Shown here: positions 1 to 64,000 of the stretch, piece by piece
How positions within the stretch are numbered: position 1 is the first letter of the stretch
How the letters are laid out: each line of letters starts with the position of its first letter
Assembly (NCBI GenBank): GCA_026413805.1
Contig: JAOAKE010000001.1
Location: 30,199 to 94,198 of the forward strand
DNA: 64,000 bases
Reading direction: 5' to 3'
Source of the DNA: Candidatus Micrarchaeota archaeon
GTDB taxonomy: Archaea; Micrarchaeota; Micrarchaeia; Anstonellales; Anstonellaceae
Program-made: the position numbers and the translations under genes
Notes under the pieces: model-generated
Databases searched by the model: none
The model's input: the letters and a program-made list of their open reading frames with translations, nothing else
Told to the model about the DNA's origin: nothing

Positions 1-140
1 ACGGATAGAAACAAGGTCTTTCATCCCCACACCACCTACATATCTTGCCCAATATTTATAAACCGATTTTGGAGGGCAGCCGCTGAAGCTGCAATGGGCG
101 GGTAGAAAAGTTTTAAATTCGCTTTCCCCCAAGCCCAAGC

Positions 141-746
141 ATGAGGCTTCCTGCTGGCTTGGCATTGGCGATGCTCTTGCTTTTTGGCTGCACTGGGTTT
201 TTGCAAAACGAGCCATTGCCAGAGGGAATGACTGCAGATGGAAAGGCGTACCGGGGTGCAGCGGCGCCAAAATTAGTAATCTACGAATACTCTGATTTCC
301 AGTGCCCTTTCTGTGCGCGGGTTCAGGGAACTGTTGAGGAAGTCCTGCGGGCTTACCCTGGCGAGGTCCAGCTCCAGTTCAGGCACTATCCTTTGGAGAA
401 CCTGCACCCAGAAGCATTCGGGGCTGCGGTTGCCGCAGTATGCGCAGAAAGGCAGGGGGCATTTTGGAAGATGCATGACAAGATGTATTCCAACCAGCAA
501 GCGCTATACAAGGAGAACTTGACAAGCTATGCCCATGAAATCGGGCTGGACATGAAAAAATTTGAGGAGTGCTTGGGGTCTGAAGAAGCTGCGCTTGAAG
601 TAAAAAAAGAGATGGAAGAGGGTGCAAAAAAGGGAGTCCGGGCGACCCCCACTTTTTTAATAGGTGAAAGCAAGCTGGAAGGGGCTTTGCCTTTTTCAAC
701 TTTTAAAAGCATGATAGATTCCGAGCTTGCAAAAAAGCGAGGTTGA
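141..746 (+). CDS. DsbA-like thiol:disulfide oxidoreductase (thioredoxin fold), probable lipoprotein
   Basis: CPFC active-site motif (YSDFQCPFCARVQ); N-terminal signal with lipobox-like LFGCTG; ATG at 141 confirmed in sequence. Confidence 0.75.
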   Translation: MRLPAGLALAMLLLFGCTGFLQNEPLPEGMTADGKAYRGAAAPKLVIYEYSDFQCPFCARVQGTVEEVLRAYPGEVQLQFRHYPLENLHPEAFGAAVAAVCAERQGAFWKMHDKMYSNQQALYKENLTSYAHEIGLDMKKFEECLGSEEAALEVKKEMEEGAKKGVRATPTFLIGESKLEGALPFSTFKSMIDSELAKKRG

Positions 747-750
747 AAAA

Positions 751-1176
751 ATGGGGATGCAACTGCTGTTTTTGGCCGCAATTTTTCTGGCAATGCTTGG
801 CTGCACCCAGCAAGAAATGAAAGGGCCTGCCACTCATCTGCAGCCCAACCAAGCTGAATATGAAGAAAAAAAGCCTGCCTCAGATGGAGGGGATTCTGCA
901 AAGCAGCCTGTGCTTTCAAACCAGGTGAAAAAAGAGAGCATAACCCCTGCCCAGCTTTCAGAGCACGGAAGCGCAGAGGATTGCTGGGTGGCATACAAAG
1001 GAAAGGTGTATGACGTGACTGCCTACCTTTCAAAGCACCCGGGAGGTGCAGGGACGATAGCTGCATTCTGCGGCACTGCTGGGGCTTTTGAGAATGCCTT
1101 CATTGCAAAGCACGGCACCTCAAAAGAGAGGATTCTTGAAACACAAGCAATCTTCATAGGTGAATACGCAGGCTAG
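751..1176 (+). CDS. cytochrome b5-like heme-binding domain protein, secreted/lipoprotein
   Basis: Motif HGSAEDCWVAYKGKVYDVTAYLSKHPGG typical of cyt b5/heme-binding domains; signal peptide MGMQLLFLAAIFLAMLGC; track start 727 is TTG, ATG at 751 follows DsbA stop with GAGG upstream. Confidence 0.65.
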   Translation: MGMQLLFLAAIFLAMLGCTQQEMKGPATHLQPNQAEYEEKKPASDGGDSAKQPVLSNQVKKESITPAQLSEHGSAEDCWVAYKGKVYDVTAYLSKHPGGAGTIAAFCGTAGAFENAFIAKHGTSKERILETQAIFIGEYAG

Positions 1177-4100
1177 CTATGTGCTGCCTGCTTTTGGAAT
1201 TGGCTTTTTTGGGGGCTTTTTTTCTTGCCTGGGCTTTCGGATGAAGTAGTAAGCTGCTGCTGCAATAAATAGGATTGAAATGACTCCAAGGATTATAGAT
1301 GTGTCTTGCCCGCTTCCCTTTTTGGAGAGAAAGGCGCTTGAGGCGCCAATTGCCCGCTCTGATGCCAAGATGGAGTCTGCAAGAAGGGAAAGTGAGAGGT
1401 ATTCCTCTGCGCGCTTGACTTCTGCCTCAATTTGGGAAACTTCCTTTTCCTCTCCAGGAGATGCCTTTCTTTTTACTTCTGCAAGGGCTGCCTTTGCAAC
1501 CGAAAGCGAGGAGTGGGCAGAAGAGTTGAGGTTTTCAAGGGACTTTCTGACAAGCTCGCTTACAGAGACGAGTTTTTGGTAAGAGCTGTTTGCCTGCCTC
1601 AGCCCTGCAATTGAAGGCTTTTGCTTTTTTGCAGCTGCAAGGCCCTTTTCTGCATCGTCAATCCTTTGCTGTGCCGCAGAAGGTGAAATTGGAAGCTGCC
1701 TCTTTCCTTGCGCTGAAAGCGAGGCATATTGGGCAGAATACTTCAAGAGCAGCTGGTCGGTTTCCTGGCCCAGCCTTGAAAATTCAGCATCTATCCTTTC
1801 AAGCTCTGCGGCTGCCTGTGCCTCTGCTTCTTTCCCTCCTTCAAAGAAAGAAGAAAGAATCTGCTCTGCTTGAGAGGATGCTGAGAGGGCGCCAAGGTAA
1901 TTGCCAGCTGCAAAAAGGGAGTTTGCCTCGGATATTTTCTGCGCTGCCTCTGAAAGAACGCCTGCCTCTGCCCCCTCTTTTCTTGCCTTGGCATAGGCGG
2001 CTGAGGAATCCGAGGCTGCCTTCCAGGAGAGTGACGAGAGGGCTTCGCGAAACTCTGACTGGGCGCGGCGAAGCTGGCTGGCTGCCTTGGAAAGGCTTCC
2101 CTCGCTTGCCGCTTGCTGTGCCTCAACAATTGAGCTGTTGAGCTTGAGGATGAGGGAGGAGAGCTTCAAGGCACGCTCTGAAGCCCCATAGGCAGAAATC
2201 TTAGATTGGGTGGAAGATGCCTCAAAAAGAAGATAACTGGCTGTGCGGTTTTCTTCTGCAAATGCCTCTTGCTCTGCCTGGAAGGAAAGATAATCTGCTG
2301 AATTTCTGTTGATTTTTGACAAGATAGAAAGTGCTTCGCTTAGGCGGTTTTGCCCAATCAGAAGCTTTGCCTGTGCAAGGAGGCTGGCGTCTTGTGGCTT
2401 CTTGTAAAGCGCAACTTGCAGCTCGGCATTGGCAAGAGATTCGGATACAGCTGACTGCAGGTCTTCAATGGTGTATGAAACAAGAAACTCGGCAGACTGG
2501 TGGCGGCGCATGGGCGAAAAGTAAAATGAGATGGTCGTCTTTGAGGCTCCCTTGTCCAGCCTTAAGCGCTCTGCCCTTGCCCCGCTTATAGATTGGACAG
2601 AGAGTTCGGAAACCGAGGAAAACGGCTCTTCTAAAACCACCTTGGCGTATTCACAGTCAGCACGAAAATCTGAAGCTACTAAGGTATATGATACCCTTCT
2701 TTTCCCAGGCCCTATTTCCAAGTAGGACCTTTCGCTTTCTGAAAGCTTGAATGGAGAGGGCACGACAAATGAGACTTCAACTGAATTTGCGCCCTGCCTG
2801 ACTGAATTTATTTCTCCTGCAAGCACGGTGCCCGTGCCTGCGCCCTCTTTTGGGCTTAATTTTGTTTCCCTTCCTGCGAACCGGGCAGTGCCGCCAGCAA
2901 CACCATCCGGCGCTTTTTCCTCTATAAGCAGCCTTTCAAGGTCTCGGGAAGCAAAAAACTTGATGTTGCGGGTGAGGTAGGCTGAAGAGGAGTATGCTTC
3001 TTTGCACCACTCTTCAACAGAATTTACCTGGGCAGGGGAGTCTGACTTGCTAAATGTAAATGAATAGCTCTGCTGTGCTTGGACTTCGGGAAGGACAATG
3101 GTGGTTTTTTCCATTTCAGGATAGGCATCCACTATGCGGTCGCCAAAAGAAAAGTCTGAAGAATGAATTGGAAGGTCGGTTTTTGCCTGGAATGAAACCT
3201 CTGCAGAATAAGAGAGGGTGGAGGGATTTTTAGTCAAGATAGTGGCAAGGTAGTCTGATTTTCCGCCAAGCACTGCTGGGCTGCGCAGTTGTGATACCCA
3301 GGCGTTCTTAGAAAGAATTGCAGAGAGGTATTTGGGCACGCTTTTTTGGGCAACCTCGCTGTAGTAGTCCAGCTGGCTGTCAATCTCCTTTAGCCTTCCT
3401 GCCGCTTTCTTTACAAAGAGGCTGCCGCCCAAAAAATAGCTTGAAAGAGAGTCAAATTCTGGCAAAAAGCCCGGGCTTTCGCTTCGTATATTTTCAACAA
3501 TAGCCTTTGTTTTTTGGTATTTGGCTGGCAGGCCAGAATAAGCCTGGGAGAGCCTCTCAAGAAGGGCTTCTTCATCGTCTTTCAAGGCAGCTATTATGGC
3601 ATCTGCCACCTCTGGAAGCTCTGTTGAAGAAAGAAGCTGCATATATTGGGACAGCTTCCATTCCTCATATGAAACATCAAGCCCGTCTGCTTTTGCATTT
3701 CGCACAAGGCCGCTGAATTCTGAAAGCTGCCTTTGGGCTTCGCTTTTGATTCCAATAAGCCCGCTTTGCTGAAGTGCAGCTGAGGCATGGCTGGCAAGCC
3801 TTGTAGCCTCAGCATAGGCGCTGAATTTTTCACCAAGTGATGGAAGATAGGCTGCCTTGGAGCGCATTTCAATGGCGCGCTGGAGCAGTGAGCTTGAAAG
3901 GTTCTTTGCCTTTGCTTCTTCCATGCTTGAAGGCGTATATGCGGAAATCTTTTGCTGCACCCTTTCTATTGAAGTGTCGGCAAGCTCTTTTTGAAAAGAA
4001 ACCGCTTCCTGCGCATTTTTCAAGACAAGCGCAACTGAGAGAAGGGAGTAGTTGGCTTTTTTCTCAGCAGACTGCGCCTTGGATATGGCGTCTGCAAGAT

Positions 4101-5265
4101 AGCCGGGGGCTGCAGTGTTTGCATATGACGCCTCAGCGCCCCTTAATATTGCCTGGGCCTCCACAAGGCCCTCCCTTGCAGCAAGAAAGCCAGAATATAT
4201 CCCAGATGAAACAGGGGAAACCTCAATTCCTCCTTCCAGATTCCCTGCCTGCGCCGGGCTGTCGGGTATGAGGTGGAGCTTCTCGTCGCTTAGCAGGCTT
4301 ATTTTGGTTTCAAGGGAGGAGAGGGCGGCCTGGGCGGACAGGCGCGCAGATTGATATTCTCCGTTCATCTCCTTTTGTGCCTGCGAAAGGCTGGAATAAA
4401 TCGCAGCAAGCTGCATTATTGAAGATGAGTTTTGCCTGCCTGCAATTTTTTCAAGGTAGGATGAAAATCCGTAGCCTTCAAATGAGGGTAGGTCGGGCCT
4501 TGAAGACGCCCTGCTTGCGATTTTCCTGCCTTGCTGGGCTTGGAGGCAGATGGGCGAGGTGGGCGAAAGCTGTGACTTTGCCTCAAAGAATCGCCGCTGC
4601 GCCTTGCCAGTGTAATGGGGCTCGCCAGCGCCTGCGTCGGAGAGCCATTTCATTTTTTCATCTACCTTGTCTGCAAGGGCAAGGAGAGCCTCATTTGCCC
4701 TATCAAATGTGTCAAATGAGTTGGAATATGCCGACCAGAGGCTTTCATGGTAGGATAAGATGTAATTTGCTACCTCATATATGTTGAGAATCTCTGATAA
4801 TGCAGATGCCATTATTTTTGGAGTTGGTTCAAGAAGAGGCGCAGTAATTACCAGATAAGCAGGGCCTTTTTCTTGCAGCTCTTTGATTGAATTTTTTGCC
4901 TTTACTGATGAGACATGGGCTTTTAGGGAGGCATTCTTTGCCATCAAGAGCGATTCAGAGGCTTCCTTTAGCCTCTCAGAAGAGGCTAAAAGCTCGCTTC
5001 TTGCTTCAGGCGCCAGCATCCAGTTAAAGTAGTCTTTGTCTGCAAGGGTGAGCTGGGTTATTCCAAGCGACTGGGAAGCGTTGTCAAACTCAAATGAGTA
5101 AAAAGTCAGCCCCCAGAATTTGGCTATGAACGGGTTGCCTTGGACGTAATTGGGCTCGTTCCAAAAGCGAACAAGTGGCTCTACTTGTACGCAACTGCTT
5201 GCATATGAGGAGAAGGCAGGCTGAAGAAAAAGTAAAAATAGAAAGAGCGCCTCCCCACGCCTCAT
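1177..5265 (-). CDS. giant (1362 aa) secreted alpha-helical/coiled-coil surface protein with N-terminal signal peptide and C-terminal TM anchor plus basic tail; S-layer/stalk (tetrabrachion-like) candidate
   Basis: Long uninterrupted ORF; N-term MRRGEALFLFLLFLQPAFSSYASS signal; Ala/Ser/Leu/Glu/Gln-rich heptad-like sequence throughout; many N-x-S/T sequons; C-terminal hydrophobic segment ILGVISILFIAAAAYYFI followed by RKPRQEKKPPKKPIPK. Confidence 0.6.
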   Translation of the reverse strand: MRRGEALFLFLLFLQPAFSSYASSCVQVEPLVRFWNEPNYVQGNPFIAKFWGLTFYSFEFDNASQSLGITQLTLADKDYFNWMLAPEARSELLASSERLKEASESLLMAKNASLKAHVSSVKAKNSIKELQEKGPAYLVITAPLLEPTPKIMASALSEILNIYEVANYILSYHESLWSAYSNSFDTFDRANEALLALADKVDEKMKWLSDAGAGEPHYTGKAQRRFFEAKSQLSPTSPICLQAQQGRKIASRASSRPDLPSFEGYGFSSYLEKIAGRQNSSSIMQLAAIYSSLSQAQKEMNGEYQSARLSAQAALSSLETKISLLSDEKLHLIPDSPAQAGNLEGGIEVSPVSSGIYSGFLAAREGLVEAQAILRGAEASYANTAAPGYLADAISKAQSAEKKANYSLLSVALVLKNAQEAVSFQKELADTSIERVQQKISAYTPSSMEEAKAKNLSSSLLQRAIEMRSKAAYLPSLGEKFSAYAEATRLASHASAALQQSGLIGIKSEAQRQLSEFSGLVRNAKADGLDVSYEEWKLSQYMQLLSSTELPEVADAIIAALKDDEEALLERLSQAYSGLPAKYQKTKAIVENIRSESPGFLPEFDSLSSYFLGGSLFVKKAAGRLKEIDSQLDYYSEVAQKSVPKYLSAILSKNAWVSQLRSPAVLGGKSDYLATILTKNPSTLSYSAEVSFQAKTDLPIHSSDFSFGDRIVDAYPEMEKTTIVLPEVQAQQSYSFTFSKSDSPAQVNSVEEWCKEAYSSSAYLTRNIKFFASRDLERLLIEEKAPDGVAGGTARFAGRETKLSPKEGAGTGTVLAGEINSVRQGANSVEVSFVVPSPFKLSESERSYLEIGPGKRRVSYTLVASDFRADCEYAKVVLEEPFSSVSELSVQSISGARAERLRLDKGASKTTISFYFSPMRRHQSAEFLVSYTIEDLQSAVSESLANAELQVALYKKPQDASLLAQAKLLIGQNRLSEALSILSKINRNSADYLSFQAEQEAFAEENRTASYLLFEASSTQSKISAYGASERALKLSSLILKLNSSIVEAQQAASEGSLSKAASQLRRAQSEFREALSSLSWKAASDSSAAYAKARKEGAEAGVLSEAAQKISEANSLFAAGNYLGALSASSQAEQILSSFFEGGKEAEAQAAAELERIDAEFSRLGQETDQLLLKYSAQYASLSAQGKRQLPISPSAAQQRIDDAEKGLAAAKKQKPSIAGLRQANSSYQKLVSVSELVRKSLENLNSSAHSSLSVAKAALAEVKRKASPGEEKEVSQIEAEVKRAEEYLSLSLLADSILASERAIGASSAFLSKKGSGQDTSIILGVISILFIAAAAYYFIRKPRQEKKPPKKPIPKAGST

Positions 5266-5296
5266 AAGATTTTTTCATTGAAAGGGTTTATTATTT

Positions 5297-5932
5297 CTAT
5301 CTTTGCAGGGGGGCGAGGATGCGAACCAGCACCTTTCCGTTGGTTTTTTGAGCAACCATTGCTGAGAATGACTCTGGGTCCGCCTTGGTGTCTTCCAGAT
5401 AGTTGTAATGGTATGGGATGGCGATTTTTGGCATTATGGCAGCTGCAGCATCAGAGGCCTGCGAGGCGTCCATGGTGTATTTCCCGCCGATGGGAAGGAT
5501 TGCAACGTCACATTTGTAGTCTTTCATCTCTGGGATGAAGTCGGTGTCGCCTGCAACATAGATGCTTGCGCCTTTAAAGCGGACTATGAAGCCTGCTCCC
5601 TCGCCTTTAGGATGGTATGGCTTGTTGAGGTTATAGGCATGCACTGCCTCTACTTCCACGCCCATTATTTTTTCTCGCTCGCCAATCTGGATAGAGCGAA
5701 CAGGAAGCTTCACCTTGTGCCCAACGATGACGGTTTTGGGTGTGGTGATTGCAGGTGCAGAAACTGCGTGGTCAAAATGCCCATGGGTATAAAGAATAAT
5801 GTCGGCCTCCTTGGAGCCCTTGGGCACTATGAATGGGTCAATGTAGACTGAAACTCCGTCTCCTTCAAGATGGACGCTTGCATGGCCAAGAAGGGTGATC
5901 TTGACTCCAGAAAAGATGGTGCTGTTTGCCAT
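5297..5932 (-). CDS. metallo-beta-lactamase-fold metal-dependent hydrolase (UPF0173-like)
   Basis: HGHFDHA motif and overall MBL-fold pattern (LGHASVHLEGDGVSVYIDPF...); ATG confirmed. Confidence 0.75.
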   Translation of the reverse strand: MANSTIFSGVKITLLGHASVHLEGDGVSVYIDPFIVPKGSKEADIILYTHGHFDHAVSAPAITTPKTVIVGHKVKLPVRSIQIGEREKIMGVEVEAVHAYNLNKPYHPKGEGAGFIVRFKGASIYVAGDTDFIPEMKDYKCDVAILPIGGKYTMDASQASDAAAAIMPKIAIPYHYNYLEDTKADPESFSAMVAQKTNGKVLVRILAPLQR

Positions 5933-6043
5933 TCCTATCCCTAAGGCGCTCTACGAAGCCATATTTTTTATTGATGATGGGTAAATATTCAACCCTCAAA
6001 AAGGCAGTATGGAAAGTTGATGGCTTGTGTTTGTGGTGGTGCG

Positions 6044-7270
6044 ATGGCAAGTGAGAAGAGCTATGATGTTATTGTTGTTGGCGGTGGGCCTGGCGGCACG
6101 AGCGCTGCCTCTTTTCTTGCAATGAAGGGAAGAAAGGTTCTGCTGCTTGAAAAGGAGAAGTTCCCGCGCGACAAGACCTGTGGGGATGCAATCTCTGGAA
6201 AGGCCGTGGGGGTCTTGGCTGAGCTTGGGCTAAAAGATGCGCTGGAAAGGGCAGAGCACGGCGATGTCTGTGGAGTTACCTTTTCTTCCCCAGATGGGAA
6301 AAGGGCGGAGATATTTTTCAGGAAAAAAGAGGGTGAGATTGAAAAGGGGTATGTCTGCCGGCGCTTGGTCTATGACAACCTCCTTTGGAATGCTGCAAAG
6401 AACATGGTGGATGCCCGGGATGGAGTTGAGGTAATGGGCCTTGTGCGGGAAAATGGCAAGGTTGCTGGGGTAAAGGCTCGGGCAAAGGGCGGCGAGGAAC
6501 TTGTTTTCAAGAGCAATTTGGTGATTGGGGCAGACGGCGTTTCCTCGGTCGTGGCAAGGGAAATCCGTGGAAGCGATGTTGATGCGGACCACACGTGCGT
6601 GGCCTACCGTGCCTACTACTCAGGAGTAAGCCAGATGAATGGTACAATAGAAATACACTTTGTAAAGTCAATAATGCCTGGCTACTTTTGGATTTTCCCA
6701 GCTGACGGAGGCCTTGCCAATGTGGGCTTGGGTATGCTCATGTCGGACATGAAGAAAAAAAATGTCAACTTGCAAAAAGCAATGCAAGAAATAATCACAC
6801 AAAATCCGCTTTTTAAAAGCCGATTTGCCTCAGCGCAGCCTGCCTCCCCTCTGAAAGGGTGGAGCATACCGCTTGGCTCAAAAAAGCGTGCACTGCATTC
6901 TGACAACGTCCTTCTTGTTGGCGATGCTGCTGGCTTGGTTGACCCTTTTTCTGGCGAAGGGATGGGCAATGCGATGCTTTCTGGGAAGATTGCTGCCAAC
7001 GTGGCTGACGAGGCTCTTTTGGCAGGGGATTTTTCATCGGCATTCCTCTCTAAGTATAGCGAGCTTCTCTGGAAGGAAATTGGGGAGGAGTTGTCGCTGA
7101 GCTACAAAATGCAGAGGCTGGCGAGGATTGAGTGGCTGCTGAACTTGGTGATTTCAAAGGCGGCTTCATCTGAAAGGGCAAGGGAAGCGATTGCTGGCAC
7201 CTTTGCAAATGAAAAGGCAAAAAAGGAGTATACCTCCCCGCTTTTTTATCTGCGCCTGCTTTTGTCTTGA
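6044..7270 (+). CDS. geranylgeranyl reductase family FAD-dependent oxidoreductase (digeranylgeranylglycerophospholipid reductase-like)
   Basis: N-terminal Rossmann motif YDVIVVGGGPGG, GDAAG-type motif LLVGDAAGLVDPFSGEGM; track start 6017 is TTG, in-frame ATG at 6044 gives canonical N-terminus. Confidence 0.8.
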   Translation: MASEKSYDVIVVGGGPGGTSAASFLAMKGRKVLLLEKEKFPRDKTCGDAISGKAVGVLAELGLKDALERAEHGDVCGVTFSSPDGKRAEIFFRKKEGEIEKGYVCRRLVYDNLLWNAAKNMVDARDGVEVMGLVRENGKVAGVKARAKGGEELVFKSNLVIGADGVSSVVAREIRGSDVDADHTCVAYRAYYSGVSQMNGTIEIHFVKSIMPGYFWIFPADGGLANVGLGMLMSDMKKKNVNLQKAMQEIITQNPLFKSRFASAQPASPLKGWSIPLGSKKRALHSDNVLLVGDAAGLVDPFSGEGMGNAMLSGKIAANVADEALLAGDFSSAFLSKYSELLWKEIGEELSLSYKMQRLARIEWLLNLVISKAASSERAREAIAGTFANEKAKKEYTSPLFYLRLLLS

Positions 7271-7283
7271 ATTGCGTGGTGAA

Positions 7284-8351
7284 ATGATAAGGATAGCTGG
7301 CGCTGGGCTTGCTGGTCTGTGTGCAGCTATAAACCTTGCACGCCAAGGCGAAAAGGTCGCTGTCTTTGAAAAGCAAAAAGAGGTGGGTGCGCGCTTTCCC
7401 CCCAACCTTCAGGGAATGAAATATGTAGACTCCTTGGAGAAATTCCTAATGCAGGTGGGAGTGGAATCCAAGGTAAAGCCAAGGACTTTTAGCAGGTTTT
7501 TCTTCTGCACAAGAAAAAGGGACCTTGAGCTTGGAAGCGGCAATTACAAAAAAATGTCATTTGTGGTTCGTGGCGGCAGGGATTCGCTAGAATATGCACT
7601 TTACCGCGAAGCTGAAAGGTTGGGGGTTTCCTTTGAGTTTTCCGCCTTGTCTGCCAAACAAGGCGCCAATATTGTTGCAACTGGGGCAAGCGAATGCCAT
7701 TTTGCAGCTGCGGGGATGATACTTGAAGACAGCGACTTTCCAAGAGACCATTTTCTTGTGATGTTTGATGACCGCTACTCGCCCAAGGGGTGGTATTGCT
7801 ATATTTTTCCAGTTGGCAAAGACGAGATTGAGTTTGTAAATTGCGCTTCCCAACCTTATGTCCCTATGCTTTCGCAGCTGACTAAGAAGGCAATTGCTGA
7901 GAGGAAGATTCTGCGCCAGTTCCTTGAAGGAAAGAGGGTTGTGCGTCAGTTCGGAGGCTCGGGGGCGGCAAGTTTCCCGCCCTTGATTTTTTCAGGCGGG
8001 AGATACTACGTTGGCGAAGCGGCTGGGTTTCAAGACCCGTTTATGGGGTTTGGGATGAAATACGCCCTTTTAAGCGGAAAGCTTGCTGCTGATGATATAC
8101 TAAAAAGGGGAAGCTACGAGAAAGGCTGGAAAGAATTGATACTTCCCGACATGCGAAAGGACATTGCAAGGCGCTTCCTCCTTTCAATTCTGGGGGACGC
8201 TGTTGTTGAGTTTTTCATGAGAAGATACCAAAGTGGCGATGAGGTTGACCTCTCGCATGCTGCCCCTGAGAATTTCCCATTTTACAGCGCAGTGGAGTGG
8301 GCCTTTTTCCAATTAGAGGTCGCCAAAAAAAGGTTGGGCGGCAACTGGTAA
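7284..8351 (+). CDS. FAD-dependent oxidoreductase, second geranylgeranyl-reductase-family paralog
   Basis: MIRIAGAGLAGLCAAINLARQGEKVAVFEK Rossmann motif; YVGEAAGFQDPFMGFGM motif; ATG 7284 confirmed just after upstream stop at 7270. Confidence 0.65.
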   Translation: MIRIAGAGLAGLCAAINLARQGEKVAVFEKQKEVGARFPPNLQGMKYVDSLEKFLMQVGVESKVKPRTFSRFFFCTRKRDLELGSGNYKKMSFVVRGGRDSLEYALYREAERLGVSFEFSALSAKQGANIVATGASECHFAAAGMILEDSDFPRDHFLVMFDDRYSPKGWYCYIFPVGKDEIEFVNCASQPYVPMLSQLTKKAIAERKILRQFLEGKRVVRQFGGSGAASFPPLIFSGGRYYVGEAAGFQDPFMGFGMKYALLSGKLAADDILKRGSYEKGWKELILPDMRKDIARRFLLSILGDAVVEFFMRRYQSGDEVDLSHAAPENFPFYSAVEWAFFQLEVAKKRLGGNW

Positions 8352-8362
8352 GGCGGAGCTGC

Positions 8363-9241
8363 CTACTCCTTTCCTTTCTTTTCCTTCTTTTTGCCCTTTT
8401 CTTCAATTTCAACTATCTCGCTCATTGAGACAGTGTCATCGTAATTTTTCAAATAAGGCTGGATTTCTGCTTCATACTGCTTTTTTTTCTCTTCGCGGAC
8501 TTTCCTTTTAAGTTCCTCTATGCGGCGCTTCTGGAGCTCCTCCCTCCTTCTTTTTCGCTCCTCATAGGCTGCCTTGCGCTCTGCCAACACTTCGGCGTAG
8601 GTTTTTTCGCACTTGGCGCGGAGGTCTGCCAGCTGGCCTTCAAGCTGGCGAACCTCTTTTAGAAGCTCGCGCAATTTTTTTCGCTCTTCTTCAATCTGCC
8701 GCCTGGCACTGTCAATGTCTTTGTGCCGTTCAATCTCTTGGCGTATTTGGCGAAGGCGCTTGAGCAGCTCTTTTTCTTTTTTAGGGGTGTAGGCAGATGT
8801 TGCAATTGAAAATTCTATTCTTTCTGCTTCTGCAGCCAGCCTTAAAGTGTGAGATGCACCAGCAGAACGGACAATAGGAAGAAGAGAGGCTATTTTCTTT
8901 CGCGCCTCTGCAACAAGCGGGTTTTTCTGCTTTAGAAGGTCAATTACCTGCTGCCTTGCAGCTATAAGCGAGTCCAGCTCAAGCTCCTTTGGGGTTTTTT
9001 CCCTTATTCTCTCCGTCTTTTTCTCGCCTTGCGCAGGGAGGGGCAGTGCGGGTGGAGAAGTTGGAATTAACTTTTGCTCTTGCGCTGGGCCTATGCTTCC
9101 AGGTGGCGCTTCCTGCCCAATATCGGCTATCTCCCGCAAGCCGGGTGGGAGGGCGCTTAGCTTGCTGCTTTGCTTTGCTTTTTTCTCTTCTTCCAAAAAA
9201 TTACCCTTTGTCGCTGTTTGTGTCTGTCTGTATGGAAACAT
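8363..9241 (-). CDS. hypothetical protein: Pro-rich N-terminal region, long highly charged (K/E/R) coiled coil, poly-Lys/Glu C-terminus
   Basis: ORF with strongly biased, heptad-like charged composition (RKKLRELLKEVRQLEGQLADLRAK...EKGKKKEKKGKE); no recognisable catalytic motif. Confidence 0.45.
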   Translation of the reverse strand: MFPYRQTQTATKGNFLEEEKKAKQSSKLSALPPGLREIADIGQEAPPGSIGPAQEQKLIPTSPPALPLPAQGEKKTERIREKTPKELELDSLIAARQQVIDLLKQKNPLVAEARKKIASLLPIVRSAGASHTLRLAAEAERIEFSIATSAYTPKKEKELLKRLRQIRQEIERHKDIDSARRQIEEERKKLRELLKEVRQLEGQLADLRAKCEKTYAEVLAERKAAYEERKRRREELQKRRIEELKRKVREEKKKQYEAEIQPYLKNYDDTVSMSEIVEIEEKGKKKEKKGKE

Positions 9242-9323
9242 TTAAATATATGGCAGGGGCAAACTCTTTTCAGAGGAAATGCCCGTCTTTTGTTTCTGTC
9301 TCTGACAGAAAACTGGTCGCCTT

Positions 9324-9343
9324 GCCCGCGCGTTTGCGCGGGC
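9324..9343 (-). terminator. perfect GC-rich hairpin (GCCCGCGC-GTTT-GCGCGGGC) followed on minus strand by T-rich tract; candidate terminator of gap/small-ORF unit
   Basis: Inverted repeat read directly from sequence; minus-strand downstream flank contains CAGTTTTC. Confidence 0.3.
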
Positions 9344-9408
9344 CTACTTCTCTAACAATCATGTGCTTGCAAGCAGGCGCCAACGCCCAATGTCTTTTGA
9401 GTTTGCCG

Positions 9409-9615
9409 CTAACTTTTATTATTCTTGCGAATTTTTTCAATTGTAGAGACCAGCATCCAATCTCGGACCTGGGCAAGAATCACAAGGACTATCACTGCCG
9501 CAAGCCTGACTGACTTGTCTTCGCTTTCTAATATAAAAAAGATGCAAGCTGCAATTGGAATGAGGATTAAGTATCTTAGCAGGAACTCCTTTTGCAGCTC
9601 AAATGCCCCTGCCAT
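9409..9615 (-). CDS. small (68 aa) two-helix membrane protein, hypothetical
   Basis: ATG confirmed; lies 30 nt downstream of gap on same strand; two hydrophobic segments; followed on minus strand by a perfect 8-bp GC hairpin. Confidence 0.3.
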   Translation of the reverse strand: MAGAFELQKEFLLRYLILIPIAACIFFILESEDKSVRLAAVIVLVILAQVRDWMLVSTIEKIRKNNKS

Positions 9616-9645
9616 TGAATTACCAAGAGCGAGGATGGGAGGGCA

Positions 9646-10656
9646 TCAGAACATCTTGGCGGCCATCTCAACCATCCTGTTTGAAAAGCCCCATTCATTG
9701 TCATACCAAGAGAGCACCTTGGCTGTTTTTCCTATTGCAATTGTAGAAAGCCCGTCTACAATTGAGCTTGCCGGGTTGTGCACTATGTCTTGGGAGACGA
9801 TTGGGTCTTCAGTGTATTCCAATATTCCCTTCATCTGGCCTTCTGCCGCCTTCTTCAAGGCAGCATTTATCTCCTCTTTTTTTGCCTCTTTTGAAAGCAC
9901 CACTGACAAGTCATTTACCGAGCCCACAGGCACTGGCACCCGAAGTGCCAACCCATCCATCTTTCCCTTCAGCTTGGGCAGCACCTCGCCAATTGCCTTG
10001 GCTGCGCCAGTGCTGGTTGGGATGATGTTGATTGCCCCTGCCCTTGCCCTCCTAAAGTCCTTGTGATTGGCGTCAAGTATCAGTTGGTCGTTGGTATAGG
10101 CATGGCAGGTGGTCATAAAGCCGCTTTCAATCCCGAAGCTGTCATCAAGCACTTTTGCAACTGGGGCAAGGCAATTAGTAGTGCATGAGCCAATTGAAAC
10201 GATATTGTGCTTCTTCTTGTCATAGGCTTGGTCATTTACTCCGATTACGACTGTTGCGTCAGCGCCGCCTGCCTTGCATGGTGCAGAGACAAGCACCTTT
10301 TTTGCACCTGCCTTTAGGTGAAGTGAGGCGCCTTCTCGGTCGGTGAAGGCCCCGGTGCATTCAAGGACCAAGTCCACGCCAAGAGCCTTCCAAGGAAGGG
10401 CTGCTGGGTCTCGCGAGGAAACCCTTTTTATCTCATAGCCATCAATGGTTATCTTGTTCTCGTCGGCAGATACCTTTCCTGAAAATCGGCCCTGAGTAGA
10501 ATCGTATTTGAAAAGATGGGCGGTTAGCTTTGGGTCATGGGTGTCGTTTATTGCCACTATGTCAAATTTTTTGCCCACGAACCCGCGCTCAAAGGCAGCG
10601 CGCACAACAAGCTTTCCAATCCGGCCAAACCCGCTCACAGCTATCTTGACTGCCAT
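9646..10656 (-). CDS. gap: glyceraldehyde-3-phosphate dehydrogenase, type I (bacterial/eukaryotic-type, phosphorylating)
   Basis: Near-complete match to type I GAPDH signatures (INGFGRIGR-like AVSGFGRIG, SCTTNCLAP catalytic Cys motif, WYDNEWGFS C-terminus); true ATG at 10656 preceded by GGAGGTG; track ORF extends 81 codons upstream spuriously. Confidence 0.9.
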   Translation of the reverse strand: MAVKIAVSGFGRIGKLVVRAAFERGFVGKKFDIVAINDTHDPKLTAHLFKYDSTQGRFSGKVSADENKITIDGYEIKRVSSRDPAALPWKALGVDLVLECTGAFTDREGASLHLKAGAKKVLVSAPCKAGGADATVVIGVNDQAYDKKKHNIVSIGSCTTNCLAPVAKVLDDSFGIESGFMTTCHAYTNDQLILDANHKDFRRARAGAINIIPTSTGAAKAIGEVLPKLKGKMDGLALRVPVPVGSVNDLSVVLSKEAKKEEINAALKKAAEGQMKGILEYTEDPIVSQDIVHNPASSIVDGLSTIAIGKTAKVLSWYDNEWGFSNRMVEMAAKMF

Positions 10657-10733
10657 AAAAACACCTCCATTGGTGTGGGAATTGGAAATGCTAAATTTAA
10701 AATCTAATAACAGGCATTTCTGCTGGTTAATTA

Positions 10734-13151
10734 ATGTTGCTGGTGAGATACTTGGCGATGGTGAAAAGAAGGGCGGTGCTTTTAGACGTAGACTATGTGG
10801 CAGGCGAGGATGGCACGCTGGTGCGCCTTCTTTTGAAGGGCAAGCGCCTCTTTCGCCTTTACGACGAATACGAGCCGTATTTTTATGCGGTTGCGCCAAA
10901 AGAGGCAGAAAAGGAAATAATGCAGGTTAAAGTCCCCTCGAGAGGGGCCTTTGCTTCGCCTTCAAAATGCGAGAGGGTGAAGCGGCTGCTTTTTGGGAAA
11001 GAAGTGGAGATTTGGAAGGTTTATTGCCGCAGGCCCTTTGACGTGCCGCACATAAGCGCAGAAGTCTCAAAAAAATACCCCGTATACGAAAACAACATCC
11101 CTTTCGGGAAGAGGTATATGATTGACAAGGGGCTTGCCCCTTTCTCGGAGATAACATATGAAAGGGAGGAAAAGCGGATAAAGAGGATAATCAAGGTAAA
11201 AGAAGGCGGATGGAACCTGCGCACCATGTCTTTTGACATTGAAACTTACAACCCGTCTGGCACGCCCCGCCCTGAAAAAGACGAAGTAATAATGATTTCA
11301 TACGATTGCGAAGGGGAGCAAAGGGTAATCAGCTCAAAAAAAATTGCAAGGGATTTTGTCATTGCATGCAAGGACGAGCGGGAGATGATAAAGAAATTTT
11401 TGGAAATTGTAAATGCAAAGGATGTTGAGGTGTTGCTTGGGTATAACAGCACGGTTTTCGACCTGCCCTACCTGAAAGAGAGGGCAGAAAAAAATGGGCT
11501 GGATTTTGCAATTGGGCGGGACGGCTCTTCTTTTAGGCTGCAAAAAAAAGGAATCCGCACTGCTGCTGAAATAACTGGCAGGATACATGTGGATTTGTAT
11601 CCTGTTGTTCGCTTTATGGGATTCATAGGGGCATTCAAGATATCAAAATACAGCCTTGAAAATGCCTACGAAGAGCTTACAGGCAAGAAAAAGCTCATGG
11701 TGGGCAAGTTGGATATTTGGAAGATGTGGGAGGATGAAAGGCACAGGGAAGAGCTTGCAGAATACTCGCGCTTTGATGCTGTTGCAACTATGGAAATTGG
11801 AAAAATATTGCTTCCGCTTATGATGGAGATGGGGCGGCTTACCCGCCTTTCGCTTTTTGATGCTGCTGGCGCCACTGCGGGGCAGCTTGTGGAGTCCCTG
11901 CTCATGCACAAGAGCTTTGAGCATGGGGCGATTATCCCCAACAAGCCTGGAGACGAGGTTGCTGCTGAAAGAGAACTTGCTCCCATCAAGGGTGCGTTTG
12001 TAAAAATCCCCCAGCCAGGAATATACGAAAACCTTGTGGTCTTTGACTTTCGCGGGCTGTATCCCTCAATAATAACCTCGCACAATATTGACCCATATAC
12101 TTTGAACCCGCCAAAAAGCGTCCCTGACTCTGACTGCTATGTTTCACCGATCGGGCACCGCTTTTTGAAAAAGCCAAGGGGGCTGATTCCCCTTGTCCTT
12201 GAGGAACTGATTAAGATGAGGGCAAAGGTGAAGGAGCAGCTGAAAAAAGCTGACAAGGACTCAAGAGAATATGAGGCATTGTATGCCAAGGCGCAGTCTC
12301 TTAAAATCCTGGCAAACTCCTACTATGGATACCTTGCCTATTCGCGCTCGCGATGGTATTCGCGAGAGTGCGCCGAATCTGTGACTGCATGGGGCAGGCA
12401 CTACATCATGGAGACTATAAGGAAGGCAGAAAGGGAAGGGTTTGAAGTCTTGTATGGAGACACTGACTCGGTATTCTTGCTGATGGGCAAAAAAACAAGG
12501 GAGGATGCACTTGCTTTCATGAAGAAGATAAATCGCGAGCTTCCTGGGGACATGGAGCTCGAGCTGGAAGGCTTCTACCCCCGAGGCGTGTTTGTGACAA
12601 AGAAAGGAGCCGAGGAATCTGGGGCAAAGAAAAAATATGCTCTTATTGGAGAGGACGGCAGGATAAAGATACGGGGCTTTGAACTGGTGAGGCGGGACTG
12701 GTCCGCCATTGCAAAGGCCACGCAGCGAAAGGTGCTTGAGGCGATCTTGAAGCACGGGAGCAAAGAGATGGCAGTGAGGGTAGTGCGGGAGATAATTGAG
12801 AGGCTGAAAAAAGGGGATGTTGCCCTTGAGGACTTAGTCATTTACACGCAGATTCGCAAAGACCCGAGAAAATATGACGTAAAGTCGCCGGAGCTTTCAG
12901 CTGCGCAAAAGGCAATGGCAAAGGGAGTGGCAATTGAAAAGGGGGCAATGGTTGGCTATGTCATCACAAAGCACGGGAACAGCATATCGGACAAGGCGCA
13001 GTTGGCGGAATTTGCCAAAGACTATGATGCAAATTATTACATCAACCACCAGGTGCTGCCTGCTGTCCTTAAAATACTAAAAGAGCTGGGCTATTCTGAA
13101 GAGGACTTGAAATTTGGAGGGGAGCAGCAAGACTTAAGCTCCTTCTTTTAG
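10734..13151 (+). CDS. polB: DNA polymerase, family B (archaeal PolB)
   Basis: Exo motifs FDIETY, YNSTVFDLPYL; polymerase motifs KILANSYYGY, YGDTDS; alternative start ATG 10758. Confidence 0.9.
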   Translation: MLLVRYLAMVKRRAVLLDVDYVAGEDGTLVRLLLKGKRLFRLYDEYEPYFYAVAPKEAEKEIMQVKVPSRGAFASPSKCERVKRLLFGKEVEIWKVYCRRPFDVPHISAEVSKKYPVYENNIPFGKRYMIDKGLAPFSEITYEREEKRIKRIIKVKEGGWNLRTMSFDIETYNPSGTPRPEKDEVIMISYDCEGEQRVISSKKIARDFVIACKDEREMIKKFLEIVNAKDVEVLLGYNSTVFDLPYLKERAEKNGLDFAIGRDGSSFRLQKKGIRTAAEITGRIHVDLYPVVRFMGFIGAFKISKYSLENAYEELTGKKKLMVGKLDIWKMWEDERHREELAEYSRFDAVATMEIGKILLPLMMEMGRLTRLSLFDAAGATAGQLVESLLMHKSFEHGAIIPNKPGDEVAAERELAPIKGAFVKIPQPGIYENLVVFDFRGLYPSIITSHNIDPYTLNPPKSVPDSDCYVSPIGHRFLKKPRGLIPLVLEELIKMRAKVKEQLKKADKDSREYEALYAKAQSLKILANSYYGYLAYSRSRWYSRECAESVTAWGRHYIMETIRKAEREGFEVLYGDTDSVFLLMGKKTREDALAFMKKINRELPGDMELELEGFYPRGVFVTKKGAEESGAKKKYALIGEDGRIKIRGFELVRRDWSAIAKATQRKVLEAILKHGSKEMAVRVVREIIERLKKGDVALEDLVIYTQIRKDPRKYDVKSPELSAAQKAMAKGVAIEKGAMVGYVITKHGNSISDKAQLAEFAKDYDANYYINHQVLPAVLKILKELGYSEEDLKFGGEQQDLSSFF

Positions 13152-13160
13152 GGGAAGAAG

Positions 13161-13709
13161 ATGCTCAAGAAGGCTGCATTTTTTGCTGCCATTGCGGCAG
13201 GCGTTTTGTTTTTGTTGCTTGTTTTGCTCAGCAGCACAGGCAAGGAAGAAAGGCTGTTTTTTGCATATGGGTCCAACCTTGACGCCAAAGTCATTCGCGC
13301 GCGGATTGGCGGGCTGGCTTCAGCAGTCCCTGCCAAGCTCCATTCATACCGCCTTGTGTTTGAGGCGCCCAATGGAAGGGAATTTGGGCTTCCCAACATA
13401 AAAGAAAGCAACAATTCATCTGTGGCTGGGGCGCTTTACGTCCTTAGCAAAGAACAGGCAGAGCGCTTGGACAAGGCAGCAGGAGTGCCGCACATTTATA
13501 GAAAGGCAAGGGTTAGGGTTTTTGCACAGGGGATTGGAGAGGTGGATGCAGAAACCTATGTGCTTGCAGGAGAGCCTTCGCCTGCCCCTCCGCTAAAATC
13601 AGTTTTTGCCTCTGCAATTGAAGGGCTGCGCCAGTTCGGATATGGCAAAAGGGAGGAAGAAGAATTGGCTTCTGCCTTATGGGAAGCTGAAAGAATGCGG
13701 GGGCGATGA
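13161..13709 (+). CDS. gamma-glutamyl cyclotransferase-like (AIG2/GGCT fold) protein with N-terminal membrane anchor
   Basis: FFAYGSNLD motif and conserved downstream Glu region; N-terminal hydrophobic segment AAFFAAIAAGVLFLLLVLL. Confidence 0.6.
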   Translation: MLKKAAFFAAIAAGVLFLLLVLLSSTGKEERLFFAYGSNLDAKVIRARIGGLASAVPAKLHSYRLVFEAPNGREFGLPNIKESNNSSVAGALYVLSKEQAERLDKAAGVPHIYRKARVRVFAQGIGEVDAETYVLAGEPSPAPPLKSVFASAIEGLRQFGYGKREEEELASALWEAERMRGR

Positions 13710-13713
13710 ATGA

Positions 13714-14607
13714 TTAGAGCTTTATGAAGTAAAGGAGTATGTCTCCGAAGGCTATGGCAACAAGCAAGCCAAGAAGAAGATGAGGAAGGAAAAATGGCAT
13801 TCCAGTATAAACCGGTACTTTCTTCACTCCTGCCTTTTTGAGAAGTTCAATTGACTTTTTTGAAAGAAGGGGCTGCAAGGCGAGCCTCTTGACAACTGCG
13901 TGGTCCATCCTTTCAAGCGCTATCACATCTTCTTCTTGAAGGGCAGATGCTGGGACAAATTCCACCATGCTGTCTTTGATTTCCTCCCTGAAAAGAGAGA
14001 AGAAAAGCAGAGCAACAAAAAGAAATGATAGTAGCCAAAGGTAAACTGGCGAGATAGAAACAGGCAGCGAAATGAGGTTAAACATAAAAAAGCAGAAGGC
14101 TGCGGTTAATAGGATAGGCCCTATTAGCCTTGTGGAATTGAAATGCACTTTGCCCTTTGCAATGCTGCTTGCAACGAAAGGAACAAACCTAAGAAGCATG
14201 TGCGCAATGAAAAAAATCCCTGTTGGGGCTATCACTGACAAAATGAATGGGTAAGGGGCGGCCGGGGCATCTGGCACGAGGATTGGTTTTGGCAGGACTG
14301 GAAGCAGGGCTGAAATAGAGGCAAGGGCATAGACGTCTGCCCCGCCAAGCTGCCCTGCCTTGTAAAGAAGGTAGGCTATGCCAAAGACAACTGCAAACAG
14401 CGCGAATCCAAGAAGAGACGCCTCCCAATCAAAAAATACAATGTTTGAAAGCAGGGCTGCTGCTGCAAACCCGTAGACCAAGGCATTCGGAACCCATTTC
14501 TTTTTGAAGACATCAAAATAGGCTGCGACGGCAGTGAATGCCACTGCCAAAAAAATGCGGATTTCAATCCCCGGAACTGACGAGGGAAGGTCCATTATGC
14601 CAAACAT
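13714..14607 (-). CDS. archaeal type IV prepilin/preflagellin peptidase (A24 family, PibD/FlaK-like)
   Basis: Polytopic membrane protein with conserved Asp motifs incl. GGADVYALASI (second catalytic Asp box). Confidence 0.7.
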   Translation of the reverse strand: MFGIMDLPSSVPGIEIRIFLAVAFTAVAAYFDVFKKKWVPNALVYGFAAAALLSNIVFFDWEASLLGFALFAVVFGIAYLLYKAGQLGGADVYALASISALLPVLPKPILVPDAPAAPYPFILSVIAPTGIFFIAHMLLRFVPFVASSIAKGKVHFNSTRLIGPILLTAAFCFFMFNLISLPVSISPVYLWLLSFLFVALLFFSLFREEIKDSMVEFVPASALQEEDVIALERMDHAVVKRLALQPLLSKKSIELLKKAGVKKVPVYTGMPFFLPHLLLGLLVAIAFGDILLYFIKL

Positions 14608-14651
14608 GAGATAAAAACGACACGAAGCTATTTAATTTAACCGAAATTGCC

Positions 14652-15782
14652 CTATATCGTTTCCAAAAAATAGTCATGTATCTTGACAACATCCAGCTCC
14701 TCGCAGCGAGCGTTGCATGACAGGGCCTGCGCTATTGAGGGCTTTGTCCTGCCATTGTCCGAGGTTATGAATTCCTTGATGTATGCCCCTGCCTCTGCAA
14801 ATATGTGCAGCCTTAGTTTTCCGTCCTTTTCACATTGGGCTGAAACCGAAAATATCCTCCTTCTTCGCTCCAAGTCTGCCCTTCTTCCAAGGACTCGGTT
14901 AGGCGTCTGTTGGAAGAGAACTGCCCCTGAAAGCGAGCTTGCCTTTTCTGCGTCTTTTTGCCCGAGCGGGCGGTCAGCAGAAACCAATGCCGAGTATTCT
15001 TTGTCAAAATGAGAGTTGCAGACTGCATCAACAAAATGTGGGCCGACAATGCGCAGGCCAACTGCCCTTACGCTTCCCTTCTTTTCAATTGCCTTTTCAA
15101 GCTCAAGCAAGTCTGCCTTTCTCTTCTTTGGCTTTTTCAGCTCTAAAACAAACGGCCTTCCGCTGCCAAGCGCCCTTACATCCACGTCTTCCCGGCCGCT
15201 TGCATGCAGTATTGCATCTTCTGCCAAAAAAAGGCGCCTCGCCTCGCTTCCGATTTCTTCCTCAACAGAAGGGTAAGATTGGCCGCTTCCTGCGCAGCTT
15301 CGGCAGCCCTTTCCGCTGCACTTGGAGCATTGCCAGCGGCTCTGGCAGTGCCTTCGTGAAAGCTTCAGATACCTGCCAAAGACAAATAAAGGGGAAGGAA
15401 TTGCACGGGCGCTGCCCTTCTCAAAGTCAAGCTCAATGGCAAGGTCAGGGAACCTCTGCCTGTTCTGCCTCCCAGCCATCTTTGAAATTAACCCAGCCGC
15501 AGAAGAATTAAGGCTGTTTTTAATGGAGGTGAATTCTCCGGGCGCAAAATAGGTGGCGACCTCTTCCTCGCGAACCAGCACTTGGGGGGGAATGTGAGTT
15601 GAAACTGAAAAGGACTCCCACTCAAGCCCTTCTGAAAGCCCAACTGCCTTTGAGCAGAGCGCCTCAAGCTGCGAAAATATGCCTTGGCATAAGAAGCATC
15701 GGCTGCTTTCCCCTGAGATAGAAATTGCATGGGATTTTGGAAAGCGGCTTGCACACCATGAACAGAGGCAAAAACCTGCCAT
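14652..15782 (-). CDS. pus10: tRNA pseudouridine synthase Pus10
   Basis: N-terminal Zn-ribbon CSWC...CFLCQGIF, catalytic-Asp motif GREDVDVRALG matching Pus10 family. Confidence 0.75.
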   Translation of the reverse strand: MAGFCLCSWCASRFPKSHAISISGESSRCFLCQGIFSQLEALCSKAVGLSEGLEWESFSVSTHIPPQVLVREEEVATYFAPGEFTSIKNSLNSSAAGLISKMAGRQNRQRFPDLAIELDFEKGSARAIPSPLFVFGRYLKLSRRHCQSRWQCSKCSGKGCRSCAGSGQSYPSVEEEIGSEARRLFLAEDAILHASGREDVDVRALGSGRPFVLELKKPKKRKADLLELEKAIEKKGSVRAVGLRIVGPHFVDAVCNSHFDKEYSALVSADRPLGQKDAEKASSLSGAVLFQQTPNRVLGRRADLERRRRIFSVSAQCEKDGKLRLHIFAEAGAYIKEFITSDNGRTKPSIAQALSCNARCEELDVVKIHDYFLETI

Positions 15783-15869
15783 GGTGCAAAGAATTTGAAA
15801 GAGTATTTAAATATTGCATGAAAATTGCTTTTCAAGGCTTGGGGAAAGAGCGAAAGGATTAAAAGGGCG

Positions 15870-15892
15870 TTGGTTAAATAAATAATGGTAAA
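15870..15892 (+). promoter_or_regulatory. candidate TATA/BRE region for the triple-HTH gene (GGTTAAATAAATAATGG)
   Basis: AT-rich TATA-like element ~45 nt upstream of ATG 15931, with GGTGGG RBS at -10. Confidence 0.25.
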
Positions 15893-15930
15893 AAATGTAT
15901 TTTTGGATAAATCCCTGGCAGGTGGGTTAA

Positions 15931-16668
15931 ATGCCGCGTGGAAAGAGAATCGTGATTGAAAAGGTGATTAAAGACCCGGTTATAGCTAGGCTCAAGTCGC
16001 TCAAGCTCTCTGAGCTGAAGAGCAAAAGAGCGTCTGTTGAGAAAGAATTGCACGAGAGCATAGCCAACATAGTGAGCACTGCCAAGGAGCTTTATGCCAA
16101 GGAAAAGCTTGAAAAGGAAAAAAGAAGGGGGCTTGGGTTGCTGACGCTTGAGGAGGCGTATGAAGAGCTGAAGAAAGGCGGCATAGACATCTCGTTCAGG
16201 GCATTCGGCGGGAGGGTGGAAAGGCGCTCCATCTACTCTGAAAAAATCGGGAGCAAGAGGCTCATCCCGCTTCCAGTAATACAAGACTGGATTGCTCTTT
16301 CGAAAGAGTATTATACGGTGAAGCAGGCATATAATGAGCTCAAAAAATATGAGGACATCAACCTAAGGGCATTTATAGGCAGGATTGAAAAAAATTCTAT
16401 TCCTTCTCTTAAAATTGGGACGCAGAGGTGGGTCCCAAAAAGCGCAATTGAGGGCTTGACCCATATTTGCAAAAATTATTACGACGTAGGCGAAGCGGTT
16501 GCTGAAATGACAAAGCGGGGAATCAAGATAAAGAGAAATGCTTTTGAAAGAAGGCTGGACAGGAACAGAATCCCGCATGAGAAAATAGGAGGAAGGCGGG
16601 TAATTGCAAAAGAAGTGCTTGAGGAGCTCATAGAAAAGGAGCTCGCCCTTTCAAAAGCAAAAATATAA
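15931..16668 (+). CDS. DNA-binding protein with three tandem excisionase/MerR-type HTH (HTH_17-like) modules and N-terminal coiled coil
   Basis: Three ~55-aa repeats each with pattern T-x-x-EA-x-x-L...IP-x-x-KIG-x-x-R-[WVI]-x-K (e.g. IPSLKIGTQRWVPKSAIEGL; IPHEKIGGRRVIAKEVLEEL); ATG with GGTGGG RBS. Confidence 0.55.
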   Translation: MPRGKRIVIEKVIKDPVIARLKSLKLSELKSKRASVEKELHESIANIVSTAKELYAKEKLEKEKRRGLGLLTLEEAYEELKKGGIDISFRAFGGRVERRSIYSEKIGSKRLIPLPVIQDWIALSKEYYTVKQAYNELKKYEDINLRAFIGRIEKNSIPSLKIGTQRWVPKSAIEGLTHICKNYYDVGEAVAEMTKRGIKIKRNAFERRLDRNRIPHEKIGGRRVIAKEVLEELIEKELALSKAKI

Positions 16669-16675
16669 TGGGCAG

Positions 16676-18001
16676 TTAGCCCCCTATTTTTTTCAAGTCA
16701 AGCCCAGAGCCTTGGAGCATCTTTTCTATCCGCTTTCGCATCCCTCGGTTCTTTTTAACTTGGTTGAACAGGTTGTTGACCCTTTCAAATTGTGCAAGCA
16801 GCTCTCGTACCTCTGCCTCGGATGTGCCAGAGCCCCTTGCCACCCTCTCTATCCTTGATTTCTGCTTGCGAAAAAGGGAGGCGTCCTCGCGCTCTTGCGG
16901 AGTCATTGAGTTTATTATGCTTTCAAATTTCTTGAGCTTCTCCTCGCTTGTCCTTACCACTTCTTGTGGCATGTCAGCTGCGCCGAGCATTGAAAAAACT
17001 GAGGAGAGCGGGCCGAGCTTTTTTGCCGCCTTAAGCTGCTCATAAAAAACCCTCAAGGTAAGCTTTTCCTCGGCTGTTTCAGGCAGCTTTTCCTCTTCTG
17101 CTATCTTCTTTACTTTTTCAATCAATGTGCCAATGTCTGGAAACCCAAGCAGCCTGCCAACAAACTTTTGCGAGTCAAATGGCTCAAGCGCGTCCATCTT
17201 TTCTCCAGTGCCAATGAATGCCACCTTTGCCTTTGAGGCTGCAACTGCAGAGAGCGCGCCGCCTCCCTTCCCGCTTCCGTCCATCTTCGTTATTATTACT
17301 CCTGAAAGCCCAACTGCCTGGTGGAACTGCTCTGCTTGCTTTCCAGCAATCTGCCCGATGTCTGCTGAAATGACAAGGAACTTTTCGTCTGGGAGAAATT
17401 CTTTGTTGATCTCTTTTAGCTGCTCTACAAGAGGCTCTTCAAATGCGCTCCTGCCAGAAGAATCGCAAATTATTATGTCTTCTTTCCAGCGCCTGCTCGC
17501 CTCTGCGATGATTCTTTTCACGTCCCTTTCCCCTTTTATCCCGTAAAAGGCCGCCCCTGACTGCCGTGCCACCTGCTCTAGCTGCTCATAGGCAGCTGGC
17601 CTGTCAACATCGCAGGAAACCATCGCAACTGAAAGGCCGCGAGATTTGTAAAAGTGGGCAAGCTTGCCTGCGGTTGTGGTCTTGCCGCTTCCATACAGCC
17701 CAAGGAGAAGAATTTTGTGGGGCTTTAGCGAGGGCTCGTATTTTTCGCCCATCAGCAAGGAAAGCTCTTCATAGACCACTTTTACGACATGCTCGCGCAA
17801 CGACAGGCCTTTTGCAAGCTTGGAGTCAAGAGCACGGCTTTCAATCTTTTTTGTCAGTTCAAAGACAAGCTTGACATTCACATCTGAGGAAATCAGGACG
17901 CGCTGGAGCTCGCGGCACAGCGATTTTACTGCCTTTTCATCAGCAATCGGCGCTCCTGTGAATTTTGCCAGTGCTGCCCTAAGGCTCCTTCCCAAGTCCA
18001 T
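16676..18001 (-). CDS. srp54: signal recognition particle protein SRP54
   Basis: GLYGSGKTTTAGKLA Walker A, DSSGR, M-domain Met-rich C-terminus. Confidence 0.9.
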   Translation of the reverse strand: MDLGRSLRAALAKFTGAPIADEKAVKSLCRELQRVLISSDVNVKLVFELTKKIESRALDSKLAKGLSLREHVVKVVYEELSLLMGEKYEPSLKPHKILLLGLYGSGKTTTAGKLAHFYKSRGLSVAMVSCDVDRPAAYEQLEQVARQSGAAFYGIKGERDVKRIIAEASRRWKEDIIICDSSGRSAFEEPLVEQLKEINKEFLPDEKFLVISADIGQIAGKQAEQFHQAVGLSGVIITKMDGSGKGGGALSAVAASKAKVAFIGTGEKMDALEPFDSQKFVGRLLGFPDIGTLIEKVKKIAEEEKLPETAEEKLTLRVFYEQLKAAKKLGPLSSVFSMLGAADMPQEVVRTSEEKLKKFESIINSMTPQEREDASLFRKQKSRIERVARGSGTSEAEVRELLAQFERVNNLFNQVKKNRGMRKRIEKMLQGSGLDLKKIGG

Positions 18002-18165
18002 GGCTAACCAACCGACGCAAGAAGATGAACAAAAGAATATTAATGTGCAGCGGTTGGGCGCCAGCCGCCATTGGCCCGACGGAGATATCTTTATAAATTA
18101 TGCCGACGAAGAGAACGACGGGAAGGTGAATGGCCCGACCGCATGACTATTTTGGAGGTGTATAG

Positions 18166-18381
18166 ATGGGACAGAAGATTGGAAATGAAAAAATAAAGCG
18201 CGAAGACGGCTACCTATACTACATCGGAAAGGACGGGTATGTATGGGCAGCCCCAATGAAGCACAACAAGGGCGGCCGAAAGAAAAGAGTAGGCACTGAG
18301 AAGATTGAAAAGCAGGATGGCTACATGTATTACGTCGGAAAGGACGGATATGTGTGGAAGTCCAAGATGAAGAATGCTTGA
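18166..18381 (+). CDS. small (71 aa) basic protein made of two tandem repeats (EKIx[KR]xDGY[LM]YY[IV]GKDGYVW), hypothetical
   Basis: Internal duplication visible in translation; strong RBS GGAGGTG 7 nt upstream of ATG; no Cys/His. Confidence 0.5.
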   Translation: MGQKIGNEKIKREDGYLYYIGKDGYVWAAPMKHNKGGRKKRVGTEKIEKQDGYMYYVGKDGYVWKSKMKNA

Positions 18382-18522
18382 ATGCCTGGATTTTTCCTGA
18401 AAATTTCGGCGGGGCGCATGCCTCGCCATTTTATCTTTTTTATCCCTGCGCTTTTTCTTCTTTTGATTTGGCCCCATCTGCTGTGCGATAGAAATTAAAA
18501 GCCCAAGTGCGCTTCTTCCATC

Positions 18523-20847
18523 ATGGGATGCAGACCATCTTATCAAGGAGGGCGGCTGGTGATGGATTGCCCAACCTGTGGGCTTGGGCTTACCACCCCG
18601 CAGTGCATCAACTCACACCTCAAGGTAACTTCGCAGCTGACTAAGCCGTGGAGCACCATGAGGTATGAAGAAGAAGTGGTGGTGGACCTTGACGAGGAAA
18701 AAACTGCAATGATAGTTGAATATGATGCGCTTATCCGCCAGGTTGAAAACATCATGCTCAACCCAAAAACATACGGCAGGCCTGAAGACGAAAGATACAC
18801 GCAAAGAAGGAAGCTGCTGAAAGACTTCTACGAATATATGTTCATGAACCCCCTTGTTGCTGCGCAAGTGCTGAAAGACTATAGCGAGCCATACCCTGAA
18901 AAGGCGGTTTTTGTAGAGGGATACCGCAATTTTCAAGCCTGGATAAACGGAATACGCGAAGCCTACGTAAAATCTTCTTTGTACCTTCTGTGCCAAAAAA
19001 CAGGAGACTTGCGCTCTGCATTTCTTGCCCTGATGGGGCTCAAGTCGCTTCTTTTTGTCCAGAATTTCATGCTCTCCCTCCCAAAGGACGCCATCCCCAT
19101 AAGCGCCAGCGCTGGCGGCGAATATGAGCTGGATTATGGGATGAAAGTAAAAATATATGAGCTGCCTGGCGGCGAAGCCCACCTTTACACGATTGAAAAC
19201 CCAGTGATTGAAAACCTGCCAAGGGAGCTGCAAGAAATGATGAAAAACGCCATACAGGAAGGGCTGAGGGAAATCCACCAGGTCTTAGACTACGGCACGG
19301 TCTTTGATGACAGGAGCAGGGAGTATACGCAACAATTTATTGACAAGGCAACGCTTGAAAAAATACCGATTACCCAAGAGCAGGCAATTGCGATGGGAAG
19401 GGAGGCTGCTGCATGGGTGGTTGGGCTTGGCGCCCCGATAGAAAACATTGCGCTGGACCGGGAAAATATCACAGACATCTACATAGACAGTGAGAACACT
19501 CCGATATACATAGAGCATGCAAAGTTTGGGTTGTGCCATACCCTGTGGCGCTACAACCATGAAATGCTGGAAAACATGTTCAAAAACATCATTGCCGCTG
19601 GAAAAGGAAGCAAGCGCTTTGACCATGCCTCGCCCATTGTTGATGTTGTGCTTACGCGGCTGGCGATGAGGTGCCACCTCCAGCGCCCGCCTGCCACCTT
19701 TGGCGAGCTTCAGGCTGCGCTGAGGATAATGAGGGACCGCCCATTTACCTACCCGATGTATATAAACATGCATACTGTAAGCCCGTTCTTTGCAGGCTAC
19801 GACGACGTGATGGTGCAGCTTGGATGCTCTGAGGCAGTGCTTGGGCTGAAAGGCGTTGGGAAAACCGCATTTACTTCGACAAAGATTGCAGCCATTGGCA
19901 CCAAGCGGAGGATATTGCCGATTCAAGACATTGAAGAAATCCCGACCAAGGCATATAGAAAAAGGGGCTTTCACATAGGGGCTGTCCAGGTCCAGTCGTC
20001 TGACAGGGAAGAAATCGGGGGCGGAAGCGAGCTGGACTTGGTTTCCATGACAAATGCCGCCCTGCGCATGGGAGATGCCTGCGTCATAATAAATGAAATT
20101 CGTTCCAGGCTGGCAGTGCAAGGTGTAATAAACTTGCTTAATTCCCAGCCCGGCATATTCCTCCTTTACAACCTGCATGCAAGGTCGCTAAAAGACATAC
20201 AAGACCGGCTGGAGCTGGTTTTCGGCCTGCCAGCTGCCTCAATGTTTTCAACAGACCGCTATTCTTTCCTTTGGAAGGTTCGCTACGGAAGGAAAACGAG
20301 GATATACCGCATGCTCGGGCAGCAATATGAAAGCGATGTAAAGGAGCATAAGTTCGTGGAGGTTTTCAGGTTTGAAAGGGGCAACAGCCCCGAGACTTCT
20401 ACTTTGAAATGCTTCTTTTGCCCAATGCCTGAAGCAGAGGCAAAGTCCCTTTCAAACATAGACTTGGTAAAAACGCAAAAGAACCTCAAGCTCAGCTTTA
20501 TCCCCCCTGCCCTTGAAAGGAGGGCGGCTGACAGCGGCATTGACGCCAAGCAGTATATCATGGAGGCGTTCTTCAAAGGGAAGGTTTATTCGCAAATAGT
20601 TGAGGCTGCTGAAAAATACAAGCAGCCGCTGCTTTTAGAGCTTGACTTTACGCTAAAGTGCACCACCAAGGCGAACAACATCCTGAAAAGCTGCACCAAT
20701 GCCAATGGCGAAGTGGATTGGGCTGCTGTTGAAAGGGAGTGGAAAAAGGGGTTTGCATCGCTTGTTGAAAATGAGATAAGGCAGATGGCAGCTGAAGAAG
20801 AGGAGAGGGCTTCAAAAAAGAAAGAGAAGGGGGCGCAAAAATCATAG
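18523..20847 (+). CDS. divergent type II/IV secretion-system ATPase (FlaI/GspE/VirB11 superfamily) with N-terminal Cys-cluster zinc-ribbon-like segment and ~200-aa C-terminal extension
   Basis: N-domain ITDIYIDSENTPIYIEHAKFG, P-loop GLKGVGKTA, Walker B/Asp box ILPIQDIEEI, His box LYNLHARS, arginine-finger region ALRMGDACVIINEIRS; probable true start ATG 18562 (MDCPTCG...) preceded by GGAGGG. Confidence 0.65.
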   Translation: MGCRPSYQGGRLVMDCPTCGLGLTTPQCINSHLKVTSQLTKPWSTMRYEEEVVVDLDEEKTAMIVEYDALIRQVENIMLNPKTYGRPEDERYTQRRKLLKDFYEYMFMNPLVAAQVLKDYSEPYPEKAVFVEGYRNFQAWINGIREAYVKSSLYLLCQKTGDLRSAFLALMGLKSLLFVQNFMLSLPKDAIPISASAGGEYELDYGMKVKIYELPGGEAHLYTIENPVIENLPRELQEMMKNAIQEGLREIHQVLDYGTVFDDRSREYTQQFIDKATLEKIPITQEQAIAMGREAAAWVVGLGAPIENIALDRENITDIYIDSENTPIYIEHAKFGLCHTLWRYNHEMLENMFKNIIAAGKGSKRFDHASPIVDVVLTRLAMRCHLQRPPATFGELQAALRIMRDRPFTYPMYINMHTVSPFFAGYDDVMVQLGCSEAVLGLKGVGKTAFTSTKIAAIGTKRRILPIQDIEEIPTKAYRKRGFHIGAVQVQSSDREEIGGGSELDLVSMTNAALRMGDACVIINEIRSRLAVQGVINLLNSQPGIFLLYNLHARSLKDIQDRLELVFGLPAASMFSTDRYSFLWKVRYGRKTRIYRMLGQQYESDVKEHKFVEVFRFERGNSPETSTLKCFFCPMPEAEAKSLSNIDLVKTQKNLKLSFIPPALERRAADSGIDAKQYIMEAFFKGKVYSQIVEAAEKYKQPLLLELDFTLKCTTKANNILKSCTNANGEVDWAAVEREWKKGFASLVENEIRQMAAEEEERASKKKEKGAQKS

Positions 20848-22155
20848 CCTCTTTGCAAACTCGCAAATGAATTCTTCCAGCCTTGAATAAGGGATGGTGG
20901 CGCCAGCTGCGATGTTGTGCCCGCCGCCTGCACCGCCTACTGCGCTGCTGCACTCAGAAACTACCTTTCCAAGGTTCAAACCCTCGCTGACAAGCTTCCT
21001 TGTGCCCCTTGTCGAAAGCTTTATGTTTCCGGACTCGTCCAGTGAAAGGGCAAGCACTGGCTTTTTTCTCTGGCCTGGGTAAAGCATGCCTGCGACTATC
21101 CCAATTATTGAGTCTGGGATTACTCCGCGGGCGTCTACCAAGATGAATTTCCCGAAGTCTTGGGCATGGCTGGCGGCAAATTCTATTCCCTCTTTGAGCC
21201 TCTTGCGATGCTCGGCGAGCAGTGCGCTTGCCTGCTGGTAAGCCCCTTCTTTTAGCAGGCAGACCTCCAGCCCTAGGTTGGCTTTGTTGTTTCTTCCACA
21301 GGCATTAAGCAAGGTTGCAAACTCAGATGCATCGCGAAGCTCGGTTCTTTTTGGCTGCTTAAGCAGGGTGAATACCTCGCCTGTCAGCCTTTTTGCAGCC
21401 TCAGGGGAAGCGCGGATTGCAAGAAGCTCGGCAAGCGCAGAAACCAGCCTTTTTTTCTCTTCAACTGCAAGGTCAGAGTATGTGCGCCAGTGCGGGCCTT
21501 CTTTTAGAGGGATTTCAAGGCTTGCAAGGAAATCTATGCATGCTTCTTCTTGGCCGCTGAGCCCTGGAAGGAACGGCTCGTCGGCATACAAAAGAAACTG
21601 CACGAGAGGGCGGCTGTGCCTGCCAAACAAAAGCAGGTCTTTTGAAACTGCCACCTCTCCTCTTTCCACTGCCTCGTCAAGCATTGCCCGGTTTAGGCTG
21701 CAAAATGGCTGCTGGATGTCTCCGACTGCGCCAACGACCCCCAAGTCAGCATGCACTCCGAAAACAAAATAGGCGCAGCCTGCTGCTGAAATCTCACTCC
21801 CCCCATCAAAGCCAAAGTGGTGGGGGTTGGCTTGCAGGTGGGAGGTGGTTGCGGGCTGGTGGTGGTCAATAATTACAACTTCGCCTTTAAGCTCATCTAC
21901 AATGGAAGTGCCACTTCCAAGGTCCGCAAAGATGATTTCTTTTTCACCTTTCAGGGAAGAAATAAGGCTTTGGTCCACCTTCCTTACATCTTTTGCCAAG
22001 TAGCGCTTGCCCTCACTTTCAAGCCAGGATGCAACTATTGCGCCTGCAGCAATGCCATCGCAATCATAGTGATGGATTACCAACGGCTGTGCCATTCTTT
22101 TGGCAGCTTCCCTCGCTTCTGCACAGCGCTCAAGAAATTTTTCGCGGTTTCCCAT
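20842..22155 (-). CDS. DHH-family phosphoesterase (archaeal RecJ/GAN-like nuclease)
   Basis: DHH motif region IHHYDCDGIAAGAI...IIDHH, DHHA1-like C-terminal GGGH motif (AVGGAGGGHNIAAGA). Confidence 0.7.
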   Translation of the reverse strand: MGNREKFLERCAEAREAAKRMAQPLVIHHYDCDGIAAGAIVASWLESEGKRYLAKDVRKVDQSLISSLKGEKEIIFADLGSGTSIVDELKGEVVIIDHHQPATTSHLQANPHHFGFDGGSEISAAGCAYFVFGVHADLGVVGAVGDIQQPFCSLNRAMLDEAVERGEVAVSKDLLLFGRHSRPLVQFLLYADEPFLPGLSGQEEACIDFLASLEIPLKEGPHWRTYSDLAVEEKKRLVSALAELLAIRASPEAAKRLTGEVFTLLKQPKRTELRDASEFATLLNACGRNNKANLGLEVCLLKEGAYQQASALLAEHRKRLKEGIEFAASHAQDFGKFILVDARGVIPDSIIGIVAGMLYPGQRKKPVLALSLDESGNIKLSTRGTRKLVSEGLNLGKVVSECSSAVGGAGGGHNIAAGATIPYSRLEEFICEFAKRL

Positions 22156-22211
22156 AGCAGCGCCAACTGAATGATGGCTGGCTTGTGCTTATAAATGCCA
22201 AAGATAAAAAA

Positions 22212-22643
22212 ATGGGCATGGAAGTTGAGCGCGCGCCAGATGTTGAAGCGCTGGTTTCGGACATCGTAGGCGTCCTTTTCCAGGAGCACATAAATGAGTT
22301 TAGGATAATCTGCATGCGCTCAAAAAACGCCACTGCCAATGCCTATGCGAGAATTTGGAACCTGCCGAAAATCTGGCAAAAGGCGCTGGATGTCAAGGCA
22401 TTTTACATAATTGAAGTCCTGTCGCAGCACTATGACTTGCTGCCTCGCGAAAAAAAAGAAAAGGTGCTCATCCATGAGCTTTTGCACATCCCCAAGACTT
22501 TTTCAGGGGCCCTTCGGCCGCACAGGGGGAAAGTGAAAATAAATGAGCGCACTGTGGACGAGCTACACAGGATTTATAAGGAAAAAAAGAGGGGCAAAAA
22601 GGACAGCCTAAGCGGGCTTGAAATTGCTGAAGAGTCATTTTAG
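22212..22643 (+). CDS. small putative zinc metallopeptidase-like protein (HExxH)
   Basis: VLIHELLHIPKTFSGALRPH motif; track start 22185 is GTG, ATG at 22212. Confidence 0.45.
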   Translation: MGMEVERAPDVEALVSDIVGVLFQEHINEFRIICMRSKNATANAYARIWNLPKIWQKALDVKAFYIIEVLSQHYDLLPREKKEKVLIHELLHIPKTFSGALRPHRGKVKINERTVDELHRIYKEKKRGKKDSLSGLEIAEESF

Positions 22644-23400
22644 CGTGGTTGTTGTGAAGGTAGGCATAATTGGGCTTGGAAACATAGGCAGCTTCCTTGC
22701 AAAAAGGCTGCAAAAAGAGGTGCTTTGGGCAGTGGACAATGACGCCAGAGCAAAAAAAAGGGCACAGGCCCTTGGGCTTGGGCGAAAATTCTCCTTCACC
22801 CTGCCAAAAAAATGCGGGGGAGCTGACTTGGTGGTTGAGTGCGCTTCGCAAGAGGCAGTGCCCCTTTTGCTAAAATGCCTGCCATACTGCGACGTGATGG
22901 TAATGTCGGTTGGCGCGCTTGCCGATAGGCTGCTTTGCCGCAGGCTCGTCCGCACTGCCAAAAAATACAAGCGGCGCATATTCATTCCCTCAGGGGCAAT
23001 AGGCGGCCTGGATGCCATCTCCTCTTTGCAGGGGGAGCTAAAGGAGGTCTTGCTGGAAACGACCAAGCCGCCCGCCTCGCTTGGCAGGAGCGACGCCCAG
23101 CGGGTGGTTGTTTTTGAAGGAAATGCTATGGAGGCGTGCCAAAAATACCCTCAGAATATAAATGTCTCTGCCACCCTCGCGCTTGCAGGGCTTGGGTTTG
23201 AAAAGACAAAGGTCAGGATAATCAGCGACCCCGAAGCAACAAAAAACAGGCACCGCATTGTCGCACTCTCTTCGCAAAGCAGGATAGTGGTTGAGCTTGA
23301 AAATGAGCCTATGCCCGGCAACCCAAAGACCTCTGCCCTGGCCGCCCTGTCTGCGCTTAAAAGGATAAGGAAAACGGCGGAGGCCATGCAAATTGGATGA
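22618..23400 (+). CDS. nadX: L-aspartate dehydrogenase (NadX-like)
   Basis: N-terminal Rossmann KVGIIGLGNIGSFLAKRL; PSGAIGGLDAISS motif; start is non-ATG (TTG 22618 or GTG 22645/22654). Confidence 0.65.
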   Translation: MKLLKSHFSVVVVKVGIIGLGNIGSFLAKRLQKEVLWAVDNDARAKKRAQALGLGRKFSFTLPKKCGGADLVVECASQEAVPLLLKCLPYCDVMVMSVGALADRLLCRRLVRTAKKYKRRIFIPSGAIGGLDAISSLQGELKEVLLETTKPPASLGRSDAQRVVVFEGNAMEACQKYPQNINVSATLALAGLGFEKTKVRIISDPEATKNRHRIVALSSQSRIVVELENEPMPGNPKTSALAALSALKRIRKTAEAMQIG

Positions 23401-23409
23401 GGTGAGTGG

Positions 23410-24237
23410 TTGATAATTGGCGCGATGAACAGCCCAAAAAAGGAGCTTGCAGCTGAAATTGAGCTCTTTGGGGAAATGAACTTTGATTTTGTAGAGATAA
23501 CCATTGAGGCGCCAGGGGCGACGCCAGAAAAGATAGGCGAAAAGAAGAAGGCGATTTTAGATGCCCTCCACTCATACAATTTTGGCGTGCTTGCGCACCT
23601 CCCATGGTATTTTTCAGTGGCACACCCGTATGCAAGAATACAGAAGGCAATTCTTGAAGAATCCGTGCGTGCCTTTGATGCTGCGGTGCTGCTGGGCGCA
23701 AAAAAAGCCACTGTCCATACTGAGTTTTTGCCAGCAGGGCTGCAAGACCGGGCTGTTCATGTTGCAAAGACCATTGAAACTGTAAAGAGCTTGCAAAAAG
23801 AAGCAAGCAACAGGGGGATTGAGCTTTTAGTTGAGAATTACCTTGCCTCTTCCTTTTCAATAAAGGAATTCAAGCTGCTTTTTTCAGAAGTTGATGCCAA
23901 AATGACATTGGACGTGGGGCACGCTGAAGCCAAAGATGGTGAGGGGGTTGGCAGCTTCATCTCGGCTTTCAAAGGAAAGGTTGCCCATGTCCACCTGCAT
24001 GACAACGACAAAAAAGGCGACTTGCACCTCCCACTTGGGGCTGGGAAAATAGACCTGCCACGCTGCATAAAGGAGCTTAAGTCATTTTACAACGGAACAA
24101 TTACCTTAGAGGTTCACTCCGAAGACCGAGATTACTTGCGCTTGAGCAGGGAAAAGCTAGAGGTTATGTGGTTTGGAAAGGCGCACCACCAAAAAAACAA
24201 GGAATACCAAGGAGCTGTGGGTGGTGCAGGCAGGTAG
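23410..24237 (+). CDS. sugar phosphate isomerase/epimerase (xylose-isomerase-like TIM barrel)
   Basis: Pattern of TIM-barrel AP-endonuclease-2 family (HTEF..., LEVHSEDRD, HLHDNDKKGD...HLPLGAGKID); TTG start with GAGGTGAG RBS. Confidence 0.6.
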   Translation: MIIGAMNSPKKELAAEIELFGEMNFDFVEITIEAPGATPEKIGEKKKAILDALHSYNFGVLAHLPWYFSVAHPYARIQKAILEESVRAFDAAVLLGAKKATVHTEFLPAGLQDRAVHVAKTIETVKSLQKEASNRGIELLVENYLASSFSIKEFKLLFSEVDAKMTLDVGHAEAKDGEGVGSFISAFKGKVAHVHLHDNDKKGDLHLPLGAGKIDLPRCIKELKSFYNGTITLEVHSEDRDYLRLSREKLEVMWFGKAHHQKNKEYQGAVGGAGR

Positions 24238-24245
24238 CCTGTGGC

Positions 24246-26099
24246 TCATTTTTTGATTTTTTTGAATATTTCTTGGGCTTCCTGGGCGTCGATTTTCATA
24301 CGGTATTTTGCCATCAGTGACTTAAAGTCGTGCCCCTCTTTTTTGATGATTTCTTCTAGTGCCGCACCAGATAATTTTTCCAAGCCCAGCTTCTTTGCCG
24401 CCTCTTGGGGGGAAAGTGAGGGCTCGCGGCACATTTGGCGAAGCACCTCTGCCATTGCGGCTTTTGAAAATGCCCCGCCCTGGCAAGCGCGGAATGCCAA
24501 AATAATGCGCGGCTCGTCAAGAGAAGCAATGTTCTCGCCCTCCCGCTTTAGGCTTTGAAGGGTGTTGGTCAGTGTTGATGCTGCAAATTTTGGCTCAACA
24601 CCAAGCTTTATTGCCTCTGTAAAAACAGAAAGCTCGCTAGTAGTGGCAGAGAGCTGAAAGGTGCTGTTGTGCGAAACAAGCCCCCTTACAGAGGAAAGCT
24701 GGGCTGCCAGCTCATCGTTTAAAAGAGAAAGCAACCTTTCCTGCTCTTCTTCCATTCTTTGCGCTTTTTTTGCTATTCTTGCTGCCTCTTCGAGCATTTT
24801 CAGGGTTATTGGAACTGGGGGCAGGTCGGTCTCAGGGTACATCCTTGCCTTGCCTGGCAGGGGGCGAAGATAAGTGGAAGTGCCATCAGGGTTTGCTCTT
24901 CGGGTTTCGCCAGGAAGTGAAGGGCTGTTGATCCTGTCAGCAACCTTAAACAAGGCAGCCTGCGCTTTTTTTGCCTCTCCTGCTGCCAAGACAAATGCGT
25001 CTTTTTGCCCTATAGAAAGTGCCACCTTTAACTCTGCCAGCTCGTCTTCTGAGAAGCCGTATTTCGCCAAGTCTTCATCAGAGTGAAAAATGCCGCTTAC
25101 GCCCATTGAGCGTGCATAATCTGAAAGTTCGGTTCCAAAGCGCCTGTTTGGTGAGATTTCCTTCCCAAGCAGCCCTGCCAAGGAAGGCAGTGGAAGGGCA
25201 AGAACCTTGTTTTTGTTTTTAATTGCCTTTGCAAGGACTTGGCAGGCAGTGCTTTGGAAGATTTCGGTTAGGTCAAAGATGGCAGGCTCTATTTTTCGCC
25301 CTTCAAGCCTGGCAGAAATCTCAGAGGCTATTTCAAGGAGGGCCTGCTGCCTGCGAGCCTCTGTCTCAATTGTCTTTGCAATCATGCTGAGGTCTTGGAC
25401 GCCTTTTATTTCAACTCTCGCTCCGCCTGGGATAGAGACATTTAGGTCTTGGCGGATGCTTCCAAGCCCCCTTTGGACTACTCCTGTCTTTCGCAGCAGC
25501 TGGCCTATGGCAAGGGCTGCCTCCTGGGCTTCCTTGCCCGACTTTAAGTCAGGGGCGGTGGCTATTTCCACCAGAGGAATGCCAAGGCGGGAGAGGTCGT
25601 ATGAGGCTGAGTTCTCCTTTGCTTCCAAGATGGCACAGCTTTCTTCTTCTATGCATATTGTTTGTATCGCAAGCTTGCCTGAGGGCGTTTGCACCTCTCC
25701 GCCTAACCCAAGCAGCGCGGTGCGCTGAAATCCACTGGTGTTGCTGCCATCTATTACATTCTTGCGCATTATATGCAGCCGGTCAACGGGCCTTGCATGT
25801 AGAAGATGGCAGATTGCAAGCGCTGCAGTCAAGGCATTTTCATCAATTGCATGCGGTGGCTCTTCATCGCCTTCAACCAAGCAGACCAGCCTTGCGGGCG
25901 AAGAATACCTAAAAGTCCTGCCGCGAATCGCCTCCGCTCCCGAGGCAGCGTCCACCTCCCCGAGCTCGGATTTGACAACATGCAGCCTGCGGGTGAAAGA
26001 TACCTGCTGCCCTGCTGCTTCCTCGCTTGAGTCAGACTTGCAGCGGCAGAAGAGCTTCCCAGATGCAAGCCGCTGGTGTATTTCAAGCCCGCACTTCAT
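24246..26099 (-). CDS. gatE: glutamyl-tRNA(Gln) amidotransferase subunit E (archaeal GatE)
   Basis: MKCGLEIHQRL...CRCKSD N-terminus, GatB/E catalytic core, C-terminal YqeY-like domain. Confidence 0.9.
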   Translation of the reverse strand: MKCGLEIHQRLASGKLFCRCKSDSSEEAAGQQVSFTRRLHVVKSELGEVDAASGAEAIRGRTFRYSSPARLVCLVEGDEEPPHAIDENALTAALAICHLLHARPVDRLHIMRKNVIDGSNTSGFQRTALLGLGGEVQTPSGKLAIQTICIEEESCAILEAKENSASYDLSRLGIPLVEIATAPDLKSGKEAQEAALAIGQLLRKTGVVQRGLGSIRQDLNVSIPGGARVEIKGVQDLSMIAKTIETEARRQQALLEIASEISARLEGRKIEPAIFDLTEIFQSTACQVLAKAIKNKNKVLALPLPSLAGLLGKEISPNRRFGTELSDYARSMGVSGIFHSDEDLAKYGFSEDELAELKVALSIGQKDAFVLAAGEAKKAQAALFKVADRINSPSLPGETRRANPDGTSTYLRPLPGKARMYPETDLPPVPITLKMLEEAARIAKKAQRMEEEQERLLSLLNDELAAQLSSVRGLVSHNSTFQLSATTSELSVFTEAIKLGVEPKFAASTLTNTLQSLKREGENIASLDEPRIILAFRACQGGAFSKAAMAEVLRQMCREPSLSPQEAAKKLGLEKLSGAALEEIIKKEGHDFKSLMAKYRMKIDAQEAQEIFKKIKK

Positions 26100-26112
26100 A
26101 CGCTCCCCTTTG

Positions 26113-27441
26113 CTAATAGGAGGAAAATTCCGTCCGCTCGGTTATTTCCCCTGCGATGTTTTTTTCCATGAGCTCCTTTATTTTCCCCATCTTTTTCTCT
26201 CGCCCAAGAACCCACATCAGCTTGACATAGGCTGTTTCAGGTGTCATGTCGCACATGTGCCCGATTACCCCTGCTTCGCGAAGCACTCTTTGGTTGGTGT
26301 ATACATTGAGGTTTATCCTTCCATACATTGCCTGAGAGGAAAGGACAACTGGGATGCCGCTTGCAATTAGCTCCTTTATTTGCAAAAGCAGCGAATAGGA
26401 ATTCTTCTCGCCAGAGAGGTTTACCGGGACGTGCCCAAGCCCGAAGCCAACCAAAACTACGCCGTCATAATCAAAGAGTTGCTTGAAGGCTTCTGGCCTG
26501 AGCCCTGGGTAGATGTATTGCATGGCAACTTTAGTGTTTAGCTTGGTGTCAACTGTTAGCTTGGAATTTGGGCTGCGGGCTGGGCAGCGCTCAGAAACCT
26601 TCTCTATTTTTTCAAGAAATGGCCATACCCTTGCTGCTGGGAGCGAAGAGATTGAGCGAAAGGCGTCCCTGCGGCTGGTGTGCATTTTCCTGACCTTTGC
26701 CCCAAAATGCAGCAGGCAGGTCTCGTCATCGGTGTTTTCATGCATGCAGACAAAAACTCCTGATAGGTCGGAGTTTGCAGCAAGAAAAGAAGAAAGAAGG
26801 TTGGCTTCTGCATCTGATGAGCCCCTGTCAGAGCTTCGCTGGCTGCCTGTGAATATTACTGGGCAGGGAAGGTTTTGAAGCATGAATGAAAGGGCTGCAG
26901 ATGTATAATGCATGGTGTCAGTGCCGTGCGCAAGCACCACTCCATAGGCGCCATCCTTTATCTCGCCTGCCACTGCTTCGGCTATCCTTACCCAATGCCA
27001 TGGCGACATGTCCTCAGAGGCAATGGAAAAAAGCATGCGCGCCCGGATAGAATACTTTGAAAGGGCGGGCAGGCCTTCTATTAACTCCCTTGGGCTGACT
27101 GCAGGATGCACTGCCCCTGTGCGGTAGTCTATCTTGTTTACAATCGTCCCGCCGCAGCTGATGAATGAAGTAAAGGGAGATGACGGAGCAGGCGTTGTTG
27201 ATTGCTCCTTCTTTGCTGTGAGCCGTGCTTCGCCCTTTTTGAGCACCTCAATTTTTGTTATCTTGCCTTTTTGTATGCCGATGTTGTAGCCTGAATCAAG
27301 CTTAATGGTGATGAATGAGTCGTCCTTCAAAGAAGGGGGAAGAAGAATGCCTCTGAATTCTCTCCCTTCACAGATGGCAAGGACTTCGTCTCCTGGCTCG
27401 GGCGTGGGCCCTTTTTTGGATTTTTTTGGTGGCACGGGCAT
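26113..27441 (-). CDS. gatD: glutamyl-tRNA(Gln) amidotransferase subunit D (GatD, asparaginase-like)
   Basis: Asparaginase-fold motifs GGTIVNKIDYRTGAVHP, HGTDTM; directly upstream of gatE. Confidence 0.9.
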   Translation of the reverse strand: MPVPPKKSKKGPTPEPGDEVLAICEGREFRGILLPPSLKDDSFITIKLDSGYNIGIQKGKITKIEVLKKGEARLTAKKEQSTTPAPSSPFTSFISCGGTIVNKIDYRTGAVHPAVSPRELIEGLPALSKYSIRARMLFSIASEDMSPWHWVRIAEAVAGEIKDGAYGVVLAHGTDTMHYTSAALSFMLQNLPCPVIFTGSQRSSDRGSSDAEANLLSSFLAANSDLSGVFVCMHENTDDETCLLHFGAKVRKMHTSRRDAFRSISSLPAARVWPFLEKIEKVSERCPARSPNSKLTVDTKLNTKVAMQYIYPGLRPEAFKQLFDYDGVVLVGFGLGHVPVNLSGEKNSYSLLLQIKELIASGIPVVLSSQAMYGRINLNVYTNQRVLREAGVIGHMCDMTPETAYVKLMWVLGREKKMGKIKELMEKNIAGEITERTEFSSY

Positions 27442-27488
27442 ATATCAGGGATTGAACATTTAAAGGATTTGCAATGATATGCAACAGC

Positions 27489-28571
27489 ATGGGCATTGAA
27501 GAAAAGCTCAGGGCTTTGGAAGAGGAGCTTGCGCGCACGCAGAAAAACAAGGCGACAGAGTACCATATTGGGATATTGAAGGCGAAGATAGCTGCGCTAA
27601 AAAGAGAGCTTCTTGCCCCGAAAAAAAGCGGAGTGCGAAGCGGAGGCTTTGACGTAAAAAAGAGCGGGGATGCCACTGTTGTCTTTGTTGGGCTGCCGTC
27701 TGTTGGAAAGTCCACCCTGCTCAACTCCCTCACTCAATCCAAGTCAAAGGTGGCGCCATATGCCTTCACCACCTTGAACTGTGTGCCAGGCGTGATGGAG
27801 TATAAGGGTGCAAAAATACAGCTTTTGGACCTGCCTGGGATAATCATTGGCGCAAGCGAAGGGCGAGGCAGGGGGCGGGAGGTGCTGGCAGTAGCGCGAA
27901 GCGCAGACCTGATACTTATCCTGCTGGATGTTTTCCAGCCGCACATCCTTCAAAAAATAAAAGAGGAGCTTTGGGGCGCCGGCATAAGGCTGGATGAGGA
28001 GCCCCCAAAAATTTACATCACAAAAAGGCTTCGCGGCGGCGTGGAAATAAATTCCACTGTCAAGCTCACTAAGCTGAATGAAAAGATGATAACCGGCGTG
28101 CTTGCGGAGTATGGAATGCACAATGCAGTCGTAGTTTTCAGGCAGGACGCAACTGTTGACCAGCTCATTGATGTGCTTGCAGGCAATCGCAAATACGTTC
28201 CTTCGCTAGTGGCGCTCAATAAGGTAGATATGGTAAGCGAGGATTACCTGCGCGAAATTCCTTTTGAGTTTTTGCCCATTTCGGCTGAAAAGGGGCAGGG
28301 AATAGACCGCTTAAAGGAAGCCATTTACCAGCGCTTGTCCCTCATCCGCGTCTATACCAAGCCGAGGATGGGCGAGGCTGACCTTGGCGAGCCTCTTATG
28401 TTGAAGGCAGGCTCTACTATAGAAGATGCTTGCAACCGCCTGCACAGGGATTTGGTCAAGGAATTCAAATATGCGGTAGTTTGGGGAAAATCTGCTAAGT
28501 TCCCTGGGCAAAAGGTCGGCTTGCAGCATGTCTTGGAAGACGGCGACATATTCAGCGTGGTAAAAAAGTAA
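27489..28571 (+). CDS. developmentally regulated GTP-binding protein (DRG/Obg-family GTPase with TGS domain)
   Basis: MGIEEKLRALEEELARTQKNKATEYHIGILKAKIA N-terminus, G1 GLPSVGKSTL, TGS-like C-terminus; ORF could also start at ATG 27474. Confidence 0.85.
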   Translation: MGIEEKLRALEEELARTQKNKATEYHIGILKAKIAALKRELLAPKKSGVRSGGFDVKKSGDATVVFVGLPSVGKSTLLNSLTQSKSKVAPYAFTTLNCVPGVMEYKGAKIQLLDLPGIIIGASEGRGRGREVLAVARSADLILILLDVFQPHILQKIKEELWGAGIRLDEEPPKIYITKRLRGGVEINSTVKLTKLNEKMITGVLAEYGMHNAVVVFRQDATVDQLIDVLAGNRKYVPSLVALNKVDMVSEDYLREIPFEFLPISAEKGQGIDRLKEAIYQRLSLIRVYTKPRMGEADLGEPLMLKAGSTIEDACNRLHRDLVKEFKYAVVWGKSAKFPGQKVGLQHVLEDGDIFSVVKK

Positions 28572-28576
28572 GGCGC

Positions 28577-28864
28577 TCATTTCTTTTGAAGCTTCTTGAC
28601 CCAGAAAGGAAGCGGGCTTTTGGTGGTAAAGTCAATGATTTTTATCTCGTCTTTTTTTTGCTTGGCGAATACGATAGGCTTTCCGTCTATGCCGCTCAAG
28701 GTAAATGTGGTTTGCCCATCTTCATTTATGCCGATGGTCATTCGCTGCTTCTTTCCATGCAGCTCAAACTCAAAGCTGTAATTTTCGCCATCTGCAGTAA
28801 TCCTTATTTCATTTATTTTGTCCCATGGGATTTCGCTTGGGGAGGGAAACTTTTCTGAGCCCAT
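28577..28864 (-). CDS. hypothetical small protein (95 aa)
   Basis: ATG-initiated ORF in otherwise empty interval; no recognisable motif. Confidence 0.4.
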   Translation of the reverse strand: MGSEKFPSPSEIPWDKINEIRITADGENYSFEFELHGKKQRMTIGINEDGQTTFTLSGIDGKPIVFAKQKKDEIKIIDFTTKSPLPFWVKKLQKK

Positions 28865-29030
28865 CTAACCACTAATGCATAAGTAATTGTTGTGGTGTCT
28901 TCTTCTCCTCTTTTTCTGGAAGCGTATTGTGAAACATCTTATAAGTTAAATAAAGATTTTCGAGCACCTCTTTGAAATGTGGGTTTTGAGGAGTAATTAT
29001 TTTGACTTCTGGGTTTGCCATAAAACCACT

Positions 29031-29477
29031 TCACATGATTTTTTCATATGTTATTTCACTCTCCCTTTCTTGCCCTTTTGGAAGGGAGATTGTCAGTATC
29101 TCTTTGAGGCGGCTGCCCTTGGTAAGCGATGCCTCAATAAAATCCCCTCCTACACGAAGGGTGAGGAACTCCTTGCCCGCGCTTGTTTCAACCATGATGG
29201 TGTAAACCTCTGCAAGCATCTCATTGTCCTTTGAGATGCCCCGCCCCACCTTTACAGATATATTATGTTGGTCTGGGTTTTTATATATGTCTGCCACCAG
29301 TGTGAGCATCCGGCTTTGCTCATTCTTCAAAACTGCGTTAACCTTTGGGTTTGAGATGAAAAGGCTTTGGAAGATGTCTGCTGCCTCGCTGGTGGTTTTT
29401 CGGCTGAAGTCCACGATTGTTTGGAATACTTTCCACTCCCCTTGTGCGCCTGCGGGCGCCTCGGCTTTCTGCGCCAT
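29031..29477 (-). CDS. hypothetical protein (148 aa)
   Basis: ATG-initiated ORF; no recognisable motif. Confidence 0.4.
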   Translation of the reverse strand: MAQKAEAPAGAQGEWKVFQTIVDFSRKTTSEAADIFQSLFISNPKVNAVLKNEQSRMLTLVADIYKNPDQHNISVKVGRGISKDNEMLAEVYTIMVETSAGKEFLTLRVGGDFIEASLTKGSRLKEILTISLPKGQERESEITYEKIM

Positions 29478-29520
29478 AATGAATCTTCTGCCTGCTTTTA
29501 TTTAAAATAGGGGCCGCGGG

Positions 29521-31554
29521 CTATATCGCCCCTATTTCTTTGCCGGCAATTACTGCTGCCACGAGCAACGAAACAATGTTTAGGACCTTTACCATTGGGT
29601 TTAACGCGGGGCCGGAGGTGTCTTTCAGTGGGTCTCCCACTGTGTCGCCAACCACTGCTGCCTTGTGGGCATCAGAGCCCTTGCCCCCAAATGCCCCAGA
29701 CTCAATGTATTTCTTTGCGTTGTCCCATGCAGCTCCTGCATTCGCCTGGAACACTGCCAATAGTTGGGCAGATACTATGGCGCCTGCAAGAAAACCACCC
29801 AGCGCCTCTAGCCCGAGCCCAAAGCCAATTGCAACCGGCACGGCAACCACCATCACCCCTGGAAGAATGAGAGAGCTTATGGCTGCTTTTGTCGAGATGT
29901 CAACACATGATGCATAATCTGGCTTTTTGATGCCCTTCATTATCTTGTCATCTTTGAATTGGCGGCGAACTTCTTCTACGACAAGGTTTGCTGCCCTTCC
30001 GACTGCGCGCATGGTCATTGAAGAAAATATAAATGGGATGGCTGCGCCAATCAGGAGCCCTATAAAGACCAATGGGGATGCCACGTTGATCTGGCTCAGC
30101 CCGGTGCTTTCAAAGTAGGTTGAAAACAAAGCGACTGCGGCTATTGCAGCTGAGCTTATCGCAAACCCTTTAGTGACTGCTTTTGTAGTATTGCCAACTG
30201 CGTCTAGCTTGTCGAGGCGCTTTCTGCCCGCACTTGCCAAGCCAGACATTTCGCCAATCCCGCTTGCATTGTCAGAGATTGGGCCAAATGTGTCCATCGC
30301 CATTATCAGCGCAGTTGCAGAAAGCATGCCAAGCCCCACCAATGCTATGCCAAAATAGCCCAAGCCTGTGCCAAAAAAGCCAAGCAATATTGCTGCACAG
30401 ACTATTAAGACGCCTGCTACTGCAGACTCCATTCCTAGCGCCAGGCCAGAAATCAGGTTTGTGCCTGCCCCGGACTTTGCAGACTCTGCTGTCTCCCGGA
30501 CTGGTTTTTGCTTGGTGGAGGTGTAGTAGTCTGTAAGGTAGATGATGAGATGGGTGGCAAGCAGCCCGACAACCAAGGCAAATGCATAAGAGAGGCTGCC
30601 AAGCAAGAAATAGGAAACCAAAAGAAAGAAAGCTGCAGAGAGCAACGAGAAGTTTACAAGCCCTCTTTTCATGGCTTCAAATGGGTATTCTGACTCTTTT
30701 TTGAGGCGGGTGGTTTTGCTTGCCAAAAGCCCAATTAAAAGCGCTCCAGCAGCAACAATTAGTGGAAAGATGGCCCCTGCCAGCCCAAGAAGCACTGCGC
30801 CAAGGACCACGGCGGCAATCAGCGCAACGCTGTAGGACTCAAAGACATCTGCGCCCATCCCTGCGCAGTCCCCGACGTTGTCTCCTACATTGTCCGCAAT
30901 TGTTGCAGGGTTTCGTGGGTCATCTTCAGGGATTCCCTTTTCTACTTTGCCAACCAAATCTGCGCCCACGTCAGCCGCTTTTGTATAAATGCCCCCGCCA
31001 ACACGCATGAACAGCGCCAATACGTTTGCACCAAAGCCAAAGCCGATCAGTGCCCGCGCCGCTTCGCTTAAGGCGTGCCCCTCACCCCCAAAGTAGAGCA
31101 GCACGCCTATAAAAACTGCAGCCACGCCAAGAAGGCCTAGCCCTGCCACCAAAGCGCCATTGACTGTGCCTGCCTGAAAGGGAATTGAAAACGCCTCTTG
31201 CATGCTCGAAAGAGACGCCCTGGCAGTCCTTGCATTGGTATTTACTGCCAACAACATGCCAAAATATCCTGCCAACCCAGAACAGGCTGCCCCTACAAGA
31301 AAGGCAGCTGCAACTGCAGGACCAAGGACAAAGTATATTATTGCAAGCAAGACAAATGAAAAGCTGATTATTGTGATGAATTGCCTTTTGAGGTAGGCTG
31401 CTGCGCCTTCTTTAATGGCTTGGGAGATTTCCTTCATCCTTTCACTGCCTTCATCTTTTTTGAAAACCTCCAAGGCAAGCTTGAGCCCATATGCTAAGCC
31501 TGCAATGGCAGCAATAATTGAAAGGTATCCCCACTCTAAAGAAGCCAGTGACAT
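29521..31554 (-). CDS. hppA: membrane-bound proton/sodium-translocating pyrophosphatase (H+-PPase)
   Basis: GDNVGDCAGMGADVFESY and GDTVGDPLKDTSGP signatures; ~16 TM helices; start moved to ATG 31554 preceded by GGGAGGTGG, removing overlap with PIN gene. Confidence 0.9.
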   Translation of the reverse strand: MSLASLEWGYLSIIAAIAGLAYGLKLALEVFKKDEGSERMKEISQAIKEGAAAYLKRQFITIISFSFVLLAIIYFVLGPAVAAAFLVGAACSGLAGYFGMLLAVNTNARTARASLSSMQEAFSIPFQAGTVNGALVAGLGLLGVAAVFIGVLLYFGGEGHALSEAARALIGFGFGANVLALFMRVGGGIYTKAADVGADLVGKVEKGIPEDDPRNPATIADNVGDNVGDCAGMGADVFESYSVALIAAVVLGAVLLGLAGAIFPLIVAAGALLIGLLASKTTRLKKESEYPFEAMKRGLVNFSLLSAAFFLLVSYFLLGSLSYAFALVVGLLATHLIIYLTDYYTSTKQKPVRETAESAKSGAGTNLISGLALGMESAVAGVLIVCAAILLGFFGTGLGYFGIALVGLGMLSATALIMAMDTFGPISDNASGIGEMSGLASAGRKRLDKLDAVGNTTKAVTKGFAISSAAIAAVALFSTYFESTGLSQINVASPLVFIGLLIGAAIPFIFSSMTMRAVGRAANLVVEEVRRQFKDDKIMKGIKKPDYASCVDISTKAAISSLILPGVMVVAVPVAIGFGLGLEALGGFLAGAIVSAQLLAVFQANAGAAWDNAKKYIESGAFGGKGSDAHKAAVVGDTVGDPLKDTSGPALNPMVKVLNIVSLLVAAVIAGKEIGAI

Positions 31555-31577
31555 CTTCTTCCACCTCCCAAAAGAAC

Positions 31578-31967
31578 TTACACAATGCCTATTTTGCATT
31601 TGTGCTTTAGCACTACGACTCCGATCCTTGCGCTGGCTAACTTTTTCCTAAGCGCCCTGTCGTTTGTCGCGACCAACGTCTTGTTTTTGGTGGCAAATTT
31701 AAAAATCCACTTGTCAACCTCGCCAGAACTTTTCAGTATTTTGGTTGGGATTTTCAAAGAAAGGGTTTGAATGGCGCCAAGAGCGAAACGCGCGGCGCTT
31801 GCCCGCCTACCCCCCTTACAAGAGAGGGCTTCCAGCTCCTCAACTGCTCCTGAGGGGATGATTATCTGGACTGGCCCGTCTGCAATGTGCAGCAAGCCTT
31901 CAATCAAATCCACTTTTTGTTCGTATTGAGAAAGCAAGAAATTGGTATCTAAGACTACTTTTTTCAT
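31578..31967 (-). CDS. PIN-domain protein (Fcf1/VapC-like nuclease fold)
   Basis: MKKVVLDTNFLL... with conserved acidic residues (D, E, D) of PIN fold; ATG 31967 confirmed. Confidence 0.6.
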   Translation of the reverse strand: MKKVVLDTNFLLSQYEQKVDLIEGLLHIADGPVQIIIPSGAVEELEALSCKGGRRASAARFALGAIQTLSLKIPTKILKSSGEVDKWIFKFATKNKTLVATNDRALRKKLASARIGVVVLKHKCKIGIV

Positions 31968-32017
31968 GAGTAAAAAAGGAGGGCACTGCTTAAAAGAGAT
32001 GGGCTTGAAATTGAAGC

Positions 32018-32548
32018 ATGAGGAAGGTAAGCGTACTTCGGCTGGGCCACCGAATTGGGAGGGATAGGCGAATAACAACCCATGTTTTTTTGGCAGCGCG
32101 AGCGCTCGGGGCGAATGATGGGATTTTGTGCGGAGAGAAAGATGAAAGGTTGTTAGAGAGCATAAGGAAAGTGAGTAAGTTGTGGGGCGGGGCGTTTGTA
32201 GTGCGCTATGAAGAAAATTGGAAAAAATGCCTCATGGAAGAAAAGAGGCAGGGGAAGGTGGTTGTGCACCTTACTATGTATGGAGAACCATTTCTTGAAA
32301 GGGTTTCTTTGTTGAAGGAAAAAGAGTTGGTGGTTGTTGTAGGCGCAGGAAAGGTCCCTCCAGAGATTTACCACATTGCAGACTTTAACCTTGCAGTGAC
32401 TCAGCAACCCCATTCAGAAGTGTCTGCACTTGCGCTTTTTCTTGACAGGTATTTTGAAGGGAAGGAACTTTCTTTGAATTTTGAAGGGATGATAAAAATA
32501 CTGCCAAATAAGTGCGGTAAAAGTGTTGTTCGTGTAAAAAATGTATGA
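32018..32548 (+). CDS. tRNA (cytidine56-2'-O)-methyltransferase aTrm56 (SPOUT)
   Basis: VLRLGHRIGRDRRITTHVFLAARALGA N-terminus characteristic of aTrm56. Confidence 0.8.
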   Translation: MRKVSVLRLGHRIGRDRRITTHVFLAARALGANDGILCGEKDERLLESIRKVSKLWGGAFVVRYEENWKKCLMEEKRQGKVVVHLTMYGEPFLERVSLLKEKELVVVVGAGKVPPEIYHIADFNLAVTQQPHSEVSALALFLDRYFEGKELSLNFEGMIKILPNKCGKSVVRVKNV

Positions 32549-32587
32549 AGGAATAAATAGGGTGCGGCTAAAATTAAAGCGGTGAGC

Positions 32588-33154
32588 ATGGCGACTAAAA
32601 AGGCTCTTAAAAAAAAGAAGGTTAATTCTTCTAAGAAGGTTAAGAAGAAAGTTAGGAAAAAAAGCAAGGGATATGGTGGGGGGAGGATTGGTGGTGGAAA
32701 AAGGCCTAATTTTGAAACTCAGGTAAGGCGCGCCACTTATTCTAAAACTGCACGCCTGAGTGCGCTTGCCTGCGCAAAGACGAGGCAATGGTTGATTGAG
32801 ATGGGGGGAGAGAACACCATCGCCATAATCAAAGAGTTTGACATGGATATGAGTGATGAGGAGATTGCGAAAAAAACAGGAATACGCGCTTCTGATGTGA
32901 GAGTGGTGTTAAATCGGCTGCATGGTTGTGGGTTGTTTTCTTATACTCGAGTCCGAGACCGTGATAGTGGATGGTACTCGTATATTTGGAAGTTAAATGA
33001 GGAAAAGCTAAGGCAAGTGGTTGAAGGAGAAAACACTATTATGGTGGAAAAGGTTGAGGAAGAGCCTGTTGTTGAAGAAAGATATTTGGAAAAAAACATG
33101 TTAAATGAGGGGCGTGTGGTAAAAAGACCACCTGCCCTTCAAAAAGGCTTTTAA
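32588..33154 (+). CDS. tfe: transcription factor E (TFE/TFIIE-alpha winged helix) with ~60-aa Lys/Gly-rich N-terminal extension
   Basis: wH core IAIIKEF...SDEEIAKKTGIRASDVRVVLNRLHGCGLFSYTRVRDRDSGWYSYIWKLN; N-terminal KKALKKKKVNSSKKVKKKVRKKSKGYGGGRIGGG. Confidence 0.75.
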   Translation: MATKKALKKKKVNSSKKVKKKVRKKSKGYGGGRIGGGKRPNFETQVRRATYSKTARLSALACAKTRQWLIEMGGENTIAIIKEFDMDMSDEEIAKKTGIRASDVRVVLNRLHGCGLFSYTRVRDRDSGWYSYIWKLNEEKLRQVVEGENTIMVEKVEEEPVVEERYLEKNMLNEGRVVKRPPALQKGF

Positions 33155-33178
33155 GCCAACCTATTTCTATAAACTGCC

Positions 33179-33253
33179 AGCGGGATAGGGTAGCTTGGAG
33201 TGCCCGCTGGGCTCATAACCCAGAGATCAGTGGTTCAAATCCACTTCCCGCTA
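33179..33253 (+). tRNA. initiator tRNA-Met (anticodon CAU)
   Basis: Hand-folded cloverleaf: acceptor AGCGGGA/UCCCGCU with A1:U72, D-stem GGGU/GCCC, anticodon stem CUGGG/CCCAG with three G:C pairs next to loop CUCAUAA, T-arm AGUGG-UUCAAAU-CCACU, discriminator A; CCA not encoded. Confidence 0.8.
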
Positions 33254-33457
33254 TTTTGAGGTTGATCGCTGCGCCTTTTTGGTTCTTTCCCACCCCGGGC
33301 TTCCACTATTTAAGTGTATGTTCTTTTGTTTTGATTTTATTATGTAACTATGGTTACTATAAATAAGAAAAAACAACCAATATAAGAAAAAAATCAAATA
33401 AAAAACGAGATAATTAAAATAAAGAAAAGATAAAAATTAATGGAAGTGTGGGGATAC

Positions 33458-33736
33458 CTACCCTTCTAAGCCAACATTGGCGCTCTTTGAGACAACAACA
33501 ACATCTTCTATTGACTTAACCGACTTGAACAAAACAGAGCGGTCGCGAAGCACCCTTTTTGCCTCTTCTTTTGAAACTGCGTTGAGGGGGTCCATAGTTA
33601 GCCTGATAATCTCTCCCTTTTCCAAATCAAGAAGTATTTCTTGGACTCGCCCCAAAAACTTCCCACCATCTGTGTAAATATCCATTCCATATATCTTCGA
33701 AACCTTTATTGCCATAAACATCACCCTGGTCTGCAA
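33458..33736 (-). CDS. PRC-barrel domain protein
   Basis: Small protein with PRC-barrel-like pattern (IYGMDIYTDGGKFLGRVQEILLDLEKGEI); alternative starts at 33721/33715. Confidence 0.55.
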   Translation of the reverse strand: MQTRVMFMAIKVSKIYGMDIYTDGGKFLGRVQEILLDLEKGEIIRLTMDPLNAVSKEEAKRVLRDRSVLFKSVKSIEDVVVVSKSANVGLEG

Positions 33737-33781
33737 GCGTTTTCTTCACATCTCGAATTTAAAAACTTATCTTCAACCATC

Positions 33782-34777
33782 CTATTTTCTTCTTTTCAAA
33801 ACAAACACAGCCAACATCTCCAATGCCTTTCTCTTTGGGTTGCTAGGCAGAGCGCGAAGTAAAGAAAGCGCCTCTTTTATTTCCCTTTCAGCAGCTTGCA
33901 ATGCTCGCTTAGGAGCCCCGCTCTTTTTGATAAGGGAGAGGGCCATGTCTACCTCTTCATCCCCTTTTTTCTCTTTTTTAAGGATATTCAAAAGAAGCTG
34001 GCGGTCGTTGGGGGGCAGGGCTTTCAAGGCCTCAATGACTATTAAAGTGCGCTTGCCTTCCCTTATATCCCCACCTATTTCCTTTCCATACAGCGCCTCT
34101 TCCCCAACAATATTCAAGACATCATCAACAATCTGAAACCCCATCCCAATCTTCCTTCCAAATAAAGACAAGGCTCGGCACTGCCTTTCACTTCCACCAC
34201 CTAATAATCCCCCAACTTCACAAGAAACTGCAATAAGGGCGCCGGTCTTGCCGCTAATCACCCGCCTATACGCCGCCTCATCCACATCCCAATTATTGGC
34301 TTTATACCAACCAAGTTCAATAGCCTGCCCTTCCAAAACCTCTGTAAAAGCTGAAAGGAGCAGCTCCTGGGCCTTCTCTTTCTTTGGCCCTTTTATCCTG
34401 CGCGCCTCCCTCCAAACCATCATGAACAAACCATCCCCAGCATTTAGGGCAAGTGGGATTCCATACTTTACATGAAGGCAAGGGGAGCCCCTTCGCATCT
34501 TTGAGTCATCTTCAATATCATCATGTATTAGAGTAAAGTTATGAAACATCTCAATAGCAGTTGCTGCAGCCAGAGCGTCTTCCTTCTTTCCACCAACCAC
34601 TTCACAAGAAAGCAGGCAGAGAGCAGGCCTTAGGCGCTTGCCCTCAAAAGAAAAAAATTCAGAAAGAAGCCCGTAGACTTCTTTAGGTTCCTTTGGCTTG
34701 CCGAAAATCTCTTTTAACCTAGAGTCAACAGGCGCCACGGTCTTGCGCAAGATTTCATCAAGTTCAGCTTCATCCAT
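33782..34777 (-). CDS. geranylgeranyl diphosphate synthase (trans-polyprenyl synthetase)
   Basis: FARM LIHDDIEDDSKMRRG and SARM FQIVDDVLN motifs. Confidence 0.85.
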   Translation of the reverse strand: MDEAELDEILRKTVAPVDSRLKEIFGKPKEPKEVYGLLSEFFSFEGKRLRPALCLLSCEVVGGKKEDALAAATAIEMFHNFTLIHDDIEDDSKMRRGSPCLHVKYGIPLALNAGDGLFMMVWREARRIKGPKKEKAQELLLSAFTEVLEGQAIELGWYKANNWDVDEAAYRRVISGKTGALIAVSCEVGGLLGGGSERQCRALSLFGRKIGMGFQIVDDVLNIVGEEALYGKEIGGDIREGKRTLIVIEALKALPPNDRQLLLNILKKEKKGDEEVDMALSLIKKSGAPKRALQAAEREIKEALSLLRALPSNPKRKALEMLAVFVLKRRK

Positions 34778-34841
34778 CGTTCCACTTAGTTTTTGGGCAG
34801 TGCAATTGTTTTTATACCCTATTCCCTAAAAAATCGTCTGC

Positions 34842-34937
34842 GGGCCCATAGCTCAGCTTGGTAGAGCGGTGGACTCTTAATCCACGTGTCGGGGGTTCGA
34901 ATGCAGCCTCAGGCTGCCGGCGCTCCCTCTGGGCCCG
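34842..34937 (+). tRNA. tRNA-Lys (anticodon CUU) interrupted by a ~22-nt non-canonical intron in the T-loop (position ~59/60)
   Basis: Acceptor GGGCCCA/UGGGCCC, D-arm GCUC-AGCUUGGUA-GAGC, anticodon arm GUGGA-CUCUUAA-UCCAC, T-stem GGGGG...CCCUC; between UUCGAA and U-CCCUC lies UGCAGCCUCAGGCUGCCGGCGC containing hairpin GCAGCC-UCA-GGCUGC. Confidence 0.7.
34902..34923 (+). other. predicted tRNA intron (T-loop, non-canonical position) within tRNA-Lys
   Basis: Removal restores a canonical 7-nt T-loop UUCGAAU and 74-nt mature tRNA; exact splice junction ambiguous by 1 nt because of repeated U. Confidence 0.55.
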
Positions 34938-36423
34938 TTTCATTTGTTGTTTTGTTTGCTTTATCTTTGACTTGCTGGGATAAAAATTCCTCAATCAAAC
35001 CCTCCTCTGCCTTGGCCACACACTCATAATAGGCGCTTGTTTTGTTGAAGCCGCAAAATCCACTGTTGCATATGCATGATAGGTTTGCATAGCACTGCAA
35101 AATAGGGCCAGTTTCAACAGGGAAGGTGCGGGTGTCGTTTTTTGGCACGCAATATTGCCTTGCATTCCCCACAACTTTACAGTCACTGTCAGCGGCGCAG
35201 TTCTTCTGATCCATTAGCCTCTTGAGGCGTTCGGCTTCAGCAGCCACCTTCTTCTGGCCTTCAATAGAAGCATTAATACACACCTGCACCAAGCTGCTGT
35301 TTTTAAGCTTCTTGCACAGTTCGTATTCACCAGTGTTCTTCACAACCGAAATATAGCAGTCATCTTTCAAAATATCTAGCTTTTCGCAAAGAACCTTGTT
35401 GTTAGTCAGCTGCGCCACAACTAAAGTGCATTGCTCATAAATCGTGGCATTAGTTATTTTTTTGCAGACTTCCCACTTTTTCCTCTCAGCGCCCAAGGCA
35501 ACGTAACACTTGTCCCTCTCATATCCTTTTTGGATTTCGCATGTCTGCATAGAGACAAAGTCTTTCACAGAGCTTTGGTAATAGGCTGCAAAGGAGGAGG
35601 CACTAATGAGGCCCTCGGGCTTGGGCGGCAGTTGGGCCGCCTCGGTTTTTATTACAAAGTACTCTCTTTCATATCTCTGTGCCACGCCATTTAAGTAGTA
35701 GGTAGCAACAACCTTTGCTACCAACTTGCTTTCGCCATCAATCCAATAAGTTATCTTCCTGTTTGTTACAGACGTCACTTCTGGCGAATCAGGAGAAATG
35801 CCCGCTTCCATCAATTGCTTGACAGTAAGCTGCCTGTAGTCCAGAGAATATGATATTTTCGTAGCCTCAAAACCATTTATCTTCTCACTGCTGACCTCTT
35901 CAATAGTGATTGCCTTGTTGGTTATCAGAAAACGCATCTGGTCTTTCTGCGAAAGGTATAGCGCCCTGTCTGGGATGGCCTTTTTTATGTTGGAAAGCAC
36001 TCCCTTTACATCACTGTTGTTTTCTGCCATGGCGCAGCGCCGCTCGCCGCCATAAGCAAGGCACACCACATCAGAGCTTTCATTTTCCCCGAAAAACGCC
36101 TCCAAGTTTCCAAAGTTGCTTGTCAGGTTTACCCAACTTGACGTTCCGTTTTTCCCTATTTGGTAGCGGCTTTCTACCCCATCAGAAAGTTCTCGGTATT
36201 CTAAATAATAATCTTTAAGCGCAGCCCCTGCTTCATAGGTAGAAAGAAGCAGCTGCGCAGCAGGCGTGTCAATGGCAGGAACAGGCTCTCCCCGTGCGTT
36301 CAGCTGCGAATTCTCCTTTAAAAAATAGGCGGCTCCTGCTATCAGCAAAATTACCACTACCCCCAAGAGCAACAAAACGCGGCTGTCTATGCCAAGCTGC
36401 TTTTTTTCCTTGTCCTGGTTCAT
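34909..36423 (-). CDS. membrane-anchored extracellular protein with C-terminal Cys-pair repeats (hypothetical)
   Basis: N-terminal TM LLLLGVVVILLIAGAAYFL after short cytoplasmic tail; C-terminal region has 4+ copies of C-x(9-12)-C-[YI] repeat; ATG 36423 (track TTG 36441); 3' end overlaps tRNA-Lys on opposite strand. Confidence 0.5.
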   Translation of the reverse strand: MNQDKEKKQLGIDSRVLLLLGVVVILLIAGAAYFLKENSQLNARGEPVPAIDTPAAQLLLSTYEAGAALKDYYLEYRELSDGVESRYQIGKNGTSSWVNLTSNFGNLEAFFGENESSDVVCLAYGGERRCAMAENNSDVKGVLSNIKKAIPDRALYLSQKDQMRFLITNKAITIEEVSSEKINGFEATKISYSLDYRQLTVKQLMEAGISPDSPEVTSVTNRKITYWIDGESKLVAKVVATYYLNGVAQRYEREYFVIKTEAAQLPPKPEGLISASSFAAYYQSSVKDFVSMQTCEIQKGYERDKCYVALGAERKKWEVCKKITNATIYEQCTLVVAQLTNNKVLCEKLDILKDDCYISVVKNTGEYELCKKLKNSSLVQVCINASIEGQKKVAAEAERLKRLMDQKNCAADSDCKVVGNARQYCVPKNDTRTFPVETGPILQCYANLSCICNSGFCGFNKTSAYYECVAKAEEGLIEEFLSQQVKDKANKTTNETGPEGAPAA

Positions 36424-36511
36424 TGCTCTCCCTCCAGCCAAAACGCTAAATTCTTCTGAAAAGGTTATAATCTTTCTCTATTTTGTTTGGCGCGAGCAGC
36501 ACCTAATCCGC

Positions 36512-37675
36512 TTATCGCCCGGCAATTATTTTTATTACATCTCCATCTCCAAGCAAATGGTCTGCGCCAATCCTGGTCTTTCTTTTTACATCAATCGCCC
36601 CTATAAACTTAGCAGCAAGCTCGCTGTGCACCATCCCCGCAAGCTGGCGCGCAGTTGTTCCCTTTGGGACTAAGAACGCATCCGGCAAAATCTCCCCTTT
36701 ATGGTTAGAGAGCCTATGTTCATCCTCAACAGGGTAAACTACAATTGCCCCCATTTTCTTGTACACTGCCCAGTCTATTATCTCCTGCACCCCGCTGCTT
36801 TTGTGGGCTTTGAGGAACGCATCTATCTGTGATAGGGCCTCCTTTTGTTTTTCATCAGGCGTTCCCACTAGCTTAAAAGAGCCCTGCCCCGGGGCATACT
36901 CGATCAATCCATGCTCTGCCGCCTTTCGCAGGGCAAGCTCTATCGCTGCGCTGCAGGCAAATACATTTTCAAGCCCTCTTTGCCTTGCCTTTTCAAATTC
37001 TTCTTTTGCGCCGGGCAGGTCCACTTTGTTGAAAGCGACGGCTATAGGAAATCGCATCTCCACCAGCTTCTGGGCTATTCGTTTCATTCCATCATCATCA
37101 GGCATGGTGCCATCGCCTACCTCCAGCCCACAAGAAGCAGCAGCCTGCAAAAGCATTCCCTCGCTTATCCTCAGGCCAGAAAGCGAAAGGGCGGCTTCCT
37201 TCAATGCCAAGTGCCGCCCTCCGCCCTTCCTTTTCATTATTTCAAAGACCCACATCGCTATTTCTTCTTTTAAAAAAGCAACCTCGTCCATTGGGGAGCA
37301 GCCTTGGCACGGGTTGCCATGCAAGTCAGTTTTTCCGCTGCCATCCACAACTTGGATAAATACGTCGGCTTCACGCAGCGAATCTAGAAAGCGGTTGCCA
37401 AGCCCCCTCCCCTTATGGGCTTCTGGCACAAGCCCAGGCGTGTCAATTATGCCGACTGGCACGAGGCGAACGCCATCAACGCATTTTGAATTTTTGGGGT
37501 TGCAGGCTTTCAGTCCAAGCTCCACGTGTGGGCATTGCGCCCTAACATAAGTCACTCCTCTGCTTGCGGTAGTAGTGGTAAAGGGATAGTTTGCTATTGC
37601 AGCATCAACCATAGTAACCGCTGCAAAAAAAGTGCTCTTTCCTTTGTTAGGGGCGCCAACCACTCCAAGAAGCAT
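36512..37675 (-). CDS. Obg-family GTPase, YchF/OLA1-like with TGS domain
   Basis: MLLGVVGAPNKGKSTFF P-loop, DTPGLV G3, C-terminal TGS-like region. Confidence 0.8.
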   Translation of the reverse strand: MLLGVVGAPNKGKSTFFAAVTMVDAAIANYPFTTTTASRGVTYVRAQCPHVELGLKACNPKNSKCVDGVRLVPVGIIDTPGLVPEAHKGRGLGNRFLDSLREADVFIQVVDGSGKTDLHGNPCQGCSPMDEVAFLKEEIAMWVFEIMKRKGGGRHLALKEAALSLSGLRISEGMLLQAAASCGLEVGDGTMPDDDGMKRIAQKLVEMRFPIAVAFNKVDLPGAKEEFEKARQRGLENVFACSAAIELALRKAAEHGLIEYAPGQGSFKLVGTPDEKQKEALSQIDAFLKAHKSSGVQEIIDWAVYKKMGAIVVYPVEDEHRLSNHKGEILPDAFLVPKGTTARQLAGMVHSELAAKFIGAIDVKRKTRIGADHLLGDGDVIKIIAGR

Positions 37676-37728
37676 GCTTTAGACAAGGAAGCCATCACTA
37701 TTAAAGCTTAACACAGAATTATCACTAC

Positions 37729-38940
37729 ATGCTCTTCTCATCTGAAAAGCCGCAAAGACTCTCAGAAATAGCAGGCAACCAACCTGCCATGTCTGAGATA
37801 AAAAAATGGGCCGATGCTTGGGAAAAGGGAGGCGCACAAAAACCCCTTTTGATATTTGGCCCTCCAGGGACAGGAAAAACCTCCATAGCATACGCACTCG
37901 CATCCGAATATGGATGGGGAATTTTTGAGTTCAATGCCTCTGATTTGCGCGATGAGGCAGCAGCTGAGCGGTTTCTTGCAAATGCTTCCCTTTCAGGCAG
38001 CCTTTTTGGGAAAAGGAAGCTCATATTAATTGATGATGTAGACTCGCTTTCCCCCCAAGAAGACAAAGGAGGGCTAGCCGCAATCTCAAAAATAATTACT
38101 TCCTCCAAGCAGCCCACAATACTAACTGCTATTGACTATTACGACAAAAAGCTCCAAGGCATAAGGGGCAGCTGCACTCCTGTAAAGCTGCAAAGAGTCT
38201 ATTTGCCGACCATCCTCTCGCTCCTTAAAAAAATTGCAGCTAAACATAAAGTAGAAGTGAGCGAGAAAGACCTAGCAGCAGTGGCCTCTGCTTCTGGCGG
38301 CGATGTTCGCGCAGCCCTCAATGACTTGCAGGCCCGCAACCTGAGTGCAAGGCGGGACTCCCAAAAAAACATATTTGAAGTAGTTCGCGCCATCTTCAAG
38401 TCCAGCGCATATTCAGAGGCGCGCAGGGCAGCTTTTGATTCTGAAACCGAGCACGATACCCTCAAGCTCTGGATAGCAGAGAACATACCTGTAGAATATG
38501 AAAAGCCATTTGACATAGCAGAGGCATACAATTCCCTTTCGCGCGCAGATGTGTTCGACGGCAGGATACTAAAAAGGCAGTACTGGGGCTTTCTGCGCTA
38601 CTCCTCTGACCACATCTCAGCAGGAGTGGCGGTTGCAAAAAGCTCTCGTTATAGCAAGTTTTCCACTTATGCTTACCCGAACTATATCAAAGAGATGGGA
38701 GCAACCAAGTCCTCGCGCCAGCTGCGAAAGGCAATCTTGCGAAAAATCGCGCTTGCCTGCCACTGCTCAATGAGGCAAGCTGAAGCATACCTTTTCTTGC
38801 TTAACCTCCTTTCCTCAAAGGACGCACAAGGAACTGCAAAGTTTTTTGGATTTAACGAAGACGAGCTTCAATTCCTTGCATCCCTGCCTTCAAATGCTGC
38901 TGCCAGCAGGGGAGCAGGCAGGCAAAAAAGCGGAGGCTGA
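37729..38940 (+). CDS. rfcL: replication factor C large subunit
   Basis: W..W....KPLLIFGPPGTGKTSIAYALA...FNASD pattern, AAA+ core, sensor motifs; possible start at 37789. Confidence 0.8.
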   Translation: MLFSSEKPQRLSEIAGNQPAMSEIKKWADAWEKGGAQKPLLIFGPPGTGKTSIAYALASEYGWGIFEFNASDLRDEAAAERFLANASLSGSLFGKRKLILIDDVDSLSPQEDKGGLAAISKIITSSKQPTILTAIDYYDKKLQGIRGSCTPVKLQRVYLPTILSLLKKIAAKHKVEVSEKDLAAVASASGGDVRAALNDLQARNLSARRDSQKNIFEVVRAIFKSSAYSEARRAAFDSETEHDTLKLWIAENIPVEYEKPFDIAEAYNSLSRADVFDGRILKRQYWGFLRYSSDHISAGVAVAKSSRYSKFSTYAYPNYIKEMGATKSSRQLRKAILRKIALACHCSMRQAEAYLFLLNLLSSKDAQGTAKFFGFNEDELQFLASLPSNAAASRGAGRQKSGG

Positions 38941-38942
38941 AT

Positions 38943-39383
38943 ATGAAGCGGTTTCACCCGTCCCCGAAGAAAAAATGGGTGCAGGCGGCATGCATCCTCC
39001 TTTTTTTTGCTATCGTGATTTTTGCCCTTCCCATCCCGATGGATGCCACGCTGTCCTACACATCTTTCTTTTTTTTGGCGCTTGTTGTCCTCGCATCCGC
39101 CATGCTTGAGACAGCGCGCATGCTGCTTATCACCTACACCATGTCAGATGACGCAATAACAATGGAGAAGACATTTTTGTCCTCATTCAAGCACACCATC
39201 CCATTCAAAAGCATAGACAACATATTTACAAAAGCATCTGCGGTTGACAGGCTCTTGTCGCTGGCAGACGTCTATATAGACACGCCCGGGGGCTTTGGCT
39301 TTGAGATGGTGATGCATGACATCCCGCAAGAGGTGGCAGATGAGCTTCTTGCGGCAGTGAAAAAGGTAAAAGGTAGTGGTTAG
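38943..39383 (+). CDS. membrane protein with bacterial-type PH domain (bPH_2/YdbS-like)
   Basis: Two N-terminal TM helices followed by ~80-aa domain with IPFKSIDNI...VYIDTPGG pattern. Confidence 0.55.
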   Translation: MKRFHPSPKKKWVQAACILLFFAIVIFALPIPMDATLSYTSFFFLALVVLASAMLETARMLLITYTMSDDAITMEKTFLSSFKHTIPFKSIDNIFTKASAVDRLLSLADVYIDTPGGFGFEMVMHDIPQEVADELLAAVKKVKGSG

Positions 39384-39884
39384 ATGCTTGTTGAATCTAA
39401 GAAGAAAAAAGGGTTTTTTGAGGAAACGAACAATGAGCTTGCCTCTCTTTTTGCCGAGGCTGGCGCAGGGTTTTCGTTCCAAAAGCAGTTCCTTTTCCAC
39501 CCACTGGAAGCCGCCTATTTTGTTAAAATCGGAAAGGCAGCTTTCAAGGATTTCAAGACTTTTGAAAGCTTCCTGTCGCGCTGGAGGCAGAAAGACCCGT
39601 CATTTCCCTTTGCATTTTCAGTCTATTTTGCCATCCGCCAGACAGGAAGGCTCATCTATCCATACATGAAAAAAACGAACTTCTTTCGCGTCTATTCCCC
39701 CGGAGTTGGCAGGCAGGATTCCCGTCCTTCCCAACTGGTTTGCCTCTTGCCAGGGAAGTTTCCATCGCAAAAAACACTTGAGAACGAGGTAAGAGTTGCA
39801 CACCTTGCAAGGCTGGATTTGATAGTTGCATGCGGAACCCCGCAAAACATAAGGTTTTACAAAATCTCCAGCTTCAATTTCTAG
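39384..39884 (+). CDS. tRNA-splicing endonuclease family protein lacking catalytic His/Lys (putative structural/beta-type subunit)
   Basis: C-terminal block NFFRVYSPG...QLVCLL...RVAHLARLDLIVACG aligns with EndA catalytic-domain blocks GADFRLY / HS.YLV / RVAHSVRKKLLIA but His and Lys positions are substituted; N-terminal EAAYFVKIGK resembles EndA N-domain; ATG with AGGTAG RBS. Confidence 0.55.
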   Translation: MLVESKKKKGFFEETNNELASLFAEAGAGFSFQKQFLFHPLEAAYFVKIGKAAFKDFKTFESFLSRWRQKDPSFPFAFSVYFAIRQTGRLIYPYMKKTNFFRVYSPGVGRQDSRPSQLVCLLPGKFPSQKTLENEVRVAHLARLDLIVACGTPQNIRFYKISSFNF

Positions 39885-39938
39885 CTTCCGCGCCCCATCT
39901 ACAAATAGTGTTTTATTACTCCTTACAGTTTTTTTCGC

Positions 39939-40442
39939 ATGCAGCATTGCCTTTCATGTGGCGCAACTATTGACGAGTTTGATTCAGCTTACTATGCCCG
40001 CACAATGCTTTGCATCCCATGCTGGACAAGAAAGGCTTCAGAGCTCGCAAAATCCCCCTGCCCTCGCTGTGGGGTGCTTGTGCGAAAGGAGGAGGCAAGG
40101 CTAAGGGAAGGAAGGTATTACTGCGGGCACTGCTTTTTTGAGCTTGAAAGGCTGGAAAAAATCCCACAAAAGCCATTATGCACCCTTTGCAGGAATGCAA
40201 TTGAGGACTGGCAGGGCAGCATAAGGTCTCCGGCCGGGCAATTCTTCCACAAATCATGCCTTGAGGACATCAAGAAAGGGCGGCATGCTGCCCGCTGCAT
40301 TAGGTGTGGCAGGCAGACAGACATCTATTCAGTTTCGCCTGATGGATTGATTACCTGCTTTGAGTGCGCAAAAAAAGGAGAGGGCACACAGAAAGCCGCC
40401 TCGCTTTTGGTAAGCATATTCAATCGCGTGATGCCTCGCTGA
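39939..40442 (+). CDS. multi-zinc-ribbon protein (five CxxC-containing pairs), hypothetical
   Basis: CLSCG, CIPCW, CPRCG, CGHCF, CTLCR, CIRCG, CFEC motifs regularly spaced. Confidence 0.5.
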   Translation: MQHCLSCGATIDEFDSAYYARTMLCIPCWTRKASELAKSPCPRCGVLVRKEEARLREGRYYCGHCFFELERLEKIPQKPLCTLCRNAIEDWQGSIRSPAGQFFHKSCLEDIKKGRHAARCIRCGRQTDIYSVSPDGLITCFECAKKGEGTQKAASLLVSIFNRVMPR

Positions 40443-40498
40443 CGTTTTCAGCCCAACCCAAATCAAATACTTAATAAACTTCCTCCCAAAATAATAAT

Positions 40499-41371
40499 AT
40501 GGTCGCCAAGCTTCTGGCCAGCCAGAACTCTTCCTATCTTTTTCCAGCTGGCATTGAGCTTAAGAACTTCCCAGACAAGGAAAGCCATGTTTTGGTAAAA
40601 GACCTTGAGTCATTGCGCGGGCAAGACGTGCAGGTTCTCCATCGCTGCTACCCCAAGCAAGACAGCAGCCTTGTCCAGCTCTTTTTAATTGGCAGGACGG
40701 TTGCCAAAGTGGCAAATCGCATGGAAGCAATTATCCCCTACTTACCATATGCCCGGCAGGACAAGATCTGGAAGCCCGGCGAGGCGCTTTCTGCCGAAGC
40801 GGTCTGCGAAATGATAAAGGCAGCAGGGTTTTCATCAATAGCCACCTTTGACTGCCACTTCATAAAGAAGCCTGGCGAAACAACTTACGGCGGAATCCGA
40901 ATACGCAACTTCTCACTTTCAAGCGCCCTCGTCTCTTACTTTAAGGCAAAAAAGCCAGACGCGATATTCATCTCCCCTGATGAAGGGGCAAAATACTTGG
41001 TAAGCGAAAGCGGCGGGGCGTCAATGGTCAAAAAGAGGGGCGACTATGCAAACCATAAAAAGAGGGCAGTCCGCCAGGTCGAGTCCCTTGAGCTGAATGG
41101 CGGGCTCGATGTTCGCGGCAAAGACGTAATCATACTTGACGACATGATTGCAGGCGGGGGCACCATGATTCGCGCAGTTCGCGCAGTAATTTCGCTTGGC
41201 GCGCGTTCAGTTTGCTGTGGCTGCACACACGGGCTGTTTTTAGGGGACTCTTACACAAAGCTTCAAGATGCCGGCGCCGAAGAAATAGTCTCTTCAAACA
41301 CAATTGCCTCCGAGGCTTCAAAGATAGACATATTGCCCGAGATAAAAAACAAAATACTGGGCACTTTCTAA
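40499..41371 (+). CDS. prs: ribose-phosphate pyrophosphokinase (PRPP synthetase)
   Basis: PRPP-binding loop VIILDDMIAGGGTM and N-terminal Prs pattern. Confidence 0.8.
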   Translation: MVAKLLASQNSSYLFPAGIELKNFPDKESHVLVKDLESLRGQDVQVLHRCYPKQDSSLVQLFLIGRTVAKVANRMEAIIPYLPYARQDKIWKPGEALSAEAVCEMIKAAGFSSIATFDCHFIKKPGETTYGGIRIRNFSLSSALVSYFKAKKPDAIFISPDEGAKYLVSESGGASMVKKRGDYANHKKRAVRQVESLELNGGLDVRGKDVIILDDMIAGGGTMIRAVRAVISLGARSVCCGCTHGLFLGDSYTKLQDAGAEEIVSSNTIASEASKIDILPEIKNKILGTF

Positions 41372-41387
41372 ATTTACCTTTGCGCTT

Positions 41388-42911
41388 ATGTGTGGCTTGC
41401 TGTCTGCCCAAAAGGTGCTTTCTGGGGAGGTTGCAGCCAGGACCTTTTTTGTCCGCCCGCCAGAGCCCGTCCCTCAACTGTTGGTCTCAAGCCCAGCAGA
41501 ATCGATATACATCGGAAAGACCAAGCTGTTAAAAGTACCTTTCTTTTGGAACCCAGCCAAGCTAATCAACCCTCATCTGTGCATTGTGGGCATTACAGGC
41601 TCTGGCAAATCCTATTTTGTAAAGGCATTCACTACCCGCGCACGCCTTGTTTTCAATGCCAATATCCTCATACTGGACTGGGCGGGCGAATATGTGGAGT
41701 GGGTGCGGCTCGCAGGCGGCAAGGTAATTTCATTTGGCGAGAACGGAATCAACCTGCTAGACCCCGGCCAAGCCACCCCGGAGATTCGCATGCGGCAGGT
41801 AATCTCTGCATTGGAGATGCTTACCGACTTGGCAAGCTTTCCTTCGCAGCGCTCCCTTACTGAAGAAGCTATAGAAAAGGCGTACTTGCAGAGGGGCCTT
41901 TCCTTGAACAAAGCAGGTCAGCAAAAAAAGCCACCTACCCTTGCAGAGGTGCACGCCATTTTAAAAAAGGATGCAAAAAGGTCCCAGGCAGCCTCTGAAG
42001 CAGCAAGGAGGGTTAATTCCCTTCTGCTTTCATCTGGCAAGTCATTTTCTCACTCTACCATTGGGATAGACTCAATCCTCTCGGGCCTTGTGTGCATTGA
42101 TTTGCACTCCCTGCCAACCGAGTCTCTAAGAAGCCTTGCAGGCCTGACAATACTTCAGTTCATTAAAGACAGGATGCGCTCCGAGCAGTTCCAAGCAGAG
42201 GGCAGGCCCAGGCTCTTTGTGGTGGTTGACGAGGCTTGGAAGATTGCTTCTGATGAGCGCTCCGATGTAATCTCCATCGTGCGGGAGGGCAGAAAGTATG
42301 GCTTTGGGTTGATAATTGCCTCCCAAAACCCAACTGACATTCACAAAAGCATTTTTTCAAATGCAGGGACAACATTCATCTTCCGCCTGACCCTTGCCTC
42401 CGAGCGCGAATACCTTCGCTCTTCCCTTTCTTATTCAGACTATTATGAAGAAGCCTCGCATAGCATGGGGGTAGGGCAGGCCCTCGTCCACATCGAGCCA
42501 GCAGCAGCAATCCCCTGCCCGCGCAATTTCATAATAGATAAAGTCGACGGAGAGCCCCTCCTCGAAGTTTGCTATATTTGCGGTGGTGGCATGAACCTTG
42601 AAATGGAAAAAGAATTTTTGGTGCGCAAGCTGCATAATTTCGGCTTGACTGAAAGGCAGGTCGCCCACCTGCTTGGAAGGTTTGAGCGAGGAAGCTTTAC
42701 TTTAGACGCCCCAACCTTCATTTTAGAGCTAGAGAAATTTGGGCATAGCCGCGCTGCAATAATTATGCTTTTGCGCGACCTCGGGGCCCATGAAAAAGAC
42801 CTTCTTCGCCTTTTCTCATCAGCATTTCAAAAAGGCAAGGCAAAGATTTCAGTGGAGCTATCTACAGAAAAGGAAAAAGAAAAAAGCCGGAGGCAGAAAA
42901 ACAAACCATAG
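41388..42911 (+). CDS. HerA/FtsK-superfamily ATPase with DUF87-like domain (VirB4/CedB/HerA-like)
   Basis: P-loop HLCIVGITGSGKSYFVKAF, Walker B LFVVVDEAWKIA, downstream GFGLIIASQNPTD typical of DUF87/HerA-like ATPases. Confidence 0.65.
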   Translation: MCGLLSAQKVLSGEVAARTFFVRPPEPVPQLLVSSPAESIYIGKTKLLKVPFFWNPAKLINPHLCIVGITGSGKSYFVKAFTTRARLVFNANILILDWAGEYVEWVRLAGGKVISFGENGINLLDPGQATPEIRMRQVISALEMLTDLASFPSQRSLTEEAIEKAYLQRGLSLNKAGQQKKPPTLAEVHAILKKDAKRSQAASEAARRVNSLLLSSGKSFSHSTIGIDSILSGLVCIDLHSLPTESLRSLAGLTILQFIKDRMRSEQFQAEGRPRLFVVVDEAWKIASDERSDVISIVREGRKYGFGLIIASQNPTDIHKSIFSNAGTTFIFRLTLASEREYLRSSLSYSDYYEEASHSMGVGQALVHIEPAAAIPCPRNFIIDKVDGEPLLEVCYICGGGMNLEMEKEFLVRKLHNFGLTERQVAHLLGRFERGSFTLDAPTFILELEKFGHSRAAIIMLLRDLGAHEKDLLRLFSSAFQKGKAKISVELSTEKEKEKSRRQKNKP

Positions 42912-42920
42912 GGTGTTCCC

Positions 42921-43766
42921 ATGTCGTTGAAAGAAAAAACGATAAAGCTTGATTTCTCCATCCCAATTTTTTTCAAGGGAAGCTGGCCCCCAGACACCTC
43001 TTTGCTTGCAGCAGCTGGCTTTGACTCAATCTCAATATCTTCCCGAGCCTTAAAGATAACTAAAGTGCATGGCACTGATTTGGTTGGCACCCCGAACAAC
43101 ATGACTCAAATAACCATACAAAAAGGCAGCGCCACAATCACCATTCTCGCCCCAAGCCAAACTGATGAAGAAGCTGCCAAGATGAGAGCAATACTTATTT
43201 TTCTGCGAGTGGCTCGTCTCATCCCAGGCTTATCTGCCGAATTGTCCAAAGTCTCAGAACTTATCCTGCCTTCGCTCGAGGTGGCAAATTCCATCTTTTC
43301 TTCTTCTTATGATTCGCTTTTGAAAAGGCATAAAGACTTGGAAGAGCTGTTTTATGAGGAGCAGAAAAAGAACAAGCAGCTTGCAAAAATGTCTGAGGAG
43401 CTTGCAGCTTCCAACCTTGACCTTGAAAAGCAAGTCGGGGAGCTAAAGGAGTGGCGGCGCAGGCTCGAAACACTGCCTGATGAAGCCCTCTGCGAGCTGG
43501 TGCTGGATTGGGTCAACACCCATAGGGGCACATTCAGCCTGCCAAGCTTCTCCAAAGCCACGGGGGTACCGCCTGCAAGGGCAGAAGAAGGGCTTGAAAT
43601 GCTTCTTAAAAAAGGCGTCCTTCGCCGTCTGAAAAGCGGGTTTGCCCAAGAGTCTTCCCTTGCTGAAAGGCAGTTTGAAGTGAAAGGCCTCTTGCCAGGG
43701 AGGGCAAAAGATTCAATCTATCGCTGGCTGCGCAACACCTTCTCTTCATCTATCAAAAACAAGTAG
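42921..43766 (+). CDS. hypothetical protein, N-terminal alpha/beta domain, central coiled coil, C-terminal winged-helix-like region
   Basis: ATG with AGGGTG RBS 10 nt after ATPase stop (operon-like); no catalytic motif. Confidence 0.45.
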   Translation: MSLKEKTIKLDFSIPIFFKGSWPPDTSLLAAAGFDSISISSRALKITKVHGTDLVGTPNNMTQITIQKGSATITILAPSQTDEEAAKMRAILIFLRVARLIPGLSAELSKVSELILPSLEVANSIFSSSYDSLLKRHKDLEELFYEEQKKNKQLAKMSEELAASNLDLEKQVGELKEWRRRLETLPDEALCELVLDWVNTHRGTFSLPSFSKATGVPPARAEEGLEMLLKKGVLRRLKSGFAQESSLAERQFEVKGLLPGRAKDSIYRWLRNTFSSSIKNK

Positions 43767-46084
43767 CAGCCAGCGGCAGCCACTAAGCCAAAGGCAACAA
43801 GAAGCACAACATGCCATCCTATCGCAGGCTCTGCCGTTATTTCAAATTCCCCCTGGCCAATCCCACTTATTTTTGAAAGAGAAGTTTTTTCGTCTTTTAT
43901 TATTTCACAAGTGCCCTTCTTGTTCGTGCATTTGGAGTTAAGAAGGGCATAATTGCAAAGAAAGATAGTGCAGTTATCCTTTTCACATCTCCCCTTTAGC
44001 CAAGCCTTGCCATACCAAATGCGATATGACTCCACTTTTGCATCCTCAGAGTAATAGCCAACAGGGGCTATTGAAGGCATATCTTTTAGTGCAAAGAGCC
44101 TGCCTGCGCCAGAGGAAACAATTTCTATAAACCGCCCGTCATTTTTAATTTCCAGGTATTCTTCATACCTAGTCTTTTCATCCGGTTCATATGAAAGCTT
44201 GTTATTTCCTAGTATAACATACTTGCTGTTGCGCTCTTTCATGTTTTCGTAAAGAGAGTTGGCATCTACGTACCATTGATGGCCGATGAACGAGGGCCAT
44301 AAGCTGCTTATCGGGTAATGAGACACTAAATTATATGGGATAAAGGCAACATAGCCATCTTTTGCTGTAGCCCTGACTTCTTCTAAAAATTCCCATTCTA
44401 TTGCGAAGCCAACATCGTCTGCCAAATTCCTATAGATGAGTGCCTGCCTTTCAAAGACGCCTGCACAATGTATAGCAGTGGGGATAGAAAGAAGAACCAC
44501 TGCGCCCAAGACAGTAATGTCATCCAGCTTAGAGCTTTTTTTAAATGAAGCTATGCACCGTTTTCCATAATCATATAGCCGCTGCATGCCCATGCCTGCA
44601 ACAAAAAACATTGGCAAGAAAAAAGAGGGAAAGTACCTCAACCCATCCAAAAAGTCAAAGTAGTCATTTGCCTGCGGGCTGGTGGCAATTGCCAATATAA
44701 TTAACGCCTTCGAGGCAAGCAAGGCAGGAAAAAGCAGCTTCTGTTTCCATATGGCATAGCCACCCAAAATAATCAAAATAGGCAGCACAAGTGTTCCCAC
44801 TTGCAGCAGGGCGACAAGAGGCTGGTGCCAATCTGAAATAGACACCCCTCCAAGCTGTGCAGGAGGCAAAGTCAAAAGGTTCTCCCAGACAAACAAGGCA
44901 TAGCCTACAGACAATGACAAGCAGGCAAAAGCCAAAACAACCACTCTCTTTCGCAACCTACCTTCCAAAAATGCTGCTAAAAAAAGGACAAGGAGCATCA
45001 CAAGTAGTGGGAAAAAAATCTTTGGATGGCACAACAAGGCAGCTGCAAAAACAAAGGCTGCCAGCAGAAATCTCGCTTTCTTTTTTTCAAAGACAAATTC
45101 GTATGCAAAATAGAAAAAAAGCAAAGTAAGGTACGTTGCAAGGGTTCGCGGCAGCATGCCATACTTAAACAAGTCTGGCCAGCCGCCAACCAACAGCCCG
45201 CTACTTGGTATGAAAAGGTAGATAAGCGAGCTAAAGACAAACACAGCTTCCCTGCCAGCTGGAATCTTTCTTGAAAACAGGTAAAAGAGGGCTATTGGGG
45301 CAAAAAACAAGATTATTGCATACACCTTGAATGCATATTGGGGCGTTATCCCAAAAACAGCGCTCATTAAGGCAGCTGGAAGCACGCTGGCAAATGAATA
45401 TATAGCAACGGGCCAAGCCCCCTCTTTGAGATGATCAACAAGAATAGCGGTTCTGTCCAGATGGGCTGGTGCATCAGTGCCGTAAAAAGAGGAGGGCATC
45501 TTTTCATTATAAACAGGCTTCCAGCTTGGCGAGAGATAGAGGCCCAAAAGGGGAGTTGCCTGGCTTATTCTTCTCGGGCGGAAGAATCCCTCCAGCTTCC
45601 CCCAATCATCTTTTTTCTCAGCTTCAGCTTCTTTTTTGCCTATTTCAGCAAATAAATCCAGCTCTCCCTCTATTTTCAAATCTACTTTATATCTGCTCTC
45701 ATTGCAAGGAGCGCAGATAGCCACGCCATTTATTTCAAGGTAATCTAGCCTCAGCTCTCCTTCACTTAAGCCAATTTCAACTTGGTCTACCTTGCCCTGA
45801 CCTAAAAAAGAGGAATTTACTTGATAGCCATCAACGTTCATTACAGGAATAACTAGTCGATTATACGCTGCAAATGAATCAAAAGAAGCATTTACAACTT
45901 GTCCATCCTCCTCATATGTCCCAAAAGAAAGGGCCTTTTGGTAATGAAACTCGGGCTCTAAAATCCCTATTCTTAATGCAATAATGATGCAAGTGATTGC
46001 AACCAGAAGAAAAGGAACCCTGTCTTTTAACCGAAGCACCCCACAGCAAAAGGAAGGCCTTTCTTTCCGAGCAGTTTTCCCCAT
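43718..46084 (-). CDS. large (788 aa) polytopic membrane protein with N-terminal signal-anchor, ~220-aa extracytoplasmic domain, ~10 TM core and C-terminal Cys-containing domain plus terminal TM; possible GT-C-type glycosyltransferase
   Basis: Hydropathy pattern from translation; ATG confirmed; no family signature recognised with confidence. Confidence 0.5.
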   Translation of the reverse strand: MGKTARKERPSFCCGVLRLKDRVPFLLVAITCIIIALRIGILEPEFHYQKALSFGTYEEDGQVVNASFDSFAAYNRLVIPVMNVDGYQVNSSFLGQGKVDQVEIGLSEGELRLDYLEINGVAICAPCNESRYKVDLKIEGELDLFAEIGKKEAEAEKKDDWGKLEGFFRPRRISQATPLLGLYLSPSWKPVYNEKMPSSFYGTDAPAHLDRTAILVDHLKEGAWPVAIYSFASVLPAALMSAVFGITPQYAFKVYAIILFFAPIALFYLFSRKIPAGREAVFVFSSLIYLFIPSSGLLVGGWPDLFKYGMLPRTLATYLTLLFFYFAYEFVFEKKKARFLLAAFVFAAALLCHPKIFFPLLVMLLVLFLAAFLEGRLRKRVVVLAFACLSLSVGYALFVWENLLTLPPAQLGGVSISDWHQPLVALLQVGTLVLPILIILGGYAIWKQKLLFPALLASKALIILAIATSPQANDYFDFLDGLRYFPSFFLPMFFVAGMGMQRLYDYGKRCIASFKKSSKLDDITVLGAVVLLSIPTAIHCAGVFERQALIYRNLADDVGFAIEWEFLEEVRATAKDGYVAFIPYNLVSHYPISSLWPSFIGHQWYVDANSLYENMKERNSKYVILGNNKLSYEPDEKTRYEEYLEIKNDGRFIEIVSSGAGRLFALKDMPSIAPVGYYSEDAKVESYRIWYGKAWLKGRCEKDNCTIFLCNYALLNSKCTNKKGTCEIIKDEKTSLSKISGIGQGEFEITAEPAIGWHVVLLVAFGLVAAAGCYLFLIDEEKVLRSQR

Positions 46085-46099
46085 TTTGCCATCCCCTTT

Positions 46100-48184
46100 T
46101 CATTCCCGTTTCCCTTTTTTTGCTGCGGTTTTAGCCTTTTTTTCACCATTATCTGCAGTGTTTTTTGACCAGCCTTTTTTGGTTTCACACGATGGCTCAA
46201 GGCACATTTCAAAGGTTTTTTTTCCTTTTCGGGTTACCCTAATTACAGGCGTGCTACAACTTGGGCAATTTTTTTCCAGCCATTTTATCTTTGCATTTTG
46301 GGGAAGGGGGTATGTCGCAGTGCATTCAGGATAGCTGCTGCAACCCACAAACTGCTTTCCAAGCTTAGAGCGGATTACTCGCAGCTCTCCCTTGCCGCAT
46401 TTCTTGCATGGCCCCAGCAGCGAATCTCCCATTTCCTTTTTCTTCAATCCTGAAAGAAGGTCCAGCCCGACATCTTTTTCCTTTCCTTCAAACTTAGACA
46501 ATATTTTCTCAAGCATCCTCTTGCCGTCCTCAATTGCCTTCTTTTCGTTTTCGCCATCCTGGATTTTTTCCATCTCTTCCTCCAAGTTCCTCGTTAGTTT
46601 TTCATCAAGTATTTCGGGAGCGATTTTTGAAAGGGCATCGTATACTGCCATCCCAAAAGGCGTGACCTTTATGCTTGCGCCCTCAGCATATCCTCTCTTG
46701 AAAAGTGTTTCAACCACCACAGCACGGGTAGCCTTGGTGCCAAGCCCAAGCCTCTCAAGTTCGCTGACAAGCGAGGCAGGCGTGTACCTTTTTGGAGGCT
46801 GCGTCTTTTTCTCCTGCATTTTGAACGATGAAAGCCGAACCGCCTCTCCCTCACTGAATTGAGGAAGGCTAACCTCTTCCAACTTTACATAAGGCCCATA
46901 TATGTCCAGCCATCCCTGCTTTACCGTGCGGTTTCCTGCAGCAGAATACGTCTCAGTGCCCGAAAGCACTACTACCTTTTGCGCCTCGCGTACAGCCGCC
47001 TCTCCAAAGCAAGAAAGAAATCTCCTAACGATCAAATCATAAAGCCTCATTTCCCTTTCGCTCATTTTTCGGTATATCCCGGTCGGGTGTATCGCAGGAT
47101 GAGCCGGGTCTTCTTTCTTGCCCTCAACAGGAACAGTTCGCCCTGCTGCCAGCAGCCCACTTGATAGCTGTGCATAGGGCGGAATCTTTGAGACTGCTTC
47201 AATTATTTTCTTTAAGTTGAGCTTTGGCGGGAGCTTCTGTGAGCTCGTCCTCGGGTAAGATATCATTGACGCCTCGTATAGAGATTGGGCAAGCTCCAGA
47301 GTCAAGGCAGGCGCAAAGCCAAAAACCCTATATGCCTCAACTTGAAGGGAAGTCAAGTCAAATGGAGGCGGGGCAGGCTGCAGGTATTCTTTGCGGTCTA
47401 TCTTCTGGACAGTTCCTTGCGGGGCAGACGATGCAAGCGCCTTTTGTGCCTCTTCTCTTTTTGCAAACCTGCCATGTGTGTGGAGCAGAGTAATGCCCTT
47501 TGCAACGCAAGAAACTTCCCAATAGGGCTGGGGCACAAACGAGCCAATTTCTTTCTCTTTGCGCGCAAGTATGGCAAGCGCAGGGCCTTGCACCCTTCCG
47601 ATGCTCATGATTTGATGCTTTCCAGCGCTTCTTATAGAAGACATAAGGGCGCGGGAAAGGTTTATGCCATAAAACCAATCCAAAATGTGCCTTGCCTCTC
47701 CTGCAAGGGCGTTTGGCAAGTCAAGCTCTCCCCTTTCTATGTAAGCATTTTCCAGCTCATCCGGGGTAAGAGTTGAAAACTTCATGCGCTTGCCGTCGTT
47801 TGAGCCGCAGGCAAACCTTATCACATTATACCCTATCAGGCTTCCCTCTATGTCAAAGTCGCAAGCACTTATGAATTCATCAGCATTCTTGGAGAGGCTT
47901 TTTATTGCATCAAGGTAGTTTTTTGCATAATCAGCATCTTTTTCTACTTCATAGACAGGCGCCCATTCCACTGAAAAAACAGGCCATTGGCGCTCTTCTT
48001 CAGATACTGCCTGCCTTAGGGTATAGAGGTGGCCGACCGCTGAAACTACGGCTATTTTTTCGCCTTGGCGCTCTACTTCATAATACGGGACATTATGAAG
48101 GATTTTTTTAGTGGCCTTGCCAGCTCCAATTGCAAAAGCTATTTTTTCAGCCACCTTTGGCTTTTCGCAGATTACAAGCTTCAT
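46100..48184 (-). CDS. topA: DNA topoisomerase I (type IA) with C-terminal zinc ribbons
   Basis: Toprim N-terminus MKLVICEKP, catalytic Tyr region SYPRTSS, C-terminal CxxC...CxxC ribbons; track start 48199 also ATG. Confidence 0.85.
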   Translation of the reverse strand: MKLVICEKPKVAEKIAFAIGAGKATKKILHNVPYYEVERQGEKIAVVSAVGHLYTLRQAVSEEERQWPVFSVEWAPVYEVEKDADYAKNYLDAIKSLSKNADEFISACDFDIEGSLIGYNVIRFACGSNDGKRMKFSTLTPDELENAYIERGELDLPNALAGEARHILDWFYGINLSRALMSSIRSAGKHQIMSIGRVQGPALAILARKEKEIGSFVPQPYWEVSCVAKGITLLHTHGRFAKREEAQKALASSAPQGTVQKIDRKEYLQPAPPPFDLTSLQVEAYRVFGFAPALTLELAQSLYEASMISYPRTSSQKLPPKLNLKKIIEAVSKIPPYAQLSSGLLAAGRTVPVEGKKEDPAHPAIHPTGIYRKMSEREMRLYDLIVRRFLSCFGEAAVREAQKVVVLSGTETYSAAGNRTVKQGWLDIYGPYVKLEEVSLPQFSEGEAVRLSSFKMQEKKTQPPKRYTPASLVSELERLGLGTKATRAVVVETLFKRGYAEGASIKVTPFGMAVYDALSKIAPEILDEKLTRNLEEEMEKIQDGENEKKAIEDGKRMLEKILSKFEGKEKDVGLDLLSGLKKKEMGDSLLGPCKKCGKGELRVIRSKLGKQFVGCSSYPECTATYPLPQNAKIKWLEKNCPSCSTPVIRVTRKGKKTFEMCLEPSCETKKGWSKNTADNGEKKAKTAAKKGKRE

Positions 48185-48384
48185 GCTCTCGCTTTTCATG
48201 TGAGAGGTTAATAAATTAAAAAGATGTTGCGAGGAGGCTGCAGGGCAATCTGCTATTGCAGTTGCCTATTGAGCGGCGGCTGCCAATTGGCTGCGCTGCC
48301 TTTGCTGCAATTTGCAACAGCCTGCTGCAGGCTGCCTGCAAGGTTTTTTATCATTCTGTTGCATATCTTTAATCGGTGGGGGGA

Positions 48385-48627
48385 ATGAAGGCACAAATTT
48401 CTGTAGAAGCCCTAATCGTGCTTGCCGTTTTGCTAGGCGTGGCTCTCCTTCTTGCCTCAGTAATGTTTCGCAGCGCAGGGAGTGCTGCTGAAAGAATTGA
48501 AAAGAAAGCCAACGAAACATTCTCCGTGGTTGAAGGGGGCGGTAAGGCAAAGGCAGGCGGCTATTGCCGCTCTGATGCTGATTGCGAATCATTTAGCTGC
48601 GATACTTACTCTAACCGATGCAACTGA
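48385..48627 (+). CDS. archaeal type IV pilin-like protein with class III signal peptide and Cys-rich C-terminus
   Basis: MKA|QISVEALIVLAVLLGVALLL matches prepilin-peptidase site pattern; RBS GGTGGGGGG; C-terminal CRSDADCESFSCDTYSNRC. Confidence 0.6.
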   Translation: MKAQISVEALIVLAVLLGVALLLASVMFRSAGSAAERIEKKANETFSVVEGGGKAKAGGYCRSDADCESFSCDTYSNRCN

Positions 48628-49014
48628 GTGATTGCCTTGGCAAAAGGGCAGCTTTCAACTGAACTGCTGGTAGTATTTTTGGTTTTCCTCGCCCTTCTCG
48701 GGCTCTCACTTGCAGCAATAGACCGAACTCTACGGGTTTCACAGCAAAAGATAAGCCAAGCAAAATTTGATTCTGCCTTTGCAGATTTCTACTCCAAGCT
48801 TGAGTCAGCCTGCAGCCTCGGGGAAGGGAATGTTCGCCATTTTGCAGTTGAGGGGGGCAAGGCATCGGTTTCTGCAAGCGGCACAGGCTTTACTCTTTCT
48901 CTCTTTGGCATTTCAAAAAGCGGCTCCTCTTCCTGCGAGATAGAGATAGCTGACGAAGCCCCATCAGAAACCTTTACAATATCCAATAAAGAAGGCAAGC
49001 TGGTAATTTCATAA
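48628..49014 (+). CDS. archaeal type IV pilin-like protein with class III signal peptide
   Basis: MIALAKG|QLSTELLVVFLVFLALLGL classic KGQ-hydrophobic prepilin motif; immediately follows first pilin gene. Confidence 0.65.
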   Translation: MIALAKGQLSTELLVVFLVFLALLGLSLAAIDRTLRVSQQKISQAKFDSAFADFYSKLESACSLGEGNVRHFAVEGGKASVSASGTGFTLSLFGISKSGSSSCEIEIADEAPSETFTISNKEGKLVIS

Positions 49015-49019
49015 TCTGC

Positions 49020-49613
49020 CTACAGCCCCCTCAGCTTCTCATCCATGAATCTCTTGATGTCATCCCCAACCAGCCAGGTTTGGACTCCTGCCCTGCTGCC
49101 TGCCAGCCTGTCCTCTTCATTGTCGCCTATAAAGATGGCTTGCCCCGGAGTTATTCTCAGCCTTTCGCAAGCAATTTTAAGCATGGTCGGGTCTGGCTTT
49201 GGGGGCGCATCAGCGCTTGTTATGACAGCTGAAAAATAATGCCTGATGCCGAGCCTCTCCAAAACCATGTTGGCGCTTGCCCTTCTATTGGTTGCAACTG
49301 CCAGCAGGTATCTTTTAGAAAGAGAAGGGACAGCCTCCACCACAGGAAGGGGGGAAATGAGGTGCAGGTTTTCGGCAGTGAGCTGTGAAAGGCGGGCCAA
49401 CATCTGCCTAAGCAGGGCACCGTTTCCCTTTAACTCTGGGGCAAGGGCGAGCAGAACTGTTTCTGCGCTGTGCGCAGACGACATCTTTTCTATCTTTTCG
49501 TCAGGGACTACAAAGCCAAACTCCCTCATAAGCTCGCGTGTATTGTGGACCACTGCCCTGCGCGAGTCAGCAAGCACCCCATCAATGTCAAATATTATCG
49601 CCTTTATTGCCAT
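49020..49613 (-). CDS. HAD-superfamily hydrolase (phosphoglycolate/beta-phosphoglucomutase-like subfamily IA)
   Basis: Motif I IFDIDGVLADS, motif III/IV GDNEEDRLAG. Confidence 0.75.
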   Translation of the reverse strand: MAIKAIIFDIDGVLADSRRAVVHNTRELMREFGFVVPDEKIEKMSSAHSAETVLLALAPELKGNGALLRQMLARLSQLTAENLHLISPLPVVEAVPSLSKRYLLAVATNRRASANMVLERLGIRHYFSAVITSADAPPKPDPTMLKIACERLRITPGQAIFIGDNEEDRLAGSRAGVQTWLVGDDIKRFMDEKLRGL

Positions 49614-50650
49614 TCAATCAGCCTTTTCTGTTCAGCCTCATAGTCCCTGCACAAAAGCACCACCCTTGAGGCAGGATGCCTCTCGCTTACAAGATAGCCG
49701 GTCTTTTCTGCAAGCCAGGCAGCAACCTTTTCTATTTCCTCCATTTTTAGCATGCTGTCCAATGATAGGCCCCTGCCTTGCATTCTTGCGCCACCTACAA
49801 AAACCATGCTTTTTACCTCCACATATTGCGGCCGGGCAAGCCCGATCTGCTTTGCATAGCCTTGCAGGTTGGCATCATTTGCCCCTCGCGCAAGAGTCAT
49901 GCGCAGCACAGTCCTGGTTTTCTTCCCAAGCGCAGGCATGAGCCGCAGCATCTTGAGGTATTTTTCCCACAACAAAGGCGAGGCAGGCCTTATTGCTTTT
50001 CTATAAGTCTCCTCGTCGCTTGCCACCATTGAAACGTAGAATTGTGTCGGGAAAGTTTCCCATTTCTCTACCCTCTCCGGAAATGTTCCATTCGTCACCA
50101 AGAACGTTGTCATGTTCCGCCTGTGGAATTCCCTAACAAGCCCTTCCAGATAGGGATACATCATCGGCTCACCTGTAAGGGAAATCGCAGCGTGCTTGGG
50201 ATTCATGGCCTGCTGGTACAGTTCCTTTGGCACCCCTCGGCTTCCCCCAAAGCCTGAGATAATCTCCTTTTGCGCTTTAATAAGCCCTTCAGCAATTTCC
50301 TCGGGGCTGTCCCACCTAAATTGCCCATCGGGAATTTCGGCAAACTGCACTTTTCTGTCAGGTATGAACCTCCAGCAGAAAACGCATGCATGGTTGCAAA
50401 ACAAAAGGGAAGGGGTGCATTGGAGGCATCGGTGCGAGGCAATCCCATAAAACTTGTTTTTGTAGCACCCTGCCCTCCTTTTTAGCATCTCCCCTGCCCA
50501 TTTGCACAGCTTGGCAGCAGAGTGCTCTCCTGCAAGGTGGTACTTCTGCCTGATGAGAAGCTTTAGCAGACTGTCGGGGATGGACTTGTTTAAAGCCCTG
50601 ACCCTCGCATAGTACTTGCTCTCCTCCAAATCCTTTCTGCGGCGCGCCAT
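49604..50650 (-). CDS. taw1: radical-SAM tRNA 4-demethylwyosine synthase (TYW1/Taw1)
   Basis: Radical SAM cluster CNHACVFCW plus upstream Cys cluster, TYW1-like length and pattern. Confidence 0.8.
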   Translation of the reverse strand: MARRRKDLEESKYYARVRALNKSIPDSLLKLLIRQKYHLAGEHSAAKLCKWAGEMLKRRAGCYKNKFYGIASHRCLQCTPSLLFCNHACVFCWRFIPDRKVQFAEIPDGQFRWDSPEEIAEGLIKAQKEIISGFGGSRGVPKELYQQAMNPKHAAISLTGEPMMYPYLEGLVREFHRRNMTTFLVTNGTFPERVEKWETFPTQFYVSMVASDEETYRKAIRPASPLLWEKYLKMLRLMPALGKKTRTVLRMTLARGANDANLQGYAKQIGLARPQYVEVKSMVFVGGARMQGRGLSLDSMLKMEEIEKVAAWLAEKTGYLVSERHPASRVVLLCRDYEAEQKRLIEWQ

Positions 50651-50765
50651 CGCATGTTCTTCTCATGCTCTCGTTATAAAAACCCTTACATTTGAACAGG
50701 ATAGGCCAAGACTGATGCTTTCTCAGGCAATTTTTGGAAGGTTTCGCCTGCGAAGGGGTGATAAA

Positions 50766-51953
50766 ATGGCAGTAAAAATAGAGTTTGACCCAAAAAAGAA
50801 AGAGCTGTTCGTCTCGGAGCCCGAGTCAGTTTCCTCTCTTGTAAATGGGCATTATGGGCATATGAAAAAGGGCACAATTTACCTATTCCCAGAGGAGGCG
50901 CTTTACCTGATGGACATACGCAATGCCAAGTGCTATGACCCAGCCTTTAACGAATACAAGTTCAACCAAGTCGCCTCTCATTTTCAAAGCAAAAAGCAGA
51001 TGGCCCGCTATTTTACTTACAAAGACTGGCGAGACCGCGGCTTAATTGCACGGCAAGTCTCTGAGATTTGCGAAAAATATGGCAGGAGCAATGTGAAAAA
51101 ATACCCCAGCGGAAGGCTGCAGCTTGACCGCTATGCGCTGCAGGGCAGGTTTTACCCAGATGACCTTTGGACGATAATTGATGACGAAGCTGTTGGAAAA
51201 GAGCTCTATGAGCGCTACTGGTTTGGCCAATTTGGCTCTTACAAGGCAGAGCAGCGTGGCAAGCTCTCCAAGCTGGACATATACGAAACCCTATTTTTAA
51301 TCAGGCACGCCAACCTCCACATAGAAAATGCGACTGAAGAGCAGGTCATAAAGGCAGCAAAGAGGCAGCACAAGTATTTCCTCAACCTATACGATGTTTA
51401 TGAAGACTGGCGGCTCAATGGGTTTGTGCTCAAAACAGGCTTCAAGTTCGGCACCCATTTCCGGCTATACATGCCTGGTGCCTCCCCTGTAAGGCAGGGA
51501 GACGAATGGATACACTCCAAGCACGTAATACACTGCTTTCCAAGGCAAAGCAAGCTGCTAATTTCAGAGTGGGCACGGGCAATTCGCGTTGCCCATTCTG
51601 TAAAAAAGACCTTTGTCCTTGCCATACCCGGCGAAAAAAAGGCAAAGAAGAAGAAAAAAGAGCAGCAGGAGCTTTTCACTAGCCTTGACTTTCTTCTCTA
51701 CCATCGTGCGCAAGGGGGGATAGAAAACCCCAAGACCGGAAAGCCAAAATACCTGATGTTTTCGCTCTCCGAAGAGGAGTATATCGGAGGTGAAGAGCTT
51801 GCAGATGCCATCGAGCAGTGCAAACGGATAGGGCTTGAGCTTCTGCTTGCAATATGCGACCGCGAAACCTCTGTAACCTATTATCTTGTCAAAAGGATTG
51901 AAGTGCCCGGCTCAAAATACGAGTATTACGAAATTGAGTGGGTGCAGCCGTAA
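50766..51953 (+). CDS. endA: tRNA-splicing endonuclease, multi-unit fused form (N-terminal pseudo-unit + catalytic unit + degenerate C-terminal unit)
   Basis: Catalytic unit KTGFKFGTHFRLY / HSKHVIHCF / RVAHSVKKTFVLAI retains Tyr-His-Lys triad; N-terminal region YFTYKDWRDRGLIARQ and C-terminal RIGLELLLAICDRETSVTYYLVKRI resemble additional EndA units; ATG 50766 confirmed. Confidence 0.8.
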   Translation: MAVKIEFDPKKKELFVSEPESVSSLVNGHYGHMKKGTIYLFPEEALYLMDIRNAKCYDPAFNEYKFNQVASHFQSKKQMARYFTYKDWRDRGLIARQVSEICEKYGRSNVKKYPSGRLQLDRYALQGRFYPDDLWTIIDDEAVGKELYERYWFGQFGSYKAEQRGKLSKLDIYETLFLIRHANLHIENATEEQVIKAAKRQHKYFLNLYDVYEDWRLNGFVLKTGFKFGTHFRLYMPGASPVRQGDEWIHSKHVIHCFPRQSKLLISEWARAIRVAHSVKKTFVLAIPGEKKAKKKKKEQQELFTSLDFLLYHRAQGGIENPKTGKPKYLMFSLSEEEYIGGEELADAIEQCKRIGLELLLAICDRETSVTYYLVKRIEVPGSKYEYYEIEWVQP

Positions 51954-51955
51954 AA

Positions 51956-52903
51956 TCAGGCGAGCGCAAGCTTGAGCCTTTCAATGAGGCCTTTGTTTCC
52001 AAGATAGACCGGAGTTCGGGCATCAACATCCAGTGCGCTGACGTCAAGGAGCGATTCTTTTCCAGACCAGCTTGCCCCTCCTGCCTGCTCCCATATAAAG
52101 GCCATGGGGGCAGCCTCATAAGTTAGGCGCAATTTCCCATTCGGGCTTTTCTTGGTTGGCGGGTAAGCAAAGATGCCTCCCCGATGGAGGATTTGTGAAA
52201 AGTCAGCCACAAAGGTGCCACAGTACCTTACCTTTAGCCTTTCAACCCTGAATAGGTCCTTGGCGAACTTCAAAAACTTGGCATCCCATTCAGTCGGGTC
52301 GCCCCCAATCCCAAAGACTTCTCCTGGCTCAGGGATTTTCAAATTTTCACCAAGCAAATAAAAACGGGCGTTGCCTTCTGAATCATAGTGCTTGACAAAC
52401 TCATGGGTGCCATCTCCAGTGCTGTACACCAGGGTGTTTACAGGCCCATACAATTTGTAAAACGCGGCAACAAGCTCCTTCCCTTTCTTGGGCAAGTCCT
52501 CTTTGTAAACTCCAACGATGGAGCCAAAGGCATTGTTTGTTATTATGTTGGAAGAGCCGTCCAAGGGGTCAAGGGTGACTACAAAGGGAGCCTTCGGGTT
52601 GGCTGTGGCAAGGAGGGGCTCGCGAAGCTCCTCGGAATATATCTTTCGCACCAAGCCTGTCTTTACAAGGTTGTCGCAAAGGTAGCCATTTACCCATTCA
52701 TCAAGCTTTGCTACTGCCTCGCCATACTTGTTCTTGTCCCCAAGCGTGCCGCGCAGGTATTTCGGGAAATGATGCTGGGCGTCCAAGGCTATGCTTGCAA
52801 AGGAATAAATCAAATTGCGCAGGTCGGTTTCTACTCCCCTGCTTTCCATGTGCTGGTAAAGTGTTATCGGTTCTGCCACTTCCACAAAATCATCCGAACA
52901 CAA
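51956..52903 (-). CDS. fbp: fructose-1,6-bisphosphatase class I
   Basis: DPLDGSSN metal-binding motif, GKLRLTYEAAPMAFIWEQAGG C-terminal signature; TTG start. Confidence 0.85.
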   Translation of the reverse strand: MCSDDFVEVAEPITLYQHMESRGVETDLRNLIYSFASIALDAQHHFPKYLRGTLGDKNKYGEAVAKLDEWVNGYLCDNLVKTGLVRKIYSEELREPLLATANPKAPFVVTLDPLDGSSNIITNNAFGSIVGVYKEDLPKKGKELVAAFYKLYGPVNTLVYSTGDGTHEFVKHYDSEGNARFYLLGENLKIPEPGEVFGIGGDPTEWDAKFLKFAKDLFRVERLKVRYCGTFVADFSQILHRGGIFAYPPTKKSPNGKLRLTYEAAPMAFIWEQAGGASWSGKESLLDVSALDVDARTPVYLGNKGLIERLKLALA

Positions 52904-53651
52904 TTTTCTTTATCTCATTGGTCATCCTAAGGGGGTCGTCGTGCTGCCAGACATTCCTTCCAACAGCCAGCCCGCACGCCCCGCCTGCCATTATATCCTT
53001 GACCTTTTGCAAGAATTCTGCCTCTGGCTGCTTGCTGCCACCTGCTGAAATGACCTTGCACCTGCCTGCTGATGCCACCACCCACTTCATAGCGTCAATT
53101 GAGCCAGGGTAATTTATTTTTACTACGTCCGCCCCGAGCTCAAGGGCCACCCTTGCAGCATAGGCAACCATCTCAGGGGACTTTTCATCAGGCACGTATT
53201 TTCCTCGGGGGTAAGACCAAACGACGCAGGCAAGCCCATAGTCGTGAGCCTCTCGTTCTATGGCTCCAAATTCCTTGAACATCTGCGCCTCCATTGGCGA
53301 GCCAACATATATGGTGTAGCCTATTGCATCGGCCCCCAAGTCCACAGCCTCCTTTACGCTTGCAACAGGAGGAGAATAAGCCTCGTCCTTTGGGACAATG
53401 TTCGTCCTGCCATTTAGCTTGAGCACAAGCGGGACCTTTCCAGAGTAGTTTTCCTTGTATAGCTTTGCAATGCCCTTCTGTATGGCAAACCCAGTAAACC
53501 CGCCTTTGCACGCAATATCACAGACGTATTCTGGGTTTATGTTTTTTTGGTTGAAGTCCTTTGGCCCGTGCTCCATCCCTTGGTCCATGGCAAGGATTAG
53601 CACCCGCCCATTCCTCACGATTTTTCCAAGATGAGTCTCCTTCCTCTTCAT
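52890..53651 (-). CDS. fbaB: archaeal-type class I fructose-bisphosphate aldolase (DhnA/FbaB family)
   Basis: LAMDQGMEHGP N-terminal pattern and Schiff-base Lys region typical of DhnA-type aldolases; ATG 53651. Confidence 0.8.
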   Translation of the reverse strand: MKRKETHLGKIVRNGRVLILAMDQGMEHGPKDFNQKNINPEYVCDIACKGGFTGFAIQKGIAKLYKENYSGKVPLVLKLNGRTNIVPKDEAYSPPVASVKEAVDLGADAIGYTIYVGSPMEAQMFKEFGAIEREAHDYGLACVVWSYPRGKYVPDEKSPEMVAYAARVALELGADVVKINYPGSIDAMKWVVASAGRCKVISAGGSKQPEAEFLQKVKDIMAGGACGLAVGRNVWQHDDPLRMTNEIKKIVFG

Positions 53652-53719
53652 GTCATTCACCCAGAGCACTTTCCAGGTTTAAAAATATAAAACAGCCCTT
53701 CGCTTGCTGACGGAGGAAG

Positions 53720-53740
53720 CTTTTTAAATTTGAATAGACT
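53720..53740 (+). promoter_or_regulatory. candidate TATA element (CTTTTTAAATTTGAATAG) for PRC-barrel gene; divergent region also has TTTAAAAATATAAAA for the aldolase
   Basis: AT-rich TATA-like box ~45-50 nt upstream of ATG 53776 with AAGGTGAG RBS. Confidence 0.25.
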
Positions 53741-53775
53741 AGTTTAGAGCATCAAACAAAAACAAAGGTGAGCTC

Positions 53776-54030
53776 ATGGTAAAAATTGTTCTTGCAAGGC
53801 AGCTTGCTAGCAAAAAGATAATTACAAACGATGGCGAAGAGCTGGGCAGGTTGGTTGACTTAGAAGTTTCAGAGACATCTGGCAAGATAGAAAACCTGCT
53901 TTTGGAGCCCAACCTTGACAACCAAACTGCAAGAAGGCTAAACAAGGAGGATGGCTTGGTAGTAATTCCTTACTCTTCTGTTCTTGCAGCCTCAGACCAC
54001 ATAATAGTTGACAAGAAGAGCATAGGGTGA
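53776..54030 (+). CDS. PRC-barrel domain protein
   Basis: KIITNDGEELGRLVDLEVSETSGKIENLLL pattern as in PRC-barrel proteins. Confidence 0.55.
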   Translation: MVKIVLARQLASKKIITNDGEELGRLVDLEVSETSGKIENLLLEPNLDNQTARRLNKEDGLVVIPYSSVLAASDHIIVDKKSIG

Positions 54031-54060
54031 GTGCTCGCTCTTCAAGGAGGGATTTTTTTG

Positions 54061-54615
54061 ATGGAACTTTTGATATACATTTTTGCAGGCCTGTTTATCC
54101 TCGTGCTTCTCTTTTTCATCTTAACCTACAATTACCTAATAACCCTGCGAAACCGAATTGACAATGCCTGGGCACAAATAGATGTTCAGCTCAAGCGGCG
54201 CTATGACTTGGTCCCGAACCTTGTTGAGACAGTAAAAGGCTATGCCAAGCACGAGCGCGAGCTTTTTGAGTCAGTGACCAAGGCGCGTGCCGCCATGGCA
54301 AGCGCAGGCACAGTGGCTGAAAAGGCAAAGGCAGATAATATCCTGTCCTCCACTTTGAAATCCCTGTTTGCAGTTGCAGAAAACTATCCGCAGCTTCGCG
54401 CAAACGAGAACTTCAAGATGCTTCAAGAGGAACTGGCAGGGATTGAGAACAAGATAGCATATGCCAGGCAGTTCTACAACGATTCTGTCCTTTCCTACAA
54501 TACAGCCATACAGCACATCCCGACCAACATCGTTGCAGCCATATTTAACTTCAAAGCGCGCGAGTTTTTCAAAACAGAAGGAAGCGAAAGGGAAAATGTC
54601 AAAGTAAAATTCTAG
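54061..54615 (+). CDS. lemA: LemA family membrane protein
   Basis: N-terminal TM then LemA pattern ([38 protein letters not shown]); ATG 54061 with AAGGAGGGA RBS (track GTG 54031). Confidence 0.8.
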
Positions 54616-54642
54616 CTCAAGCTCACTTGCAGGATTGTTTTT

Positions 54643-55515
54643 ATGGTGAGCTTCTACGACCAGATTGCAGCCAACAAGCGAAATTCCTACATCATCCTTT
54701 TCATCGCCTTTCTGCTTTCCTTCATAGCAATCTATGCATTTTCCATCGTTTTATTTGGTGGAAATGAGCTTTCAATAATCATAAGCACCATATTTGCAAT
54801 TGGTTACCTTGCAATAACATACACAATTTCAGACAGTTTGATACTCTCAGTCTCTGGGGCGCGCGAAGCAAAAAAAGAAGAATATCCATACCTTGTCAAT
54901 GTAGTTGAGGGCCTGTCAATAGCAGCAGGCATCCCCACCCCAAAAATTTATGTGATAGACGACCCGTCTCTCAATGCATTTGCAGTAGGGAAGTCTCCTG
55001 ACAGGGCAGCAGTCGCCTTTACAACAGGGCTTTTAAACAACCTCAACCGCGCCGAGCTTGAAGGAGTAGTTGCCCACGAGATTTCGCACATCCGCAACTA
55101 TGACTCTCGTATGGCGACCATTGCAATTGGCATGGTAGGGCTGATTGCAATATTGTCCGAAGTTGGGCTAAGGGGGCTGTTTTGGGGCAGGGGCCAAAGC
55201 CGAAGGGGAGGAGGAGGAATTTTAGTCCTCATAGGGCTTCTCATCTTAATTCTTGCGCCCATACTTGCACAGCTTGTCCGCCTTGCGCTTTCCCGCCAGC
55301 GCGAATATCTGGCAGATGCTTCTGGAGCGCAGCTCACTCGCTACCCTGAAGGGCTTGCCTCTGCCCTTGAAAAAATCAAAAAGCTTGGCTCGCACGTCCA
55401 GAAGGCTTCAGATACCACTGCTCCACTTTACATTGCCAACCCATTAAGTGTGGGCTCCCTTTTTTCTACCCACCCACCAATAGATGAGAGAATACGGATT
55501 TTAAGGGAAATGTAG
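54643..55515 (+). CDS. htpX: HtpX-like M48 zinc metalloprotease
   Basis: HEISHIRNYD HExxH motif, 4 TM helices, downstream Glu ligand region (REYLADASG). Confidence 0.85.
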   Translation: MVSFYDQIAANKRNSYIILFIAFLLSFIAIYAFSIVLFGGNELSIIISTIFAIGYLAITYTISDSLILSVSGAREAKKEEYPYLVNVVEGLSIAAGIPTPKIYVIDDPSLNAFAVGKSPDRAAVAFTTGLLNNLNRAELEGVVAHEISHIRNYDSRMATIAIGMVGLIAILSEVGLRGLFWGRGQSRRGGGGILVLIGLLILILAPILAQLVRLALSRQREYLADASGAQLTRYPEGLASALEKIKKLGSHVQKASDTTAPLYIANPLSVGSLFSTHPPIDERIRILREM

Positions 55516-55519
55516 CAGG

Positions 55520-56056
55520 TCATTTCCTGCCAGGGGTTGCCTGCAGCACCTCCTTCTTTTTTGCAGGCAGGCTGATTTTTCCAACCATAGATGCAATTTT
55601 CTCTTTTCCAGCGATTGCCCGCCAGTTTTTAAGAAGGCGAAAGCTGATGTAGTATGAGCTGCCAATTGCCACCACGCCAGTCGCAACTGCCAAGGCTGAA
55701 AGAGCATAGCTTAGAGGCAGCATAAGCGCTGTCGTAGCAAGCGAGGTTGCAAGAATGAGCTCCTTTACATATCCGCTAGTATGAGGGGCATACTTTTCAA
55801 TTATCCTTTCAACTTCTTCCCTTCTTCGCGAAAGAACTGCTGCCTTTTTTGCAGCATGCATTTCAGGGTTTTTTGCATAAAGGGCATCAAGCTTGCGGAT
55901 TTCTTTCCCAGCCGCTTCATATACCCCTTCAATCTCAGACAACATCTGGCTTGCTGCCTCTCTGCTCCCGCAGGCACTAATGACATCTTTCAATGCCTTT
56001 TCATAGGTGTCCAAGTAATCCTTTAATTCCATTTTTTCCGTTGCATTAAGCTGCAT
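55520..56056 (-). CDS. hypothetical membrane protein (N-terminal soluble helical domain, C-terminal two TM helices)
   Basis: ORF with ATG at 56056 (track start 56131 is TTG); no motif recognised. Confidence 0.4.
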   Translation of the reverse strand: MQLNATEKMELKDYLDTYEKALKDVISACGSREAASQMLSEIEGVYEAAGKEIRKLDALYAKNPEMHAAKKAAVLSRRREEVERIIEKYAPHTSGYVKELILATSLATTALMLPLSYALSALAVATGVVAIGSSYYISFRLLKNWRAIAGKEKIASMVGKISLPAKKKEVLQATPGRK

Positions 56057-56096
56057 GAAAATCCCTCGCACCCAAGGTTTTAATAACCAACCTCTC

Positions 56097-56882
56097 CTAT
56101 GCCTTTGCCCAGCTGATGCCTTGCCTTTCAAGTGCTAAAATAAGCTCCTGCCTGACTCCTCCTTTTATGCCCTTCCAGTCAAGCAATGCAGACTTTGGCT
56201 TCTCCACATTTTTTTCCCAAGCCTCCTTTACCATCTTGTCGCTGGCGCCCCACCTTTCCAAGTCATAGCCTGAGATTATATGCCCAAAAGCCAGCTCGCC
56301 TTCAACCACCAAAGGAGTAAATCGCGGGCAGTAGTGCGTTCCGCCAAAAGCAATGTGGGTTGGGAAAGTGGCCTTGCTTTTTGCAGCCTCAATGATTGAC
56401 CGGGCAACAATCTCTCCAGCTTTTTTGTTTTTCCATTCGGGCTCGCTGCTCCCTATCTCTATGAAAAACAAGGGCTTTTCCAGCGTGGGTCCGTGGTGGT
56501 CTACCTCCAAAGACACCCCCCACCCAAGCTCCTCCTCAGATAATTTGGCGAGCCATTGCGCAGCGACCTTGACCTTTGAAGGCAACGCAAGATTCAGCTT
56601 GCAAGGCTCACCGCCCAATTCTGCCGAGCCCCAATTTCCAGGGGTATGGACTGAAAAGCCCTTCATTCCAGAAGAGCTCCGGTGGGTGCTTGCAAAAATA
56701 TAGTAATCTGCTGCATGCGAAGGGACAATCTCCACAATCCTTCCGCCGTATTCTGCCATGTCAAGCGCTTCACAGCTCCAAAATCCCTTTCTCACCAGGC
56801 GCATATCCTCTATTTCAAGCAGCCTTTCCTTTATGTTCTGGCTTGCTTCGTTTTGAGCAGAAATTACAACAAGGGCGCGCAT
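56097..56882 (-). CDS. archaeal-type D-aminoacyl-tRNA deacylase (DtdA-like)
   Basis: N-terminal MRALVVISAQNEASQNIKERLL pattern and length/arrangement resembling DtdA family. Confidence 0.6.
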   Translation of the reverse strand: MRALVVISAQNEASQNIKERLLEIEDMRLVRKGFWSCEALDMAEYGGRIVEIVPSHAADYYIFASTHRSSSGMKGFSVHTPGNWGSAELGGEPCKLNLALPSKVKVAAQWLAKLSEEELGWGVSLEVDHHGPTLEKPLFFIEIGSSEPEWKNKKAGEIVARSIIEAAKSKATFPTHIAFGGTHYCPRFTPLVVEGELAFGHIISGYDLERWGASDKMVKEAWEKNVEKPKSALLDWKGIKGGVRQELILALERQGISWAKA

Positions 56883-56909
56883 GCAGTCTTTTTGTGGGTA
56901 GCAAATTAA

Positions 56910-57635
56910 ATGGTTCGCTGCCTTTTTTTCAAGGCAAGATTCAGAGGAAGTGGAAAAATGCCGTGCCGTTTATTCGCTGCGAATGAAAAAATAATAGGGA
57001 AGGAAGGGCAGCGAAAGCTCCTTTCTTCTTCTGTTGCAGTTGCTGGCTTGGGAGGAGTGGGCGGAATCGCATTTGAGCTTCTTATTCGCGCAGGCTTTGG
57101 CTCCATCAAGATAGCCGATAGCGGATTTTTTGAGGAGTCAAATGCCAACCGGCAGCTCCTCTGGAGCATAGAAAACGATGGCAGAAAAAAAACCGAGGCG
57201 GCAGCCCGGCGCGCCAGGCAGCTCAACCCAAAGGCCAAGGTATTCCCCTTTTTCAAGATAGATGCGCGCAACGCCTTTGCCTTTGCTTCTTCTTGCTCAG
57301 CCCTTGTAGATGCCACTGACAACAAGCAGGCACGCATGGTTTTATGGCAGGCCTGCGCACGCGCAGGGACTCCCTATATATTTGCCTCTGCCCTGTCCTG
57401 CCGAGGTATGCTAACAACATTCAAAAGCCCAGACGGGGCGTTCCCACTGGCAAGAAAAAAAGGCATCCCCCCTCTCTCATGCGACCACTCGCTTGGCCCG
57501 GTTGCAAATGCCATAGGTTGCCTCGCTGCGCAGCAGGCAATCAATTTTGCATTGGGAAAAAGCACAATTTCTTACCCAGAAATCCTTTCTATTGATGCAT
57601 TTAGCAAAGACCAAGCGGTCATTTACAAGTTCTAA
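56910..57635 (+). CDS. ThiF/MoeB/HesA-family E1-like protein (dinucleotide-binding)
   Basis: VAVAGLGGVGGIAFELLIRAG Rossmann motif, ATD pattern of ThiF family; alternative start ATG 56958. Confidence 0.65.
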   Translation: MVRCLFFKARFRGSGKMPCRLFAANEKIIGKEGQRKLLSSSVAVAGLGGVGGIAFELLIRAGFGSIKIADSGFFEESNANRQLLWSIENDGRKKTEAAARRARQLNPKAKVFPFFKIDARNAFAFASSCSALVDATDNKQARMVLWQACARAGTPYIFASALSCRGMLTTFKSPDGAFPLARKKGIPPLSCDHSLGPVANAIGCLAAQQAINFALGKSTISYPEILSIDAFSKDQAVIYKF

Positions 57636-57698
57636 AATGCCGCTGCCCAACACCAAGACTTATAAGCTATATTTGAGTTCATTTTTACAGTGGTAGGC

Positions 57699-58334
57699 AT
57701 GAGTGACGACCTTATCCAGTTTATAATAAAATCAAGGGAGCGCGGCAGGTCAGATGAACAGATATCCCGCGCCCTGCTGTCAGTCGGCTGGTCCAAGGAA
57801 AAAGTCCAAGAAGCCCTTGCAAAGGCGTCTGTAATGCAAAAGGAAGAAAAATGGGCAGCCCCAAAGCCAGAGGCTCCAGCAGCGCAGCAGCCTGCTCCTG
57901 CAAAGGTGGCCGCACCCATCCAGCCTCCTTCCACACAACCGCAGCAACCAGGCGCCCAACAGCAAATAAAGCCCCAAGTGGCCCAAACTTCGCCAGCACC
58001 TCCCTTGCAGACTCCAATCACACAAGCTTCACAGCCGACCTCTTTGCAGCCTCCCATAGACTTGCCAGGCTCAAAGCCAGCCATACCAATAATCTCAGAT
58101 GTAGTAAAGTCAATCCGAGCAATGAACTTCAACACCACGATGATATTGTTGGCGCTAATAGTGCTTGCGATAATCATCATAGGAGGGGCATATTTCATTT
58201 TGTTCAAGTTTTCTCTCACAGAGGAGGGGCGCATAATAAAGCCATACCAGCCCCCTAAACTTTCCGAGCCAATTCCCCCTCCCCCTCCATTAAACACTTC
58301 AGGAAGTGGTTGGGAGGAGAACGAAAGCCAATAG
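57699..58334 (+). CDS. bitopic membrane protein with N-terminal UBA-like helical domain and Pro/Gln-rich low-complexity regions
   Basis: DLIQFIIKSRERGRSDEQISRALLSVGWSKEKVQEAL followed by PAPAKVAAPIQPPSTQPQQP..., single TM ILLALIVLAIIIIGGAYFILF, C-terminal PPPPP. Confidence 0.5.
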   Translation: MSDDLIQFIIKSRERGRSDEQISRALLSVGWSKEKVQEALAKASVMQKEEKWAAPKPEAPAAQQPAPAKVAAPIQPPSTQPQQPGAQQQIKPQVAQTSPAPPLQTPITQASQPTSLQPPIDLPGSKPAIPIISDVVKSIRAMNFNTTMILLALIVLAIIIIGGAYFILFKFSLTEEGRIIKPYQPPKLSEPIPPPPPLNTSGSGWEENESQ

Positions 58335-58340
58335 CAAAAG

Positions 58341-58838
58341 TCAGGCCTTGATTTCAAAGAGCCGTTTTCCCCCCTGGTTAAAAAGAAGCGAATGGCCTTC
58401 CTCCTCTTCTTTCTGGCCATGGACCTCAATGATTTCGCCAACCACCAAGGTGTGGCTGCCCACGCTTTGGTAGGAAAGGACCTTGCATTCAAGGTTGGCC
58501 TTGGCTTCCTTTACAAGAGGGGCTGAAACCCGTGATGCCTTTACTGGAGTCAGCTTACCCTCCTCAAACTTGTCAATAATTTTGCCTGAGGTGGTGCCGC
58601 ACAAGAGGACAGCGTCTTTGAGCCTCTCGTCGGGGATAGCGACCACAAATTCCATTGAAGCGCACATCAACTCTAAGGTCAGGGAGGAATTGGCAAGGGA
58701 AAGGGCAATTGCAGGTGGCTTTTCCGAAACTGGCGAGACCCACTCAGCAGCCGTCACATTCGCCTTTTCGGAGGTGGCGGCAGTCACCAACACCACCTGC
58801 CTCGGGTATAGAAAGTCGTGAAAAAATTCCTTTCCCAT
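58341..58838 (-). CDS. flavin reductase-like FMN-binding split-barrel protein
   Basis: RQVVLVTAATSEKANVTAAEWVSPVS and C-terminal HTLVVGEIIEVH pattern; ATG 58838 confirmed (track ORF extends 65 codons upstream). Confidence 0.65.
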   Translation of the reverse strand: MGKEFFHDFLYPRQVVLVTAATSEKANVTAAEWVSPVSEKPPAIALSLANSSLTLELMCASMEFVVAIPDERLKDAVLLCGTTSGKIIDKFEEGKLTPVKASRVSAPLVKEAKANLECKVLSYQSVGSHTLVVGEIIEVHGQKEEEEGHSLLFNQGGKRLFEIKA

Positions 58839-58896
58839 GGTGCTTGTTTTCCACCTAACTAATTTAAACGTTGCAATGCAAATGCCAATAGATAGC

Positions 58897-59481
58897 ATGA
58901 AAAACCGCTTGATTTTGCTATTTGTCGGCCTTGGGATTTTTCTTTCTGGCTGCATACAAGGCGAAAAGCCGCCCCAGTGCGCTTCTGTGCCAAAAGAGAA
59001 GTTTGCAAATTGCATATACATAAATGCCGTCATGGAGCAAAACCCCTTCTACTGCTACTCCTTGGAAGACAAAGAGCAGAAAAGAGTCTGCATCCAAGAT
59101 GCATCTGACGCCTCAAAAAAAGCTGCTCTTGAGAGGGCAGACCAGGAAACAAGGGACTCAATCTTTGCCCCCAAAAAGCCTCAAATAATCCCTGTGCAAA
59201 ACCAGACTAAAAACAACACCACAGATGAAATCCCACAGCTTCCTCCCCTCCCACAAGACCCCTGTGAGATGGCCCCTGCAAGCAAGAAAGACGAGTGCTA
59301 CTGGCAGGTTGCCATGGAGGATTTAAACATGCCATTGTGCGAAAAAATCAAAACAGGCTCATTCCGAGAAAACTGCATAGCATACATCGCGCTTACAACG
59401 AAGAATTCCGCCCTTTGCCAGCAGCTCACCAACCGGAGCAACATTGACCTGTGCAGGTTCTTTTCTTCGGGGCAGGCATAG
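58897..59481 (+). CDS. secreted Cys-rich lipoprotein with Cys-pair repeats (paralogous repeat to 34909..36423 C-terminus)
   Basis: Signal/lipobox MKNRLILLFVGLGIFLSGC; five C-x(9-11)-C-[YIR] units. Confidence 0.5.
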   Translation: MKNRLILLFVGLGIFLSGCIQGEKPPQCASVPKEKFANCIYINAVMEQNPFYCYSLEDKEQKRVCIQDASDASKKAALERADQETRDSIFAPKKPQIIPVQNQTKNNTTDEIPQLPPLPQDPCEMAPASKKDECYWQVAMEDLNMPLCEKIKTGSFRENCIAYIALTTKNSALCQQLTNRSNIDLCRFFSSGQA

Positions 59482-59486
59482 CCTTC

Positions 59487-60275
59487 TTAGAAAAGCTGGT
59501 CATGAAAGTCTTCAATGTCAGATGGCAGGAGCACCTCCCACATCAGGCAGCGCTTCATGTCCTCGCCTTTCAGCTCAACTACTTCGCAGCCAAGGGCAGA
59601 GCTGACCACCACGCCCAATTCCTTTGCCTGCCAGCGAGCCTGCTCAACCGCAGCGTCACGCGTCATGCCCGAGCCTGTTGTTGACAGGTAAAGCACCACT
59701 TCCAAAGGGCGCTCGCCTCCCGTCAGCCTCTCAATAATCCTGTTCCACATGGCTATTTCCCTTTCAAGCCTGGCCACTTCTGATTCATTCCGCCCGCGCC
59801 TTAGCTTTTCCAGCCTGCTTTCAGCGAGGCTTCGCTTTGCCCTCGCCTCTTCTAATTCATTTTTCAAATCCAATGGCGAGACCACGCAGGAAAGCTTGAA
59901 TGGAAACCCGACCGAGGAAATTGCCTTCTCAAACATGGCAGAAAGGGCTGCGCGACCCTCTGCGTTCTTTTCAGTCGCAGACTCATAAAGCCTGGCTGCA
60001 AGGAAGGCAGTGGCAAAGAACAAGTCTCCCCTTTTTCCTATGACAACGTCTTGGGAAGGAGGTATTTCAAACGAGCCCCCGACCTCCACTATATTGGCGC
60101 TTTTTGTCAATAGAGGCAAAATGATGTAGCCGTATTTCCATATCAAAAGAGAGGCAAAAAGAAATAGCGATGCTAAAACAACTGCTGCAGCAGACTGGAA
60201 GAAAATCGCCGCAGCCAAGCAGAAGAACCCCCCTGCAAGCGCAAGGGCAGTGTAAAGACGGTTTTCACCTTCCAC
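59487..60275 (-). CDS. hypothetical membrane protein (two N-terminal TM helices, cytoplasmic coiled-coil domain)
   Basis: GTG-initiated ORF; hydrophobic N-terminus; Arg/Glu-rich helical region. Confidence 0.4.
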   Translation of the reverse strand: MEGENRLYTALALAGGFFCLAAAIFFQSAAAVVLASLFLFASLLIWKYGYIILPLLTKSANIVEVGGSFEIPPSQDVVIGKRGDLFFATAFLAARLYESATEKNAEGRAALSAMFEKAISSVGFPFKLSCVVSPLDLKNELEEARAKRSLAESRLEKLRRGRNESEVARLEREIAMWNRIIERLTGGERPLEVVLYLSTTGSGMTRDAAVEQARWQAKELGVVVSSALGCEVVELKGEDMKRCLMWEVLLPSDIEDFHDQLF

Positions 60276-60335
60276 GCAAAGGTTTTTTCAGAGAGGGTTT
60301 AAAAGTTTCTCTGCGCTTTTTGGTGAGGGGATTTT

Positions 60336-61526
60336 ATGAAGACAATAGATGGATTTGACTTTTCTGGAAAGGTTGTCTTTGTGCGGGTTGACCTAAACTC
60401 TCCAGTTGACCAAAAAACCCTGAAAGTGGAGCCATCAGAGAGAATCGCCGCCCATGCAAAAACGCTGCGCGAGCTTTCAGACAAGAAGGCAAAGGTAGTG
60501 GTGCTTGCCCACCAGGGAAGAAAGGGAGACTATGATTGCATCTCCCTTTCGCAGCACGCCTTGTTTTTAGGCTCTGCAGCAAAGAGGCCTGTCCGCTTCA
60601 TAGATGACGTATGCGGGGAAAAGGCAAAGTCAGCAATCAAGTCCATGCAGCCCGGCGAGATTTTGCTGCTTGAAAATGTGCGCTTTCTTGAAGACGAAGC
60701 CAAATACAAGACAATTGAGGAGAATGCAAACGCGACAATCGTCCGGGAGCTTTCGCCTCTTTGCGATGCCTTTGTGCTTGATGGCTTTTCAGTAGCCCAC
60801 CGCGCGCAGGCGTCAGTGGTAGGCTTTTACAAAAAACCTGTATTTGCAGGAAGGGTGATGCAGCGCGAGCTTGAGGCGTTAAATAGGCTTTCTTCTCCTG
60901 CAAAGCCCTCTGTGTTTGTCTTCGGCGGCGCAAAGCCAGAAGATTCAATAGGCATTATGCAGAAATGGCTCTCAGAGGGAAAGATAGACCATGCCTTGAC
61001 CTGCGGGGTGCTGGGCGAGCTTTTCATACTGGCATCCGGGCGAGAGCTGGGGGCGACGTTAGATGTCTTGAAGGAAAAGAAAGCCCTTGACTATCTTCCA
61101 ACAGCAAAGGAGCTTCTTGCAAAATACAAAGGCAAAATACTATTCCCAAAAGACGTAGCAGTTTCTGTCGCTGGAAAAAGAAAGGAGCTTTCAATAGACA
61201 AGCTGCCCTCTGGCTCAACAATAGGCGACATTGGCAGAAAGACAGCAGCCCAATACGCCTCACTAATCAAGAAGGCAAGGTCAGTCATGGTCAATGGGCC
61301 AGCTGGCATATACGAACAGAAGGAATTTGAATACGGGACAAAGGCAATTCTTAAGGCCTGCCAACAAAGCAAGGCATTTTCAGTAATGGGTGGAGGGCAT
61401 ACTATATCTGCCATTGAGAAATTCAAGATAAGCAAAAAGAAGCTGGGCTACATCTCTCTTGCAGGAAAGGCGCTAATAGAGTACCTCTCTGGGGAAGAGC
61501 TGCCAGGAGTAAAAATACTTAAGTAG
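60336..61526 (+). CDS. pgk: phosphoglycerate kinase
   Basis: N-terminal FVRVDLNSPV, hinge and nucleotide-binding motifs; ATG with GGTGAGGGG RBS. Confidence 0.9.
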   Translation: MKTIDGFDFSGKVVFVRVDLNSPVDQKTLKVEPSERIAAHAKTLRELSDKKAKVVVLAHQGRKGDYDCISLSQHALFLGSAAKRPVRFIDDVCGEKAKSAIKSMQPGEILLLENVRFLEDEAKYKTIEENANATIVRELSPLCDAFVLDGFSVAHRAQASVVGFYKKPVFAGRVMQRELEALNRLSSPAKPSVFVFGGAKPEDSIGIMQKWLSEGKIDHALTCGVLGELFILASGRELGATLDVLKEKKALDYLPTAKELLAKYKGKILFPKDVAVSVAGKRKELSIDKLPSGSTIGDIGRKTAAQYASLIKKARSVMVNGPAGIYEQKEFEYGTKAILKACQQSKAFSVMGGGHTISAIEKFKISKKKLGYISLAGKALIEYLSGEELPGVKILK

Positions 61527-61595
61527 GGAGCAGCTTTCGACTGTTACTCCCCAAACTTTATAAGCAGCAAGAGGCAAAATACTATTGGTGGTTGA

Positions 61596-64000
61596 ATGCC
61601 CCCCATCCTTCAAAAGACTGAACCTCAAAGAAGTGTTGATGAGGAGCTTACGCTCCTCAAAAAAGACGTGCTCAGCAGATTGGAGCAGGGGGCTACTCTA
61701 GAGAACCTTTCGTATATCTTTTCTCAGGCGCAAGCTTTGTCAAAAAGAGTAGATGCGGACAAAACACTCTCAGCGGAGGATAAATCGCGCTTAATTGCCT
61801 TTTCACGCGCCTTAGTCGAGATTGTCAATGAAAATATCAAAGGCATTGAAGGCACGGATAAACTCAAGGAAGAACTAAATAATGAACAAAAAAAACTAAC
61901 AGACCACATCAACAACATCAATAGTCTTGGGCTTGGAAAAACATACCAGAGAATAGCAAACGAAATCAACCTCGCCTTTTTGCTGGAGTCCGCCTTTAAA
62001 GCAAATGGCCTTGCCTTAGATGAAAATACAGTGGAGAAAATAAAAAATTGCATACTAACAAGCGAAGATTTATCACAGAATGTCACGCAGATTTATTTCG
62101 CCTCAGAAGAAAATGCTAAAAAATTCAAGTCGGCTATGGAAAGCCTTCCTCTTCAAAAAAGCAAGTTAGAAATATACCATGCAGATAAGGTTCCAGGAGG
62201 AAAAGATGGCGCGAAATACTGCGTAATCTTTAACCTCTCAGTTCCAGAAACAGTCCCATTCTTTTCAGGCATTACTGCCTATAAAGAAGCCTCCACACAG
62301 TCTCCCGAGCCTGCATCAAAGCTTATCACCCGCAGGGTTGAGTCACATAAAATTCTCAAACCCCCTGTCAGTTCGCAGTCGGATCAAATCCCCTTCTGCA
62401 AGGTTGAAAGCGAACAAGAAAGGGAAATAGATCTCCTGTCAACTGGGCAGTTTGCTTACTCGCGCCGTTTCAAGGTAGAAGACCCTGCCTCAGAAGAGGT
62501 TGCGAGAAGCTTGGCAGACTCTGCGATAAGGAAATATGCTCAGATGTACAATTACAAGCTGAGCCCAGGGCAAAGCATAGTTGATTTTCTAAAGACTGAC
62601 GAAGGGCAGGGGTTCATCAAGAAGTTCAACGCTGCTGGCGGCAATCTAGAGATTATCGGGTCTGCAAGCCAAGAGGTAATATACGATGGCACAAACTTTG
62701 ACGAATGGCTTTCGCAGGCAAGAAAAAACCTTGAGCTTGCGCAAGAAAGGGCAAGGGCAGCATGGAATTATTTAAGCGAGATAAACGCGGCTTTGAAGAT
62801 GGAGGGAAAAGAAACACTTTTAGTCCAAGATGGGCTTGAAGGCAAAATCTTCTTTTTCCAGCCTAACCTCCCAACAGCAGAAACCCCTGAAATAAAAAAA
62901 GCCTTGAAAAAACACGGATTCAAGTCGCTCGATGAGGCATATGGACAATTAGGCTACAACAGCCAAGAGGCACATGCGCATTTACAGTCTTTCATGAAAA
63001 CTTTAAAAGAAAAAGACAAACAAGCGCACGATGCACTTATTAGCTCTGGCGCAATAAGCCTTTCAGAAAGCGGAGAGTATTCAATAGCGGATGCCAAGAA
63101 ACTGAGGGCAGCTTTTTACAGGGTTGAAAGAGGCGGGATGCGCGATGAAGACAGCCGAAATGGTTTTGTAGAGGCGATAGAAGAATGCCATGGGGGAGCT
63201 GCACGTTCAGTCACTCTCAAAAAGAGGGTTAAGGCAAGGCTGAAAATAAGCATTCATGATGCGTCAAAAGGCATATTTTTAGTTGAGCAATTTATCAATA
63301 ATGAATCTGTCAGGTTTGAAGGCTCAGTTCATGTCTTTTCATCAAATAAAGACAAGGAGTTAGAAGTTAAACGCATAGAACCTGCAGAGTCAGGGTTCTT
63401 TGTAGCAGCCATCTCGGAAGATATGAGGGGAGGCCATATTGGGGCATATGCCGAAGATATCCAAACAGGGCTGAACTCCGGCATGGTAGGCGCTTATTTG
63501 CCAATGCCACCGCAAGATAAAAAAGTAAAACTACCTGCCACGAGCAATATACCTCGAAATATAGGGAGGTTTGAGCAAAACTATGTGCCGATGAATTTTA
63601 CTCTATTTGGAGAACTTCCTCTTTCAACAGACTTTCCCGGCTACACTTCTCTCATCAGAGATTTTCAGGACATCGCTAAGAATTTGGGATTAAAACCTAA
63701 AGAAGAAAGCATCATAGGCGGTAAGATAAAACTTAGTCCCGAGCAAGCCATTTATTTTCTTAATAAATGGGGCGAAGCCGTGGACAAATGGATGGAAACA
63801 AAAATCAACATCGGAGGAAAGCTCATAAGTATAGGCGCCTACTTGAAAGATTACTTTAAAGATGACTCCAAGTACGAAATGCTTGTCCAAAAATTAAAGA
63901 GGGGCCAGTTCAAATCTGCATTTGAAGGCGTGCAAGATCCTAAATTTCAGCAAGCTATCGATTTCAAAAATTTAAAAGACGCAGAAGAAATATCAGTAAA
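61596..64000 (+). CDS. large hypothetical protein, 5' portion (>=801 aa, runs off window end), compositionally AT-richer than surrounding genes
   Basis: ATG 61596 (absent from ORF track because no stop in window); hand translation through 64000 showed no in-frame stop; no signal peptide, no recognisable motif. Confidence 0.5.
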   Translation, partial: MPPILQKTEPQRSVDEELTLLKKDVLSRLEQGATLENLSYIFSQAQALSKRVDADKTLSAEDKSRLIAFSRALVEIVNENIKGIEGTDKLKEELNNEQKKLTDHINNINSLGLGKTYQRIANEINLAFLLESAFKANGLALDENTVEKIKNCILTSEDLSQNVTQIYFASEENAKKFKSAMESLPLQKSKLEIYHADKVPGGKDGAKYCVIFNLSVPETVPFFSGITAYKEASTQSPEPASKLITRRVESHKILKPPVSSQSDQIPFCKVESEQEREIDLLSTGQFAYSRRFKVEDPASEEVARSLADSAIRKYAQMYNYKLSPGQSIVDFLKTDEGQGFIKKFNAAGGNLEIIGSASQEVIYDGTNFDEWLSQARKNLELAQERARAAWNYLSEINAALKMEGKETLLVQDGLEGKIFFFQPNLPTAETPEIKKALKKHGFKSLDEAYGQLGYNSQEAHAHLQSFMKTLKEKDKQAHDALISSGAISLSESGEYSIADAKKLRAAFYRVERGGMRDEDSRNGFVEAIEECHGGAARSVTLKKRVKARLKISIHDASKGIFLVEQFINNESVRFEGSVHVFSSNKDKELEVKRIEPAESGFFVAAISEDMRGGHIGAYAEDIQTGLNSGMVGAYLPMPPQDKKVKLPATSNIPRNIGRFEQNYVPMNFTLFGELPLSTDFPGYTSLIRDFQDIAKNLGLKPKEESIIGGKIKLSPEQAIYFLNKWGEAVDKWMETKINIGGKLISIGAYLKDYFKDDSKYEMLVQKLKRGQFKSAFEGVQDPKFQQAIDFKNLKDAEEISV

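Follow-up and report, generated by a model that had tools for sequence, protein, structure and literature searches.

A very probable epsilon2-type tRNA-splicing endonuclease of a Micrarchaeota archaeon and a single-unit EndA-like paralogue in the same window

A 64,000-nucleotide stretch of DNA from a Candidatus Micrarchaeota archaeon (the window; contig JAOAKE010000001.1 of assembly GCA_026413805.1, positions 30,199 to 94,198) contains an open reading frame whose product carries more than one EndA-like unit, and a second EndA-like gene lies in the same window. The locus raises the question of which type of tRNA-splicing endonuclease is encoded here and what the second gene may contribute to it. 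The product had been described, in a sequence-only reading, as a 395-aa protein with one intact catalytic unit, flanked by an N-terminal and a C-terminal EndA-like segment without catalytic residues. The gene very probably encodes a Micrarchaeota EndA (tRNA-intron lyase) of the epsilon2 type (alphaN-alpha-betaC). The enzyme belongs, as an ordinary member, to a class already described and crystallised from Ca. Micrarchaeum acidiphilum ARMAN-2 (Fujishima 2011, PMC3239211; Hirata 2012, PMC3488258; Miyata 2025, PMC12397907), for which structures of the apo enzyme (PDB 4FZ2) and of a complex with BHB RNA (9W2K) are available.

The coding sequence occupies 50766..51953 on the plus strand, from an ATG at 50766 to a stop codon at 51951-51953, and encodes 395 aa; a Shine-Dalgarno-like GGTGA motif is located 4 nt upstream of the ATG. 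A TTG start at 50616 (445 aa) is mechanically possible; it was ruled out in favour of the ATG because homologues of ~390-400 aa (lengths 386-400 aa) align from residue 1 of the 395-aa protein. A protein with 100% identity is already present in NCBI under the name 'tRNA-intron lyase' from Ca. Micrarchaeota archaeon. In a phmmer search against the PDB, residues 4-395 aligned to residues 4-387 of the ARMAN-2 enzyme (4fz2_A, E 9e-133), and the identity to ARMAN-2 EndA (4fz2/9w2k) is 52% overall and 60% in the alpha unit. The 395-aa protein is a full-length orthologue of the ARMAN-2 epsilon2-type EndA. As the orthologue of a structurally and biochemically characterised class that NCBI has already annotated, the gene matters little when taken alone.

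The single chain follows the epsilon2 order of alphaN, alpha and betaC joined by two linkers, as seen in the alignment, the superposition and the domain layout. The alphaN unit (residues 1-96, 50766..51053, plus strand), whose boundaries were carried over from ARMAN-2 residues 2-97 via the phmmer alignment, comprises the N-terminal subdomain and the first helix and strand of the catalytic subdomain, and it stops there, before the catalytic elements. Linker 1 (residues 97-124, 51054..51137, plus strand; carried over from ARMAN-2 residues 98-125) is the least conserved segment, with 21% identity to ARMAN-2. The catalytic alpha unit (residues 125-287, 51138..51626, plus strand) is matched by Pfam tRNA_int_endo and by TIGR00324 endA, the latter on residues 171-289. 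It is followed by the Lys-rich linker 2 (residues 288-308, EKKAKKKKKEQQ, 51627..51689, plus strand), a gap in the phmmer alignment that is 9 residues longer than the ARMAN-2 counterpart and where the AlphaFold2 (AF2) pLDDT falls below 50 at residues 296-299. The betaC unit (residues 309-395, 51690..51950, plus strand) is a structural C-subdomain with the L10-loop D365 and the RNA-binding W392.

More than one EndA unit is also counted by Pfam, with two stretches of tRNA_int_endo (best 205-289, E 4e-28) and two of tRNA_int_endo_N (best 17-50, E 9e-9), and the flanking regions gave no match to unrelated families. Residues ~287-379 give a faint signal of Sen15 or the beta subunit, with Sen15 below the Pfam cut-off and the NCBIfam 'subunit beta' matches on 323-379 weak and far under the curated cut-offs. 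Comparison of sub-alignments with hhalign aligned alphaN residues 80-96 to alpha-unit residues 207-223 (E 3.9e-5) and betaC residues 343-363 to alpha-unit residues 267-287; no similarity to the alpha N-subdomain was found for either alphaN or betaC (E 0.2-0.25). The internal repeats are thus limited to two short segments, and the three EndA-like units rest mainly on Pfam, the PDB match and the fold.

The fold is that of epsilon2. The AF2 monomer model (pLDDT 88.9, pTM 0.86) superposes on 4fz2_A and 9w2k_B with TM 0.92-0.95 and rmsd 2.1-2.2 A (on 4fz2, TM 0.92/0.94 over 397 columns), as against TM 0.49-0.63 to alpha'2 and (alpha-beta) fusion structures. The crystal structure 4FZ2 shows alphaN and betaC sharing one beta-sheet and forming a single split structural unit, and therefore the epsilon2 enzyme has four unit-equivalents, like all other EndAs. 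The C-terminal segment had been taken for an extra unit relative to the alpha'2 type; this count has to be corrected, since epsilon2 is a catalytic unit inserted inside a structural unit.

The Tyr/His/Lys triad is found only in the central alpha unit (Y235, 51468-51470; H250, 51513-51515; K281, 51606-51608; plus strand), and betaC has Leu357 at the position of the catalytic Lys, in agreement with the catalytic centre and inactive flanks first proposed. The alpha unit also carries the pocket K223 and the RNA-binding R274. The ARMAN-type specific loop (ASL; residues 157-167, GSYKAEQRGKL, 51234..51266, plus strand) includes the conserved Tyr-Lys pair Y159/K160 and aligns to ARMAN-2 G158-L168 (GTYKVSEHGNL). 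The ARMAN-2 residues Y160, K161, K224, Y236 and H251 correspond to Y159, K160, K223, Y235 and H250 of the window enzyme, and R275, K282, D357 and W384 to R274, K281, D365 and W392. None of these nine window residues varies among 42 homologues, whose identity is 64-90%; the mean column identity of the homologue alignment is 64%, and each of the three units contributes to its ~120 invariant positions.

The roles of these residues in ARMAN-2 were shown by mutants of the triad, K161, K224E and D357A, with further support from the RNA complex. For example, K161 is essential and gives the broad specificity, with Y160 and K161 both conserved, and the pocket and L10 mutants (K224E, D357A) lose both dimer and activity, D357A abolishing them. 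By homology, the window enzyme would form a dimer in which Asp365, on the acidic L10 loop of one protomer's betaC, reaches into the basic alpha pocket (Lys223) of the other protomer. Likewise, the flipped base of the bulge would be clamped between Arg274 and Trp392, and Tyr159 and Lys160 of the ASL would hold the phosphate adjoining the bulge; this hold is proposed to open the enzyme to relaxed BHB motifs and to non-canonical intron positions. The homodimer is thus predicted from the conserved interface residues and the 4FZ2 and 9W2K structures, and catalysis and broad specificity are expected by analogy with a homologue of 52% identity.

The enzyme resembles ARMAN-2 epsilon2 in length (395 vs 387-390 aa), in the order alphaN-linker-alpha-linker-betaC, and in the triad, ASL Tyr-Lys, pocket Lys, L10 Asp and Arg/Trp RNA clamp, which are identical. 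It differs from it in the two linkers and in lineage, the relatives of the window being labelled Anstonellaceae or Micrarchaeia and the window having ~48% GC. The (alpha-beta)2 enzymes of Crenarchaeota and Nanoarchaeum (Aeropyrum pernix 3P1Z/3AJV, N. equitans 3IEY, P. aerophilum 2ZYZ) have the broad specificity expected of the window enzyme, which extends to relaxed BHB motifs and introns of non-canonical type and is achieved through the Lys of an extra loop near the active site (CSL there, ASL here); they share the Trp as the second residue of the RNA clamp, and the betaC of the window enzyme resembles the C-subdomain of their beta subunit. The two loops have no sequence similarity beyond the Lys, and the published interpretation is convergence. 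However, alpha and beta are encoded there by separate genes, whereas the window enzyme is one uninterrupted frame, kept so in 80 loci. The alpha4 type, with Methanocaldococcus jannaschii (1A79) as the single-unit prototype, is a homotetramer of a ~175-aa catalytic subunit that cuts strict BHB motifs; the alpha unit of the window enzyme aligns to it with E 2e-15.

The second EndA-like gene, at 39384..39884 on the plus strand, had also been noticed from the sequence and is indeed an open reading frame, of 166 aa, predicted to be non-catalytic. Tyr104 is kept, while the Lys is replaced by Leu144 and R-P-S occupies the place of the His, so that the fold and length of an alpha4 subunit are present without its intact triad. 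The family profile matches A. fulgidus EndA (E 2.6e-16), and the AF2 model (pLDDT 90.2) has M. jannaschii alpha4 EndA as its best structural match (TM 0.80). The protein is alpha-like over its full length and is closer to euryarchaeal alpha'2 and alpha4 enzymes than to the alpha unit of its own genome. It is retained in 82 homologues of 40-66% identity with 18 invariant residues, which include R102, Y104, G107, G109 and R110; a number of the invariant residues are Arg of the loop that follows the retained active-site Tyr. Such a degenerate single-unit paralogue finds no mention in the epsilon2 and ARMAN-2 literature that was text-searched (PMC3239211, PMC12397907, PMC6379350).

Epsilon2 has been proposed to have taken the place of an ancestral alpha4 endonuclease (PMC3239211). 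The paralogue could be a remnant of that alpha4 enzyme, re-used as a non-catalytic subunit with an accessory or RNA-binding role, in a fifth EndA composition that combines epsilon with an alpha-like pseudo-subunit, or as an independent BHB-RNA-binding factor, which is an unlikely reading at present. Its presence beside epsilon2 in one clade could nevertheless inform the replacement of alpha4 by epsilon2 or reveal a new accessory subunit.

A related possibility bears directly on the enzyme itself, namely that the paralogue joins the epsilon protein as a structural or specificity subunit, or replaces one of its structural elements, and that the active enzyme has a new subunit composition. Inactive partners with the EndA fold do have precedents, in the archaeal beta subunit and in eukaryotic Sen15 and Sen54. 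The complete and confidently predicted fold of the paralogue and its retention among homologues would suit such a role, as would the occurrence of the two genes on the same contigs (in JBAYHU010000004.1, for example, the paralogue lies at ~59.9 kb and the epsilon gene at ~73.5 kb). Contigs of 95120, 40688, 72638, 192341, 16396 and 180697 nt recur among the homologues of both proteins. However, the epsilon protomer holds every element required for assembly, with the homodimer residues K223 and D365 invariant, and the ARMAN-2 epsilon2 shows full in-vitro activity without any partner. A distance of 11-14 kb separates the two genes, which share no operon, and among the neighbours of the paralogue (an RFC-like AAA protein, a bPH protein, a Zn-ribbon protein and a PRPP synthase) no RNA-processing gene or operon link to one was found. 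Furthermore, the loop of the window paralogue at the likely L10-equivalent position, placed by eye, reads GTPQN and lacks an acidic residue; the paralogue is not the contact partner of the L10 pocket, a role supplied by betaC. A mixed enzyme is therefore distinctly improbable, and the predicted epsilon2 homodimer is the preferred reading.

The protein might also be an alpha'2-type EndA (two tandem units) whose C-terminal extension is unrelated or degenerate, which would make its specificity narrow and limited to strict BHB motifs. The alpha'2 enzymes (A. fulgidus 1R0V/2GJW; Thermoplasma acidophilum 2OHC) are likewise one-chain homodimers with four unit-equivalents (a catalytic and a structural one in each chain), the same triad and the same logic of the L10 pocket; the NCBIfam PRK09300 models for this type match in part (E 3e-33), and Foldseek aligned ~320 columns to A. 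fulgidus alpha'2. The PRK09300 scores are nevertheless 39-115 bits against curated cut-offs of 292-518. An alpha'2 chain consists of two complete tandem repeats, the structural one first and the catalytic one C-terminal, whereas here the catalytic unit is central (125-287), lies between the halves of the structural unit and is followed by the 87-residue betaC, which has an invariant L10 Asp and an invariant RNA-binding Trp. Similarly, alpha'2 has no ASL and cuts strict BHB motifs only, but the window enzyme has this loop with Y159/K160, and insertion of an ASL turns A. fulgidus EndA into a broad-specificity enzyme. The alignment to 4fz2 and the superposition effectively refute an alpha'2 enzyme with an extension, which retains a very slight likelihood.

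The epsilon2 architecture has also proved to be widespread. Relatives were found in at least 583 species-representative genomes, and the best 80 of these match the whole or nearly the whole of residues 1-395 and carry, with few exceptions, the label Micrarchaeota; the uninterrupted ~390-aa form recurs across more than 120 protein clusters and, in data from many studies, at 80 independent genome loci. The likeness to fused enzymes of small-genome archaea holds, in that the protein corresponds to the epsilon2 of ARMAN-2 (PMC3239211, PMC3488258), but the rarity first attributed to this architecture does not. The usual EndA of Micrarchaeota thus seems to be epsilon2, which had been described in print from one or two ARMAN genomes, and the residues of its mechanism are all invariant. 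This conservation refutes the idea that the three-unit frame arose artificially in assembly or annotation, or belongs to a pseudogene in decay, with separate alpha and beta genes fused by a sequencing error, which the origin of the window in a metagenome-assembled genome (MAG) and the A-rich, low-complexity coding stretch of linker 2 might suggest and which, against the invariant positions in all three units and two crystal structures of the ARMAN-2 orthologue, has next to no chance of being correct.

The window also contains a probable substrate. [quoted passage not shown] Removal of the 22 nt leaves a 74-nt product with a perfect cloverleaf and the T-loop UUCGAAU. A candidate hBHBh' motif at the intron has an energy of -41.8 kcal/mol against -46.5 kcal/mol for the minimum-free-energy fold, and its central helix contains one U.C mismatch. 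ARMAN-2 epsilon2 cleaves the 59/60 intron of pre-tRNA-Cys in vitro, and the tRNA-Lys(CUU) intron is probably cleaved by the window endonuclease.

The Rfam tRNA match to this gene (26.1 bits) is below threshold because the T-arm is interrupted, and ARAGORN, with the intron mode on or off, reported only a tRNA-Met in the window. Relaxing the Rfam search to E<=1 over the window added, besides the interrupted tRNA-Lys, only an alpha_tmRNA match at 21247..21451, which is noise (12-21 bits, inside a 437-aa frame). Substrates with non-canonical introns thus escape the standard tRNA finders, so that too few tRNAs are called in such MAGs. When metagenomes were scanned for BHB covariation with a 26-nt pattern from the tRNA-Lys exons, 13 loci and no relatives of the intron-bearing gene were returned; all 13 are tRNA-Lys(CUU) genes that lack an intron, come from unrelated organisms, differ in the acceptor stem and encode the CCA. 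In the 80 related loci, the intron mode of ARAGORN called introns in 23 of 34 tRNAs, a mode that over-calls (one intron of 948 nt), so that this fraction is only a hint of intron-rich relatives.

As for the gene neighbourhood, a radical-SAM enzyme of wyosine formation (Taw1/TYW1-like tRNA modification; Pfam Radical_SAM and Wyosine_form) is encoded at 49604..50650 on the minus strand and is transcribed divergently from the endonuclease. The same arrangement occurs in 25 of the 80 related loci; in a 26th, Taw1 lies nearby but is arranged differently.

The gene at 50766..51953 (+) encodes a tRNA-splicing endonuclease (EndA) of 395 aa and is a further case of a well-characterised kind, the epsilon2-type enzyme. 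Its reading frame is uninterrupted, with an ATG at 50766, shortly after a GGTGA motif, and a stop codon at 51951-51953. A mechanically extended start at TTG 50616 was rejected, as the homologues are 386-400 aa long and align from residue 1 of the ATG-initiated protein. In Pfam, tRNA_int_endo matched two stretches (best 205-289, E 4e-28), tRNA_int_endo_N likewise two stretches (17-50), and Sen15 gave a weak, sub-threshold match on 287-376. NCBIfam placed TIGR00324 (endA) at 171-289; its 'subunit beta' models matched 323-379 weakly, far under the curated cut-offs. From this layout, the intact catalytic unit with non-catalytic EndA-like pieces on either side, as described in the sequence-only reading, is therefore present, and that interpretation is supported with two corrections, one on the split structural unit and the other on how common the architecture is.

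The closest known structure was found by a PDB sequence search, with a full-length match to 4fz2_A (E 8.8e-133, query 4-395 against chain 4-387). This chain, whose sequence also occurs in 9w2k, is the splicing endonuclease of epsilon2 type from Candidatus Micrarchaeum acidiphilum ARMAN-2. Overall identity between the two proteins is 52%, higher in alpha (60%) and betaC (56%) and lower in alphaN (44%) and linker 1 (21%). An AlphaFold2 model built with 42 homologues (mean pLDDT 88.9, pTM 0.86) superposed on 4fz2_A and 9w2k_B with a TM of 0.92-0.95 and an rmsd of 2.1-2.2 A. After these came the M. kandleri fusion and the A. fulgidus alpha'2 enzyme, with a TM of only 0.49-0.63.

The unit boundaries were carried over from the ARMAN-2 crystal-structure description through the PDB alignment. 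On the + strand, they are alphaN (residues 1-96, 50766..51053), linker 1 (97-124, 51054..51137), alpha (125-287, 51138..51626), linker 2 (288-308, 51627..51689) and betaC (309-395, 51690..51950). Comparison of sub-alignment profiles related alphaN 80-96 to alpha 207-223 (E 3.9e-5), the opening helix and strand of its catalytic subdomain, and betaC 343-363 to alpha 267-287, the helix-strand bearing the catalytic Lys, whose position in betaC is taken by Leu357. In the ARMAN-2 crystal structure, alphaN strand beta6, beta7 of linker 1 and the five betaC strands form one sheet. Therefore, alphaN and betaC are the two halves of one structural pseudo-unit, split by the insertion of the catalytic unit, and not, as first proposed, an arrangement with an extra C-terminal unit relative to alpha'2. 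Consequently, the enzyme has four unit-equivalents, a number equal to that of alpha4, alpha'2 and (alpha-beta)2.

All the residues with an experimental role in ARMAN-2 are present in the protein and invariant across 42 homologues (64-90% identity). These include the catalytic triad Y235, H250 and K281 (ARMAN-2 Y236, H251, K282), the RNA clamp R274 and W392 (R275, W384), Y159 and K160 in the loop GSYKAEQRGKL of the ARMAN-type specific loop, ASL (Y160, K161), K223 of the pocket (K224) and D365 of the L10 loop (D357). By homology with ARMAN-2, and with these residues checked here, two epsilon protomers would dimerise by the contact of L10 (D365) with the pocket (K223) together with beta-beta interactions. 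The two active sites of the dimer would cut both 3-nt bulges of the BHB motif, the flipped bulge base being presumably sandwiched by R274 and W392. The ASL would bind beside the bulge, so that relaxed BHB motifs and introns in non-canonical places could be accepted. Compared with ARMAN-2 EndA, linker 2 is 9 residues longer and Lys-rich (EKKAKKKKKEQQ); it is predicted to be disordered (pLDDT <50 at 296-299), and a part in RNA binding is conceivable. Linkers rich in Lys recur in the clade consensus.

The sequence-only reading took the fused architecture to be rare. However, a search of one genome per GTDB species found at least 583 stretches encoding relatives, of which the best 80 span all or almost all of residues 1-395 and are nearly all labelled Micrarchaeota, Micrarchaeia, Anstonellaceae, Burarchaeum, Fermentimicrarchaeum or Bilamarchaeum; thus, the three-piece architecture is common among recovered Micrarchaeota genomes. 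Likewise, the best 120 protein clusters (63-100% identity) are mostly full-length at ~385-425 aa, with a few truncated. An identical NCBI entry, from a 95,120-nt contig, is named 'MAG: tRNA-intron lyase [Candidatus Micrarchaeota archaeon]'. A Taw1/TYW1-like radical-SAM gene for wyosine formation (49604..50650, -) lies divergent from the EndA gene across 115 bp. This divergent pairing occurs in 25 of 80 related loci, with Taw1 identity down to 42%, and in a 26th (L072) Taw1 is nearby on the same strand; the two genes may form a small neighbourhood for tRNA maturation. Downstream are genes for FBPase and an aldolase of the DeoC family.

Only a degenerate paralogue and an interrupted tRNA-Lys(CUU) go beyond the epsilon2 literature searched. 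The paralogue (39384..39884, +; 166 aa), annotated by NCBI as a hypothetical protein, has an EndA fold. Pfam with this protein alone stayed under threshold (E 0.004). It has 82 homologues, all of ~165 aa, and the family profile matched the EndA of A. fulgidus (E 2.6e-16), M. jannaschii (4e-9) and ARMAN-2 (3e-8). Its model (pLDDT 90.2) is most similar to the M. jannaschii alpha4 subunit (TM 0.80). The active-site Tyr is retained (Y104, in FRVY), while the catalytic His is replaced by R-P-S and the Lys by Leu144. In an exhaustive search with the family profile, just 6 cluster representatives reached E<=1e-30; behind them came more distant proteins of a single unit, of which a few keep the His and several the Lys. 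The paralogue shares contigs with the epsilon genes, at a distance of 11-14 kb, and stands after RFC-like AAA and before PRPP synthase in a conserved block. Here, a bPH_2-domain membrane protein of 146 aa (38943..39383, +) is encoded without gaps between the RFC-like AAA ATPase (37729..38940, +) and the paralogue; in the relatives L014, L094 and L096, the paralogue directly follows the AAA gene. A word search of PMC3239211, PMC12397907 and PMC6379350 found no mention of such a protein. According to a proposal in the ARMAN-2 work, epsilon2 took the place of an ancestral alpha4 enzyme (PMC3239211). Speculatively, the paralogue might be a degenerate alpha4 remnant, which would fit that replacement.

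The unannotated tRNA-Lys(CUU) (34842..34937, +), a probable substrate of the endonuclease, was read from a sub-threshold Rfam match and the sequence. In the 64-kb window, ARAGORN and Rfam at the gathering threshold reported tRNA-Met (33179..33253) alone, and ARAGORN did not detect the tRNA-Lys. A permissive Rfam search matched 34842..34899 without the T-arm (26.1 bits, gathering threshold 29). Another sub-threshold match, alpha_tmRNA at 21247..21451 (+; 12-21 bits), lies inside a minus-strand 437-aa ORF and was judged noise. The tRNA-Lys has an acceptor stem GGGCCCA/TGGGCCC, a D-arm, an anticodon arm with the loop CTCTTAA and a T-stem GGGGG/CCCTC, and its T-loop TTCGAA|T is split by a 22-nt intron (34902..34923). 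Its removal leaves a 74-nt RNA with a perfect cloverleaf fold. The region can be drawn as a near-strict hBHBh' motif, in which h is the T-stem, h' a 6-bp hairpin, the central helix UUCG/CGGC (3 base pairs and one U.C mismatch) and the bulges AAU and GCU. Each candidate cleavage site follows the second bulge nucleotide, restoring UUCGAAU, and this arrangement lies 4.7 kcal/mol higher than the minimum-free-energy structure. [quoted passage not shown] In ARMAN-2, the pre-tRNA-Cys has an intron at 59/60 that epsilon2 cleaves in vitro, and tRNA-Pro has two T-loop introns, one of them at 59/60. A metagenome scan for relatives found only intron-less tRNA-Lys genes from unrelated organisms. ARAGORN in intron mode on loci L001-L080 (~1.2 Mb of related Micrarchaeota) suggests intron-rich tRNA sets, with introns in 23 of 34 tRNAs; the calls include implausible ones, such as a 948-nt intron, and many are placed at the canonical position or close to it.
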